Assembly: GCA_964402405.1 (NCBI GenBank)
Contig: CAYOCE010000004.1
Coordinates: 1 to 46,500, forward strand
Length of the DNA stretch: 46,500 nt
Source: an uncultured Hyphomicrobiales bacterium
GTDB lineage: Bacteria; Pseudomonadota; Alphaproteobacteria; UBA7879
Direction of reading: 5' to 3'
Part shown: positions 1 to 46,500 of the stretch, piece after piece
Numbering within the stretch: position 1 is the first letter of the stretch
Layout: each line of letters starts with the position of its first letter
Translations under genes and position numbers: made by a program
The notes under the pieces: model-generated
The model's database searches: none
What the model was told of the DNA's origin: nothing
Seen by the model: only the letters and a program-made list of their open reading frames with translations

Positions 1-727
1 CCTCATCAAAAGCCTCTTCTCGACCATCTCGATCTGCTTGGGTTTTCATGTCAACAGACATATACATTCTTGCCTCATCTGGAGTCCAAGAAAGACGGTC
101 AAGTTCATAATAGGCTCGCTCCATAATTGCATCACTCCCAATGATTTCCTTCAGGTCATCTGGATCCGTCTCCGGGGCATTCTTCAAGAAATAACACCAC
201 TTTTGAATCATGGTTTTCAGATCTTTCTTCGAAACCTTAAACTTTGGAAGCTCAACAAACGAAAATGAAAAATCTTTCAAATCATTTTCCAAGGTCTTCT
301 CATCTAATATCTTATGGTACGAGATATAATCAGATTTTCCTGGAAACACGATAAAATTAGTAATGGCCAAGAAAATCACCGCCTTCAGATCCTTATATTC
401 GGTGCCCTTGTCCCGTTGGTCAATGTAAGTCCTTGCCGCATAATATTGGGCACGTCTTTCAAAGCCAGGGTCTCTTGCAATCTGCATTTCGATAATAAAG
501 AGATCGCCCTTCAAGTCCTTACATAAGATATCCACAATACTCTGACGCTTACTGGCAACCTCCGGATCCTGATTTGTCTTGAGAAAGGTCACCTCTTCGA
601 TAGGATTGACCGTGCGCGCAAAGACATCATTCAGAAAATGAATCAGAATATCTTTGTTTTTCTCCGTTCCAAAGATTCTTTTAAATGCCCAGTCATTCTT
701 GGGGTCTAAAAATTTACCAATTATCAT
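1..727 (-). CDS. Rpn/YhgA-family recombination-promoting nuclease (PD-(D/E)XK, 'putative transposase'); C-terminus lies beyond the window edge
   Basis: Absent from the ORF track because it runs off the window. I translated the reverse complement from the ATG at 725-727, and the frame stays open to base 1 (242 codons): MIIGKFLDPKNDWAFKRIFGTEKNKDILIHFLNDVFARTVNPIEEVTFL...IVDILCKD...LFIIEMQIARDPGFERRAQYYAARTY... It is colinear with, and clearly paralogous to, the ORF at 9357-10322. Confidence 0.8.
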   Translation of the reverse strand, partial: MIIGKFLDPKNDWAFKRIFGTEKNKDILIHFLNDVFARTVNPIEEVTFLKTNQDPEVASKRQSIVDILCKDLKGDLFIIEMQIARDPGFERRAQYYAARTYIDQRDKGTEYKDLKAVIFLAITNFIVFPGKSDYISYHKILDEKTLENDLKDFSFSFVELPKFKVSKKDLKTMIQKWCYFLKNAPETDPDDLKEIIGSDAIMERAYYELDRLSWTPDEARMYMSVDMKTQADRDGREEAFDE

Positions 728-832
728 AATGCATTGTCCTTGCTGAATTTCAACACATCATATCAATCAACAAAAACTCTTGCAAGTCTTTTTTACGTAT
801 TTTTTATAATAATTATAAAATATATAAACGAC

Positions 833-3622
833 TTACTCCAACTCCAACACCGCTTCATGGCATCTATTGCATATATCCTGATGACTTGGGATGTTCCCAA
901 CTTCCTCTAACACCCGCCAACACCTAGCGCATTTAGTACCCGGAGCCATGAAAATAACAGCCCCCACATGAGGGACGCCTTCTAGGACAAAGGCTCCGTC
1001 GGGAATGTTTCTAAGGACTACTTCTATATGGGAAGCAATCATGATCTCCGCCAAAGGAAACTCATGGACCTTGTTTGCCAACGGATGATTATCTAAATAA
1101 AGACTAACCCCTGCCTGTAGGCTCGATCCCAAATGACCCTGGGCACGTTCGCGTTCAATGGCACCCGTGACAACCCGACGAATATCTCGCAGTTGATCCC
1201 ACACCTTTCCAAGATCTGGCTGATGCCATTCTTTAGGAACAGCTGAAAAATCCTCCAGGTGAATACTAAGGGCATTGGCGCCGTGATACGTGCGCCAAAC
1301 CTCCTCAGCCGTGAAAGATAAAATAGGAGCAAACCAACGGGTCAAATGATCAAAGAGTTGCTTCAAAATATACAGAGTAGACTGGCACGCCTTGCTGTTA
1401 CGGCTATCGCAGTACAATGTATCCTTACGAATATCGAAATAGAGCGCCGACAAATCCACGGCACAAAATTGATAAAGTTCCTTGAACAAGCCATGGAAAT
1501 CGTAGCTGATGGATTTTTCACGCACCACCTGATCCAACTCAGAAAGTCGATGGAGAACCCATTTCTCAAGGGATGGCAGTTGATCATAGGAAATATCCTG
1601 AATCGTAACGCCGGTGATATTTCCTAAAATGTATCTAAACGTATTCCGAAGTTTCCGATAGATATCTTCTTGACGTTTGATGATTTCTGATCCAATACGT
1701 AGATCCTCGCTATAGTCAGATCCCAATACCCATAGGCGCAAAATATCCGCCCCGTGTTTTTCAATCAATTCATCCAGAGATACCGCATTTCCCTGGGATT
1801 TGGACATCTTGTAGCCCTGGGCATCCACCACGAACCCATGGGTTAACACGGCTTTGTAGGGCGCAACGCCCCGTGTTCCCACAGATTCCAGAAGGGAACT
1901 ATGAAACCATCCCCGATGTTGATCAGAACCCTCTAAATACAAATCCGCAGGCCACGCGAGATCAGTTTTTCCCTCTAACACAAAGCTATGGGTACAGCCA
2001 CTTTCAAACCACACATCCACAATGTCCTGGCATTTCTCATAGTCCTTAGGATTATGATCTGGGGCTAAAAATCTTTCCTCAACACCAGCTTCGAACCACA
2101 AATCCGATCCATCCTTGGCAATGGCCTCATAAATACGTTGATTGACTTTATCATCCTTCAGAGGTTGTCCTGTTTCCTTATGCACAAACAACGCAATGGG
2201 AACGCCCCATGCCCGCTGGCGGGATAGACACCAATCAGGACGCGTGGCAATCATAGACGTGATACGGTTTTCCCCTTGACTCGGAATCCACTTGGTTTTT
2301 TTGATAGCTTCCAGAGCCTTAGACCTGAGATCATTGGCCTCCATGGAAATAAACCACTGGGGAGTCGTTCTAAAAATCAACGGGGCCTTGGACCTCCAAG
2401 AATGGGGATAACTGTGGAAGATTTCTGTTTTATGGAGCAATGCCCCCACATCCTCCAGCGCCTGCATCACCGGTTCATTGGCCTTGAATACATGGATTCC
2501 CTTGAACAGGGGCACATGGTCATAATAAACCCCATCATCCCCCACAGTTTGGGGAATCTCGATACCATATTTCTGACCTACGGCAAAGTCCTCTACGCCA
2601 TGACCAGGGGCTGTATGCACAAAGCCGGTTCCCTGATCTGTCGTTACATGATCCCCTGCCAACAAGGGCACATCAAAGTCATAGCCTTGACCATGGAACG
2701 GATGATGGGCAATAGTGCCTGCCAAATCAGATCCTTGAACTGTTCCTAAAACTTGATGCTGATTGACTTCTACTTCCTTGAGAAAGGCTGGCACCAAATC
2801 TTTGGCGACGACGTATTTTTTGCCCTTCAGTTTTGGATGATCCTCCATCAGCAACACCTGATAAGCAACATCACTATGATAGGCAATGGCTCTGTTCCCC
2901 GGGATTGTCCAGGGGGTGGTCGTCCAGATCACAACCTCGGTATCCTTCAACAAATCATGCCCTGTTTTCACAACGGGAAACCCAACATAAATGCTGGGCG
3001 AGGTTTTATCCTTATATTCAACCTCAGCTTCAGCCAAGGCAGTTTTTTCAATAACGGACCACTGGATAGGCCGGACGCCTTTATAGAGCCCCCCATTCAT
3101 CAAGAATTTGAAAATCTCCTGAACAATTGCCGCTTCGGAAGTAAAATCCATGGTGATATAAGGGTTTTTCCAATCCCCTAAAACCCCCAGGCGCTGAAAT
3201 TCTTGGGCCTGAATACCCACCCATTTCGCCGCAAAGTTTCGACACTCTGAACGAAACTCAATGACGGGCACATGGTCCTTGTTTTTTCCCTGCTTTTTAT
3301 ACTCGGTTTCCACCATCCATTCGATGGGCAGACCATGGCAATCCCATCCGGAAATGTAGGGAGCTTTTTTCCCCAGCATGCGCTGATACTTCATCACCAC
3401 GTCCTTGAGGATTTTATTCAGGGCATGGCCGATGTGCAAATGCCCATTGGCGTACGGGGGGCCATCATGCAACATGAAGATGTCTTTTTTGGATTGAGCC
3501 TTCAACGCCTCATACAAATTTGCCTGTTGCCATGTGGCCAAAATCTCAGCCTCCTTCTGGGGCAAAGACGCCTTCATGGGAAAATCCGTCTTGGGCAGAA
3601 ATACTGTGTTCTTGTAATCCAT
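833..3622 (-). CDS. ileS: isoleucine--tRNA ligase
   Basis: 929-aa ORF with the class I HIGH motif (PYANGHLHIGHALNK), KMSKS (GYKMSKSQGN) and a C-terminal zinc-binding Cys cluster (CARCW...CNRC). Length and layout are typical of IleRS. Confidence 0.97.
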   Translation of the reverse strand: MDYKNTVFLPKTDFPMKASLPQKEAEILATWQQANLYEALKAQSKKDIFMLHDGPPYANGHLHIGHALNKILKDVVMKYQRMLGKKAPYISGWDCHGLPIEWMVETEYKKQGKNKDHVPVIEFRSECRNFAAKWVGIQAQEFQRLGVLGDWKNPYITMDFTSEAAIVQEIFKFLMNGGLYKGVRPIQWSVIEKTALAEAEVEYKDKTSPSIYVGFPVVKTGHDLLKDTEVVIWTTTPWTIPGNRAIAYHSDVAYQVLLMEDHPKLKGKKYVVAKDLVPAFLKEVEVNQHQVLGTVQGSDLAGTIAHHPFHGQGYDFDVPLLAGDHVTTDQGTGFVHTAPGHGVEDFAVGQKYGIEIPQTVGDDGVYYDHVPLFKGIHVFKANEPVMQALEDVGALLHKTEIFHSYPHSWRSKAPLIFRTTPQWFISMEANDLRSKALEAIKKTKWIPSQGENRITSMIATRPDWCLSRQRAWGVPIALFVHKETGQPLKDDKVNQRIYEAIAKDGSDLWFEAGVEERFLAPDHNPKDYEKCQDIVDVWFESGCTHSFVLEGKTDLAWPADLYLEGSDQHRGWFHSSLLESVGTRGVAPYKAVLTHGFVVDAQGYKMSKSQGNAVSLDELIEKHGADILRLWVLGSDYSEDLRIGSEIIKRQEDIYRKLRNTFRYILGNITGVTIQDISYDQLPSLEKWVLHRLSELDQVVREKSISYDFHGLFKELYQFCAVDLSALYFDIRKDTLYCDSRNSKACQSTLYILKQLFDHLTRWFAPILSFTAEEVWRTYHGANALSIHLEDFSAVPKEWHQPDLGKVWDQLRDIRRVVTGAIERERAQGHLGSSLQAGVSLYLDNHPLANKVHEFPLAEIMIASHIEVVLRNIPDGAFVLEGVPHVGAVIFMAPGTKCARCWRVLEEVGNIPSHQDICNRCHEAVLELE

Positions 3623-3703
3623 TTTTTGTTCCTAATAATTGTAGGGAGTTAATTATAACAACCTGAGTTCTGGATAAGAATAGCGTAAACATTAAAAATC
3701 GAC

Positions 3704-3864
3704 GTCATCCTGAGCCGTGAGCGCAGCGAGCGTGCGTAAGGATCCAAGACACATGAGAGGGCGTAGCCCTCACTTTATAAAGAAAAAACAAAGTGAAGGC
3801 TGCGCCTTCCCATTTGTGCTGGACCCGCAGGCAGCGCTCGCTAAAGCTCGCTGCTCAGGATGAC
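3704..3864. repeat. GC-rich palindromic MITE-like element, copy 1 (full length)
   Basis: The termini gtcatcctgagc (3704-3715) and gctcaggatgac (3853-3864) are exact reverse complements. Inner arms also pair (agggcgtagccctcacttt / aaagtgaaggctgcgccttcc). It shares modules (gtgagcgNagcgagcg, ggatcc, cccatttgtgctgg) with the copies at 5743-5948 and 13408-13530. Confidence 0.75.
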
Positions 3865-3974
3865 ATAAAAAGTAGTCATAAAGCGATTCTTGTCCAAAAC
3901 TCAGGCCATAATAAAGGGTTTTCCCATTTTCAGCTAGGAAGATCAAGGAAAATTTTGAAAGGATCTAGACAAGT

Positions 3975-4625
3975 TTACTCTTCAGTGGGATCGACATACT
4001 CAACTCGTGCGGGGGGGCCTACTTGAGTACCATCGAGAAGAAGATATGCACCCTCAAGGAGAGGGAGAAATCTAAGGACTTTACCCGGGCGGCACTCAGG
4101 ATCTCCGAGTTCTTGAGTAATGGATGCCATTTCTCTTGCATCAGCCGCTTCGGCATCTGTATAAAGCCCCCTCTCATAAAGCTCCTTCTCAATGTCCTTT
4201 TTAGACAAATCTTCCGCAATCCCTTCTAACGGTCTATCATTGAACAGGATTTCATATGCCACATGATCTATCCTTAAAAATCTATATGTTTCTTTATTCA
4301 CCAACTCAGGATGAAGGTTTCTAGTTGTTAAGATCATTCTGCCAGGAACCCTTCCTCTGGCAGCAGGAATTTGAAATTGCGCCTCACCATCGCGACTAGT
4401 CATCTGGATATACTCGTTATCCCGATCCCCACTTATGTCAGTTCCCGTTGCATCAACTGTAAGACCTGTGATGGTTACTGGTACCTCAAGGAAATTCTTA
4501 ATAATAATTTTTTTACATGGAGCACTTGTGTCTGAGATAGACCCTTCTTCAGCAGATAAATGGAGAGCATCTGCCGTGTTGAGTAATGGTAAGAGCAAGA
4601 CAAAAAAGAAGATTAGTTTTTTCAT
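3975..4625 (-). CDS. hypothetical secreted protein
   Basis: ORF 3975-4634. The likely start is the internal ATG giving MKKLIFFFVLLLPLLNTADA, a signal-peptide-like N-terminus. No family recognised. Confidence 0.55.
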   Translation of the reverse strand: MKKLIFFFVLLLPLLNTADALHLSAEEGSISDTSAPCKKIIIKNFLEVPVTITGLTVDATGTDISGDRDNEYIQMTSRDGEAQFQIPAARGRVPGRMILTTRNLHPELVNKETYRFLRIDHVAYEILFNDRPLEGIAEDLSKKDIEKELYERGLYTDAEAADAREMASITQELGDPECRPGKVLRFLPLLEGAYLLLDGTQVGPPARVEYVDPTEE

Positions 4626-4747
4626 AATATACATCCTTATTTTAAGTTAGCCAAATGTAGCTGCTTTTTATTTGTTGTTCAATAATTTTAGTACTCTAGA
4701 CAACAGATTTAAGTAGTAAAGAAGATCATTTGAAAGAGAGGGCGTAT

Positions 4748-5233
4748 TTAAGGCCGTAACGCTTTCGCCAATTTATCCAACACGCCATTCACAAACCCTG
4801 ATTCTTTTTCATCATAGAAGGTGTGGGTCAAGTTCACGTATTCAGATACAATAATGCGGGCGGGAGTATCGGGACATTGCAGCAATTCAAAAGTCCCCGC
4901 CTCAAGAATGACCCGTAGCACCAATTCAATGCGATCAAAGGGCCAGTCCTCCCGTAGGTTTTGGGTGATCAAGTGATGAATATTCTCTTGATTCACAAGG
5001 ACACCCTGAACAATGGTTTCAAAGAGCTCCAGATTCATGGGAATATCTGTGCCTTCAGGGGTTTGAGGGCCCTTGAAATGACCTGAGAATTCCTTTATAC
5101 CCTGGGAAACAGGCGTCTTGGTGATGTAGTGTTGATACAGGGCCTGAATGGCTGCCAAGCGCGCCGCACTCCGCTTTGATAAAGGATGGGGCTTCTCTTG
5201 AGGTTCTATTTGTGGTTCTAATGAGTCTGACAT
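4748..5233 (-). CDS. nusB: transcription antitermination factor NusB
   Basis: 161 aa. The core RSAARLAAIQALYQ... and the size are typical of NusB. Confidence 0.9.
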   Translation of the reverse strand: MSDSLEPQIEPQEKPHPLSKRSAARLAAIQALYQHYITKTPVSQGIKEFSGHFKGPQTPEGTDIPMNLELFETIVQGVLVNQENIHHLITQNLREDWPFDRIELVLRVILEAGTFELLQCPDTPARIIVSEYVNLTHTFYDEKESGFVNGVLDKLAKALRP

Positions 5234-5248
5234 TAATATATAAATCCT

Positions 5249-5707
5249 TTAAACTTCTTCTTTTTTCAGTGTTTCAATCAGCTCTTCGAAATCCTTCGCC
5301 TCGGCAAAATCTTTGTAAACGGACGCAAAACGAATGTAGGCTACGGGATCCAGGGTCTTTAAGGAATCCAAAACCATCTCACCAATTTGTTTGGTGCTAA
5401 CCTCAGATTCCCCACTGGATTCCAATTTGCGCACAATACTATTGATTACGCGTTCTACTTGTTCCGTATCCATACCCCGTTTACGAACGGCGGAATACAC
5501 AGATCTGGCCAACTTCTCTCGCTCAAACGGGGTTCGATCGCCGCTTTTTTTCAGGATGGTGATTTCACACAATTGCACCCGCTCAAAAGTCGTAAAGCGC
5601 GATCCACATTGGGGGCAACCCCGGCGTCGGCGAATGGCAACACCATCCTCCGAAGGCCTGGAGTCCTTGACTTGCGTATCTAAATATCCACAAAATGGAC
5701 AGCGCAT
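5249..5707 (-). CDS. nrdR: transcriptional repressor NrdR
   Basis: MRCPFCG...[12 protein letters not shown] zinc ribbon followed by an ATP-cone. 152 aa. Confidence 0.95.
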
Positions 5708-5742
5708 TTATGATCCTTTACTTTTATGCATTTCTTTTTACC

Positions 5743-5948
5743 GTCATCCCGGACGAAGCGCAGGGCCCCGAAGGGGCACCAGCAAAGATCCGGGCCCCAG
5801 GGATTATGGGAGGACGACTCGCCACGGCGAAGCCTTTGGCGTAGCCGGGAGTCCTCACCTTATTTTTCTTTATAGGGTGATGGCTTACGCCATCCCATTT
5901 GTGCTGGGTCCCAGGTCTGCGTTCGCAAGCTCACTTGCCTGGGATGAC
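5743..5948. repeat. GC-rich palindromic MITE-like element, copy 2 (full length)
   Basis: Termini are gtcatcccgg (5743-5752) and cctgggatgac (5938-5948). It contains gattatgggaggacgactcgccacg and cctcacYttatttttctttat, shared with copy 3, and cccatttgtgctgg, shared with copy 1. It sits between nrdR and glyA. Confidence 0.75.
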
Positions 5949-5967
5949 GTCAATAAGGCAGCAACCC

Positions 5968-7248
5968 TCATCCCACCCGTGTATAAATCGGAAATGTCTT
6001 ACACATGGCAACAACGCGTTTCTTTACCTCTTGCTCAATCGCCCTATTTCCATCGATACCACTTGCTCCAAGGCCCTCGAGAACAATATTAATCAATTCG
6101 GCGGTTGCTTCAAAATCACCTTCTTTAAATCCCCGCGTTGTCATGGCGGGGCTACCCAACCGAATGCCCGAGGTAATTCTGGGGCTGGTGGGATCAAAAG
6201 GAATGGCATTTTTGTTGCATATCAAACCAGCGCGCTCCAGGCTACGTTCCGCATCTTGTCCCGTCACACCCTTGGGGCGCAAATCCACCAAAATCAAGTG
6301 AGAATCAGTTCCCCCAGAAGCCAAATGATATCCATTCTGTAACATGGCTTTGGCCAGCGCTTGGGCATTTTTAACAATCTGATGCGCATAGGTTTTAAAC
6401 GCCGGTTGTAAGGCCTCGCCAAAGGCAACAGCCTTGGCGGCAATCACGTGCATCAAGGGCCCCCCTTGCAGGCCTGGAAAAATCGCGGAATTTATTTTCT
6501 TAATCAAATCCTCGTCATTGGTCAGGATAATACCGCCCCTAGGCCCCCTGAGAGTCTTATGAGTCGTACTGGTCACCACATGAGCATGATCACACGGATT
6601 GGGATAAACACCTCCCGCCACAAGTCCTGAGAAATGGGCCATATCCACCATTAAATAGGCGCCCACCTCATCAGCAATGGCGCGGAATCTTTTGAAATCA
6701 ATGATTCGAGAATAGGCGGAACCACCGGCAATAATAATCTTGGGGTTATGTTGAAAGGCTAGGTCTCTCACCTGATCATAATCAATGAGATGTGTATCAG
6801 GATGCACATCATAGGGAACCGGATGAAACCATTTGCCTGACATGTTTACAGGGGATCCGTGGGTTAGATGTCCCCCCGCATTTAGACCCATGCCCAGGAA
6901 GGTATCCCCTGGATTCATCAAGGCCAAAAATACCGCCTGATTGGCCTGGGATCCTGAGTGAGGCTGCACATTGGCAAACTTACAATTCATCAACTTGGTG
7001 AGTCGTTCGATTGCCAGAGTTTCCACCTGATCCACATATTCACAACCGCCGTAATACCGTTTTCCGGGATATCCTTCAGCATACTTGTTAGTAAGGATAG
7101 ACCCTTGGGCATTCAAGACCGCTTGCGATACCAGATTTTCCGACGCAATCAGCTCAATGTTGTCCTGCTGCCGGACCAAATCCTTTTGAATTAGATCAAA
7201 GAGACCTGAATCTGTGGTTTGCAAAGGCTCTTCAAAAAAGTGCTTCAT
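5968..7248 (-). CDS. glyA: serine hydroxymethyltransferase
   Basis: 426 aa with the canonical SHMT block [16 protein letters not shown] (PLP lysine) and an N-terminal LIASEN motif. Confidence 0.97.
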
Positions 7249-7258
7249 AGATACTCCT

Positions 7259-9022
7259 TTAGCCTTTGGTAAAAATTTCCCACCAAGAGGCTTTATATTT
7301 TTGTTGCTCTAAAACCTTTCCTTTTGCCCCCAGGCGCATGATATACCACTGTTGGCCAATGGCTAAAACGTTGCTCCATGTCCAATACAAAACCAAGCCC
7401 GCTGGGAATTGGGCCAGCAAATAGGTGAAAAAGAACGGCATGATCAAAAATACCTTGGCCTGCATAGGATCCATGGGCTGGGGATTCAGCTTTTGTTGCA
7501 ATAGCATGGTCACCCCCATCAACACAGGCAGAACCCCGATCATTAGGAATCCTGGCGGTGTCCAAGGGATCAAGCCGAACAAATTAAATAAGGTTGTGGG
7601 ATCCGGGGCAGATAGATCATGAATCCATCCGTAGAACGGCGCATGACGCATTTCCAAGGTTACAAACAAAACCTTATAAAGGGCAAAGAACACAGGAATC
7701 TGGATGAGCATGGGCAAACATCCAGCAACAGGGTTCACTTTATTTTTCTTGTAAAACTCCATCATTTCCTGATTCATGCGCATCTTATCATCGCCATACC
7801 GTTCCTTGATTTTCAACATCTCGGGTTGCAATTGGCGCATACGGCTCATGGATCTAAAGGATTTGTTGGCAAGGGGGAAGAATAGAGCGCGCATCAAAAT
7901 GGTCAATAGCAAGATCCCCAATCCAAAATTTCCTAACAAATTGTGGAAGAACGAAAGCGCATAGAAAATAGGCTTGGTGATAAAATAGAACCAGCCGAAA
8001 TCCACTGCCAAATCGAAGGATGGGATGTTCAACGCTTTCTCATACGCATCCAATAATTCAACGGATTTTGCCCCTGCAAAGAAATGGGTGGTGGTTTCTG
8101 TAGTTCCCTTTGGTGCCAACGAGACAACAGGCCCTCTGTAATCCGTTTGATAGTGATTCGCCTCTTTAACGGCACTCCCTCGGAAGTTCACTGTAATAGC
8201 ATCTGCTTGGCTGGGAATGAGGGCTGTCAACCAATACTTATCAGTTATCCCGAGCCATCCCCCTTGGGAAGACACCTCAATTTTTTTCTTCTCAATTAAA
8301 TCCTTGTAATTATGCTGATTGAGCTTGCTATTCAAATATCCAATAGGCCCCTCATAGGAAATAAAGAATTCAGAAACGGGTGGCGTTCCTCCCCTGGAAA
8401 TTAATGCATAAGAATTTAGATCAATAGTTGATTGGGAGAGGTTGTGAACCTTCTGATGAATAGTAAACATATAATTTTCGTCAACGGAAATGATACGTTC
8501 AAATAGCAGGCCCGAGGCACTTTTCCAGCTAAGAATAATGGGGGTATTAGGGGTGAGCTTTTCGCCCTCCACGTGCCATACCGTATCACTTCCAGGCAAA
8601 TCAATATCAACTGCAGACGATACCCAGCCGAATTCGGCGTAATAGGGATTTGCTGTATTGTTGGGAGCTAGCAATACAATTTCCAGGCTACTAGGATCAA
8701 TTTCTGTATGATATTTCACCAGGGTCAAATCATCAATCCGTCCGCCCCTAACGGTGATAGATCCCTTCAAAGAGGGCGTTTCGATGGGAATGCGTTTGTC
8801 GTTAGCAATTACCTCTGCCACCGCTTTTTCAATAGGCGCTGCAGGGGCTGTTGCGCTTGGAGCAATACCATTGCCTGCGGTTTGCTGCATCATAGATTGC
8901 TTTTGTTGTTGCTCCTGAATCATCGCTTCTGCGCGGGGTCGTTCATAAAAATAATGAAATCCCCCCAAAATCAATAGGCTGAGGGCCACAACCAAAAATA
9001 GATTTTTATTTTCCATATTCAT
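7259..9022 (-). CDS. yidC: membrane protein insertase YidC
   Basis: 587 aa. N-terminal TM helix, a large periplasmic domain and the C-terminal 60-kDa inner membrane insertase core ([16 protein letters not shown]). Confidence 0.95.
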
Positions 9023-9269
9023 TTATCTTTCCTTTAATTTCTTTTCTGGGAACAGGGTCAACCCCATGTCCCCCAAACGGATGACACCTTAATAATCGCT
9101 GCAACACTAACCACATACCATAAAACCCATGGGAATTCAAAGCCTCTAATGCATATTCTGAACATGTAGGGAAATATCGGCACCGATGACCCAACCATGG
9201 CGAGAGGCATACCTTATAAAGACGAATCAATTTTTTTAGAACCCATATCATCCTTTGTTGGTATTGCAT
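9006..9269 (-). CDS. yidD: membrane protein insertion efficiency factor YidD
   Basis: 87 aa with the YidD signature [17 protein letters not shown]. It overlaps the yidC start by 17 nt, which is the usual yidD-yidC coupling. Confidence 0.85.
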
Positions 9270-9356
9270 GAGAGGACGGATGTCAATATTTACTGATACT
9301 TATGCCTATAGGACAATATTCTTAGATTTCCTACGCTCCTCTCCTAGGGACAAGGA

Positions 9357-10322
9357 TTATTCTTTTGCTGCTAACGTCAGCTGTTTAATTTCATCCTCAG
9401 GCAGCCCTGTAATTTGAGAAATAAAGGATAAAGCAGCATTTTGATTTAACATCTTCCGAGCAATATTTCTTTTGGCCTCTAGCATGCCTTTTTCAAGTCC
9501 TAACTTCTCTCCCTCGGTCAACCCTTCAGCTTTTCCTTCAGCTTTTCCCTCAGCTTTTCCCTCAGCTAATCCTGCTGCTAACCCTTCGGCCATACCTTCT
9601 TCATAGGCCTCTTCTTTGATGGCCCTATTAGACCAGTTCTTTTTGTCCACCGAGTCATAAGCATAAATATCTGCCTCCTTCCAATCATATTTATCCAACT
9701 CGTCATACGCTCGTTCGATAATTAAATCTGATCCTGCGATTTCCTTCATATCCTGTTTACTGGTTTCGGTAGCGTTCTTTAGGAAATAACACCACTTCTG
9801 CACCATCGTTTTTAAGTGCTCTTTTTCTACATTAAACTTGGGGAGTTCAATAAAAGAAAAAGAAAAATCTTTCAGGTCTCTCTCCAACGTTTTATGATCC
9901 AAAATCACATGATGGGACAAATAATCTTTCTTTTCGGGGAACAAAACAAAATCTGTGATAGCTAGGAAAATAACTGCCTTGAGATCTTTGTATGCAACGT
10001 TTTTAGTACGCTGTTCAATGTAGGCTTTCGCCGCATAATACAGGGCACGTTTTTCGAAACCACGTTCTCTTACAACCTGCATTTCTACAATGAAGCGCTC
10101 TCCATTCTCATCCTTGCAAAGAATATCAACGCTACTCATGCGTTGACCAACGGTTTCGGGCGTTTGAAAGGTGCTTAAAAAGGTGACCTCCTGAATAGGA
10201 TTAGTGGTTCTCGCAAAAATATCGTTCAAAAAATGAATGAGGATATCTTTGTTGCGTTCTGTCCCAAAGATCTTTTTAAAAGCCAAATCATTTTTAGGGT
10301 CTAAAAATCGTGCCATTGTCAT
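9357..10322 (-). CDS. Rpn/YhgA-family recombination-promoting nuclease (PD-(D/E)XK, 'putative transposase')
   Basis: 321 aa. N-terminal FLDPKNDLAFKKIFG...VDILCKD...FIVEMQ nuclease core. An (A/T)EG(K/L) low-complexity linker is followed by a C-terminal ...ISQITGLPEDEIKQL helix region typical of the family. Paralogue of the gene at 1-727. Confidence 0.85.
   Translation of the reverse strand: MTMARFLDPKNDLAFKKIFGTERNKDILIHFLNDIFARTTNPIQEVTFLSTFQTPETVGQRMSSVDILCKDENGERFIVEMQVVRERGFEKRALYYAAKAYIEQRTKNVAYKDLKAVIFLAITDFVLFPEKKDYLSHHVILDHKTLERDLKDFSFSFIELPKFNVEKEHLKTMVQKWCYFLKNATETSKQDMKEIAGSDLIIERAYDELDKYDWKEADIYAYDSVDKKNWSNRAIKEEAYEEGMAEGLAAGLAEGKAEGKAEGKAEGLTEGEKLGLEKGMLEAKRNIARKMLNQNAALSFISQITGLPEDEIKQLTLAAKE
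9526..9567. repeat. 12-bp in-frame tandem repeat (3.5 units) inside the Rpn gene
   Basis: tcagcttttccY occurs at 9526, 9538 and 9550, with a half unit at 9562. It encodes (AEGK)n on the minus strand. Confidence 0.85.
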
Positions 10323-10559
10323 AAAATAAATCCTTTCTCAAGATTAATCAATAGGGTAGATACCCCCCTAACAAATATCATTTCATGACATATGCTTATT
10401 GCTCTAAACAAATATTGTCAATATATTATTTTCTATAAACATATAAAATATTTTTAAAATAAATTTTTCTCAAAAAGGGAAGAATTTCCCTCTGTACTTT
10501 CCTTAAGGTGGGTGGTATAAATGTTCACTTCTTAAATCACCTAACCCTTGGATCAGAAA

Positions 10560-11543
10560 ATGTCTAAGCCCCTTTATCACATTGCAACCCTTGGCAATGC
10601 CATTGTGGATATCGTTGCCCATATTGAATTTGATGTGCTATCTTCTTTGAATATTCAAAAGGGCGGATGGACATTGCTAAGTGCCCAGGAATCTATGAAC
10701 CTATACGAAAAAATGCCCCCGGCTGTTGAACAATCGGGCGGAGCGGCGGCAAATACCATGGCGGCCTTTGGATCCCTCGGGGGAAAAGGTACTTATATGG
10801 GTAAGGTCCATAATGATGAATTTGGTCATATTTTTGTCCATGATCTTAAGGCCATCGGTGTTGATTTTAAGGGCATAATAGACCCCCATAGCTCGGCCAC
10901 GGGCAAATGCTTGATCTTGGTAACGCCTGATGCGGATCGCACGATGAATACGTATCTGGGGGCCTCCATTGAAATAGGTCCTGAGGATGTGGATGAAGAG
11001 GTCATTAAAAATGCAGAAATATTCTTCTCAGAAGCCTATCTATGGGCTCCTGATTCTGCCCAGAAAGCGTTATTAAAAGGTGTGGATATTGCCCATAGCC
11101 ACGGGCGTAAAGTGGCGTTAACATTATCAGATCCAGATTGTATAAAGGCACATAGGCAAGGGCTATTGCCGTTTATTCGGGATCATGTGGATATTTTGAT
11201 CGGCAATGATGCGGAAATCATGAATCTTTTTGAGATGGATTTTGGGAATGCATCGAACACTATAAAAAGCATGTGTGAAACGGTGGCACTGACCCGTGGA
11301 GCGAAAGGATCCATCATTCATCACTTGGGAGAAACTCATGTGATTGATCCAGCACCAGCCGTCCAAGTTCTTGACACAACGGGGGCAGGCGATGTATATG
11401 CAGGAGGCTTGCTTTATGGCATGACCCATGGATATGATATAAAGAAAAGCGGACGAATTGCCAGCATGGCGGCAGCTCATGTCATTGGTCATTTGGGGTC
11501 CAGGCCAGAAAAATCCCTTTCTTTTATTTTGCAACAACTTTAA
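10560..11543 (+). CDS. PfkB-family carbohydrate/nucleoside kinase (adenosine kinase-like)
   Basis: N-terminal LGNAIVDI..., a GG dipeptide region (SGGAAANT) and the C-terminal ATP/anion-hole motif DTTGAGDVYAGGLLYG. The track ORF begins at a TTG (10548); the ATG at 10560 (MSKPLYHI) is preferred. Confidence 0.8.
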   Translation: MSKPLYHIATLGNAIVDIVAHIEFDVLSSLNIQKGGWTLLSAQESMNLYEKMPPAVEQSGGAAANTMAAFGSLGGKGTYMGKVHNDEFGHIFVHDLKAIGVDFKGIIDPHSSATGKCLILVTPDADRTMNTYLGASIEIGPEDVDEEVIKNAEIFFSEAYLWAPDSAQKALLKGVDIAHSHGRKVALTLSDPDCIKAHRQGLLPFIRDHVDILIGNDAEIMNLFEMDFGNASNTIKSMCETVALTRGAKGSIIHHLGETHVIDPAPAVQVLDTTGAGDVYAGGLLYGMTHGYDIKKSGRIASMAAAHVIGHLGSRPEKSLSFILQQL

Positions 11544-11559
11544 TTTTATTTGAAAGATT

Positions 11560-13389
11560 TTGAAAACGATGAAAAATAATTTACGTAACATTGCCATTAT
11601 TGCCCACGTTGACCATGGCAAGACAACCTTGATCGATACTCTCCTTCATCAAAGTGGTATCTTCCGCGATAATCAAAAAACGGAAGTACGCATGATGGAC
11701 TCCAACGATCTTGAAAAAGAACGCGGTATTACCATTTTATCAAAATGCACCTCCATTACCTGGAACGGATATCGTTTGAATATCGTGGACACCCCTGGAC
11801 ACGCCGACTTTGGTGGTGAGGTTGAGCGGATCCTAAGTATGGTGGATGGTGTGCTGCTGTTAGTAGATGCAGCCGAAGGTCCTATGCCTCAGACAAAATT
11901 CGTTTTGACCAAGGCTTTAGCCGAAGGTCTTGCCCCCATTGTGGTGATCAATAAGGCTGACAGGCCTGACGGTAGGCCTCTGGAAGTGATTGAAGAAGTG
12001 TTTGATCTGTTTGTGGACTTGAATGCCAATGATGAACAGCTGGATTTCCCCATTGTTTTCGCCTCTGCCCGGGAAGGGTGGGCCGTCATGGATTTGAAGG
12101 ATCCCCATAAGGATATGGAATGTCTTCTTGAGGCTATCGTCAAAAAAGTCCCCATTCCACAGGGAGATGAGGTGGCACCCGCAGCATTGCTGGCCACAAA
12201 CATGGAATATGATTCCTACTTAGGTCGAGTACTGACAGGTCGTATTTATAATGGAACACTCAAGGTCAACATGGCGGTAAAAGCATTGACGCCGTCGGGT
12301 GAGTTGCGCGAACAAGGTCGCATTGCCAAGATTCTAGCTTTCCGCGGAATGGAGCGCGTTCCTGTTGATGAGGCTAAGGCCGGTGATATCGTCGCAATTG
12401 CGGGTCTTGAAAAGGCCACCGTGGGTGATACGGTTTGCGATCCCACCGTTAAGGATGCCCTGCCCTCCAAGCCTATTGATCCGCCAACACTCGCCATGAC
12501 ATTTTCCGTGAATGATTCCCCCTTAGGTGGAAAAGTGGGGAAGAAATTAACCTCTCGCATGATTGGAGAGCGTCTATTCAAAGAAATGGAAAGTAACGTT
12601 TCTATTACGGTCACACAAACGGCGAACAGCGATGCCTTCGAAGTTGCGGGACGTGGGGAATTGCAGTTGGGTATTCTGATTGAAACCATGCGTCGTGAGG
12701 GATTTGAACTTTCCATTAGCCGGCCTCGGGTGCTTTATAAGCAAGATGAAAAAGGCGCACGCCTTGAACCTATGGAAGAAGTCCAGGTGGACGTGGATGA
12801 GGATTTCGTGGGACCTGTTATTGAAAAAATGGGAGTCCGAAAGGGTGAATTGCAAAACATGGAACCCATGCATGGCAAGACACGCTTGCATTTCCTTTGC
12901 CCCTCCCGTGGATTGATTGGATACAGAAACGAATTCCTAACAGATACCCGGGGTACGGGCGTTATGAACCGATCCTTTTATGGATATGGCCCTTACAAAG
13001 GCGCCATCGAAGGCCGCAGGACTGGTAGTTTGATTTCCAATGGAAATGGAGCTGCTGTTGCCTATGCCTTATGGTATCTCGAGGAGCGCGGCAAGTTATT
13101 TGTGGAACCTGGAGATGATCTTTATGAAGGTATGATCATTGGGGAGAATGCCAAGGATAACGATCTAGAAGTCAATCCTTTGAAAACCAAGCAGCTAAGC
13201 AACATGCGCGCCTCTGGGAAGGATGAGGCTATCAAATTGACACCTATCCTGAAAATGACTCTTGAGCAAGCCTTGGCCTATATCCAAGATGACGAATTGG
13301 TGGAAGTCACCCCCAATGATGTGCGCTTGCGTAAAAAGCTATTAGATCCTAACGAAAGAAAGAAACATAGCCGGTCGAATCAGGATTAG
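11560..13389 (+). CDS. typA: translational GTPase TypA/BipA
   Basis: 609 aa. G1 [10 protein letters not shown]3 DTPGHADF, G4 NKAD. Overall BipA architecture and length. Confidence 0.95.
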
Positions 13390-13407
13390 GGTGATTATTC
13401 TGATGCC

Positions 13408-13530
13408 CATCATCCCGGCTCGTGAGCGAAGCGAGCGAGAGCCGGGATCCAGAGATTATGGGAGGACGACTCGCCACGACAAAACCATCAGGCGTAGGTG
13501 GAAGTCCTCACTTTATTTTTCTTTATGCGG
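13408..13530. repeat. GC-rich palindromic MITE-like element, copy 3 (left half only)
   Basis: atcatcccggctcgtgagcgaagcgagcgagagccgggatcc...gattatgggaggacgactcgccacg...cctcactttatttttctttat matches the left arms of copies 1 and 2. The right arm, including cccatttgtgctgg, is missing. Confidence 0.7.
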
Positions 13531-13566
13531 AATTAGTATCATTAACCATGAGAGCAAACGACGAAA

Positions 13567-14844
13567 GTGTTAAAACCACACGCCCTTAAAGTATATTTTT
13601 CCCCTAAAGTCTTAACCATGATGGTCTTGGGGTTTCCTTACGGGATGATGTTTTACTTAGCCGTCCCCACACTTCAAACATGGCTTAAGGATCTAGATTA
13701 CACCAATACCATCATTGGGTGTTTCGCGTGGGTTTATATCCCCTCGATCTTCAAGTTTTGTTTAGCGCCTCTCGTTTCTGCCATAAAAATTCCCTATCTT
13801 GGAAAATTAGGGCAGAGACGCAGTTGGTTGGTGATGGCCCATCTTTGCCTGATGATCCTTCTTGTTTTAATTGGTTTTTCTAACCCTGCTCAGAACTTAT
13901 GGCTAACAGCTTCTTTAGCGGCTCTTCTTGCCGTTTTTGCGGCCATCCAAGATGTGATTGTGGATGCCTATCGCATTGAAATTCTTACTCATGAGCAAGC
14001 TGGACCCGGGGTGAGTATGCTTAGTTTTGGATATCGCTTAGGGGCCTTAACCGCCTCTGCGGGATCTCTTTATGTGGCCGATATTTTTGGCTGGAAGGCA
14101 TCTTACTGCTTTATGGCCTGTTTTGTGATCATGGGAGCGATTGCCGCCCTGTTGAATGCCGAACCCAAGGTTCCTTTGCGCCCCGATCATGGATTTTGGC
14201 GTACCTATATTACGGATCCTTTTGCGGAACTGCTAAACCGTCCTGGATGGTGGTACACTTTCACCTTTATTCTGTTGTTCCCGATTAGTGACGCCATGAT
14301 TAACAACATGGCAAATCCTTTCTTTATGGAAATTGGATTCTCCAAGCCTGAAATCGCCTCGGTTGCTAAGATTTTTGGGACTGTATCGACTGTTTTAGGA
14401 GGATTCATCGGAGGTTTTTTTGTGATGCGCCTAAATATTTTCCGGGCGCTTTTTTGGGCGGGAAGTCTTCATGCCCTCTCCCATTTGTTATTGATTACTC
14501 AGGCCTATGTAGGCCATGATCTTGATACATTGTATGGGGTGATTGCTTGTGAGAAATTGACTGCAGGAATTAATACCACTGTCTTTATTGTATACCTTTC
14601 GCGCCAGTGCAACCTAATGTACACAGCCTTGCAATATGCTATTTTGTCATCCTTCTGGTCTTTCTCGACCTTCACCGCCAGCATCAGTGGGTGGTTGGTG
14701 GACTCCCTAAATAAACACTGGCCCACCTTTTTCATGATCACCTTTGTGATTTCCATTCCCGGTATTTTAATGATTCTAAAGATCAAGCAATATCCTTTAG
14801 GAAACGATGGGAGCCGGGGTGTGGCTTCAGCAAATTCTGGATAA
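13567..14844 (+). CDS. ampG: AmpG-family muropeptide MFS transporter
   Basis: 425 aa and polytopic. The N-terminal block LGFPYG...TLQTWLKD...KFCLAPL...GQRRSWL resembles the AmpG family. GTG start. Confidence 0.8.
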   Translation: MLKPHALKVYFSPKVLTMMVLGFPYGMMFYLAVPTLQTWLKDLDYTNTIIGCFAWVYIPSIFKFCLAPLVSAIKIPYLGKLGQRRSWLVMAHLCLMILLVLIGFSNPAQNLWLTASLAALLAVFAAIQDVIVDAYRIEILTHEQAGPGVSMLSFGYRLGALTASAGSLYVADIFGWKASYCFMACFVIMGAIAALLNAEPKVPLRPDHGFWRTYITDPFAELLNRPGWWYTFTFILLFPISDAMINNMANPFFMEIGFSKPEIASVAKIFGTVSTVLGGFIGGFFVMRLNIFRALFWAGSLHALSHLLLITQAYVGHDLDTLYGVIACEKLTAGINTTVFIVYLSRQCNLMYTALQYAILSSFWSFSTFTASISGWLVDSLNKHWPTFFMITFVISIPGILMILKIKQYPLGNDGSRGVASANSG

Positions 14845-15150
14845 GAAAAAAGGGACATAAGACGCTGGAGGCAGCTCAACTTACATCCCTCTTGCTAAAA
14901 AACCCCATTAGGCGATGAACCCAAGACAAGGTACAGGATACCTTGGGTTGTTAGAAAATCCCCATTTGATTTTCCCTATGTATCGATACTATCTGGTGCA
15001 AATTCTTAAGATTTATGCCCACGATACGCATCCACCTAAAAATCCTATTGAAAATAGAGAGGTATGTCTATCGTGAAAAAAACGTAGATCTTTTCTACGT
15101 AAAAATTACCTATATTTTCTGAGAGAAAAAAATTTGTATGAGTATGATAC

Positions 15151-15221
15151 CAACTCCAGAAAATAATCATACATCTGACCTGCAGCCTTTTGGTCATTTG
15201 CACAATTATTTTCTGGAGTTG
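15151..15221. promoter_or_regulatory. perfect 17-bp inverted repeat with 37-nt spacer, 20 nt upstream of the STAND gene
   Basis: caactccagaaaataat (15151-15167) is the exact reverse complement of attattttctggagttg (15205-15221). It is either a protein-binding site pair or a 5'-UTR stem-loop. Confidence 0.5.
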
Positions 15222-15240
15222 ATGTTGCTTTTGATGTATT

Positions 15241-18200
15241 TTGAGTGAAATGGAGGATATCATGGATAATAAAAAGAATGGTAACCAAGATAGAATTGAT
15301 ATAAGTCACTTAAAAATAATAAATGGCGTTAAATTTACGAACCGAGAGATAGATATCATTTCTTGTATGTTGAGAGGGCAAAGAGCAAAAGTGATTGCTT
15401 CCTGTCTTTCTATTTCTTCAAGAACAGTTGATACCCATATATGTAATATTCTTACAAAATTGAATTGCACCTCCCGAGAAGGCATTCTTGATTTTATAGA
15501 AAAATCTGGGAAATTTTCCCTATTACAAAAACATTATCATAATTTATTAATGGGGGAGTCTAACGAAACCCATGGGCTTATAAAATCAACTATTTCTGAA
15601 ATCCAAAAATCCAAAAAGTTTTTTGACTCCCTTTCTTTATTTTTTAAAAACAAAAAATCTTGGGCTGTCTTAAGTGTACCCATGGTGATTTTTTTCTTTT
15701 CCATATGGGCATTCTCATCCAAAGAACCTAATGGAAGCGAATCTATCCGATTTGATTTACGTATCCCAACAGAAGCTGTTTTCTTAAGACGTTCTAGCCT
15801 GATTAAAAATATCAACGAAAAATTAAAAGGAAAGGAAGATATTGAAACAGTTGCTCTTGTGGGCGTTGTTGGAATTGGGGGTGTTGGAAAAACAACCCTT
15901 GCTCGAGAATTTGGGCATTCCTATCGTGGACCAGTTGTTTGGGAGATTAATGCAGAAACAAAAAATTCTCTCACAACGTCATTTTTGGATCTGGCAGGTA
16001 GCCTCGCTCAAACTCCAGATAAAAAAACTGATCTAGAATTTATTAAGGCTATTCAAAACTCAGAGGAAAAAGAAAAGCAATTATTGATTTTGGTTCAACG
16101 ATGGTTGAGAGAAAAGCCAAACTGGCTTCTCATCTATGATAACGTTCCTACAGTATCGGAAATTAAAAACTATCTTGCCGATGACCCTAAAATTTGGGGA
16201 AAGGGGAAGGTAATCATTACGACGAGAGATAGCAACATTAAAAACGCAAACTGCATTAAACCAGAAAATGTCATTCAACTTGAGGAGCTGAGTGAAGAAG
16301 AAAGGCTAACTCTCTTTAGTAAAATTCTTTATAATTGTGAACCTCATAAACTTACAAAAACTCAAAAAGAAGAAGCTATTATATTTCTAAAAAATATCCC
16401 TTCATTTCCTTTGGATGTGTCTATTACGGCCTATTATATAAAAAACTCTCAGATTACGTTTGATCAGTACCTTGAGAGAATGAGATCATTTAACAAAAAC
16501 TTTGAAGAAGTACAAGAACTTTTCTTAAAAGAGATGACCGATTATACAAAAACTCGGTATGAAATTACAACTCTCTCTTTCAAGAAATTAATTGAAGTGA
16601 ATCCATATTTTAAGGAACTTCTTTTGTTTATATGTCTGTTGGATTCTCAAAATATTCCAAAAAATTTATTAGAATTCTATAAAGACAAAGAAACTGTTGA
16701 TGCTTTCCTTTATCATCTAAGGCAATACTCCTTTATTACTAAAGAATCTCCCTATTTAGAGGATTCAAAAACTCTAACAACTTTCTCCATGCATAGGAGC
16801 ACGCAGTCCATAGGATTAGCGTTTCTTATAAATTTACTAAGTAAGAAAGAAAAGGAAGAATTTCTGATAAACATTATCGATTCTCTTCAAGAGTTTCATA
16901 GTATTTACCTGAAAAAGAGTTACCCTATCAGCATTTCTCTCCTTCCTCATTTGGAATGCTATCTACAAAAAGTAGAAGACATCAAAGTGTCAAAAAAAAT
17001 AAGCTCAATATATAATGCGAAACTGCTTCTAATGTTGGGAAACACCCAATATCAATGTATAGGAAATGTTGGATCAGCAAAAAAATATTTTACTCAAATC
17101 TACGAAAATAAAAATTTTAGATCACACCTTTCTAGGTTTGACCTTGCCACATTGTCAAAAAATTTAGGAACAGTTAGTGTGGATTTGAACGCGCCAGAGG
17201 AAGCTATCGAATATTGTAAGGAAAGCCTTAAACTTTGTGATAATAAAATACCTGATTTTGAGGTTTTAAAAATAACGAATTTTATTATTCTAAGCTTTGC
17301 CTACAATACTAAGAATGATTTTAATAATTCCAAAAAATCCCTTGATGCAGCTTTAGAGTTACTTTCAAAGCTAGATCATCCCCTGAAGTTGGAACTAGAA
17401 TCAATGGTATACGGTGTTATCGCTTTTTCTCGTGCTGCAGGGTTCATGGGGAAATATAAAAAAGGGGAGGCGGAGGAATATGCAAAAAAATCTTTGAATG
17501 TGTTAAATGCTTCCCATCTTGCACTTGAAAAAACAAAAAATGTAGATTCTAAGCTCGCTTGTCAGATAATAAGGAACGCATTATGGTTTGGACGGTCTTA
17601 TAATGCAATTGGGAACTATGAGGAAGCTTTAGAGCTTGGGTTTAATGAAGCTCAGCATATTATTGATCGTCTATCAATAAATGATTGCCCTCATGAATTT
17701 TTGTTGCCGTATAATTCTTCTGTTTTAAAAGCGTATATATTGTGCGGAAAAGGAGAAGCTTTTCTACGAAAGGGTCTTTTGAAAGAAGCTGAGGACTTCC
17801 TTACACAAGCGGCGTTAATAGAGGACAAATACTTAGGAGGGACATTTAGAAATCTTGTTATCCGGCCCCTAAGAGCAGAAACCAGAATAAGGTTGAAAAA
17901 TTTTGAGGGAGCATACGAAGATTGCAATATGATGTTTAATACAAAATTAAAGGCAGGAAGCAGTTACTATAAAGCATTAAAATTAACCTCTTTCTATCAC
18001 GGCGCCATCATCAAATATAAACAAAACGATCTTAAAAAATCAGCCGAGCATTTTGCTGACTTTTTCAAACAAATGAAGGATTTCTGCAAAGGGTTTTTGG
18101 AAGAGAAAGAATATAAAGACTTAGAATCCAAAGGAGCATTTGCCTCTGTTGATCTAAGCAAAACCTCCTCTAAAAATGATATTAGGCAATACCTAAACCG

Positions 18201-18273
18201 CAGCACGCAAATTTTCTCGGCCATCTACGGACCAGACCATCCTTTTGTAAGCGATTATGTGATGAAAAACTAA
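15241..18273 (+). CDS. STAND NTPase: N-terminal LuxR/GerE HTH, predicted TM helix, NB-ARC ATPase, C-terminal TPR-like region
   Basis: HTH: TNREIDIISCMLRGQRAKVIASCLSISSRTVDTHICNILTKLNCTSREG (aa ~33-80). Hydrophobic helix: WAVLSVPMVIFFFSIWAF (nt 15661-15714). NB-ARC: P-loop GIGGVGKTTLA (nt 15871-), Walker B LLIYDNV, RNBS-B-like GKVIITTRD, GLPL-like SFPLDV. The C-terminal ~450 aa are helical-repeat or TPR-like. The start is ambiguous: TTG 15241, ATG 15250 or ATG 15262. Confidence 0.85.
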   Translation: MSEMEDIMDNKKNGNQDRIDISHLKIINGVKFTNREIDIISCMLRGQRAKVIASCLSISSRTVDTHICNILTKLNCTSREGILDFIEKSGKFSLLQKHYHNLLMGESNETHGLIKSTISEIQKSKKFFDSLSLFFKNKKSWAVLSVPMVIFFFSIWAFSSKEPNGSESIRFDLRIPTEAVFLRRSSLIKNINEKLKGKEDIETVALVGVVGIGGVGKTTLAREFGHSYRGPVVWEINAETKNSLTTSFLDLAGSLAQTPDKKTDLEFIKAIQNSEEKEKQLLILVQRWLREKPNWLLIYDNVPTVSEIKNYLADDPKIWGKGKVIITTRDSNIKNANCIKPENVIQLEELSEEERLTLFSKILYNCEPHKLTKTQKEEAIIFLKNIPSFPLDVSITAYYIKNSQITFDQYLERMRSFNKNFEEVQELFLKEMTDYTKTRYEITTLSFKKLIEVNPYFKELLLFICLLDSQNIPKNLLEFYKDKETVDAFLYHLRQYSFITKESPYLEDSKTLTTFSMHRSTQSIGLAFLINLLSKKEKEEFLINIIDSLQEFHSIYLKKSYPISISLLPHLECYLQKVEDIKVSKKISSIYNAKLLLMLGNTQYQCIGNVGSAKKYFTQIYENKNFRSHLSRFDLATLSKNLGTVSVDLNAPEEAIEYCKESLKLCDNKIPDFEVLKITNFIILSFAYNTKNDFNNSKKSLDAALELLSKLDHPLKLELESMVYGVIAFSRAAGFMGKYKKGEAEEYAKKSLNVLNASHLALEKTKNVDSKLACQIIRNALWFGRSYNAIGNYEEALELGFNEAQHIIDRLSINDCPHEFLLPYNSSVLKAYILCGKGEAFLRKGLLKEAEDFLTQAALIEDKYLGGTFRNLVIRPLRAETRIRLKNFEGAYEDCNMMFNTKLKAGSSYYKALKLTSFYHGAIIKYKQNDLKKSAEHFADFFKQMKDFCKGFLEEKEYKDLESKGAFASVDLSKTSSKNDIRQYLNRSTQIFSAIYGPDHPFVSDYVMKN

Positions 18274-18277
18274 CTAC

Positions 18278-18325
18278 CTTGAAAACCTGACATCCCTATG
18301 TCAGATTTTCAAGAACTTAATTTTT
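18278..18325 (+). terminator. putative intrinsic terminator after the STAND gene
   Basis: A 16-bp stem, cttgaaaacctgacat (18278-18293) / atgtcagattttcaag (18298-18313), with one mismatch and loop ccct. It begins 5 nt after the stop. A T-run (ttttt) follows after a 7-nt gap. Confidence 0.55.
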
Positions 18326-18392
18326 AAAAGCGCATAATCCTTGACACAAGACCTCCTAATCCCACATTCTAATGCCAATGTTGGAGATTAAA

Positions 18393-18755
18393 ATGACCTA
18401 TAATGAAAATAATGTTTTTCATAAAATACTAACGGGAGAGATCCCTTGCAAAAAGGTATACGAAGATTCCCACGTGCTCGCTTTTTATGATATCAATCCC
18501 GAAGCGTTGCATCATGTTATCGTCATTCCCAAAGGACGATACGTATCTTTTGATGATTTTGCCGCCCATGCCCCAGATCACGAAATCACCACTTTTATTC
18601 GGGCTATTCATAAGATTGCAAAGGATTTGGGAATTTCAACAGATGGATATCGCCTTGTTAGCAATCATGGAAAGAATGCGAATCAAGAGGTTCCCCATTT
18701 CCATGTGCATCTACTAGGGGGTGAGCCCTTAGGACGCAAAATCGTTAAAGAATAA
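18393..18755 (+). CDS. HIT-family (histidine triad) nucleotide hydrolase
   Basis: Histidine triad HFHVHLLGG. The track ORF starts at 18372, but the ATG at 18393 is preceded by GGAGA at suitable spacing. Confidence 0.85.
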   Translation: MTYNENNVFHKILTGEIPCKKVYEDSHVLAFYDINPEALHHVIVIPKGRYVSFDDFAAHAPDHEITTFIRAIHKIAKDLGISTDGYRLVSNHGKNANQEVPHFHVHLLGGEPLGRKIVKE

Positions 18756-18768
18756 GGAAAAATTTATC

Positions 18769-19668
18769 ATGACATTCAACACTGCTCCTATTCTTTTTTG
18801 GCGTATTCGTTTTGATACCTCCGAACGAGACGTTCCTTTTTACGCCAATGCGTTAGAGGACTTGGGGGGATCCATTGCTTATTTTACCGTGGATGATGAA
18901 ACTTGGACCGTTGAGGTCACTCTTGAAATCTCAAAAAATCCCGATTTAAATCAGAAGGTTATTCAAGAAAAATTAGACCAACTTTGGCCAATCTATGATC
19001 TTGCTCCTCCAGCAAAAATTGTGATTGAAAGTGTTCCTGAAAAAGATTGGCTGCGGGATAATTTGCTAAGTTTTCCGCCCCTCACCATTGGGAAATTTTT
19101 CATTTATGGATCCCATTTTAAAGGCGATATCCCCGTGGGTAAACTGCCTCTTGAGATCAATGCCGCTTTGGCATTTGGCAGTGGCGAACACGCTTCGACC
19201 CAGGGATGTTTGATCGCCATGTCTGAACTTTCAGATCACAAAAAGTTTTCTAGGTGCTTAGATATGGGATGTGGATCAGGTATCTTAGCAATGGCTGCAG
19301 CAAAACTATGGCAAAGCAAAACGCTGGCTTGTGATATGGATCCTGCTTCGTGTAAAACAACCACCGAAAATGTGCATCATCATCACTTAGATTCTTTAAT
19401 TGAAGTACGTCTAAGTGATGGGTACAAATCTTTAAAAAAAGACGAACAATTTGATTTGATTGCGGCAAACATTTTGGCAGGCCCTCTTTCGGAAATGGCA
19501 CCGGATCTTAGAAAACATATCCTTCCTGGGGGATTTATTATCTTAGCCGGGTTGTTAGAGCGCCAGGCTGGGATGGTGACCAAGGCCCATGAAGCCCAAG
19601 GTCTAGAATTATATAAACAACTCAATATTGAGGGATGGTCGACGCTGATTTTAACATTCAACGGGTAG
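18769..19668 (+). CDS. prmA: ribosomal protein L11 methyltransferase
   Basis: 299 aa. SAM-binding motif LDMGCGSGILAMAA and the FG.G.H.(S)T block (AFGSGEHASTQ) typical of PrmA. Confidence 0.88.
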   Translation: MTFNTAPILFWRIRFDTSERDVPFYANALEDLGGSIAYFTVDDETWTVEVTLEISKNPDLNQKVIQEKLDQLWPIYDLAPPAKIVIESVPEKDWLRDNLLSFPPLTIGKFFIYGSHFKGDIPVGKLPLEINAALAFGSGEHASTQGCLIAMSELSDHKKFSRCLDMGCGSGILAMAAAKLWQSKTLACDMDPASCKTTTENVHHHHLDSLIEVRLSDGYKSLKKDEQFDLIAANILAGPLSEMAPDLRKHILPGGFIILAGLLERQAGMVTKAHEAQGLELYKQLNIEGWSTLILTFNG

Positions 19669-19678
19669 GAGGAATTTC

Positions 19679-21466
19679 ATGTTGCAAAATATCCCCAATA
19701 AGATCGCAGCCTTACGTCAGGAGTTAGGTAAGCTAGGCATTAATGGATTCTTTCAAACACTGGCAGATGAATATCACAATGAATATACACCTGAGTACGC
19801 AAAACGTATTCAATGGGTGTCTGGGTTTTTGGGATCCGTCGGAATGTTTGTGCAGATACCCAATCGTACCGCTCTATTTGTAGATTCAAGGTATACTCTT
19901 CAAGCTAAAAGAGAGGCCGGACCCCATGGTATTGATATAGAACCTTACGGCTTTGAAAATATTAAAGATTGGATTGCTAAACATCACAAAGGCCCCTTGA
20001 CCATAGGGTTTGACCCCTGGATTTTATCCCATCGAGAATACCTTGATTTATCCAAGATTTTTGAAAATACCTCTATTCAATTACACCCCCTTCCAAAAAA
20101 TCCTATTGATGCTATATGGCATGATCAGCCTGCAAAACCTAACAACCCCATATCTTTGTATGAGATGAAATATGCTGGGAAATCACGCCAAGATAAAATT
20201 AAGCAAATTGCGGATCTCTTGCAGCGCAAAAAAGTAGATGGATTATTCTTGGCGGGCTTGGATTCTATTGCGTGGTTGTTAAATTTACGGGGAACTGATG
20301 TCTTGTATGTTCCTGTTTTCCTAAGTTATTTACTAATGGATCAACAAGGAAATATTATCCTTTTTGCCGATATTAAAAGATTCGCCAAAGAGACGATTCA
20401 GGATTTGGGACCTACCATAAAAATTGTAGACGAAGCTCTATTAGAGACGCATTTGAAAATGTTGGGAAGCCAAAAAAAATGTATTTGGATTTCACCTGCG
20501 ACAACCCCCTATCACATTAGCAAAATCATTCAAGACAATGGCGGTAAATTATATGTTGATTTGGATCCTTGCCAATTACCTAAGGCTATAAAAAATGCCA
20601 CAGAATTAGAAGCAATACGTCAAGGGCATGTTCAAGACGGGGTAGCAATGGTTAAATTTTTAGCCTTTCTGGAGGATAAAATTGGGAAAGAACCCCACAC
20701 AGAATTTTCGCTCGCTTCCCAATTAAATAAATTCCGTTTGGAGACCCCTCTTTGTCTTGACCTTAGCTTTTTTCCTATTTCAGCGGTCGGGCCTAATTCA
20801 ACAGCCCCCCACTATAGACCCTATGAAGATCAGTCATTACTCGTAAACTTAGGAGATATTTACCTTATTGATTCTGGTGGACAATATAAGGGGGCCACCA
20901 CAGATATAACGCGGGTTATTGCCCTTGGGGGAAATCCTACCCCTCAGCAGAAGAAAATTTATACGTTGGTTTTAAAAGGGCATATTACTCTTGCTCGGGC
21001 TCAGTTTCCCAAAGGTACCAGTGGAGTGCAACTAGATACTCTTGCACGATATGCTTTATGGCAGAGGGGGTATAATTATGGACATGGCACGGGGCATGGG
21101 GTCGGATCTTATTTAAGTGTTCATGAGGGCCCCCAAGGCATTTCCTCTAAAAATACGGTTCCTCTTGAGGAGGGAATGGTTTTGTCCAATGAACCAGGAT
21201 GTTATCTGGAAGGAGATTTTGGGGTACGCATTGAAAATGTAGTCATTGTGGTTAAGAGCACAGTAATCCCCTCATCAGAAGAAATGTTCGAATTGGAGAC
21301 AGTAACGCTTGCTCCGTTGGATTGTAATCTGATTGATCGAGATTTATTGGATTTGAATGAAATTGAGTGGATAAATACGTACCACAGACGGGTCTATGCA
21401 ACCCTTAGCCCCTATCTAGATTCAATCCTGGCAAAGTGGTTGAAGGATAAAACGCAAGCGATTTAA
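19679..21466 (+). CDS. aminopeptidase P family (M24B) Xaa-Pro aminopeptidase, long form
   Basis: 595 aa. The C-terminal pita-bread metal ligands are D..D (IDSGGQY..TTDITR), HGTGHGVG, SNEPGCY and ENV. Confidence 0.88.
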   Translation: MLQNIPNKIAALRQELGKLGINGFFQTLADEYHNEYTPEYAKRIQWVSGFLGSVGMFVQIPNRTALFVDSRYTLQAKREAGPHGIDIEPYGFENIKDWIAKHHKGPLTIGFDPWILSHREYLDLSKIFENTSIQLHPLPKNPIDAIWHDQPAKPNNPISLYEMKYAGKSRQDKIKQIADLLQRKKVDGLFLAGLDSIAWLLNLRGTDVLYVPVFLSYLLMDQQGNIILFADIKRFAKETIQDLGPTIKIVDEALLETHLKMLGSQKKCIWISPATTPYHISKIIQDNGGKLYVDLDPCQLPKAIKNATELEAIRQGHVQDGVAMVKFLAFLEDKIGKEPHTEFSLASQLNKFRLETPLCLDLSFFPISAVGPNSTAPHYRPYEDQSLLVNLGDIYLIDSGGQYKGATTDITRVIALGGNPTPQQKKIYTLVLKGHITLARAQFPKGTSGVQLDTLARYALWQRGYNYGHGTGHGVGSYLSVHEGPQGISSKNTVPLEEGMVLSNEPGCYLEGDFGVRIENVVIVVKSTVIPSSEEMFELETVTLAPLDCNLIDRDLLDLNEIEWINTYHRRVYATLSPYLDSILAKWLKDKTQAI

Positions 21467-21471
21467 AGGCC

Positions 21472-23355
21472 CTACGAAAGCAAATAGTGCACGTTGCTTA
21501 CCTTGCTTTCCTTTATATCTGGATCTTCGGGGATATAATTAGGGATATGTATAGGTAGTGTAATAGTCACAACGGTCCCCTCATGACGCTTGGAATGAAG
21601 GTGATATTTACCTTTATGCATCTCAACAACTTTTTTGATAAATCCAGAACTTAATGGGGTAACATTTAAAAATGGTAAACTTTCATTTATTCCTAGGTTA
21701 TGCTGGATGCGATGAATTTCTTCCTCATCCAAACCAAATCCATTATCTTTTATAATGATTTCTGCATACTTTGTATGCTCTTTCGTAACAACCCTAGAAG
21801 ATACCTGTATTTCGCTTAAATTAGGAAGATTATTAATAGATTCATAAATAATCCCCACGACAATTTGCTTAATTTTTAGTTTATCTGCATTTATATTAGG
21901 GATGTTTTCTTGTAAAGAGGTTGATATTTTGATCTTTTTAGAGAATGCTTCTTTTAAGTTAATTTGCACACACTGTTCCAAAAGCTCATTAATATCAAAA
22001 TCTATTAAATCAAGGGAGGTAAATGTTTTATAATTAATTTGTAAGGCAGCAGCTTTGATTTTGTTAATGCAATCAATTTCCTGATCATTGGTTAATTTCA
22101 AATGCTTCCCTTTTGACGAACTGTCTAAAAGAATATCTGTATAATTTAAGATGGTTTTTAAAGGGTGCTCAAAATCTTTGTAAAGGCTTTTAACAAATTC
22201 ATCCTTTGCATGATCAGAAGCACTAGCTATATTTTCTGCCAGCTCTAAGCGCTTTCGATACCTAGCTGTTTTTCTAAAATATCGGTTAACCAGCAATAAT
22301 CCTTTGGCTAAATTATGCATTTCTAAAGAGTTTTGCTTGGGCATTTTCATGTTGGTGTTGCTTGTAGAAATAAGAGATGCATATTTAGACAGTGCAGAAA
22401 TTGGGTTAATAATTATTTTTTTAAAGAAAAAAATGAATACAATACAGAAAACAGCAAGAGTGATAAATTGGTACAATTTTGTTAATACATTATCGTGTAG
22501 TTTTTTTATCCTGTAATCTTCATTATATCCTATAACAACTGTATATGGATAATTTTTTAACTTTTTATATTGAGAATAAGCAACATTATTAATCAGAATA
22601 GGGGTTTCCAGAGATTCTTTTGAACTATTTTCGTGGGAAAAAATAGGATCAAAAACAGACTTGTTTATATTCAAATTTGGAGGGGAAACAATAATATTTC
22701 TATCATTATCTATAATAATAAAATCTATTTTTAGTTTGTCTATTCTTTCTTCTAAGTGAGATCTAAGATTTTTTATTCTAAGCCCCACAAGTAAATATCC
22801 TAAAAATACCTTTTCTGAATTTTCTACACCCATAGCAATCGGTAAAACCACGTCCGTGGTAAATAAACTCCTGGTAAGAGCAGCTGTTTTCAAAACGCCG
22901 GGTTCTTTTTTTGCAGGCTCAAGATACTTTCGATTAGCAATACTAGGAGCATCTTTTCCTAATATTCCATGTCTTCCACTTACTACAACAGCACCAGAGG
23001 GGTCTGCCCAACTGATATAGGATGCTGCCATGGCTCGAATACCTAGCTCTCCAGGGACAGAAAGTTTTCGCGCAATTTCCTCAAGCATTTTCTTGGGTGG
23101 CCCCTTTATCTTGTCAATAGCCCCACTCACATATTTTAAAATAGTAGCGTTTTCTCTAAAAATTTCTTTAAGCTCTCCATGAATTCGAAAGGTCGCAATC
23201 TCCAATGCTGTCTTTCGCTCCATTTTGTAGTTTTCATACGCACTATGATAGTAGAACGCAGACACAGCTAAAATTGACAACAAAATAAATACAAAAAACA
23301 TATAGTAATCTGATAGGGATAAAACTCTAGATCTTAATTTTATTTTTTTCCACAT
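21472..23355 (-). CDS. membrane sensor histidine kinase (large periplasmic sensor domain)
   Basis: 627 aa with two TM helices (aa ~17-37 and ~295-315). H-box DFEHPLKTILNYTDILL, N-box region IIYESINNL, G1 KDNGFGL. The G2 box looks degenerate: PLSSGFIKKVVEMHKG where GxGLGL is expected. Confidence 0.82.
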   Translation of the reverse strand: MWKKIKLRSRVLSLSDYYMFFVFILLSILAVSAFYYHSAYENYKMERKTALEIATFRIHGELKEIFRENATILKYVSGAIDKIKGPPKKMLEEIARKLSVPGELGIRAMAASYISWADPSGAVVVSGRHGILGKDAPSIANRKYLEPAKKEPGVLKTAALTRSLFTTDVVLPIAMGVENSEKVFLGYLLVGLRIKNLRSHLEERIDKLKIDFIIIDNDRNIIVSPPNLNINKSVFDPIFSHENSSKESLETPILINNVAYSQYKKLKNYPYTVVIGYNEDYRIKKLHDNVLTKLYQFITLAVFCIVFIFFFKKIIINPISALSKYASLISTSNTNMKMPKQNSLEMHNLAKGLLLVNRYFRKTARYRKRLELAENIASASDHAKDEFVKSLYKDFEHPLKTILNYTDILLDSSSKGKHLKLTNDQEIDCINKIKAAALQINYKTFTSLDLIDFDINELLEQCVQINLKEAFSKKIKISTSLQENIPNINADKLKIKQIVVGIIYESINNLPNLSEIQVSSRVVTKEHTKYAEIIIKDNGFGLDEEEIHRIQHNLGINESLPFLNVTPLSSGFIKKVVEMHKGKYHLHSKRHEGTVVTITLPIHIPNYIPEDPDIKESKVSNVHYLLS

Positions 23356-23381
23356 TTCTTATTTTACACTCCAACAATTAC

Positions 23382-23840
23382 CTATAATTTACTCGCCAAC
23401 CATTCTGCAAAATTTTTATCAACCTCATGCTGGTTTTTACTAAGGGAATACTGGTAAACTTCTTTTATTAAGATCATAGCTTGCTCAGCAGAAAGAGAGA
23501 GGTTTTTGGTTTGTAAGGATAGAATTACTGCCGAAACAGTTTTTGAATATAAATCTGCATCCCACGGCGTTTTAGGCAGCTGGACCCCCATTTCTTTTTC
23601 CAGGGAAAAAAGAGAATCTTCTCTTTGTTTAACAGGGCTTCTATTTAGCAGATCATCAAGAGAACAGCCTAGGATATCAGCAATTGCAACCAGGGTTTCT
23701 GAGGTGGGGTTCTTAGAGCTTCCTCTTAAAATATTACCGATGACCCCTCTTTTAAGCCCCGCTTTCTTTTCCAAGGCAGCAGGAGACAGACTTTTTGATT
23801 CCATACGGGTTTTTAATTGTTGTTGAATATTAGGACTCAT
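23382..23840 (-). CDS. XRE-family helix-turn-helix transcriptional regulator with uncharacterised C-terminal domain
   Basis: 152 aa. HTH_3-like LSPAALEKKAGLKRGVIGNILRGSSKNPTSETLVAIADILGCSLDDLL. It lies 26 nt upstream of the kinase gene on the same strand, so the two are probably one operon. Confidence 0.82.
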   Translation of the reverse strand: MSPNIQQQLKTRMESKSLSPAALEKKAGLKRGVIGNILRGSSKNPTSETLVAIADILGCSLDDLLNRSPVKQREDSLFSLEKEMGVQLPKTPWDADLYSKTVSAVILSLQTKNLSLSAEQAMILIKEVYQYSLSKNQHEVDKNFAEWLASKL

Positions 23841-23888
23841 TTTAAGTACCCCTTTGATTTTTCTAAAAAATCATTAAATTTTTTACTT

Positions 23889-23917
23889 TTGACATTTTAG
23901 GTGTTGACATTTATAAA
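23889..23917 (+). promoter_or_regulatory. sigma70-like promoter (TTGACA-17-TATAAA) pointing toward the 24329 gene
   Basis: TTGACA at 23889-23894, a 17-nt spacer, then TATAAA at 23912-23917. Sequence match only. Confidence 0.45.
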
Positions 23918-23939
23918 CCACTCCCTTACGTTTATAAAC
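23909..23939. promoter_or_regulatory. pair of TTTATAAA-core palindromes 21 bp apart (candidate operator)
   Basis: atttataaac (23909-23918) and the perfect 10-bp palindrome gtttataaac (23930-23939). Centre-to-centre spacing is 21 bp, two helical turns. The first overlaps the -10 above. The pair lies in the divergent spacer next to the XRE gene. Confidence 0.4.
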
Positions 23940-24328
23940 ACTAACCGCCCTAAATTGGTCAGATATAAGTAGAGTAACTATACGTCGATTTGGATAGTAG
24001 TTCAAGGGGCAAAGAAGAAACAGGGTTGATTTTGTAAATAATACAAGAAAAACAGATGACTTATTTAAGTGGGGCTCTTCTCAGGGGTAGAAAATATGCC
24101 TGTACCTCCCCGACAAGAGCAGTTTTATTATAAGTCCGCAATGAGACATGTCAACAACCTTTTTGTTTGACACCCCTCTTCAAAACACATGCACCGCCTC
24201 ATCTATGCATAAAACCCCACGATTTTAAGAAGAAAATTTAATAAACTTCAGTCCTTACAATTTTTTTGAAATAAAAAATAATTTATGGTAATATAATTAT
24301 AATAATCAAAATATTGGGGGCAAAAAAA

Positions 24329-26080
24329 ATGAAAAAACTTTTCAAGTTATCATTAATAACGTTAGCAAGTTGTATATACTTCTCTAATGCACTATCTATA
24401 CCTAATATCCCCCATCCACAACTAACATCCGAGCGAACAATAGATCAACCAGTAGCTGACCCAGTGGATGATATAGAAGAAAAATTAGCAGAAAATGCAT
24501 TAATAACTTCTACTCTTCAAACAGAAATCAAACCATCTAAGGATCAAACACTCATCGATGGCCAGATAAATAGTCTATTAAGAGCAGTACATCAACCAAC
24601 GGATAATATAAGCCGAATCGTGGCCCTTGTTCTAATTAGGATGCTCCCACATGATTTTGAAACCCAAAAACGACTATATCCTGAAGTTCGGGCACGTTTA
24701 GAAGGCCGTGAAAAAGATATTAATAAACAGAATCTTAGGCATGAACTATATCTAATACAACGTCTTGTCAACATTATGCTCACACTTCCTCCTGAAAAAT
24801 TAAAGCAAATTATTGAAACAACTCAAAATAAGGTGGATAGACTTGTTAGGGATCCCTTCGGTCCTGAGGTTTTGCCATTAATGATCGCTGCCCTTCATAT
24901 TGAAAGCAGAGGTGAGGATTTAGCTAATCAGTGGGTTAGCTCAATTCCTTTACAAACCAGCTCAGATGAAACATATAATTTGTTCGCTAAAGATATTCTA
25001 CTAAGCATGCCTGACCAAGAATTTACGACCTTTGTAAAAAGGTGGCGAGAACTGGGACTAGGGGAGATGCATTGCTCCATTGATGATTTGAAAGAAATTA
25101 TTGATGTAATTAGGAAAGTATCCCACGATCAATGGAAATTGGCTTGTGATCGATTTAAAGACTTGCATATAGAAGGAATAGGAGATAGAGGACGGGTGCG
25201 TATTGCAGAGGCAATATCAAAACTTTCTAAATCTGATTGGGTTCTTTTGTCAACAAAATTGAATGCGTCAAATCATCCTATAACTGGTCAATCCGATGAT
25301 TTTATTAATAGCATTCCTAGGATACTACGCTCACCTCCTAAACATCCAGTAGTTGATATAAGGAATAAATCTGCTACCAGCACGTCATTTGAAGGTGTTA
25401 CTACTAATGGTCCGTCTAGCCCTGTTATGGCAGCAGCAAGTTCACCCCAGCCCTTGATCCAACTACCACAAGCCACAATCTCAATGCCCAAATTTAAAGC
25501 ATTTGATATAAGAGGCAGGAAATTTGGGAGCGCTACATCACCTAAGGAAACGACTGTTATTGAGAGTGACGAAATGAAGATCCTTAAAACACTTATAGCT
25601 ATGCCCAACACACCAGGTAGAGCGACTCCGAGCTTAAAAAAGAATAACCATACTTATTATCTATCAAATTTTAAATGCCCTGATAGCCTCTCTTTGCAGG
25701 GGATGCTTATTTCTATGGATCAATTAAAACACAGAGGATACCCTATGCAAATTATGGGATACAATCCTTGCGAGGGAAATGGGGAAAGTAGCCAAGAAAC
25801 TTGTGTTGTTTGGTCTCCTGATCCTACATTTAATAAAGTAGAGACCATTGTAAATCTTATAGAAGATATGGTAGGAGATCTTGTAAGTGTTTCTGTTCCT
25901 CCTCTGCCTGGAAATGCAACACTTGCATGCACTTATAGCAGAATGGATCATACACCATCAAATGGGATTCCCCCAACATTATCTGTATTACTCAAGACAC
26001 CTAAAAAACCCTGTGAATTTACGAAATCAAATGGCACGCTCTCTTGTTTGAGTTCTATTAAAGATCTGCCATCTGCTTAA
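24329..26080 (+). CDS. hypothetical secreted protein (orphan)
   Basis: The track ORF starts at TTG 24314. The ATG at 24329 gives MKKLFKLSLITLASCIYFSNALS, which looks like a signal peptide. There is a Ser/Pro-rich linker (PSSPVMAAASSPQPL) and a Cys-containing C-terminal domain. No family recognised. Confidence 0.65.
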   Translation: MKKLFKLSLITLASCIYFSNALSIPNIPHPQLTSERTIDQPVADPVDDIEEKLAENALITSTLQTEIKPSKDQTLIDGQINSLLRAVHQPTDNISRIVALVLIRMLPHDFETQKRLYPEVRARLEGREKDINKQNLRHELYLIQRLVNIMLTLPPEKLKQIIETTQNKVDRLVRDPFGPEVLPLMIAALHIESRGEDLANQWVSSIPLQTSSDETYNLFAKDILLSMPDQEFTTFVKRWRELGLGEMHCSIDDLKEIIDVIRKVSHDQWKLACDRFKDLHIEGIGDRGRVRIAEAISKLSKSDWVLLSTKLNASNHPITGQSDDFINSIPRILRSPPKHPVVDIRNKSATSTSFEGVTTNGPSSPVMAAASSPQPLIQLPQATISMPKFKAFDIRGRKFGSATSPKETTVIESDEMKILKTLIAMPNTPGRATPSLKKNNHTYYLSNFKCPDSLSLQGMLISMDQLKHRGYPMQIMGYNPCEGNGESSQETCVVWSPDPTFNKVETIVNLIEDMVGDLVSVSVPPLPGNATLACTYSRMDHTPSNGIPPTLSVLLKTPKKPCEFTKSNGTLSCLSSIKDLPSA

Positions 26081-26094
26081 ATTACTTCTCTTAT

Positions 26095-26122
26095 AACCCA
26101 TCCCCTATTATGGGGATGGGTT
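26095..26122. terminator. perfect 11-bp GC-rich hairpin between convergent genes (candidate bidirectional terminator)
   Basis: aacccatcccc (26095-26105) / ggggatgggtt (26112-26122) with loop tattat. It lies between the stop at 26080 and the hpf stop at 26149. The flanking T-tracts are weak. Confidence 0.5.
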
Positions 26123-26148
26123 ACTCTTATCACTTAATAACGACTCTT

Positions 26149-26739
26149 CTAAGCCTTTTTCATCATTTTGGTGCCATCTGGATCAATCCATCCAATATTG
26201 CCATCTTTTCTAAGATGCACCAAATTCAACCCTCCGTGGGCATTATTATAGAACAAAAGAAAAGTCTTATTGGCAAGATCCATGCGCATCACCGCCTCGC
26301 TAACCGTTAGGTGAGGAATTTCTGTTGACATCTCGGCAACGATACTAGGGTTCAGAGATTCTTCTTTCTCTACCACCTCAAAGTTGCGATAGTCAGAAGA
26401 CAAGACATATTGGAAGGCTCTTTTTTCTTGTTGTTGATGTTTATGGTGGTGAGTTCTCAATCTTGATTTATAGCGTCTTAAAGAACTCTCTAGCTTGTGA
26501 AGAGCCTCATCAAAGGCTTGATACGGCTCGCCATTCTCAGCGCCACCCCGAACTGTAATTCCCTTTCCCACATGGGCAGAAATATCAGAGATAACTCGGT
26601 GGTTTTCCTTTGTAAGCGTTATCTGAACATCAATGGGATGATCAAAATATTTCCCGATGATTTCTTTTCCTTTGGATTCAATATGATTTGTAAAAGCATC
26701 CCCAACTTCCATATGATTTCCCGTAATCGCAATTTTCAT
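26149..26739 (-). CDS. hpf: ribosome hibernation promoting factor, long form
   Basis: 196 aa. An N-terminal S30AE/sigma54-modulation fold (MKIAITGNHMEV...) is followed by a C-terminal dimerisation domain (IVAEM...PHLTVSEAVMRMDL..FLLFYN...NLVHLRKDGNIGWI). Confidence 0.9.
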   Translation of the reverse strand: MKIAITGNHMEVGDAFTNHIESKGKEIIGKYFDHPIDVQITLTKENHRVISDISAHVGKGITVRGGAENGEPYQAFDEALHKLESSLRRYKSRLRTHHHKHQQQEKRAFQYVLSSDYRNFEVVEKEESLNPSIVAEMSTEIPHLTVSEAVMRMDLANKTFLLFYNNAHGGLNLVHLRKDGNIGWIDPDGTKMMKKA

Positions 26740-26882
26740 AGTATCCTCCTTTGTAGAACTGTTTAGGACATAATACGCCCCGTCTTGGGCGTCTGCAATA
26801 GCGTGTGCAAAAAAAAATTGCTGTATTTGCTTAATTATGTTAGCATTAGATATATAACATAAAAAACTAAAGGGAGAGTCTC

Positions 26883-27473
26883 ATGAAGCCTATACATATT
26901 ACACTATCAATTTTAATATGCTTTTGTTCTTGTCTAAAAATAGATGCATTTCCAAAGCAAATTATGATTGTTCGCCATGCGGAAAAATTTGCAAATGCCT
27001 ATGACAAAACGCCGTTTGTTACAAATGGATTAACTCTAAAAGGGAATGAACGAGCCACAGCTTTAGCACCTTATTTCATGGCAGATCCTAAATTGACTAA
27101 ATTTGGCCCTCCTGTTGCGGTATATGCGACGACTCCTGATGAAAACTATGAATCCTTAAGACCCCTTGAGACTGCTCTCCCCACAGCGGCAGCCTTGAAA
27201 TTAGGGGTTCAGCAGCGCTCAAATGAAGCAGCTATGGTCAAAGAAATTCTAGAAAACCCAAGCTATGATGGTAAGAATGTTCTACTTTGTTGGGAGCATG
27301 TACGGATTTCTAATATAGTAAAAGCTTTGGGTGTATCCCCCTTACCAAAACCCTGGCCTTACGCCGTGTTTGATTGGGTTTACAGAATAGAGCTTGATGA
27401 TAATGGCAAAGTATCCACCTTTGAAATTCTTCCCCAAAAGTTGATGTATGGGGATTCTGAGACGGTTTCTTAG
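26883..27473 (+). CDS. secreted histidine phosphatase superfamily protein
   Basis: Signal-peptide-like N-terminus, then an IVRHAEK (RHG-type) catalytic motif and a downstream CWEH histidine. 196 aa. Confidence 0.7.
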   Translation: MKPIHITLSILICFCSCLKIDAFPKQIMIVRHAEKFANAYDKTPFVTNGLTLKGNERATALAPYFMADPKLTKFGPPVAVYATTPDENYESLRPLETALPTAAALKLGVQQRSNEAAMVKEILENPSYDGKNVLLCWEHVRISNIVKALGVSPLPKPWPYAVFDWVYRIELDDNGKVSTFEILPQKLMYGDSETVS

Positions 27474-27502
27474 CAGACTCAGAAGTATTATAGAACATAC
27501 TT

Positions 27503-28693
27503 TTAAGAAAGGTTGGAGATTACCTCTAAGAAGTCCGTAATGCCGATCGCTTGGGTATCATGGGACAAGGGAAATTGTTCTTGTCCGCCATAAACCACAA
27601 ACTTTTTGGTTGCTCCAATATCTTCGGCTGCTTTGTGAAAGCCTGCTGAAACTTTCGGCGCAACGGATCGTTTGATTTCCACAGCCCATGTTTCCTGGCG
27701 AGGCCCTTCTAGAACAAGATCTATTTCTGTCTGAGAAGCTGTACGATAATAACTGTATCGCCATTTATCAGAAAGGGAATTGATAATGTTCTCAATCAAA
27801 AAACCTTCCCAACTAGCCCCACAGTGAGGATGACCCAAAAGATCATCAAAAGAAGATAAGTTAAGCAATCTATGAAGGAGCCCTGTATCTCGTAAATATA
27901 TTTTAGGAGATTTTACCAACCGTTTTTTTGTATTGCCGGACCAGGGTTGAATTTGGCGTACCATATAGAAATCAGTGAGTATATCCAGATAGTTTCTAAT
28001 GGTTGTATGGTTGGATTCTAAGCTTTTTCCAATTCCCGATAGATTAATTTGTTGGCCATGGTAATGGGCCAGCATTTGCCAAAATCGCTTTATCTGAGAT
28101 GCAGCAACCTTGGGCCCCATCAAAGGAATATCCCTTTCTACATAAGTTGCGATAAAATCCCCTCGCCAAAGCCAGCTTTCTTCATCATTTGGGGCTAAAT
28201 AACTATTGGGAAATCCCCCTCGAAACCAAAGCTTATCAGGATTAAACCCCAATCCCTCTGTATGGCGGATTTCTTTGATCAAAAAAGAAGTTAGTTCAAG
28301 ATATCTGATGCGCCCTGCAAGTGTTTCGGAAGAATGTTGGAGCAAATCACGAGAAGCAGATCCAAGCAACAAAAACTGTCCGGATGTCTCTCCTTGCCTT
28401 TTGCGATAATCAACTAATCCTCGGAGCACCCGAAATAGATCGGGTTTGCGTTGAACTTCATCAATAATTAATAGGGTATCGGAAAATTGCCTTAAATATG
28501 TTTCTGGGTCCTCTAATCGCGCAAGATCTGAATCAAGCTCCAAATCCATGTAATGAATTTTTTTTCCAATTTTTTTATGTACCAAGTCAAGAGCAAGAGT
28601 AGTCTTTCCCACTTGTCTTGGCCCTAAAAGAGCAACAACTGGCACCGCATTAATGGCCCCTATTAAATTTTTTTCAAGAGTTCGTATAATCAT
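27503..28693 (-). CDS. AAA-family ATPase fused to a C-terminal PD-(D/E)XK-like domain (AAA_14/DUF4143-type architecture)
   Basis: Walker A GPRQVGKTT and Walker B LLIIDEVQ. The C-terminal motif TEIDLVLEG...WAVEIKRS (nt 27669-27730) fits D-x(n)-E-x-K. Confidence 0.82.
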   Translation of the reverse strand: MIIRTLEKNLIGAINAVPVVALLGPRQVGKTTLALDLVHKKIGKKIHYMDLELDSDLARLEDPETYLRQFSDTLLIIDEVQRKPDLFRVLRGLVDYRKRQGETSGQFLLLGSASRDLLQHSSETLAGRIRYLELTSFLIKEIRHTEGLGFNPDKLWFRGGFPNSYLAPNDEESWLWRGDFIATYVERDIPLMGPKVAASQIKRFWQMLAHYHGQQINLSGIGKSLESNHTTIRNYLDILTDFYMVRQIQPWSGNTKKRLVKSPKIYLRDTGLLHRLLNLSSFDDLLGHPHCGASWEGFLIENIINSLSDKWRYSYYRTASQTEIDLVLEGPRQETWAVEIKRSVAPKVSAGFHKAAEDIGATKKFVVYGGQEQFPLSHDTQAIGITDFLEVISNLS

Positions 28694-28739
28694 GAACCCA
28701 GAATACCACTAAAAGTTTCAATTTGCAAGATTTTAGGTG

Positions 28740-28780
28740 AAAAAACATGCAATTTGAAAGTTTGAGTTTCAATTTGCATG
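28740..28780 (-). terminator. putative intrinsic terminator (minus strand)
   Basis: On the minus strand, CATGCAAATTGAAA-ctcaaac-TTTCAAATTGCATG (13 of 14 bp paired; plus-strand 28746-28780) is followed directly by TTTTTT (plus-strand A-run 28740-28745). The stem is AT-rich. Confidence 0.5.
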
Positions 28781-28795
28781 CTTTTGATCGTTGAA

Positions 28796-28838
28796 TTATT
28801 TCTGTAGCAACTCCATCAGCTCCCGCCATTCCCGAGGG
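28796..28838 (-). repeat. 43-bp duplicate of the thyX 3' end (last 13 codons plus stop)
   Basis: ttatttctgtagcaactccatcagctcccgccattcccgaggg matches 29751-29793 at 39 of 43 positions. The minus strand reads [13 protein letters not shown], against [13 protein letters not shown] in thyX. Confidence 0.8.
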
Positions 28839-28852
28839 AAAGAACAAGTTGA

Positions 28853-29563
28853 TTATCTTTCTTCCTCATCATCTCCACTTTCTGCATCTACATAGTCTTC
28901 TAATGCAGGCTCTTCCCTCAATTCTTCTTTTAATCTTAAATTTTCAACCTGCGCCTTTCGAAGGTCGCGCTTTAGTTGTTCCCTCTGTTTCCGAGCTTTT
29001 TCTAGCTCGTTGAATAATTGTAATTGTAGTTCTCTATTACGTGCTTCAACACGCCTTACCTCTTCCGATAATCGCTGTACTTCCACTGTTTCTTGTGGGA
29101 TATTTATATCTAGAATCGCCATTGTTGCTTGGCTAATATCTTCTTTCAACCTTCCAGCAAGCTCTCTTCCTCCATCTCTGAATTGGGTTATTGCTATCTC
29201 TACCCCATGACGAACTGATTCGCTTTGTATTCCTCTCGTTTGATCTAGCGAATGAGAAAAAACTTGCTCCTCTTCTATATGAGATTGGTATTGGCATACT
29301 GACGCGGCAATTTGTATCAGCTGTGCATGAGCATTTTCTGTTATTTCACACATCGCACCAGCTATCCTTTCAAACTCCCTTTCTGCCTCTTCTATAATTC
29401 TTCTAGCAATATCATCGTCAGTTGGCACTGGTACAGCTATCCTTCTCTCATTGAGAGCATCCTCATCTTCTGCATGGGACGCAAATATTTTTTCACTCCC
29501 TAATATAAAGATCATAATGAAAGTACTGGCTAATAGATTTAAAAATTTCTTACGTTTTAACAT
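28853..29563 (-). CDS. secreted acidic coiled-coil protein (hypothetical)
   Basis: The ATG at 29563 is preceded by AAGGAG; the track ORF begins at GTG 29587. N-terminal signal or anchor MLKRKKFLNLLASTFIMIFILG. The C-terminal heptad-like, charged region is VEVQRLSEEVRRVEARNRELQLQLFNELEKARKQREQLKRDLRKAQVENLRLKEEL, ending in an acidic tail. Confidence 0.65.
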   Translation of the reverse strand: MLKRKKFLNLLASTFIMIFILGSEKIFASHAEDEDALNERRIAVPVPTDDDIARRIIEEAEREFERIAGAMCEITENAHAQLIQIAASVCQYQSHIEEEQVFSHSLDQTRGIQSESVRHGVEIAITQFRDGGRELAGRLKEDISQATMAILDINIPQETVEVQRLSEEVRRVEARNRELQLQLFNELEKARKQREQLKRDLRKAQVENLRLKEELREEPALEDYVDAESGDDEEER

Positions 29564-29750
29564 GGATGTCTCCTTTAAAAAACTCACAGAATAGTTAATA
29601 CGTATATAAGTTTAGTTATTTATTATTTCAAGTGGAATAAATAGAATATTTTAATTTAAAAATATAATTGAAGAGAATTAAAAAATAAATAGATTGATGG
29701 GTTCTTTAGCTAAATGAGTGTAGCAAAAGTGATTGAAAGAATAATGTTTT

Positions 29751-30683
29751 TTATTTCTCCAGCAACTCCATTAACTCCCGCCATTCCCGAGGGCCAATGC
29801 CTGAGGATGCTTGATCAACGGTTTCTCCTGCAATCATACGTTTGACAACAGCCATGCCTTTTTGGGACAGCAATGTTGCATTCATGCGGTAATCCAGAAA
29901 TGCTTGATGCGTAAAGGGCACCCACTTTTTCAAAACCTCGATCATCGCGTGGGCATACACCTGAATTTCCCACTGAGCATGGGAATCCCCTCGTAGGGAA
30001 AGAAAATGCATCAAATTATGCAAATCAATTTTCCAATACCATTGGGTGTAGTAATTCAGAGATAGATTCATGCGAGCCAGTTCCCGCGCCAATCCATCCC
30101 GATTGGGATCTTTGGGATTGCCAGCATCATCTTCGTTTAACAAATCCTGATAGGTACTATAGGCACTTTCAGATTCTTGCCGCATCAAATCCAGCACCCG
30201 TTGGGCATCTGCGCCTGATAAAACCTGGCCACGCCCCTGATGATTGATGGTGGATTGGGCCGCTAAATTTTCAGGCGCAGGAATGTAAAATTCTTTATCC
30301 AAAATCGAATACCTCGCCGAATATTCATTAACACTAGCCGTACGACTACGAATCCATTGACGTGCCACAAAAATGGGGAGCTTCACATGAAACTTAATCT
30401 CACACATTTCAAAGGGGGTACTATGCCTGTGACGCATTAGATAATTGATCAAGCCCTGATCCTCGCTAACTTTTTTGGTACCCTTGCCATAGGAAACCCG
30501 CGCTGCCTGTACAATAGCCGAATCATCCCCCATGTAATCAATCACCCGGATAAATCCATGATCTAAAATAGGAATGGGATCATATAAAATTTCCTCCAGC
30601 GCCGGCACCGTTGCCCGTTTCGTTTGATGGGAGGTGGCCTTTAATTCCTGCAGTTCAGCATTATTCGTTTGCGTATATTCCAT
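29751..30683 (-). CDS. thyX: FAD-dependent thymidylate synthase ThyX
   Basis: 310 aa with the ThyX signature RHRHSTPFE and a downstream SARY motif. Confidence 0.95.
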
Positions 30684-30721
30684 GTGTTTTAGTCCCTTAA
30701 AAATCTGAAGGTAGATTAGCG

Positions 30722-31288
30722 TTATTTGAGGGAGGTTGCTAGGGGAATTTTTTTAATGAGGCTATAAAAAAAATAAATCGTTAATCCTATCAAAATTGAA
30801 AATTCAAAATATATATAATTAAGCAGATCTGCGGAATGGGGATTTTCAAAATGTTCTCGGATATCCATGTATAAAGTTAGAAGAAAGGCATTGGCAATAA
30901 AGAGGATAAAAAAAGAAGAAACAGCCCCACTGATATCAGGTTTTATATTTTTTAGATTATTTTTATTTGTATAATTTTTCCAAAGAAAGAAGAGTCCAAC
31001 CAAGGCATTAAATCCACCCCAAATAGCTAATTCCCATCCCCACATCCAAGGTTTTATAACCAAAATTCCAGAAATCACAGAAAAAAAATCCAGAAGAGTA
31101 CTAGATGTCCAATCCATAGGATTACTCAAGTCAGGCCATAATAAGATAATATAGAGTACTAGAAGTTTAAAAAGACAAAATACTGGGACTAACCAACAAG
31201 AAAACTTGTAAAATCGTTTTGCAATAAACCAAAAAATGCCAAAAACTATGATTTCCAAGAGTGTCTTTAGAAGTTGGAAAAATTTCAT
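30722..31288 (-). CDS. hypothetical polytopic membrane protein
   Basis: 188 aa with about five hydrophobic helices. No family recognised. It lies 10 nt downstream of the metallopeptidase gene on the same strand. Confidence 0.55.
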
Positions 31289-31297
31289 AGAACTTCC

Positions 31298-32026
31298 CTA
31301 TCCATACGCATGTAGTTTTTTACCATGTTTCTTTAACCATTTGCGATGTTTTTGAAAGTGGGGATCCAGCGACTTCACACGGCTCCAAAAGGCATGGGAA
31401 TGATTCATTTCCAGCAAATGACAGACCTCATGAATGACCACATATCGGGATATTTCAACGGGGGCAAAAATCAGGCGCCAGGAAAAGGATAGATTGCCAT
31501 CTGCGGAACAACTGCCCCATTGGCTGGTGGTGTCCTTTAGGCTAATGCGTTGGAACTGGGTCCCCAGAGATGCCACATGTTGCAGCGCTTCTCTTGTCAC
31601 AAAAGAACGAGCCTGCTCAATCATCCAGTTTTTAAAATAGGCAACCCACTTATCTTCTGGTCCTGTAATATGGATAACGCCTTTGTCTACCCAAAGGGTA
31701 CAGCGTTTGGCTGAGGTGTGTTGCAGAACATAGGATTCCCCAAACAAGACAACTTCACTGTCATTTTGAAAGGACATTATCGTTGGGATTCTGTTGATTT
31801 GATTTAGAATCCAAACTTGATGGGTTTTGATAAATTGTTGAGCCATCGTCAGAGTTGCAGAGTACGGCAGCGTCACCCGGATCTGAGGATCGCGACCCAT
31901 CACGCGTAGTTTCATTCCCTTAGCGGCCTTATGATAGGTGACAATAACAGGAAGTCCCGTTCCTGGGTCAATCCAAGGTTTTGGGGCAGCGGGTTTCTGT
32001 GAAAGAGTCTTAAAAAATCCAAACAT
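31298..32026 (-). CDS. YgjP-like (DUF45 / M48-related) zinc metallohydrolase
   Basis: 242 aa. C-terminal HEVCHLLEMNHSHAFW (HExxH...NHS..FW) is typical of the YgjP/DUF45 family. Confidence 0.8.
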   Translation of the reverse strand: MFGFFKTLSQKPAAPKPWIDPGTGLPVIVTYHKAAKGMKLRVMGRDPQIRVTLPYSATLTMAQQFIKTHQVWILNQINRIPTIMSFQNDSEVVLFGESYVLQHTSAKRCTLWVDKGVIHITGPEDKWVAYFKNWMIEQARSFVTREALQHVASLGTQFQRISLKDTTSQWGSCSADGNLSFSWRLIFAPVEISRYVVIHEVCHLLEMNHSHAFWSRVKSLDPHFQKHRKWLKKHGKKLHAYG

Positions 32027-32128
32027 AGAATGATATTATCTATATACTAGGAGTTTTGGAAGGGGTGGTTTTTTCATTGTATAAAAAGCGAAAAAAATAG
32101 AAGCTCTCGTAATTTATATCCGTTAATA

Positions 32129-32347
32129 TCAAGTATTACAGCTGGGGTTAGGAGTAGGTTGTCCAATGCTTCCCAGACATACGTTACAGCTACCCCCATG
32201 TTGACCAGCAACTTTAGAATTTGGAATTTTATTCGCATTCAAGGTCTGACAATCAGCTGAAGTAACAATAGCTTTTGCTTCCATACCGAAGATTTCTATT
32301 CCTAGCAGTATCAAAACCCATATATATTTTTTCATTTTATTTTTCAT
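32129..32347 (-). CDS. small secreted four-cysteine peptide (hypothetical)
   Basis: 72 aa. Signal peptide MKNKMKKYIWVLILLGIEIFGMEAKA. The mature ~46 aa carry C-X20-C-X2-C-X12-C. A GGGGGA lies 8 nt upstream of the ATG. The call is tentative because the ORF is short. Confidence 0.45.
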   Translation of the reverse strand: MKNKMKKYIWVLILLGIEIFGMEAKAIVTSADCQTLNANKIPNSKVAGQHGGSCNVCLGSIGQPTPNPSCNT

Positions 32348-32409
32348 TTTATTTTTCCCCCAAATTTTCTATCCATCCACCCAAGCCAAAAAAGTGATAC
32401 TTCTTTCTT

Positions 32410-33144
32410 TTACGAAGTCGTAGCTTGACTCTGATTGGAGGATGTCCCAGCAGGAGCACTAGCAGACGCACTGGTTCCTGAATTAACAGCAGCCCCAGTG
32501 GTGCCAGTGGCACCCGATACCGCGCTCTGAGAAGTATCCAATACGGCATTCTGAGAAGTCGTAGCTTGACTCTGATTGGAGGATGTCCCCGCAGGAGCAC
32601 TAGCAGACGCACTGGTTCCTGAATTAATAGCTGATGTAAATAAGTCGGCAAGACCACTTTGTATGTCACTCAGGGTTGCTTGAGTTTGATCTACAGCAGA
32701 CCCAGCCGTATTTGATGCTGTCTGTTGAAATGACGCAAGTAACTCCTGAAGCGACCACGTTAGACGACTTGTCAACCATGTGTTTAGCTGATTTGTCATA
32801 TCTGTAAACCAGATTAGGGCCAACTTGTCTATCGCCTTAAAATCGATAGACTGTCCGCTGGTTTCAATAAGCTTAGCAACATCCGCAACACATCCCGCAA
32901 CTGGATCAGCTACAGTAGTTGGATTAGATTCATAGGCATCCTTAGCAGTCTGAGATATGAATTTATTGCAACATCCCTGTACATTGTATCCTTGATATAA
33001 CCCACAGCATAGAGGAACCCCTTGCGGAGATCCTATAATAGGATTCATACAGCTTTGCACCTGTTGATCAGGATCCTCTGCTGTCACATTGATTGCAAAT
33101 GAAAGAATAAAGTAAAGTGTAAATAGTATTTTTTTATTTTTCAT
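32410..33144 (-). CDS. secreted protein with Cys-patterned N-domain and Ser/Thr/Ala/Gln-rich repeat tail (hypothetical)
   Basis: The likely start is the internal ATG at 33144 (MKNKKILFTLYFILSFAINVTA signal peptide); the track ORF extends to 33204 and would overlap recG. The mature N-terminus has C-X13-CC-X10-CC-X25-C. The C-terminus repeats NSGTSASASAPAGTSSNQSQATTS twice. Confidence 0.6.
   Translation of the reverse strand: MKNKKILFTLYFILSFAINVTAEDPDQQVQSCMNPIIGSPQGVPLCCGLYQGYNVQGCCNKFISQTAKDAYESNPTTVADPVAGCVADVAKLIETSGQSIDFKAIDKLALIWFTDMTNQLNTWLTSRLTWSLQELLASFQQTASNTAGSAVDQTQATLSDIQSGLADLFTSAINSGTSASASAPAGTSSNQSQATTSQNAVLDTSQSAVSGATGTTGAAVNSGTSASASAPAGTSSNQSQATTS
32414..32631. repeat. two 77-bp direct repeats (75/77 identical) offset by 141 bp, in frame
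   Basis: Unit gaagtcgtagcttgactctgattggaggatgtcccNgcaggagcactagcagacgcactggttcctgaattaaNagc occurs at 32414-32490 and 32555-32631. Confidence 0.9.
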
Positions 33145-33200
33145 GAAGACCACCCAATTCTTGTTTATATTATTAATTGTATTATATTTTTTACTGTATT

Positions 33201-35300
33201 TCAACCCGATTTCAAATAAACTTTAACATCTTCATGTTGAAAAAGACTTAGGAGCAATCGAAGGGCTATACCCCTCGTAGACTCTAAATAGGGATCCAAC
33301 TTTAGGATTTCTGTAGCCTCTTGATGGGCTTTTTTGATTAAGGCATGGTGCGTATAAAGATCCACCAATGAAAAATGGGGCATGCCGCTTTGACGTGTTC
33401 CAAAAAGCTCTCCACTCCCTCGGATTTTTAAATCTTCTTCAGCGATGATAAAGCCATCTTCAGTTTCTCGGATGGTTTCTAGTCTTCTTTTGGCAGCCCA
33501 ACTAAGGTTTTTATCATACAAAAATAAACAAAAGGACTGATCGGCCCCTCGCCCAGTTCGTCCCCGAAGTTGATGAAGCTGGGCAAGTCCAAAACGCTCC
33601 GCATGTTCAATGATCATCAACGTGGCATCGTGCACATCTACCCCGACTTCAATCACGGTTGTTGCCACCAGAATGTCAATATCTCCCTTGATAAAGGCCA
33701 ACATCACCGCATCTTTGTCTTGAGGAATCATTTTGCCGTGGAGCATCCCAACCTTGTCCCCAAAGCGTTTTTGTAGCTCGTGGAATCGTTCAGTGACATG
33801 TCCCAAATCCAAGGCCTCGGATTCTTCAATCAAGGGGCATACCCAGTATATTTTTTGGCCTTTAGATCGAATGCGATCAAGGGACGCATACACATCATCG
33901 ACACGATCCAAGGAAAGGGTACGACTGATAATAGGGGTGCGGTTCTTGGGTTTTTCTGTTAGGACAGAAATATCTAACTCGCCATAAAGGGTCAGCATCA
34001 GGGTCCTCGGGATGGGGGTGGCGCTCATGGCCAGCATATTTGTGTGGGTTGTTTTATTAATTAACTTTAGCCGCTGCTGCACCCCAAAGCGGTGCTGTTC
34101 ATCAATCACCACCAATCCCAGACTATGGAAGATTACAGGATCCTCAAGCAACGCATGGGTACCAACGAGGATATGAACTTTGCCATCTTTTAAATTCTCT
34201 AAAATTTCGCGGCGGTCTTTAGCCGATGTACTGCTCGTTAAACATTCAAGGCGAATATCCATGCCTGATAAATAGGTTGAGAGCGTCTTAAAATGCTGTC
34301 CTGCCAAAATTTCCGTGGGAACCAAAAGGGCGGCTTGAGTCCCAGATTCTACAGCCACCAACATGGCAAGCAGCGCCACAATGGTTTTGCCACTTCCCAC
34401 ATCCCCCAATAGCAGACGCATCATCTTTTGAGGGGAAGCTAGATCCTTGGTGATTTCCTCTAAAACATGTATTTGGGAGTCAGTTAAAGAAAAAGGTAGT
34501 TTTTCCAATAGCGGTTTAGTGAGTTTTCCAGAAGGCGTCAGCACAATCCCTGCCTCGCGATGATGGTATTGCTTGTGGAGCCCCATCATTAACTGATGGG
34601 CCAGCAATTCATCATAGGCAAGCCGTTTGCGGGCACGGGTATCCGGCAATAAATCCCCATCCTTTTTGGGATGGTGAACTGTTAATAAAGCGTCCTTAAG
34701 CGATGGCCAGTCCTTGGGATCTGCAATCCATTCAGGCAAGTCCGGCAGGCTTTTCAATGCCTCCCCAATAAGATGTCGTAATGTTTTTTGCCCCAGACCT
34801 ACGGTGGAAGGATAAATGGGATGTACGCCTGTCCACTCAGGGATATCAGAAAGAGGCCCCATATGATCGGGGTGGGTTATTTGACGAATGCCATGATATA
34901 CATCCAGGAGACCACTTACCATGCGCCATTGGTCCTTGGGGAGAGCACTTTTTAGATATTTCTCATTCCCTCTGAAAAAGATGAGCTTTAGAACCCCCTC
35001 TGCATCATAACACATGATGGAATAAGGGGCGCCTTCTTTCTGGGGGGGGGTATGAAGACCCACCATCACCTTCAGGGTCACGAGTTGATGAACGGGGGCT
35101 TTTGATATGGATTCTGCCGCCACACGATTTTGGAGTTTATGAGGAAAGTGCCAGCATAAGGAAAGAGGAGTTTTCAAGCCCAACTTTGCTAGTTTCTTCA
35201 ACGTTTCTGGCCCAACCCCCTTCATCAAACCCAAAGGTTTGAACAGATCATATAATATTTCTGGGCGCAAAAAGGGTTGGTTTTTTAAAGGTTCCATCAT
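33201..35300 (-). CDS. recG: ATP-dependent DNA helicase RecG
   Basis: Helicase motifs GDVGSGKT (I), VIDEQHRFG (II), MSATPIPRT (III), QLRGRTGRG (VI), plus the N-terminal wedge domain. The track ORF begins at GTG 35339; ATG 35300 or 35297 (MMEPLKNQPFLRP) is preferred. Confidence 0.93.
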   Translation of the reverse strand: MMEPLKNQPFLRPEILYDLFKPLGLMKGVGPETLKKLAKLGLKTPLSLCWHFPHKLQNRVAAESISKAPVHQLVTLKVMVGLHTPPQKEGAPYSIMCYDAEGVLKLIFFRGNEKYLKSALPKDQWRMVSGLLDVYHGIRQITHPDHMGPLSDIPEWTGVHPIYPSTVGLGQKTLRHLIGEALKSLPDLPEWIADPKDWPSLKDALLTVHHPKKDGDLLPDTRARKRLAYDELLAHQLMMGLHKQYHHREAGIVLTPSGKLTKPLLEKLPFSLTDSQIHVLEEITKDLASPQKMMRLLLGDVGSGKTIVALLAMLVAVESGTQAALLVPTEILAGQHFKTLSTYLSGMDIRLECLTSSTSAKDRREILENLKDGKVHILVGTHALLEDPVIFHSLGLVVIDEQHRFGVQQRLKLINKTTHTNMLAMSATPIPRTLMLTLYGELDISVLTEKPKNRTPIISRTLSLDRVDDVYASLDRIRSKGQKIYWVCPLIEESEALDLGHVTERFHELQKRFGDKVGMLHGKMIPQDKDAVMLAFIKGDIDILVATTVIEVGVDVHDATLMIIEHAERFGLAQLHQLRGRTGRGADQSFCLFLYDKNLSWAAKRRLETIRETEDGFIIAEEDLKIRGSGELFGTRQSGMPHFSLVDLYTHHALIKKAHQEATEILKLDPYLESTRGIALRLLLSLFQHEDVKVYLKSG

Positions 35301-35394
35301 AATGGTTTTGACTATAATGAATATCACAGGAAATGTCACGGGGTGACATTCGAAGGCAATCTATTATCTAGAATTCAGCAACGAATTATATACT

Positions 35395-36693
35395 TTAATG
35401 TAACTTTAAGTTTTTTGGACCTTTTATAAATACATAAATGATGCTACTGGCGAAGAATAACAGGCTGCCAATCATTACCAACTCTTGACCAGCGCCGATG
35501 ATAGCCCAAATGATATAGGCAAAGGCAATCATAGGAAGCCACAGGGATTTAAGCGAAATTGGTTTTTCCTCGTCCCTAAGAATCAGAATGCTGGATAACA
35601 CAGAAAACAAGTACGTAACCAGGGCAGAAAGGGTTGCCATAGTGATAATAAAGGTAAATTTATCAACCAGGGATGCATGGTAATTTAGGATTAACATAAG
35701 AGTGATCAGAGCACTCGAAAGAATGAGTCCAAAACTGGGAACCCCATTTTTGGTGGTCTTGGCAAATAGCTTTGGAAAGAGGCCATCTTTCGCGGCACTC
35801 ATGGGAACCTGGCCCTGCAGCATAATCCATCCATTGAGGGCCCCGAAGGCTGAAATGAAAGCACCGCCGGCAATCAGCAGCTTACCCCAAGGACCAAACA
35901 AAATCTGGGCAGCATCGGCAAAGGGCGCGCTACTGTTTTTCAGGACATCCATGGGAATCATCCCCATCATGATGGCTGAAAGGGCAATATAGAATAGGGC
36001 GACGAAGATAGTTCCAACCAAAGTTGCCTGAGGGATTGTTTTCTTGGGGTTCTTCACGTGACTTGCTGGTACTGTTGCGCTTTCAATGCCTACCAAAGCC
36101 CACATGGTAATAGTGGAAGCCCCCATGATAGCCATAAGGGGTGTTTCCCCACTGGCATTAAAAGGAACAAAGTTTTGAGGATCCACATGAAACACACCAA
36201 AACAAGCAATGGCCAATAGGGGGAGTAGTTTTAAGATCGTAGTGATCATCTGAAAGATGGCAGATTGTCTGACGCTAAAGATATTTAGAAATGTTAGCCC
36301 CCAAATTAAAACCATAGATGCTGTAAAGGATAACGTTGGGGAGGCATTAATTTCGGGGATGAAAACCGATAAATAGGCTGTAGCTGAAATGGCAATGGCA
36401 GCATTTCCCGTAAAAACATATAGCCAATAATTCCAAGCTACTTGAAAGCCCACATAATCCCCAAACCCTTGACGGGCATAGGCATAAGGGCCCCCTTCCA
36501 TGGGATTTGCAGCCGTAAGCCGACAAAAAACAAGGGCAATCATCAGGGTCCCGAGGGCTGTAAATACCCATCCGAGTAGGCTAATAGATCCATATTTCGC
36601 CAGGCTTGCGGGGAGCATAAAGACCCCTGATCCAATCATATTCCCCACAACTAATGAGAGCATCATCCAGAAGCCTAGTAATTTTTTTGCCAT
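35395..36693 (-). CDS. APC-superfamily basic amino acid/polyamine antiporter (AdiC/PotE/ArcD-like)
   Basis: 432 aa with about 12 TM helices. N-terminal VGNMIGSGVFMLPASLA and GGPYAYARQGFG blocks resemble the APA family. Confidence 0.85.
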   Translation of the reverse strand: MAKKLLGFWMMLSLVVGNMIGSGVFMLPASLAKYGSISLLGWVFTALGTLMIALVFCRLTAANPMEGGPYAYARQGFGDYVGFQVAWNYWLYVFTGNAAIAISATAYLSVFIPEINASPTLSFTASMVLIWGLTFLNIFSVRQSAIFQMITTILKLLPLLAIACFGVFHVDPQNFVPFNASGETPLMAIMGASTITMWALVGIESATVPASHVKNPKKTIPQATLVGTIFVALFYIALSAIMMGMIPMDVLKNSSAPFADAAQILFGPWGKLLIAGGAFISAFGALNGWIMLQGQVPMSAAKDGLFPKLFAKTTKNGVPSFGLILSSALITLMLILNYHASLVDKFTFIITMATLSALVTYLFSVLSSILILRDEEKPISLKSLWLPMIAFAYIIWAIIGAGQELVMIGSLLFFASSIIYVFIKGPKNLKLH

Positions 36694-36705
36694 TTTTTTT
36701 CTCCG

Positions 36706-38013
36706 TTATTTTCTATAACTTACCTTCATCCACACATAGATAGGGGTACTGCCAAAAAATAATAGCGCACCTAAGAACACTTGTTCCTGGCCTGCGCCAA
36801 TAATCGCCCATATCAAATAGCCAAAGGCCAATAGACTTCCCGTAAGGGCCAGCTTATTTTTGGCATTTCCCAATAAGCTTTTAATATCTGCCAAGATGGG
36901 AAATAGGTAGGTAATCAGGGCTGTTAGGGTTGATAACAATAATAAGAAGGTAAATTGATTCACGAGGTTTTCTGTATAGCGCATGAACACAATTCCTGTG
37001 ATCAAGAGGCTCGAGAAAATTAATCCCATGTGGGGCGCCCCAAGTCTATTTTGTTTCTTAAAAAGCTTGGGCATTAATGAATCTTTTGCAGCCGCCAAGG
37101 GAATTTGACCTTGCAACATGGCCAGAGCATTCATGGTGCCAATGGTGGAAATCACCGCCCCTAGACCAATTAACCACGCCCCCCATTGACCGAAAAGTTT
37201 TTGGGCCACATCAGAAAAAGGGGCCGTGGCATTTTGTAGGTAGCCCTGGGGTAAAACGCCCATCACCACCATAGAGCTGAGAATACAGACAGCCACCACC
37301 ACCAGCGTTCCCCAGAAGGTGGCGCGGGGAATTGTCTTTTCAGGATTTTTAATATTGCCTGCGGGAACTGTCCCTGCCTCGAATCCCAAAAATGCCCACA
37401 GGGTAATAGTGGACGCCCCCATGATGGCCAAGATGGGATTCATGCCAGTGGCATTGAACGGCTCAAAATTAGCAAGCTCGATGTGAGGCAATCCAAAGGC
37501 AATGATCAGGAAAATGGGCACCAGTTTCAAAATGGTAAAGATCAATTGAAAAATGGCGGATTGATAAATCCCCATGACATTTAATAAGGTAACAGCCCAC
37601 ATGCCGCTAATGGCAACCACAAACCCCAGCCATGGGGTTGTCTGAATAGCTGGAAAAAAGACAGACATATAGGCAGAGAGCCCCACCGCGAGGGCCGCAT
37701 TGCTCACACATGTGGAAATCCAGTAATTCCAAGCAACCTGGAATCCAACAAAATCCCCAAATCCTTGGCGGGCATAGGCATAGGGCCCGCCACTTGCAGG
37801 GTTTGCAGCCGAAAGACGCATGAAGGAAAAAACCATCAGAAGCGTTCCAAGGGCCGTAAAAATCCATCCGAGCAATCCAATGCCTCCAAAGTGTGCAAGG
37901 CTTGCTGGAATCATAAAAATCCCAGCCCCCACACTGCTACCCACAACAAAGGACATCACTGTCCAAAACCCTAATTTTTTGTCTGTTGGTTTAAGGCTAG
38001 CCATTTTTAACAC
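36706..38013 (-). CDS. APC-superfamily basic amino acid/polyamine antiporter, tandem paralogue
   Basis: 435 aa, colinear with the neighbouring gene (VGSSVGAGIFMIPASLA, GGPYAYARQGFGDFVGFQVAWNYW). Only 12 nt separate it from the downstream paralogue. Confidence 0.85.
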   Translation of the reverse strand: MLKMASLKPTDKKLGFWTVMSFVVGSSVGAGIFMIPASLAHFGGIGLLGWIFTALGTLLMVFSFMRLSAANPASGGPYAYARQGFGDFVGFQVAWNYWISTCVSNAALAVGLSAYMSVFFPAIQTTPWLGFVVAISGMWAVTLLNVMGIYQSAIFQLIFTILKLVPIFLIIAFGLPHIELANFEPFNATGMNPILAIMGASTITLWAFLGFEAGTVPAGNIKNPEKTIPRATFWGTLVVVAVCILSSMVVMGVLPQGYLQNATAPFSDVAQKLFGQWGAWLIGLGAVISTIGTMNALAMLQGQIPLAAAKDSLMPKLFKKQNRLGAPHMGLIFSSLLITGIVFMRYTENLVNQFTFLLLLSTLTALITYLFPILADIKSLLGNAKNKLALTGSLLAFGYLIWAIIGAGQEQVFLGALLFFGSTPIYVWMKVSYRK

Positions 38014-39347
38014 CCATCATCATTTTTAGAGGAAAAATTAAAATCAATTTCATGACGCAATTTGAAAATTCCCAAAATATTAATCACCATGAGTAACCCT
38101 CCTGCAATTTGCATGATAATCAACGCATGGCATGCATCAAAAAAGGAAAAAGTTATAAAGGCAATAATGGCATAGGCATAGTATATTTTAGGACCAATTT
38201 TCGGGGAAATAAACTTCGCACACTTAAGTCCCGCAATCATGTAGGGCAAAATAGTTGAATATCCCAATAAGAAAAAGAAAATTGTCATAAAAATATCCAT
38301 GTAGGGAAAATAATTCGTCAATGCTGCCTGCACCATAGCTGTTGGCTCAATATCTTGATGCCAAACCCCCGTGATCAGCAGCAATAAAACGGTGCAGGTA
38401 CACACAATAAAGGTATCCAGAAAAATTCCAAAAATTGCAAAGGCTGCCTGTTTTGAAGGATCTTGGGTCCTCGTTTCACTATGAATGATGGATGCATAGC
38501 CAATACCCACATCTCCTGAATAAGCCGCCCCTGACATTCCCTTGGCAACGGTGATCATAAGAGTGACTCCTGCAAATCCCCCAATAACCCCGTGGGATGT
38601 AAAGGCCGCTTTGAACGTATTTAATAGCATCCCAGGCATCATCTCAAGGTTCATGCAAACAACAAATATGGTCATGGCCAAGTAAACAACCACAAAAAAA
38701 GGAACAATTTTGGAATTAATATCCGCAATTCTTTTTACGCCGCCATTCACACAAACCAAAATAAGGGCTAGCAAGGCCAAAGTAACCCACACTGGAGACA
38801 GATGAAAATTAGTTGAAATAGATTCCTTGACCACATTGAACATGAAAATCTCAACGCCATAGACACATAGTAGGAGCGCCATTAGGACGGCAACCCACTT
38901 GGCCTTTGGAAAAGCCTTCTGCAAAAAATACATGGGACCGCCGTCATATCCTCCTAGTTCATTGAGGATACGATATTTGATGCCTAAATAAATTTCCGAA
39001 TATTTGATAATCATACCAACCAAGGCAGTGATCCAAATCCAAACAAGAGTCCCCGGTCCTCCCATTTTAACGACCACGCTTATGCCTACTAAATTACCAA
39101 TCCCAATGCATCCCCCGACAGAGGCAAAGAAAACTTTGATGGGATCCGCCCCTCGGGCATCCGACGGACAAGAAGTTGCCTTCAGGCAATTAATGAAATG
39201 CTTTACAACATCAGAAAATCTGAAGATTTGCATCCACTTGGATTTAAAAGAAAGGTACATCCCAATGACTAAAATCAAGGAAATGCCCATATATCCCCAT
39301 AGGAGATTGTTCAGGTCGTCAAGGTAAGAAAAAATTTGATCTATCAC
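38007..39347 (-). CDS. alanine/glycine:cation symporter (AGCS family)
   Basis: Polytopic. The N-terminal ...LNNLLWGYMGISLILVIGMYLSFKSKWMQIFRF and FASVGGCIGIGNLVG blocks are typical of the AGCS family. The track ORF starts at GTG 39401; GTG 39347 is preceded by AAGGAA at 9 nt and is preferred. The 3' end overlaps the next gene by 7 nt. Confidence 0.88.
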   Translation of the reverse strand: MIDQIFSYLDDLNNLLWGYMGISLILVIGMYLSFKSKWMQIFRFSDVVKHFINCLKATSCPSDARGADPIKVFFASVGGCIGIGNLVGISVVVKMGGPGTLVWIWITALVGMIIKYSEIYLGIKYRILNELGGYDGGPMYFLQKAFPKAKWVAVLMALLLCVYGVEIFMFNVVKESISTNFHLSPVWVTLALLALILVCVNGGVKRIADINSKIVPFFVVVYLAMTIFVVCMNLEMMPGMLLNTFKAAFTSHGVIGGFAGVTLMITVAKGMSGAAYSGDVGIGYASIIHSETRTQDPSKQAAFAIFGIFLDTFIVCTCTVLLLLITGVWHQDIEPTAMVQAALTNYFPYMDIFMTIFFFLLGYSTILPYMIAGLKCAKFISPKIGPKIYYAYAIIAFITFSFFDACHALIIMQIAGGLLMVINILGIFKLRHEIDFNFSSKNDDGC

Positions 39348-39421
39348 AATTAAAAGTTCCTTTAAAATGCATCCAACAAAATCATAAAAAGCCCAACGCA
39401 CACAAGCGATATCTGCTACTT

Positions 39422-39524
39422 TGTGGCGCTTTTATATTTTTAGCTTAAAAAAATCTAGGAATATTTTTTGAAAACAAAAGAGACAGCGCCACACAGATTA
39501 TCTGTGTTTTAGCACAGTGTGGCG
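39422..39524 (-). promoter_or_regulatory. structured leader: three mutually complementary GC-rich segments plus U-tract (candidate attenuator)
   Basis: In minus-strand order the elements are CGCCACAC (39524-39517), GTGTGGCGCT (39494-39485), GTCTCTTTTGTTTTC, and AGCGCCACA (39430-39422). The middle segment can pair with either outer segment. Confidence 0.3.
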
Positions 39525-39601
39525 TTTATGGGCTTGTTGTAATTTTACATAAAAATTTATCATACCCCAATCATACACCAAAAATAAATGAAAGTGTCAA
39601 G

Positions 39602-39633
39602 GAGAAATATATTGATTGAGAAATATATTGATT
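39602..39633. repeat. perfect 16-bp tandem duplication
   Basis: gagaaatatattgatt occurs at 39602-39617 and again at 39618-39633, in the divergent spacer between the transporter operon and mlaA. Confidence 0.9.
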
Positions 39634-39857
39634 CGGATCTATGCATGAAAAGTCTTCTGTTTGATCCGAAAGCTTCTAAGTCCTTTGTTCAAAAAACCTG
39701 AAGTGCCCCCGCGTAATTTTACACGTATACATTTTTGCTTCAAACTTAGAATATTAAACTTTTCATAATGCAACTTCACTCGGATTAAAAAAGATTGATG
39801 GACATTCATCAGTTGAGTATACTGGGTCTATAAGTTTTGATCATAGGTGAGGTTTTA

Positions 39858-40691
39858 ATGTTAAAAGGAATAGCTGTTGGATGGGCACTAGTGTTGCTAT
39901 GTCTTTCTGGCTATGCAAATCACGGGAACACCCCCTCTCCCTCTGAGTCTTCTCCTCCTACTGTTGAAGAACCTGCAGCATCACCTGGTGATACTAATGT
40001 GCATCTGTCTGCTGATGAGTTGATGCCAGATCCCTTTGAGCCATTCAACCGTGTCATGTTCGAAGTCAACTATTTTATAGATGGCGTTTTCCTGAGTCCT
40101 GCGGCCCATGTGTATAAAAGATCTACCCCAAATATTTTCAGACGCGGGGTAAGCAATGTTCTGAGCAACTTGTGGGGACCAATAAGTATCTTAAACCATG
40201 CTTTACAAGGTAAAGGACATTCTGCTTGTGAGGCTTTTGCACGGTTTTTCATTAATACAACCATAGGAATCTTGGGTATATTTGATGTGGCAGAATTATT
40301 AGGGGCGCCTGAAAGCTCTGCAGATTTTTCCCAAACCTTAACTGTTTGGGGGATAGATCCAGGCCCTTATTTAGTTTTGCCTATTATTGGCCCAACAAGT
40401 GGCCGAGATGCATTTGGACGATTAGTTGATAACCTTCTTGATCCATTTAATATATACATGTACAACCATCACTATGATCACAACATTTATATTCGAACAG
40501 GCCTCTATGTTGTTTCAAAAAGAAGCCAGGCAATTGAGGCTATGGATTCTTTGGAAAAAAGTTCGATTGATCTGTATGCAACCATTCGCAGCCTTTATCA
40601 ACAACAGCGTTTGAATGACATGGTTGGGGGAGAGGCAGAATACTATACTCCAGGACCTGAGGCCTATGCCGATGACAAGGAACCTTTTTAA
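39858..40691 (+). CDS. mlaA: MlaA/VacJ-family outer-membrane lipoprotein
   Basis: The DPFEPFNRVMFEVN... and INTTIGILGIFDVA blocks are typical of VacJ/MlaA. The ATG at 39858 is preceded by GGTGAGG; the track ORF starts at TTG 39837. Confidence 0.85.
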   Translation: MLKGIAVGWALVLLCLSGYANHGNTPSPSESSPPTVEEPAASPGDTNVHLSADELMPDPFEPFNRVMFEVNYFIDGVFLSPAAHVYKRSTPNIFRRGVSNVLSNLWGPISILNHALQGKGHSACEAFARFFINTTIGILGIFDVAELLGAPESSADFSQTLTVWGIDPGPYLVLPIIGPTSGRDAFGRLVDNLLDPFNIYMYNHHYDHNIYIRTGLYVVSKRSQAIEAMDSLEKSSIDLYATIRSLYQQQRLNDMVGGEAEYYTPGPEAYADDKEPF

Positions 40692-40715
40692 GTATAATTC
40701 ATTTTTATTAGGAGA

Positions 40716-41447
40716 TTGAAATTGAGATATCCATTCGTTTTTTTAATTCTATTATCTTTTTATGGAATGTCTGAGGCATTGCCTATATTGGCAACCCCTA
40801 AGAATGACAAGGTTTTGGTTCATACAAACTCTTCAAAACCTGCGACAGACCTCTTTGAAAAAGCAAAACAGTTTATTGGAGATCTAGGGGCTCGGGCCAT
40901 TAACACATTAACTTCAAAAGAAATGGCCAGGGAAGAGCGAGAAGATAAATTTCAAGTAATCTTTGAAGAAGCTTTTGATTTAAACGCCATTGCCAAATTT
41001 GTTTTAGGACGTTATAGACGTATAGCCACCGAGGATGAGAAAAAAGAATTCCTAGATCTCTTTAAAAAATCCATGTCTGTCACGTATGCGGATCGGTTTA
41101 GTCAATACACAAATGAGTTATTTGAAATTACAGATGCTAAAAATCAAAACGCCAGTGCAGGACTTATTCGTGTCTATAGCTTTATTAAACGTCCAGATGC
41201 TCCCAACGTAAAAATTGATTGGCATATTTATGCAACCAAAGATGGAGACTTCAAGATTGTTGACGTGTTTGTTGAAGATATCAGCATGAGCATGACTCAG
41301 CGCCAAGACTATAGTGCCACCATTGAGCGTGAGGGAGGAACTGTGTCTGGTCTAAACCGTGCCCTCAAAGAAAAGGTTAAAAATTCCCATAAACCTGTTG
41401 ATGGATTAATAACGAGCAAAAGCAATAATGTTGCTGCGGGAGCGTAG
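40716..41447 (+). CDS. mlaC: MlaC/Ttg2D-family periplasmic phospholipid-binding protein
   Basis: Signal peptide plus F..AFDLNAIAKFVLGRYRR.ATEDEKKEF..LFK......YA..F, characteristic of the toluene-tolerance Ttg2D/MlaC family. A TTG start at 40716 or 40722 follows GGAGA. Confidence 0.78.
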   Translation: MKLRYPFVFLILLSFYGMSEALPILATPKNDKVLVHTNSSKPATDLFEKAKQFIGDLGARAINTLTSKEMAREEREDKFQVIFEEAFDLNAIAKFVLGRYRRIATEDEKKEFLDLFKKSMSVTYADRFSQYTNELFEITDAKNQNASAGLIRVYSFIKRPDAPNVKIDWHIYATKDGDFKIVDVFVEDISMSMTQRQDYSATIEREGGTVSGLNRALKEKVKNSHKPVDGLITSKSNNVAAGA

Positions 41448-41488
41448 GGTTATGAAAAGACATCGATGGAATCTATGGGCTTTTAAAG

Positions 41489-43021
41489 ATGTCTAGTTTG
41501 TTTCGACCCCTTGTAACAGTGAGTGGTTTTACAGCCATTAGTCGAGTATTGGGGTACGTACGAGATAAACTAATCGCCTCTTACTTGGGGGCTGGGGACA
41601 TATCCGATGCCTTCTTCTTGGCCCTCCGCCTTCCCAATCTATTTAGGCGCCTTTTTGCAGAGGGAGCCTTTAATGCAGCCTTTATCCCTTTATTTTCCAA
41701 GCTGTATTACGAAAAACCTGAAAAGGGGATTTCTTTTTTGCATGTTGCCCAAACGTATTTAGGATTGGTCTTATGTGCCCTTGTTTTATTTTTTGAACTC
41801 TTTATGCCACAGCTAATGGCGTTGATTGGTCCTGGATTCAAAAGTCATGCCTTGAAATTTCATATGGCTATTGAGTTTTCCAGAATTACATTTCCCTACA
41901 TCCTATTCATTGCCATGGCTGCCATGTTATCGGGGGTTTTAAACACCTTGCATCGATTTGCCGCGGCTACCGCAGCCCCTATTATTTTAAATGTTTTTAC
42001 AATCTTTGCCCTCATTGTTCTTGAATCCTGCACCTTAAAAATGGGTTATGGTCTTAGTTGTGCTGTTTTCTTAGCGGGTGTAGCTCAACTGGTTTGGGTT
42101 ATCTTTGCAACTCACCGCGCTGGTATTCCTCTTTATTTTGTTAAGCCAACCCTAACGCCTGAGGTCAAAGAGCTCTTTAAGAAAATGATCCCAGGAATTT
42201 TAGGGGCGGGAGTCTATCAATTCAATCTATTGATTTCTGACATCATTGCTTCCTATATCCCCTCGGCTATTTCTTATCTTTCCTTTGCCGACCGTATTAA
42301 TCAGTTGCCATTAAGCATGATTGGGATTGCTATGGGAACTGTTTTGCTGCCCCTTCTCACAACTCATTTTCATAAAAACGATATGAAGGCAGCCCTTAGA
42401 ATTCAAAATCAAGCCATTGAAGTCACTGTGTTTCTGAGCCTTCCGGCTGCCATTGCCCTGATTGCCATTTCCCACCCCATCATTCAGGTTTTGTTTGAGG
42501 GGGGTAAATTTACCCCTACCGCCACACACGCAACGGCCTTAACCCTTTCGGGATTTGCCCTTGGGCTACCTGCTTATGTGTTAATTAAGGTCTTTAATGC
42601 CAATTTCTTTTCTAGAAAAGATACCTCTACCCCTGTTAAAGTTGCCTCTGTAAGCGTCGTTTTAAATATTATTTTAAATCTGAGTTTTGTTTATTGGTGG
42701 GGATATGTGGGCATTGCTGTTGCAACGGCGGTATCCTCGTGGGTAAACATGATTATGTTAGGCATCACCCTGGGCCGACATCAATTGCTGCATTTTACAA
42801 AATCTTTTGTCGTACATATTTCCAAGATTGTTATCAGCAGCATTGCCATGGGGGGCGTGTTATGGCTTAGCAAAGAAAGTATGACCCTATTTTCTCCAAC
42901 CCTTCATCCCTTCTTTCATTTACTACTCCTCATCAGCGCAGGGTTCCTATCTTATTTTGGGATGATCTATGTGTTGAAGGCCATCCCTGTGGCGCTGAGG
43001 AGAAAAAGTATAGCCAAATAG
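41489..43021 (+). CDS. murJ: lipid II flippase MurJ (MviN)
   Basis: 510 aa with about 14 TM helices. N-terminal SGFTAISRVLGYVRDKLIASYLGAG..SDAFFLALRLPNLFRRLFAEGAFNAAFIP is the canonical MurJ start. Confidence 0.93.
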   Translation: MSSLFRPLVTVSGFTAISRVLGYVRDKLIASYLGAGDISDAFFLALRLPNLFRRLFAEGAFNAAFIPLFSKLYYEKPEKGISFLHVAQTYLGLVLCALVLFFELFMPQLMALIGPGFKSHALKFHMAIEFSRITFPYILFIAMAAMLSGVLNTLHRFAAATAAPIILNVFTIFALIVLESCTLKMGYGLSCAVFLAGVAQLVWVIFATHRAGIPLYFVKPTLTPEVKELFKKMIPGILGAGVYQFNLLISDIIASYIPSAISYLSFADRINQLPLSMIGIAMGTVLLPLLTTHFHKNDMKAALRIQNQAIEVTVFLSLPAAIALIAISHPIIQVLFEGGKFTPTATHATALTLSGFALGLPAYVLIKVFNANFFSRKDTSTPVKVASVSVVLNIILNLSFVYWWGYVGIAVATAVSSWVNMIMLGITLGRHQLLHFTKSFVVHISKIVISSIAMGGVLWLSKESMTLFSPTLHPFFHLLLLISAGFLSYFGMIYVLKAIPVALRRKSIAK

Positions 43022-43136
43022 GTTCGCATATCCACGTTTTGTCAAATTTACACCCCGCGATATTAGCAAAATATAGTCCGCGATTTGTATAAAATGAACA
43101 CGCGTGCCTTATTAAATAAGAAAAATTACCCCTCCC

Positions 43137-43166
43137 TTGCCTTGAAAAGAAAAAGTGCGTTACAAT
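43137..43166 (+). promoter_or_regulatory. candidate sigma70-like promoter for dps (TTGCCT-18-TACAAT)
   Basis: TTGCCT at 43137-43142 and TACAAT at 43161-43166, about 28 nt upstream of the dps ATG. Sequence match only. Confidence 0.35.
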
Positions 43167-43193
43167 AGAATAATAAAAATAGGAGGGATAAAC

Positions 43194-43679
43194 ATGCGTA
43201 CAGTCTTTAATGATCTTGATTTAAAAATCCGGGAAAAAATGGTTAAGCTTCTAAATCAGCTTCTGGCAGATGGGGTGGTTCTATATACTCATGTGAAGGA
43301 GGCCCATTGGACGGTACGGGGATCGTCCTTTATTGCGATTCACGAGTTGTTTGATAAGGTGGGCGAGCATGTGTTGGATATCAATGATACCATGGCGGAG
43401 CGCATCCAGCAGCTGGGTGGGACGGCCCATGGTATTGCCTCTGTGGCTGCTAAACACACAACCCTCCCCCCATATCCTGAGAATTTGGTTCATGAAAAGG
43501 ATCATGTGATTGCTGTTTCCAAAGCCCTCTCCCATTTTGCCAAAGACCTAAGACAGGGTATTGAAGTGTCTGCAATGCATAAAGATGCGGTAACAGCAGA
43601 TATCCTCACAGAACTAACTCGGGACCTAGATAAAGACCTGTGGTTTGTAGAATCCCATCTGGAGAAGGTTGTTTTGTAA
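43194..43679 (+). CDS. dps: Dps-family DNA-binding ferritin-like protein
   Basis: The HW.V.G..F..IHELFD ferroxidase-centre block (EAHWTVRGSSFIAIHELFD). The ATG at 43194 is preceded by GGAGGG; the track ORF starts at 43155. Confidence 0.9.
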   Translation: MRTVFNDLDLKIREKMVKLLNQLLADGVVLYTHVKEAHWTVRGSSFIAIHELFDKVGEHVLDINDTMAERIQQLGGTAHGIASVAAKHTTLPPYPENLVHEKDHVIAVSKALSHFAKDLRQGIEVSAMHKDAVTADILTELTRDLDKDLWFVESHLEKVVL

Positions 43680-43680
43680 C

Positions 43681-44970
43681 CTACCTACTCCCTGCCGCTA
43701 AAATCCTTCTTTTAAGCGTGGGCATTTTGTTGAAAGTACGGAGCCCTAATTCTCGGAGTTTATCTAGCACAACAGAATCATTGGAAAATAAACTATTCAG
43801 CCCTGTCATGGCATGCTTCATGATGAGCGTATCTCGGCGTCTTTGATCTGAGTAACCCTGCAGCACCGTCAGGCTCCCCATATCTAGACCAAGTCCCCTC
43901 GCCTCTGCAATCACCTGGGCCAAGCACTCTATATCGCGAAATCCCAAGTTTAGTCCCTGTCCTGCCAAGGGATGAATGACGTGGGCGGCATCCCCGACTA
44001 AGGCAACGCGGGGTTTTATATAGGTTTCTGCATGCTGGGCAGTCAGTGGATAACAATAGCGTTGGGTCAGCAAGGTGATATCTTTAGCGGCCGTAACCAA
44101 ATGTGGGGCCAGATATTCTAAAAATGCATCTTCTTCCATATCCAATAAAACTTGGGCAGCATTAGGTTGCATTGCCCATACAATGGCCTTACGATTTCTG
44201 GTCATGGGGAGGATGGCAAAGGGTCCGGTTGGCAAAAATTTCTCAAACGCAATATTATCATGAGACAAAGGGGTATCGATTGTGAAGACCAGGGCTGATT
44301 GATTGTAGTCATGCTGCTTCACGGAAATATGACTCAGAGAACGCACAGACGAATTTTTCCCATCCGCCCCTACAACCAGAGATGCTCTTAGAATACATCC
44401 ATTTGAGAGTGTCACTGTTCTGCTATCTATTTTTTCAAGGGAGGCCTCTGGATGCCATGTTATATTTTTATGATCATAGCAGGCCTTGAATGTAGTCTGT
44501 CTCAACCGATAAGCATCTACCAGATAGCCTATGATATACTCCTCGCCTTTCAAACCATGGATCGCAAAATTTTGGATACCTTCGAGGGTCTTGTATGAAG
44601 AATACATTATCCCTCGAGGGATCCCAATTTCGCTTCCCCTGTTTTGAAATCCGAAGAGTATAGGATCCTGGATAGCCTCGTGCTCAAAATCTAAAGAAAA
44701 AGGTCGATCCCCATTGGAAACTAACACTTTTAAAATGGGTTCTGCATCCTTTTTCAGTAAAGGCCACAGGCCAGCTGCTTCTAATATTTTTTTTGATTTT
44801 TGAGAGAGGGCAAATCCCCGATGATCCTCTTGTAAGGTTTCCAAGGCTTTTAAGGGAAGGTGGTCCACAACAGAAACTTGAATGCCACTATCCGCCAATA
44901 ACAAAGCGAGGGTCCCGCCTATAGGACCCCCGCCTTGAATGATAACATCGGTGAGTATTGGTTTCGTCAC
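43681..44970 (-). CDS. UbiH/UbiF/Coq6-family FAD-dependent ubiquinone biosynthesis hydroxylase
   Basis: N-terminal [14 protein letters not shown] (GxGxxG), DGKNSSVR, and [21 protein letters not shown]. The preferred start is GTG 44970, which overlaps the sodB stop as GTGA. The track ORF extends to ATG 45006, inside sodB. Confidence 0.85.
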
Positions 44971-45569
44971 TGAGCCTGTGCCAAGTTTTGATCTACAAAC
45001 TCCCAATTAATCAGATGATTTAAGAAAGTGTTTACATAGTCTGGTCTACGGTTTTGGTACTCCAGATAATAGGCGTGCTCCCACACATCGCATGTCATGA
45101 GAGGGATCAGTTTCTGGGTAATAGGCGTTTCGGCATTTCCTGTTTTCACAATACGTAATTGATCATGGTCCTTGACCAGCCAGGCCCATCCGCTCCCGAA
45201 TTGACTGATGGCAACTTCTTTGAACTCTGCCTTGAAATCATCTAGGGATCCAAAAGAATCATCAATCAATCTTAAAACCTCCCCCGATGGGACAGAGAGT
45301 CCTGCGGGCTTCATGCTTTTCCAATAAAAATCATGGTTCCAAACCTGGGCTGCATTATTGAAAATCGCTACAAATTCAGGCTTACTTACAGTTTCATGAA
45401 TAATTTGCTCTAGACTTTTCCTTTCAAAGGGGGTGCCCTTGATTAATTCATTTAGCTTGTTCACATACCCTTGATGGTGTTTTCCATAATGAAAGGTTAA
45501 TGTTTTTTGCGAAATATAAGGCTCAAGCGCAGAATCAGCATAAGGCAATGGGTCTAGGCGAAATGTCAT
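44967..45569 (-). CDS. sodB: Fe-type superoxide dismutase
   Basis: HYGKHH metal ligand block, [11 protein letters not shown] (Fe-type pattern) and DVWEHAYY. The ATG at 45569 is preceded by GGAGGA; the track ORF begins at TTG 45581. Confidence 0.93.
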
Positions 45570-45703
45570 AAAATCCTCCAAAAAAGTTTTTAAAATTATT
45601 GAACTTGAGATAATGATAAAAAGAATATCAGGAAAAATCTAGAGGTATTTGTGATAAAAGATAAGAATATGGTAACCCATGGATAAATCCACAGAGTTTG
45701 CCC

Positions 45704-46500
45704 CTACGTTGCTCCTCTTTTGAAAACTGACCTCATAAAATAAGATACGATTAATAAAACCCCTGAAAATGAATAGCTGACCCAAGCAAACTTATTAAAA
45801 ACATCCGTGTAAACATTTAAATTATCCATCGAGGAAGTTATAATATTAGCTTTATCAACGCAGGTTAATTTTGCGAGAAATACAGCGATGATTTGCGAGC
45901 AAGACACTGCTAAAAACCAAATTCCCATGATGATACTGGTAAATTTTTTTGGAGAAAATTTACTGACCATGGCAATCCCTGTAGGAACAATAAGGACCTC
46001 TGCCAACATTAAAAGGGTATAAGACCCTACAACCCACCAAACGGAAACCAAACTTTGGTCAGAAGCAAACCCCCCGCTAATATCAAGAACAGTAAATGAA
46101 AGTCCTGTGGCCAACAGCCCAAAAAACCCTTTCAAGGGTACACTGGGATCCAGATTGTATTGTTGGAGCTTAGTCCATAAAGCCCCTGTAATGGGTAGTA
46201 AAATCAAAACAATACCAAACAGCATTTGAAAAGACGTGGTGGGGATATGCCTAGCTCCAAATAAAGTATCTCTTCCTATTAATCCCATAATGGATCTATC
46301 TACGTGTCTATCGATAAATAGGTTAATGGACATCCAAGATTGTTCATAAAGAGAAAAAAATACGGTGAAGAAAAACATAAGAACAAACATGGATCCTACC
46401 ACTTTGAGTATTTCTTTGCCTTCTTTAAGCCCAATATAAAACAACGTTACAAAGGCAACCACCACTAAAATAGGTAGAATGGTTTCCATCCATATAGGAT
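45704..46500 (-). CDS. POT/PTR2-family proton-dependent oligopeptide transporter, C-terminal part (N-terminus beyond window)
   Basis: The frame stays open upstream of the track's first Met to the window edge. ...FSLYEQSWMSINLFIDRHVDR... and the following six or so TM helices resemble the C-terminal half of DtpT-like transporters. Confidence 0.75.
   Translation of the reverse strand, partial: PIWMETILPILVVVAFVTLFYIGLKEGKEILKVVGSMFVLMFFFTVFFSLYEQSWMSINLFIDRHVDRSIMGLIGRDTLFGARHIPTTSFQMLFGIVLILLPITGALWTKLQQYNLDPSVPLKGFFGLLATGLSFTVLDISGGFASDQSLVSVWWVVGSYTLLMLAEVLIVPTGIAMVSKFSPKKFTSIIMGIWFLAVSCSQIIAVFLAKLTCVDKANIITSSMDNLNVYTDVFNKFAWVSYSFSGVLLIVSYFMRSVFKRGAT

Follow-up and report, generated by a model that had tools for sequence, protein, structure and literature searches.

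The gene at 15262–18273 of the window (the whole 46.5 kb stretch of DNA that was analysed) encodes a protein in which a LuxR/GerE HTH domain, one hydrophobic helix, an NB-ARC switch and ∼470 amino acids of TPR-like repeats follow one another, an unusual arrangement. The protein is a member of a very large paralogous family whose hosts, where named, live as endosymbionts in the cytoplasm of protists and belong to the Holosporales or, in the case of Megaera, to the Rickettsiaceae. Sequence comparison across the family suggests, with chances that we judge to be evenly balanced, a bitopic membrane-anchored one-component transcription regulator with its STAND sensor in the periplasm. In the literature that could be accessed, no account of the family was found.

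Coding sequence

15262–18273, + strand: coding sequence of the LuxR-HTH/TM/NB-ARC/TPR protein, 1003 amino acids, stop codon within the coordinates

The open reading frame given in a preliminary description of this DNA (15241–18273, + strand) is present in the list of reading frames and yields 1010 amino acids when counted from TTG 15241. Only its start requires correction, probably by 21 nt in the downstream direction. ATG 15262 is a likelier start codon than TTG 15241, because the sequence GGAGGA (15252–15257) lies 5 nt before it and because its 1003-residue product is the same as that of the database gene call (P0001). The gene is AT-rich, as had been stated, with a GC content of 0.339 and a GC3 of 0.30 compared with 0.40–0.48 in the neighbouring genes.

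Domain architecture and predicted fold

15334–15486, + strand: GerE/LuxR-type HTH DNA-binding domain (Pfam PF00196)
15556–15660, + strand: flexible linker from the HTH to the membrane helix (residues 99–134 with AF2 pLDDT below 50; alignments)
15739–16836, + strand: NB-ARC nucleotide switch, consisting of NBD, helical domain and winged helix (Pfam PF00931, motifs, Foldseek)
16843–18261, + strand: TPR-like helical repeat sensor domain of ∼470 amino acids (Pfam TPR_12 and other TPR models; AF2)

The domain order proposed in the preliminary description is real, with Pfam scores and the AlphaFold2 (AF2) model in agreement, and the GerE, NB-ARC and TPR models all exceed their gathering cut-offs. 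GerE (PF00196) matches residues 32–82 with 48.3 bits (E = 7.5e-13, cut-off 23.5), NB-ARC (PF00931) matches residues 187–402 with 47.4 bits (E = 2e-12, cut-off 23.5) and TPR_12 scores 37.9 bits (E = 2e-9, cut-off 30.1). The AF2 model, which has a mean pLDDT of 87.3 and a pTM of 0.75, supports all of the domains and arranges them as HTH, disordered linker, isolated helix, NB-ARC α/β fold and helical repeats.

The N-terminal domain is a four-helix HTH of the GerE type, as opposed to the OmpR-type winged helix of ToxR and CadC. Its helices (residues 27–100) are modelled with a pLDDT of about 90, its recognition helix reads SRTVDTHICN and the family profile matches PDB structures of GerE, NarL, VraR and other LuxR-type HTHs.

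The NB-ARC region is modelled with a pLDDT above 90 and has the NBD–helical–winged-helix fold of the NB-ARC clade of STAND NTPases, with Walker A and B, sensor-1, GLPL-like and MHD-like motifs. All four sequences picked out earlier (GIGGVGKTTLA, LLIYDNV, GKVIITTRD and SFPLDV) are found in the protein. Walker A (GIGGVGKT) is encoded at 15871–15894, Walker B (LLIYDN) at 16126–16143 and the MHD-like pair H511–R512 at 16792–16797. Both Walker motifs are invariant among 75 aligned homologues, as are Gly204, Gly207, Gly209, Lys210, Asp293, Asn294 and His511; the TT of the TTR motif and the PL-D of SFPLDV vary hardly or not at all. Counts over 120 homologues are 120/120 for Walker A, 117/120 for Walker B (hhhhD[ND]), 104/120 for TT[RK], 114/120 for the GLPL-like motif and 105/120 for the MHD-like motif (hHR[SE]). 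At the sequence level the set of nucleotide-switch motifs is intact. The top Foldseek matches in the PDB are plant NLR NB-ARC modules (ZAR1, 6j6i, E = 2e-8), with Sr35, NRC and CED-4 among the others. Residues 528–1000 form an all-helical repeat region whose PDB profile and Foldseek matches are kinesin light chain, LGN/Pins and consensus TPR proteins.

Several known families share parts of this build. The AfsR/SARP-NB-ARC-TPR regulators also place an N-terminal DNA-binding domain before NB-ARC and TPR regions; the two NB-ARC regions belong to one bacterial, TPR-linked type in which Walker B ends in DN, and their winged-helix domains each contain an MHD-type histidine. They differ in carrying an OmpR-type SARP and BTAD, where the present family has LuxR/GerE and a conserved TM helix before NB-ARC, and in belonging to Actinomycetes instead of protist endosymbionts. 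AfsR has been reported under a His-Asp activation switch (bioRxiv 10.64898/2026.09.02.748808). The protein falls outside AfsR/SARP-STAND, scoring 22.3 bits with the NCBIfam AfsR model (cut-off 1430) and matching neither Trans_reg_C nor BTAD. MalT/LAL regulators and the mycobacterial cyclase-ATPase-TPR-LuxR proteins likewise have a LuxR-type HTH on the same polypeptide chain as a STAND ATPase and a sensor made of helical repeats, and in them ligand- and ATP-driven oligomerization activates transcription, as it would in the mechanism proposed here. In both of these groups, however, the proteins are soluble, with a C-terminal HTH and a MalT/AAA_16-type ATPase. The present protein has the reverse order, with its HTH at the N-terminus, an NB-ARC ATPase and an inserted TM helix, and lies outside MalT/LAL; PRK04841, the MalT model, reaches only 18.5 bits (cut-off 537), on the HTH. 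The best NCBIfam match across the NB-ARC region, which also turned up for a plasmid-borne family match, is the FxSxx-COOH system TPR protein NF040586, but the 97.3 bits (cut-off 300) are confined to that region, NF040586 proteins have no HTH or TM and no FxSxx system genes lie near the gene.

Hydrophobic helix and predicted membrane topology

15661–15714, + strand: hydrophobic helix WAVLSVPMVIFFFSIWAF, predicted single transmembrane anchor (Kyte–Doolittle, AF2, homologues)

The 18-residue hydrophobic segment of the preliminary description lies exactly at 15661–15714. WAVLSVPMVIFFFSIWAF marks the only 19-residue window of the protein with a Kyte–Doolittle (KD) value above 1.6 (1.92) and is preceded by a basic cluster, KNKK, at the end of the linker. 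AF2 models it as an isolated helix (residues 135–152), and both this model and that of a long form of the family flank the isolated helix with low-confidence linkers. An equivalent segment occurs in 117 of 120 close homologues and in 145 of 146 non-redundant homologues. Its core of 19–23 residues stands 39–82 amino acids (median 55) ahead of the P-loop with a median KD of 2.37, and its sequence drifts while its position is fixed. Lys and Arg are more numerous on the N-terminal than on the C-terminal side in 107 proteins and less so in 15 (Wilcoxon, 4e-17); they make up 25.5% of the 15-residue N-flank, 15% of the C-flank, which is not below background, and 13% overall. There is no second hydrophobic segment.

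Since the segment is retained, its hydrophobicity is kept and the positive charges lie on the HTH side, a bitopic N-in/C-out anchor is predicted, with a ToxR-like topology in which the HTH would be inside and NB-ARC-TPR outside. Export of an N-terminal domain of 130–300 amino acids without a signal peptide is not plausible from what is established about membrane-protein biogenesis. The preliminary description had considered a true span implausible and had taken the helix to be re-entrant or peripheral, or else the protein to be cleaved on activation or the architecture to be new. Neither retention of the helix in all but one of the non-redundant homologues nor the direction of the charge bias fits a re-entrant or peripheral anchor, and a hairpin is unlikely because the core is too short. 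The topology predicted here from the single hydrophobic span and the positive-inside bias would be that of ToxR, CadC and TcpP, which keep their N-terminal DNA-binding domain in the cytoplasm and, while in the membrane, have DNA binding controlled by self-association of a sensor on the outer side; their periplasmic sensors, however, are small and do not bind nucleotides, in contrast to the 850-residue NTPase-repeat part of the present protein.

In favour of the bitopic reading, the family also contains HTH-less variants in which the N-terminus is only a short basic tail before TM and NB-ARC-TPR, as well as one with a signal-peptide-like N-terminus. Other observations count against it. One paralogue in a tandem array (L027, 172–3357) has no hydrophobic segment at all; apparently, then, a cytoplasmic form of the module is possible. 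The number of cysteines in the C-terminal part ranges from 2 to 18 and is even in 47 and odd in 65 of 112 cases, so that even numbers are not favoured. This pattern is unusual for proteins of the oxidizing periplasm. The level of Lys and Arg in the C-flank, which does not fall below background, is a further point against.

An unlikely, although not negligible, alternative is that HTH, NB-ARC and TPR all reside in the cytoplasm, as in AfsR or MalT, with the helix serving as an inner-face tether or in self-association. The intact ATP-dependent switch motifs would suit such a protein, as would the cysteine-rich C-terminal part without an even-number bias and the existence of the TM-less paralogue, and every NB-ARC or other STAND ATPase known to us is cytoplasmic. 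The helix of the window protein, moreover, contains Pro and Ser and is the least hydrophobic of the family. Against this, the family segment is not amphipathic and is both too hydrophobic for a surface and too short to dip into the membrane and return, with no second segment to pair with; free drift of the sequence with retained hydrophobicity is typical of lipid-exposed spans, and the charge asymmetry is that of a spanning N-in helix.

The same topology evidence would apply if activation of an outer NB-ARC-TPR led to site-1/site-2 cleavage, freeing the HTH for distant promoters. RseA and TcpP are established examples of bitopic regulators that undergo regulated intramembrane proteolysis, and the long disordered linkers on either side of the helix in the AF2 models would accommodate it. 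We nevertheless regard release by proteolysis as improbable: no protease gene is found among conserved neighbours, a LuxR-type HTH requires dimerization, which a monomeric 100-residue fragment would not supply, and ToxR-type regulators act while membrane-bound.

Operator-like element and flanking sequences

15096–15112, + strand: operator-like 6-5-6 element TACGTA-aaaat-TACCTA (motif search, family loci)
15119–15148, + strand: σ70-like promoter candidate CTGAGA-18-TATGAT (consensus scan, 9/12 matches; weak)
15135–15173, + strand: second inverted repeat TGTATGAGTAT-N17-ATAATCATACA (repeat finder, 10/11 complementary)
18278–18313, no strand assigned: terminator-like hairpin with 16 nt arms and a 4 nt loop, directly 3′ of the stop codon

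The inverted repeat attributed to the gene and a terminator-like hairpin are both present. The upstream gap of 417 nt holds a 7 bp hairpin (15082–15100), whose arms ACGTAGA (15082–15088) and TCTACGT (15094–15100) overlap the element at 15096–15112, and the hairpin at 18278–18313 follows the gene. The promoter candidate lies directly downstream of the operator-like element, in a region that overall is not enriched relative to shuffles, and is overlapped by the 11 nt inverted repeat at 15135–15173, which is not conserved at other family loci.

The element is the only match with at most two mismatches in the window. Of 61 family genes, 11 have TACGTA-N5-TACGTA at a constant position upstream, compared with 10 of 3000 random windows, and the paired motif has just seven sites in 1.04 Mb, each of them preceding a family gene. 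In other paralogues this position is taken by perfect 6-5-6 palindromes of different sequence. Site and recognition helix (RT..TH[IV]) covary (11/0 versus 6/44; Fisher test uncorrected for phylogeny, 3e-8). The element is probably the binding site of the protein's own HTH, which looks functional. Recurrence of the palindrome ahead of family genes, together with this covariation, suggests autoregulation. Two roles put forward earlier, host-signal sensor and membrane-tethered transcription factor, are compatible with the evidence.

Genomic context

As originally described, the gene stands alone: no conserved partner gene was found across 77 related loci. Its neighbours are housekeeping genes, and the defence island for which a check of the neighbourhood had been proposed is not seen. 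It lies at a synteny breakpoint; in a close relative (BipA 90% identical) the gene is missing and phage/GTA-like genes occupy this place.

Avs/AVAST and bNACHT proteins and plant CC-NLRs such as ZAR1 share with the protein an NB-ARC/STAND core and a C-terminal repeat sensor, and some defence STANDs have N-terminal membrane-active effectors. Here, in contrast, a transcription-factor domain with a putative cognate operator is present, and the helix lies between two domains instead of at the N-terminus. PADLOC defence-system models gave only two weak matches, both on the HTH and spurious (E = 9e-4 and 6e-3), and no phage relative of the protein was found; together with the neighbourhood, this places the protein outside Avs/AVAST and other catalogued anti-phage STAND systems and leaves the suggested role of phage sensor without support. 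An anti-phage or conflict system of the Avs/bNACHT kind, in which the TPR region would sense an invader protein and the helix would disrupt membranes on oligomerization, is thus a poor candidate. STAND-TPR proteins are common as defence sensors (AVAST5 and SAMD9 are among the fold matches), and the low GC content at a breakpoint, the tandem paralogue arrays and the plasmid carriage of family members would all suit such a system. The conserved DNA-binding domain and its putative operator nevertheless favour gene regulation, the helix is constitutively hydrophobic and not a hidden amphipathic effector, and obligate intracellular symbionts probably encounter few phages.

Family and hosts

The family comprises 975 clusters at 50% identity, and few regulator families are as expanded in the reduced genomes of protist endosymbionts. 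At least nine loci occur in one MAG, and tandem triplets and plasmid copies are found. Most homologues have an extra α/β domain of ∼155–180 amino acids between HTH and helix, seen in alignments and in the long-form model, which is possibly TIR-like. The paralogous family, this extra domain and the operator-like motif that makes up the upstream hairpin had been overlooked in the preliminary description.

The distribution of the family goes with lifestyle: as far as its hosts are named, it is confined to protist endosymbionts. Among them are Paracaedibacter symbiosus, Odyssella thessalonicensis, Paracaedimonas acanthamoebae and Megaera polyxenophila. In the last of these, a member of the Rickettsiaceae that comes from a ciliate culture (Euplotes woodruffi), the family gene is carried on plasmids. 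The other three are listed as dwellers in the host cytoplasm in a review that also cites a characterized nucleotide transporter of Caedibacter caryophilus (PMC11909080). BipA of the window is 68–70% identical to that of Holosporales and equally to that of free-living Rhodospirillales; we infer an intracellular lifestyle of the organism solely from the distribution of the family.

NB-ARC and TPR are eukaryote-like domains, and with protist endosymbionts as the named hosts one might imagine an effector secreted into the protist, its helix entering a host membrane and its NB-ARC-TPR part mimicking eukaryotic NLR/Apaf-like proteins. This is very improbable indeed. Helices as hydrophobic as these are expected to be caught by the bacterial SRP/Sec route, and translocated effectors tend towards weaker TM segments. 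In the host, moreover, a LuxR HTH whose putative operator precedes its own gene in the bacterium would make no sense, and no secretion-system gene is linked.

Proposed mechanism and implications

For the bitopic regulator with a periplasmic sensor, we propose a logic that would combine MalT/AfsR with ToxR/CadC. The HTH would be kept in the cytoplasm, where its targets would be the 6-5-6 palindrome (TACGTA-N5-TACGTA type) ahead of its own gene and, probably, other sites; a single transmembrane helix would lead to the NB-ARC-TPR module in the periplasm, beyond the inner membrane. Capture of a ligand by the TPR region and nucleotide exchange on NB-ARC would cause the outer modules to oligomerize, clustering the HTHs at the inner face and switching DNA binding. 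Periplasmic oligomerization would in this way be relayed through one TM helix to the LuxR HTH and, in the long forms, also to the α/β domain. Such a receptor would have the build of a Toll-like receptor wired directly to DNA. An external ATPase would be workable because the named hosts live in protist cytoplasm, from which host ATP/ADP, along with reducing thiols and other host molecules, may reach the endosymbiont periplasm via porins; the periplasmic nucleotide switch would then report the state of the host.

To our knowledge, STAND/NLR switches are regarded as cytoplasmic machines across all domains of life, and an NB-ARC-TPR sensor outside the inner membrane would, if true, be unprecedented. 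Tentatively, and at somewhat short of an even chance, we suggest that this is the first NLR/STAND-type nucleotide switch acting outside the cytoplasm and that the family is a host-state sensing system spread by plasmids among Holosporales and Rickettsiales that share protist hosts. Either the requirement of ATP-driven switches for the cytoplasm has an exception, provided by life inside another cell, or the family has a type of anchor beyond current topology rules. The predicted operator TACGTA-N5-TACGTA and the MHD-type histidine, equivalent to the His-Asp motif whose mutation renders AfsR constitutively active, offer experimental handles, and the family would provide a testable entry into host sensing by obligate protist endosymbionts, a little-known matter.

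Gene, domains and structural model

The open reading frame at 15241-18273 on the + strand was verified in the ORF list. The ATG at 15262 is the first in-frame start to be preceded by a ribosome-binding site (GGAGGA at 15252-15257), in agreement with the database gene call P0001 (1003 aa); the preliminary description of the gene stands in all but its start codon, for which ATG 15262 is preferred.

Features of the window gene and its product P0001
Residues 32-82: GerE/LuxR HTH (Pfam E 7.5e-13, above the curated cut-off)
N-terminal part: four-helix HTH (AlphaFold2)
Residues 99-134: disordered linker (AlphaFold2)
15661-15714 (+): hydrophobic segment WAVLSVPMVIFFFSIWAF (Kyte-Doolittle)
Residues 135-152: isolated helix coinciding with the hydrophobic segment, then a short loop (AlphaFold2)
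Residues 187-402: NB-ARC (Pfam E 2e-12, above the curated cut-off)
After the short loop: compact NB-ARC alpha/beta-helical-winged-helix unit (AlphaFold2)
C-terminal to NB-ARC: helical repeats, about 470 residues (AlphaFold2)
TPR_12 repeats (Pfam E 2e-9, above the curated cut-off)
18278-18313: hairpin with 16-nt arms, directly 3' of the window gene

The NB-ARC, GerE and TPR assignments made from the sequence all pass the curated Pfam cut-offs. The AlphaFold2 model, calculated with 75 homologues as input, is confident (mean pLDDT 87.3, pTM 0.75), and its top Foldseek matches in the PDB are the NB-ARC modules of the plant NLRs ZAR1, Sr35 and NRC (E ~1e-8), followed by TPR superhelices of the LGN/Pins type. 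Alignment and motif counts show that the nucleotide-switch motifs are fully kept across the family, which suggests selection on the module to bind nucleotide, whatever its compartment. Judged by these profile matches, P0001 is a bona fide NB-ARC-clade STAND NTPase and a member of the GerE HTH family. It is placed outside the MalT/LAL, AfsR/SARP, ToxR/CadC, Avs and FxSxx families, since for each of them at least one of the defining features tested with Pfam, NCBIfam-type and PADLOC models is lacking.

Family distribution and variants

The family to which P0001 belongs is very large and undescribed. At least 704 relatives were retrieved by a word-indexed search, with GerE, NB-ARC and TPR annotated in nearly all. 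When 1.84 billion cluster representatives were searched exhaustively with HMMER, 975 clusters at 50% identity had E <= 1e-30, and the 150th match still had an E value of 1e-113. Annotators label these proteins 'hypothetical', 'tetratricopeptide repeat protein' or 'LuxR C-terminal-related transcriptional regulator'. In full-text literature searches, no paper brought together Holosporales and NB-ARC, or Paracaedibacter and LuxR, and those pairing NB-ARC with LuxR dealt with soluble actinobacterial regulators; a 2025 review of the Holosporales mentions neither LuxR nor TPR proteins (PMC11909080).

Among one-genome-per-species references, the family occurs at three loci each in Candidatus Paracaedibacter symbiosus and Candidatus Odyssella thessalonicensis, in Caedibacter/Paracaedimonas and in MAGs labelled Rickettsiaceae. 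Many Paracaedibacteraceae, Holosporales and 'Alphaproteobacteria' MAGs carry it, one of them with at least nine loci. Annotated plasmids bearing the family include three of Candidatus Paracaedimonas acanthamoebae and three of Candidatus Megaera polyxenophila, a true member of the Rickettsiaceae that lives as a symbiont of the ciliate Euplotes and whose intact copy has the architecture of P0001, helix included. Paracaedibacter symbiosus, Odyssella thessalonicensis and Paracaedimonas acanthamoebae live in the cytoplasm of their hosts (PMC11909080). The distribution thus tracks cytoplasmic symbiosis with protists as a lifestyle, in two separate alphaproteobacterial orders, and the family is in part plasmid-borne.

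On the Megaera plasmid CP113872 (locus L079) the neighbours of the family gene are annotated as envelope proteins (a Pal lipoprotein, a porin family protein and a BON-domain protein). A DUF883 protein is also encoded there, as is a VapC toxin, whose gene is next to that of a CopG-family regulator. In L080, a second plasmid copy from Megaera, the gene is split into several ORFs. A few family members come from MAGs assigned to the Gammaproteobacteria, Flavobacteriales or Bacteriovoracaceae (L017, L048, L059 and L060); their contigs are short and are probably mis-binned endosymbiont sequence.

Paralogues are often in tandem, with three copies each in loci L027 (172-3357, 3375-6980 and 7008-10334), L034 and L047 and two each in L040 and L073. 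In most relatives the HTH and the helix are separated by an additional five-stranded alpha/beta domain of about 155 residues, confidently modeled in the homologue P0004 (residues 118-272, pLDDT 70-93); P0001, which lacks it, represents the short form. The Pfam matches of this domain are all below threshold (HetE-N, E 0.0017; TIR_2 and SEFIR, both E 0.13), a profile search of the PDB gave no significant match to it, and in a whole-model Foldseek search of the long form it is swamped by STAND and TPR matches. Other variants lack the HTH and consist of a short basic N-tail, a TM helix and NB-ARC-TPR (L022 4365-7307 (-), L032 651-3305, P0030, P0047 and P0020); the N-terminus of P0020, MRIITLLCLASIPLLAQG, resembles a cleavable signal peptide ahead of NB-ARC. 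Gene-calling errors may account for some of these variants. Family-carrying genomes contain no other HTH-TM-X architecture, only small soluble LuxR solos and frameshifted family members.

The hydrophobic helix and its topology

The hydrophobic segment lies exactly where it was first noted, and is the sole 19-residue window of P0001 above the classical Kyte-Doolittle threshold of 1.6 (value 1.92). A single strongly hydrophobic 19-mer precedes Walker A by 39-82 residues (median 55) in 117 of the 120 closest homologues; of the remaining three, one is truncated at its N-terminus and two are slightly below threshold. The helix is also present in 145 of the 146 assessable proteins among the 150 best 50%-identity representatives, with a median Kyte-Doolittle value of 2.37 and a median uncharged core of 20 residues. 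Its sequence is not conserved at all in the alignments, while flanking motifs are, for example IRSDLxIP just after it. Such a pattern is typical of lipid-exposed spans and would not be expected of a helix packed within the protein. The preliminary description had doubted a true span and favoured, among other options, a re-entrant or peripheral anchor; no second hydrophobic segment occurs in family proteins, and 19-23 residues are too short for a re-entrant hairpin. The high hydrophobicity, the near-universal presence and the charge bias described below also speak against a peripheral helix.

The 15 residues preceding the helix contain 3.8-3.9 Lys+Arg (25.5%, net charge about +3) and the 15 following it 2.3 (15%, net about +0.5), against a whole-protein background of 13%; the N-flank is the richer in 107 proteins and the C-flank in 15 (Wilcoxon 4e-17). 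N-terminal to the helix is a folded domain of 130-300 residues with no signal peptide. Together with its need to be at the DNA, these features predict an N-in/C-out arrangement. The helix is thus conserved and, by the usual topology rules, is predicted to be a true membrane span.

The main rival is an entirely cytoplasmic protein in which the helix serves as an unconventional tether; we consider it rather unlikely, given the span-like properties of the helix, although several observations favour it over a bitopic protein. We know of no external STAND ATPase. The helix of P0001 is itself the weakest in the family, and one paralogue, the 1061-aa first member of the L027 array (172-3357), has HTH, insert and NB-ARC domains and no hydrophobic segment (maximum Kyte-Doolittle value 0.7), and by this measure is a natural TM-less variant. 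The C-terminal part, exported in the bitopic model, contains 2-18 cysteines with no bias towards even numbers. Cysteine parity was rejected as a test of compartment, the lack of bias being weak evidence against the periplasm. Proteolytic release of the bitopic protein, akin to the cleavage entertained in the preliminary description, appears improbable to us.

A candidate operator

An operator-like element lies upstream of family genes.

Features upstream of the window gene
15096-15112: TACGTAaaaatTACCTA, the copy of the element in the window and the only such site in its 46.5 kb
15119-15148: weak promoter-like site, just downstream of TACGTAaaaatTACCTA

TACGTAaaaatTACCTA overlaps a small hairpin pointed out earlier. 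Over 1.04 Mb of related loci, the 8-mer TACGTAGA/TCTACGTA shows no overall enrichment (25 matches, about 41 expected); about 15 of the 25 lie some 100-120 nt ahead of family genes, spread over at least seven genomes. Aligned on the conserved HTH codon, the upstream TACGTA cores cluster, with 18 of 25 in a single 50-nt bin. Only seven sites in the 1.04 Mb have the paired form TACGTA-N5-YACGKA, each upstream of a family gene, and the element is found at the expected position with at most two mismatches in 11 of 61 family genes, compared with 10 of 3000 random windows. At the corresponding position other paralogues carry perfect palindromes that keep the 6-5-6 geometry and differ in sequence, for example TACGGG-aaaat-CCCGTA and TAGGCA-atttt-TGCCTA. 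The recognition-helix signature RT..TH[IV] is present in all 11 genes with a TACGTA-type site and in 6 of 50 without (Fisher 3e-8, uncorrected for shared ancestry). The element and its covariation with the recognition helix argue for an HTH that works as a DNA-binding domain in the cytoplasm, and autoregulation by a LuxR-type dimer at the candidate operator would be the simplest reading. A second inverted repeat (15135-15173) does not recur in other loci and was rejected as a conserved operator.

Genomic setting

The window gene is markedly AT-rich (GC 0.339, GC3 0.30; neighbours 0.40-0.48) and is separated by 417 nt from the upstream MFS gene and by 98 nt from the downstream HIT gene; the 46.5-kb window holds no paralogue. 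A JGI contig of a close relative (3300000156, locus L078; BipA 90% identical) keeps the PfkB-BipA-MFS synteny and lacks the STAND gene, so the window gene sits at a synteny breakpoint and is an accessory gene, probably recently acquired, amid housekeeping genes. Phage/GTA-like capsid and connector genes lie directly downstream of the kept synteny in L078. The window BipA is 68-70% identical to those of Holosporales MAGs and Paracaedibacter, and equally to those of some free-living Rhodospirillales; it marks the organism as alphaproteobacterial, and its resolution is too low for placement in the Holosporales.

The phage sensor put forward as one option in the preliminary description, and a phage-defence system generally, are unlikely: PADLOC models match the HTH only, and spuriously, no relative occurs in phage records and the neighbours are housekeeping genes. 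No non-family neighbour is conserved across 77 loci, the best clusters reaching 9 of 77, and a secreted effector is unlikely as well. Two clusters at this level are an ABC-F-type ATPase (by motifs) and a 1070-aa P-loop protein of unassigned function.

Elsewhere in the window, a second low-GC patch (21472-23840 (-) and 24314-26080 (+); GC 0.31 at 22-23 kb) encodes a protein of 627 aa whose matches to dCache_1 (29.4 bits, cut-off 45) and HATPase_c are sub-threshold and which has no HisKA match, a 152-aa Cro/C1-type HTH protein beside it and then a 588-aa ORF with no Pfam match. Genes for a PD-(D/E)XK family transposase (9357-10322 (-)) and an AAA_14/DUF4143 ATPase (27503-28693 (-)) lie amid housekeeping genes and point to mobile or selfish elements in the genome.

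Proposed mechanism

We propose, with about even confidence and with the topology derived from rules, that P0001 is a bitopic one-component regulator with its HTH inside, one span and NB-ARC-TPR outside. STAND signalling operates by ligand- and nucleotide-dependent oligomerisation, as established for MalT, Apaf-1 and plant NLRs, and in ToxR-type regulators association of the external domain can control DNA binding from the membrane. In P0001, oligomerisation of NB-ARC-TPR outside the inner membrane would control the HTH inside through the single span. The obvious objection to an external NB-ARC is a periplasm without ATP. Relatives among the Rickettsiales and Holosporales are known to import host nucleotides across the inner membrane, which implies that host ATP would reach the periplasm, and the objection may fail for these organisms. 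One example is a transporter of Caedibacter caryophilus cited in PMC11909080. Related loci contain six multi-TM ORFs of a length compatible with ATP/ADP translocases, for which they are candidates by length and TM count.

The proposed working would combine the AfsR principle, in which NB-ARC-TPR drives a DNA-binding domain, with the ToxR principle of control from the membrane. The likeness to AfsR, in which an MHD-type switch lets the NB-ARC-TPR module drive a DNA-binding domain (bioRxiv 10.64898/2026.09.02.748808), lies in the order of DNA-binding domain, NB-ARC and TPR, and that to ToxR in the predicted bitopic topology. If the NB-ARC module is indeed external, the family would be categorically new among NLR-type switches.

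Follow-up and report, generated by a model that had tools for sequence, protein, structure and literature searches.

Why does the 3′ end of thyX occur twice, in the same orientation and 955 bases apart, with a single gene between the two copies? The locus lies in a 46.5-kb stretch of DNA (46,500 nucleotides, hereafter the window) from an uncultured wastewater bacterium. The original prediction read the copies as attachment sites bracketing a one-gene cassette, left either by an integration whose integrase was lost or by site-specific capture at the thyX end.

A duplicated thyX 3′ end flanks a single orphan gene

The locus is made up of the following features:

27503–28693, minus strand: AAA_14/DUF4143 ATPase (Pfam), matching the PADLOC candidate defence gene PDC-S01 (E 4.5e-89)
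28741–28785, minus strand: palindrome/hairpin followed by a T-run (fold; conservation with ATPase homologues)
28796–28838, minus strand: left repeat copy, a displaced, non-functional thyX 3′ relic with its core at 28820–28838 (repeat search, codon comparison)
28839–28852, minus strand: linker of 14 nt from the orphan stop to the relic (direct reading)
28853–29563, minus strand: orphan gene, 236 aa, the coiled-coil protein of the original prediction, with a signal-like hydrophobic N-terminus, long helices and an acidic tail (translation, model)
29564–29750, minus strand: AT-rich spacer, 187 nt, 21.9% GC (composition, sequence reading)
29570–29575, minus strand: Shine-Dalgarno AAGGAG within the spacer (sequence reading)
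29626–29631 and 29603–29608, minus strand: promoter-like TTGAAA-17-TATATA within the spacer (by eye)
29751–29793, minus strand: right repeat copy, the working last 13 codons and stop of thyX (reading, repeat search, codon comparison)
29775–29793, minus strand: 19-nt identical stretch CCCTCGGGAATGGCGGGAG, thyX side (two sites only in the window)
29751–30683, minus strand: thyX, flavin-dependent thymidylate synthase, 310 aa, intact (Pfam Thy1, E 6.8e-58)

Direct reading and a repeat search both identify 28796–28838 and 29751–29793 as direct repeats with 39 of 43 positions identical. Self-BLAST of the window recovers the pair at E = 1e-9 as its sole gene-tail duplicate. In minus-strand reading, thyX ends with the right copy, and the left copy reads as a thyX-like tail. 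The two share an identical core, CCCTCGGGAATGGCGGGAG, which forms the first 19 nt of each in the thyX sense; allowing up to three mismatches, this core occurs at two sites only in the window, with 0 expected from 100 shuffles. At one side the repeat ends precisely with the stop codon; at the other it has a sharp edge, 28838|28839. The four differences comprise three synonymous changes and one non-synonymous change (pS 0.36 and pN 0.033, on only these four), and all lie 3′ of the perfect 19-nt block at the 5′ edge, a placement with a chance of about 0.09. The PREWRELME tail of thyX is conserved among relatives, and the closest sequence anywhere to the left copy is the window's own thyX tail, far above the tails of the relatives L082 and L083. 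Outgroup comparison places two derived changes in the relic, the non-synonymous one (E to Q) and one that is synonymous; in thyX it places at least one, also synonymous. The left copy is a genuine remnant of the 3′ end of a thyX gene. The repeat that the original prediction described at the end of thyX is thus borne out by its identity, its uniqueness in the window and its presence in independent assemblies; its right copy does end a Thy1 gene, and the codon comparison returns the predicted three synonymous differences among the four.

The insert is about 0.9 kb long and, as had been proposed, the duplication flanks a one-gene insertion, with the AT-rich spacer and a single open reading frame between the copies. 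The promoter-like site in the spacer is not flagged by a strict promoter scan, and a fold of the spacer contains no terminator hairpin after the thyX stop. Nor does the spacer have homology to the regions downstream of thyX in relatives, which would have told which side is native. Searches of 5.8e9 proteins, and of 1.84e9 cluster representatives with HMMER, return no homologue of the orphan protein, which also has no Pfam or PADLOC match. Its AlphaFold2 model is all-helical (pLDDT 69) and matches no fold in the PDB; judged by its N-terminus, the protein is probably secreted. The GC3 of the gene (0.274) is like that of the window's other orphan genes. On the far side of the orphan, the 14-nt linker leaves the relic in the reading frame of the orphan ORF, an outcome expected by chance in 1 of 3 cases, and the 10-nt motif TTRTTCTTTC occurs twice, once 6 nt past the thyX copy and once immediately ahead of the relic (repeat search). 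The spacing of 955 bases invites comparison with the 933 bases of thyX, but a decayed tandem copy of the whole gene is ruled out because the interior of the cassette has no nucleotide or protein similarity to thyX.

The arrangement is the same in independent samples

A Logan contig from another assembly (X1, where the coverage of the organism is best, at about 11x) is identical over 1.3 kb, and contigs or unitigs (X2–X8) from six further runs in six further studies, dated 2019–2025, cover the cassette with 0–1 differences. The relic-side (left) junction is spanned in X2–X5 and X8, while X6 and X7 lie inside the cassette; for the thyX-side (right) junction, only X1, X2 and X5 reach across. Every sample with the locus shows one and the same arrangement, and the identical independent contigs, together with junction-spanning unitigs in several runs, rule out an assembly artefact. 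Among the assembled contigs of 8 runs (contigs only), none carries a joint that skips the 955 bases. The cassette appears to be immobile at present.

The relic adjoins the upstream region of an accessory ATPase gene

Downstream of the relic lies the DUF4143 ATPase, which is 70–76% identical to proteins of Bacteroidota, Gammaproteobacteria and others. The palindrome TTGAAA-N6-8-TTTCAA is present upstream of every ATPase homologue examined (11 loci, with homologues and genomic contexts of three distinct kinds), and 0 of 162 other loci have it. From 10 nt past the relic stop, 71 nt of the window match the DNA upstream of the nearest ATPase homologue at 83% identity; that homologue resides in an unrelated genome, and the conserved block so defined covers about 28716–28785. 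On this comparison the palindrome is part of the conserved DNA upstream of the ATPase gene. The ATPase is a horizontally mobile accessory gene, and its unit begins 10 nt beyond the relic. Since the relic lies 10 nt from the ATPase upstream block, two different accessory units each adjoin a thyX stop.

The terminator-like hairpin noted after the relic is present in the fold, complete with its T-run. Its proposed origin as the ancestral thyX terminator is nevertheless ruled out by the conservation of the palindrome with ATPase genes in unrelated genomes. The palindrome probably stops thyX and orphan transcripts all the same, and the orphan gene may be co-transcribed with thyX in a message that would terminate there. 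This side finding, a conserved palindrome that accompanies a widespread candidate defence ATPase, may be the more useful one in practice.

Searches for a mobile element and for its target site

If the thyX 3′ end were an attB site, the 43-mers would be attL and attR of a decayed site-specific integrative element, similar to a CIME, in which a tyrosine or serine integrase brought a replacement tail and later deletions spared only the orphan gene. Phage 21 and e14 bring such a tail to icd, and streptococcal ICEs and IMEs to fda, rpsI and rpmG. Several features of the locus agree with this history. The insert lies between direct repeats, and one of these completes the target gene; homology begins with a perfect 19-nt block and extends right up to the stop codon, with mostly synonymous differences; the cargo gene is self-contained and has a ribosome-binding site of its own; and the TTRTTCTTTC beside both copies would flank the core in a circular form, although this T-rich 10-mer may be a matter of chance in AT-rich DNA. 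Decayed att-flanked elements that lack recombination genes are common in streptococci (PMC7563491), and icd offers a documented intragenic attachment site (PMC12803456).

The machinery itself did not appear. No recombinase or integrase domain is found in the 46.5-kb window, IMG/VR does not contain the 19-mer core, and phage and plasmid collections contain no match to the cassette. The searches recovered no integrase inside the insert, no cognate integrase-bearing element at the same att site, and neither kindred elements nor attP-like copies of the core in other places; the cargo is without relatives. A transposon or MITE is ruled out by a 43-nt repeat (versus target duplications of 2–14 bp), the absence of terminal inverted repeats and the absence of a transposase in the cassette. 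An integron cassette is ruled out by the lack of intI and attC, the sole nearby palindrome being that of the ATPase, and by the spacer and ribosome-binding site that the ORF carries for itself. An island linked to a tRNA or tmRNA is ruled out as well, no tRNA, tmRNA or Rfam family being present in the window.

The closest ThyX proteins are 88% and 79% identical, and none closer than 88% is present in any collection searched. The genomes that encode these two have neither cassette nor relic, but their contexts are rearranged. The gene after thyX differs in every relative (recG in L082, greA-elm1 in L083), although the synteny of ygjP, a 196-aa gene and hpf is kept while the region downstream of thyX changes. 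No empty site, excision joint or related element was found. Two of the checks that the original prediction proposed, a search for integrase islands downstream of thyX in relatives and one for further copies of the repeat, likewise fail to reveal an element: there is no integrase family among those matched by at least 3 of 139 immediate downstream genes, and within the window the 19-mer has no site beyond the known pair. A phmmer search of the DNA flanking 162 thyX loci, a weak test with one integrase seed, returns no match; at 159 other loci no other thyX-tail duplicate lies within about 6 kb; and a literature search returned nothing relevant on thyX as an attachment site. Both the loss of an integrase and site-specific capture are left with no positive evidence, and the locus has the look of a fixed scar from a gene gain, not of a demonstrably mobile element.

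A parallel case of thyX relics in two other genomes

Two Paracaedibacteraceae-like MAGs, L010 and L006, offer a parallel. Next to thyX in L010 comes a different, unrelated orphan gene on the opposite strand, and after it a 189-nt thyX relic, which retains 168 of 189 identical positions and an intact frame. Over 62 codons the relic has 15 synonymous and 4 non-synonymous changes (pS 0.385, pN 0.027, pN/pS 0.07), and the values of the window repeat nearly equal these. L006, a relative of L010, carries the same orphan together with a mid-gene thyX fragment, which is closer to the thyX of L010 (95%) than to its own (86%). What survives in L006 and L010 is a mid-gene piece and the final 189 nt, preceded upstream by degenerate sequence, and therefore the relic of this pair was once at least about 600 nt long. 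There is no integrase at the L010/L006 locus. Relic-bearing loci account for 3 of 17 AT-rich loci (16 fetched loci below 45% GC and the window) and for 0 of 146 GC-richer ones.

This pair shows that relics of this kind, which can be long, stem from a diverged thyX allele. The earlier suggestion that one copy derives from a different allele is accordingly strong for L010 (15 versus 4), whereas the window, with its four differences, is compatible with it. The variable length of the relics, 189 nt in one case and mid-gene in the other, is easier to reconcile with a longer, truncated copy of the gene than with a fixed att core. The two MAGs and the window differ, moreover, in cargo and in the orientation of the cargo, which counts further against the decayed integrative element; together with the missing recombinase, the missing excision joint and the missing tail duplicates at other loci, this leaves it as a live but less likely alternative. 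The window and L006/L010, two independent events, could also be read as marks of one recurrent landing site, where an unrecognised recombination system elsewhere in the genome would supply a replacement thyX tail and strand the old one, delivering single-gene cassettes for lineage-specific secreted proteins to the thyX 3′ end in AT-rich, orphan-rich Paracaedibacteraceae-type alphaproteobacteria. We consider that reading highly unlikely.

The substitution counts bear on duplication in place, in which a staggered break or a replication template switch copied 43 nt while capturing 0.9 kb of filler, after which the copies diverged within this lineage, the working copy synonymously and the relic freely. 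The nearest sequence to the relic is indeed the window's own thyX tail, and the polarity of the changes, with two derived in the relic and at least one in thyX, agrees with such a course. But neutral decay predicts roughly 60% non-synonymous changes, and L010 has 4 of 19 with the frame intact. In addition, the 0.9 kb has no known source and no transposon-like ends, 43 nt is far above the usual target duplications, and the interior of the cassette has no trace of thyX. Duplication in place is thus quite unlikely.

The length of the L006/L010 relic speaks instead for the arrival of a full foreign thyX with or beside the orphan, one of the two redundant genes then decaying until 43 nt of its end were left. 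In AT-rich, orphan-rich genomes of this type, DNA without a function is expected to be lost by deletion, in keeping with that decay. Against it, nothing beyond 43 nt is detectable in the window, and the 5′ edge of the relic is sharp and lies 14 nt from a functional gene. We hold this history to be unlikely; it differs from the explanation that we favour only in the length of the second copy at birth.

A possible origin by homology-anchored recombination

The explanation that we place first, tentatively and at rather less than an even chance, is that the 43-mer at 28796–28838 is the displaced 3′ end of a 5′-truncated second thyX, the scar of a homology-anchored and partly illegitimate recombination. 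A single event would have placed the orphan segment between thyX and its present downstream DNA, by HFIR or by a Campbell-type crossover between closely related but diverged chromosomes or DNA fragments; this route is one that we infer. One parent would have carried the orphan gene directly after thyX and the other the ATPase unit in the same position. Pairing in or around thyX would anchor the exchange and one illegitimate joint, at 28838|28839, would close it, leaving the thyX tail of the other parent stranded downstream of the insert. The relic was perhaps longer at birth and then trimmed by deletion. Under this model the product has one intact thyX because the upstream parent brings a complete tail, and the homology stops at the stop codon because the parents differ in everything after thyX.

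To the points that we count for the recombination scar, the L010/L006 pair contributes a variable relic length, unrelated cargo, no integrase and allele-level divergence of a coding type. The orphan nature of the cargo, the two accessory units that each adjoin a thyX stop, the changing neighbourhood after thyX, the lack of a recombinase domain in the window and the HFIR precedent at T6SS and Rhs loci count for it as well. Other observations count against it. Neither parental arrangement (thyX and orphan without a relic, or thyX and ATPase without the orphan) was found, the closest ThyX being 88% identical. If the crossover lay inside the repeat, 43 nt with 19 nt perfect is short for RecA-dependent pairing. 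All differences lie 3′ of the perfect 19-nt block, as an att core would predict. Four differences alone cannot show separate alleles, and the outgroup polarity also fits in-place divergence. Finally, both inserts, in the window and in L010/L006, are tidy single-gene units, which the ends of random fragments would not always produce.

The relic is a datable footprint of the gain of a lineage-specific, probably secreted protein beside an essential gene, in a bacterium that is probably host-associated. Taken with L010 and L006, the window shows that partial duplicates of housekeeping-gene ends can mark gene gain in which no mobile-element machinery is visible, a caution for island-finding tools that take every 3′-end duplication as an att site. 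Were the events site-specific, thyX would be a new attachment site with unusually small cassettes; were they not, the locus would be a clean natural example of homology-anchored illegitimate recombination.

Comparison with known systems

The event is of an ordinary kind, with partial counterparts in several systems. CIMEs and decayed integrative elements occupy the 3′ ends of the streptococcal genes fda, rpsI, rpmG and rplL, and the att-flanked elements without recombination genes range there from 130 bp to 13 kb (PMC7563491). Like them, the insert described here is short, carries cargo and no recombination genes, and has as one flanking repeat the working 3′ end of a housekeeping gene. Unlike them, thyX, here and in relatives, has no known cognate integrase element, tandem partner or related copies, and the repeat of the parallel case in L010/L006 is variable and much longer.

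Phage 21 and e14 supply a substitute icd 3′ end with mostly synonymous differences, and the original tail stays behind as a downstream relic. The locus resembles them in a site within the 3′ part of an essential metabolic gene, a replacement tail and a downstream relic. However, the elements at the E. coli icd integration site (PMC12803456) are prophages with an integrase beside att, whereas the insert here is 0.9 kb with a single orphan gene.

HFIR leaves strings of displaced 3′ regions at T6SS effector and Rhs loci (PMC5361080; PMC3240628). There too, a conserved upstream gene anchors the exchange, one illegitimate joint adds DNA, older 3′ pieces persist downstream and no integrase takes part. 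Those loci are toxin/immunity arrays under diversifying selection with repeated displacements, in contrast to the housekeeping gene and single event proposed here. In Campbell-type integration, a single crossover of a circle that carries the 3′ part of a gene gives an intact gene, the insert and a 5′-truncated copy. Whereas that route needs a circle and enough homology, and only 43 nt remain here, the order that it yields is exactly the one observed.

The duplicated end of thyX

The gene order around the thyX end runs from one intact thyX through an insert to a 5′-truncated copy, followed by an ATPase gene.

29751-30683 (-): thyX (Pfam Thy1, E 6.8e-58)
29751-29793 (-): right copy, final 13 codons of thyX with the stop (direct reading, repeat search)
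187 nt after the thyX stop: spacer, 21.9% GC, with a good ribosome-binding site
28853-29563: orphan gene, 236 aa, signal-like N-terminus, then long helices
28796-28838 (-): left copy (relic), 39/43 identical to the right copy
28741-28785: strong palindrome then T-run, beginning 10 bases past the relic's stop (folding)
27503-28693 (-): AAA_14/DUF4143 ATPase (Pfam)

The original prediction described direct repeats at the thyX 3′ end, with the right copy as the gene's own end and three of four differences synonymous, and codon comparison confirms this, the fourth difference being an E/Q change (pS 0.36, pN 0.033, from four sites only). Its relic beside a one-gene insertion is likewise borne out by the single ORF between the copies. 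The first 19 nt of both copies in gene sense, CCCTCGGGAATGGCGGGAG, are identical, and this core has two sites only in the window at ≤3 mismatches, where none is expected by chance. The thyX tail is also the sole duplicated gene end in a whole-window self-comparison (E 1e-9), bounded exactly by the stop codon at one side and by a sharp edge at 28838/28839 at the other. The thyX-end relic flanking a one-gene insertion is real, and an assembly artefact is ruled out by a contig of another assembly that matches identically across the repeat region and by contigs and read-length unitigs from additional metagenomes of wastewater and sludge (several studies, 2019 to 2025) that cross the junctions with 0-1 differences.

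The inserted gene

The 236-aa protein is a strict orphan, with no homologues in 5.8 billion proteins or in 1.84 billion cluster representatives (full HMMER), no Pfam or PADLOC match, and no PDB match to its fold; the AlphaFold2 model is all-helical (pLDDT 69). Folding of the spacer gave no terminator directly after the thyX stop, and a promoter-like TTGAAA-17-TATATA was spotted there by eye, a site that a strict promoter scan did not flag. A decayed thyX copy is ruled out as the source of the cassette because its interior has no similarity to thyX, and the repeat search found no transposon-like ends on it.

Genes of the window fall into two compositional classes, core genes with third-position GC of 0.42-0.50 and orphan or accessory genes at 0.27-0.34. 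The coiled-coil orphan gene (0.274) is like the other lineage-specific orphans and unlike the core; the low class also holds orf588, orf188, a histidine kinase, a LuxR-NB-ARC-TPR protein and the ATPase.

The relic starts 14 bases past the orphan stop and shares the orphan's reading frame (chance one in three), so that across 28796-28855 a TAA and five codons separate the two. The orphan protein would gain a ThyX-derived tail by read-through or through a recent mutation of the stop.

The palindrome belongs to the ATPase unit

The hairpin at 28740-28780 had been proposed as the original thyX terminator. This is wrong: all 11 homologue loci fetched from unrelated genomes (L084-L094) have TTGAAA-N6-8-TTTCAA no more than about 130 nt upstream of the ATPase, often in 2-3 copies with one at the -35 position, against 0/162 other loci (27503-28785, -, in the window). 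The closest homologue (76%), in a 51% GC genome with unrelated genes either side, has the same palindrome with a third half-site at the -35 position, and its upstream DNA is 83% identical to the window over 71 nt, starting 10 nt past the relic. The relic is therefore wedged between two accessory units, each abutting a thyX stop codon. The ATPase matches PADLOC candidate defence family PDC-S01 (E 4.5e-89), and since its relatives at 70-76% identity are spread over Bacteroidota, Gammaproteobacteria and others, it is a horizontally mobile gene. The palindrome looks like an operator, possibly autoregulatory, and perhaps also an upstream insulator or terminator travelling with the gene.

Gene order in relatives

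The window comes from an uncultured alphaproteobacterium with a GC content of 41.6%. The nearest ThyX proteins among GTDB species representatives are 68-74% identical, including those of a Paracaedibacteraceae MAG, 'Ca. Paracaedibacter symbiosus', Stellaceae and Dongia, while the nearest in any collection are 88% and 79% identical. Thus far, comparison of the DNA downstream of thyX has yielded no empty site and no integrase-bearing island; the 88% and 79% relatives have neither cassette nor relic, and they are not true empty sites because their contexts differ. In the 88% relative thyX and recG are convergent, and the 79% relative has the order ygjP-thyX-greA-elm1-(207 aa)-hpf, against ygjP-(188-aa orphan)-thyX-orphan-relic-ATPase-(196 aa)-hpf in the window. 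The 196-aa protein shares 69% identity with the 207-aa one. As such, the flanks are syntenic and the DNA after thyX has turned over.

The 188-aa membrane-like orphan (30722-31288, -; 30.9% GC, GC3 0.275, no Pfam match) separates ygjP from thyX, two genes that are direct neighbours in the 79% relative. Lineage-specific AT-rich insertions thus border thyX on each side, and of these the downstream insertion alone left a duplication.

A parallel relic in a second lineage

Among 161 thyX loci whose gene end is complete, searched over a median of 6 kb downstream for a further copy of the locus's own thyX, one lineage alone has such a copy. It is independent of the window and comprises two MAG loci, L010 (5935-8733) and L006 (2583-5189, Paracaedibacteraceae). 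L010 comes from a 42% GC alphaproteobacterial MAG; downstream of its thyX lie an oppositely oriented 512-aa orphan, without a Pfam match, and then a relic of the final 189 nt of the gene (168/189 identical, frame intact), whose homology stops at the stop codon as in the window; degenerate thyX-like sequence extends upstream. The differences are 15 synonymous and 4 non-synonymous (pS 0.385, pN 0.027), which rejects neutral decay of an in-place copy, for which about 60% non-synonymous is expected against the 4/19 observed. L006 has the same fast-evolving orphan split in two (60% aa identity) and a mid-gene thyX fragment of 37-44 nt, WIRHRIANVNEY*, that is 95% identical to the thyX of L010 vs 86% to its own. 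Synteny breaks at the relic, since the genes past it differ between the two MAGs (trypsin/PDZ protease vs M16 peptidase).

The divergence and fragments therefore indicate relics from a diverged thyX allele, once long, with different cargo and without an integrase. The window's pS and pN almost equal those of L010, though resting on four sites, and a second allele, as originally predicted, was very likely involved there too, the clear case being L010 (15 vs 4). Both lineages belong to the AT-rich minority (16/162 loci <45% GC).

Other features of the window

GC-rich intergenic repeats at 3662-3905, 5786-5948 and 13438-13526 comprise two modules.

5786-5873 and 13438-13526: module A, 84% identical
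5877-5948 and 3793-3864: module B, plus an inverted copy near 3662-3790 that creates a 247-nt palindrome

These repeats resemble REP or MITE elements; Rfam gave no credible family and one sub-threshold miRNA-model match. A 71-nt imperfect palindrome (15151-15221) lies directly upstream of the gene at 15241-18273 (+) for a 1010-aa STAND-type LuxR-HTH/NB-ARC/TPR protein. A secreted-looking 264-aa orphan (32410-33204, -) overlaps the recG end by 4 nt and contains a Ser/Thr/Ala-rich internal repeat (32414-32490 / 32555-32631, spacing 141 nt, 97% identical). Two diverged PDDEXK_2 copies of the PD-(D/E)XK 'transposase' family (9357-10322, -, and 110-729; about 70% nt identity), Rpn/YhgA-like recombination-promoting nucleases, could be a source of RecA-independent rearrangements in the genome.

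Origin of the duplication

The order of intact gene, insert and 5′-truncated copy is the product of any recombination that uses the 3′ part of a gene as substrate. In the account that we prefer, a single homology-anchored, partly illegitimate exchange would have joined two related chromosomes or fragments, of which one carried the orphan after thyX and the other the ATPase, with 28838/28839 as the sole novel joint needed. Homology would end at the stop codon because the parents carry different units after thyX, and the account also explains the allele-type divergence, the lack of an integrase and the variable relic length in L010 and L006.

The main rival is the att/integrase mechanism first proposed, with the cassette as a decayed integrase-type element; it is unproven and, weighing the evidence, the less likely of the two. 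It would fit the tidy single-gene insert and the perfect 19-nt block at the 5′ edge of the repeat, the differences all falling on its 3′ side (chance about 0.09). The 10-nt TTRTTCTTTC (thyX sense) lies directly before the relic (28838-28847) and 6 nt past the thyX stop (29735-29744), that is, just before one repeat copy and just after the other; if the cassette were excised as a circle, the two would flank the 43-mer, and they may be chance in T-rich DNA. Against such an element, searches for a recombinase or related element were all negative: there is no recombinase domain anywhere in the window, the cassette matches no phage or plasmid record, and the 19-mer core is absent from IMG/VR. Neither an empty site nor an excision product was found, the latter sought in assembled contigs only, a weak test, and integrase is absent from the families matched by at least 3 of 139 genes directly downstream of thyX.

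The most useful by-products are that such relics recur in AT-rich relatives and that a palindrome is linked to the ATPase. Streptococcal CIMEs, which are cis-mobilizable elements (PMC7563491), and prophages sitting in icd (PMC12803456) are the models for a decayed element. Homology-driven recombination has its counterpart at T6SS and Rhs loci, where displaced 3′ regions that arose as proposed for the window relic have been described (PMC5361080; PMC3240628). The locus is a fresh instance of an already known kind of recombination scar.
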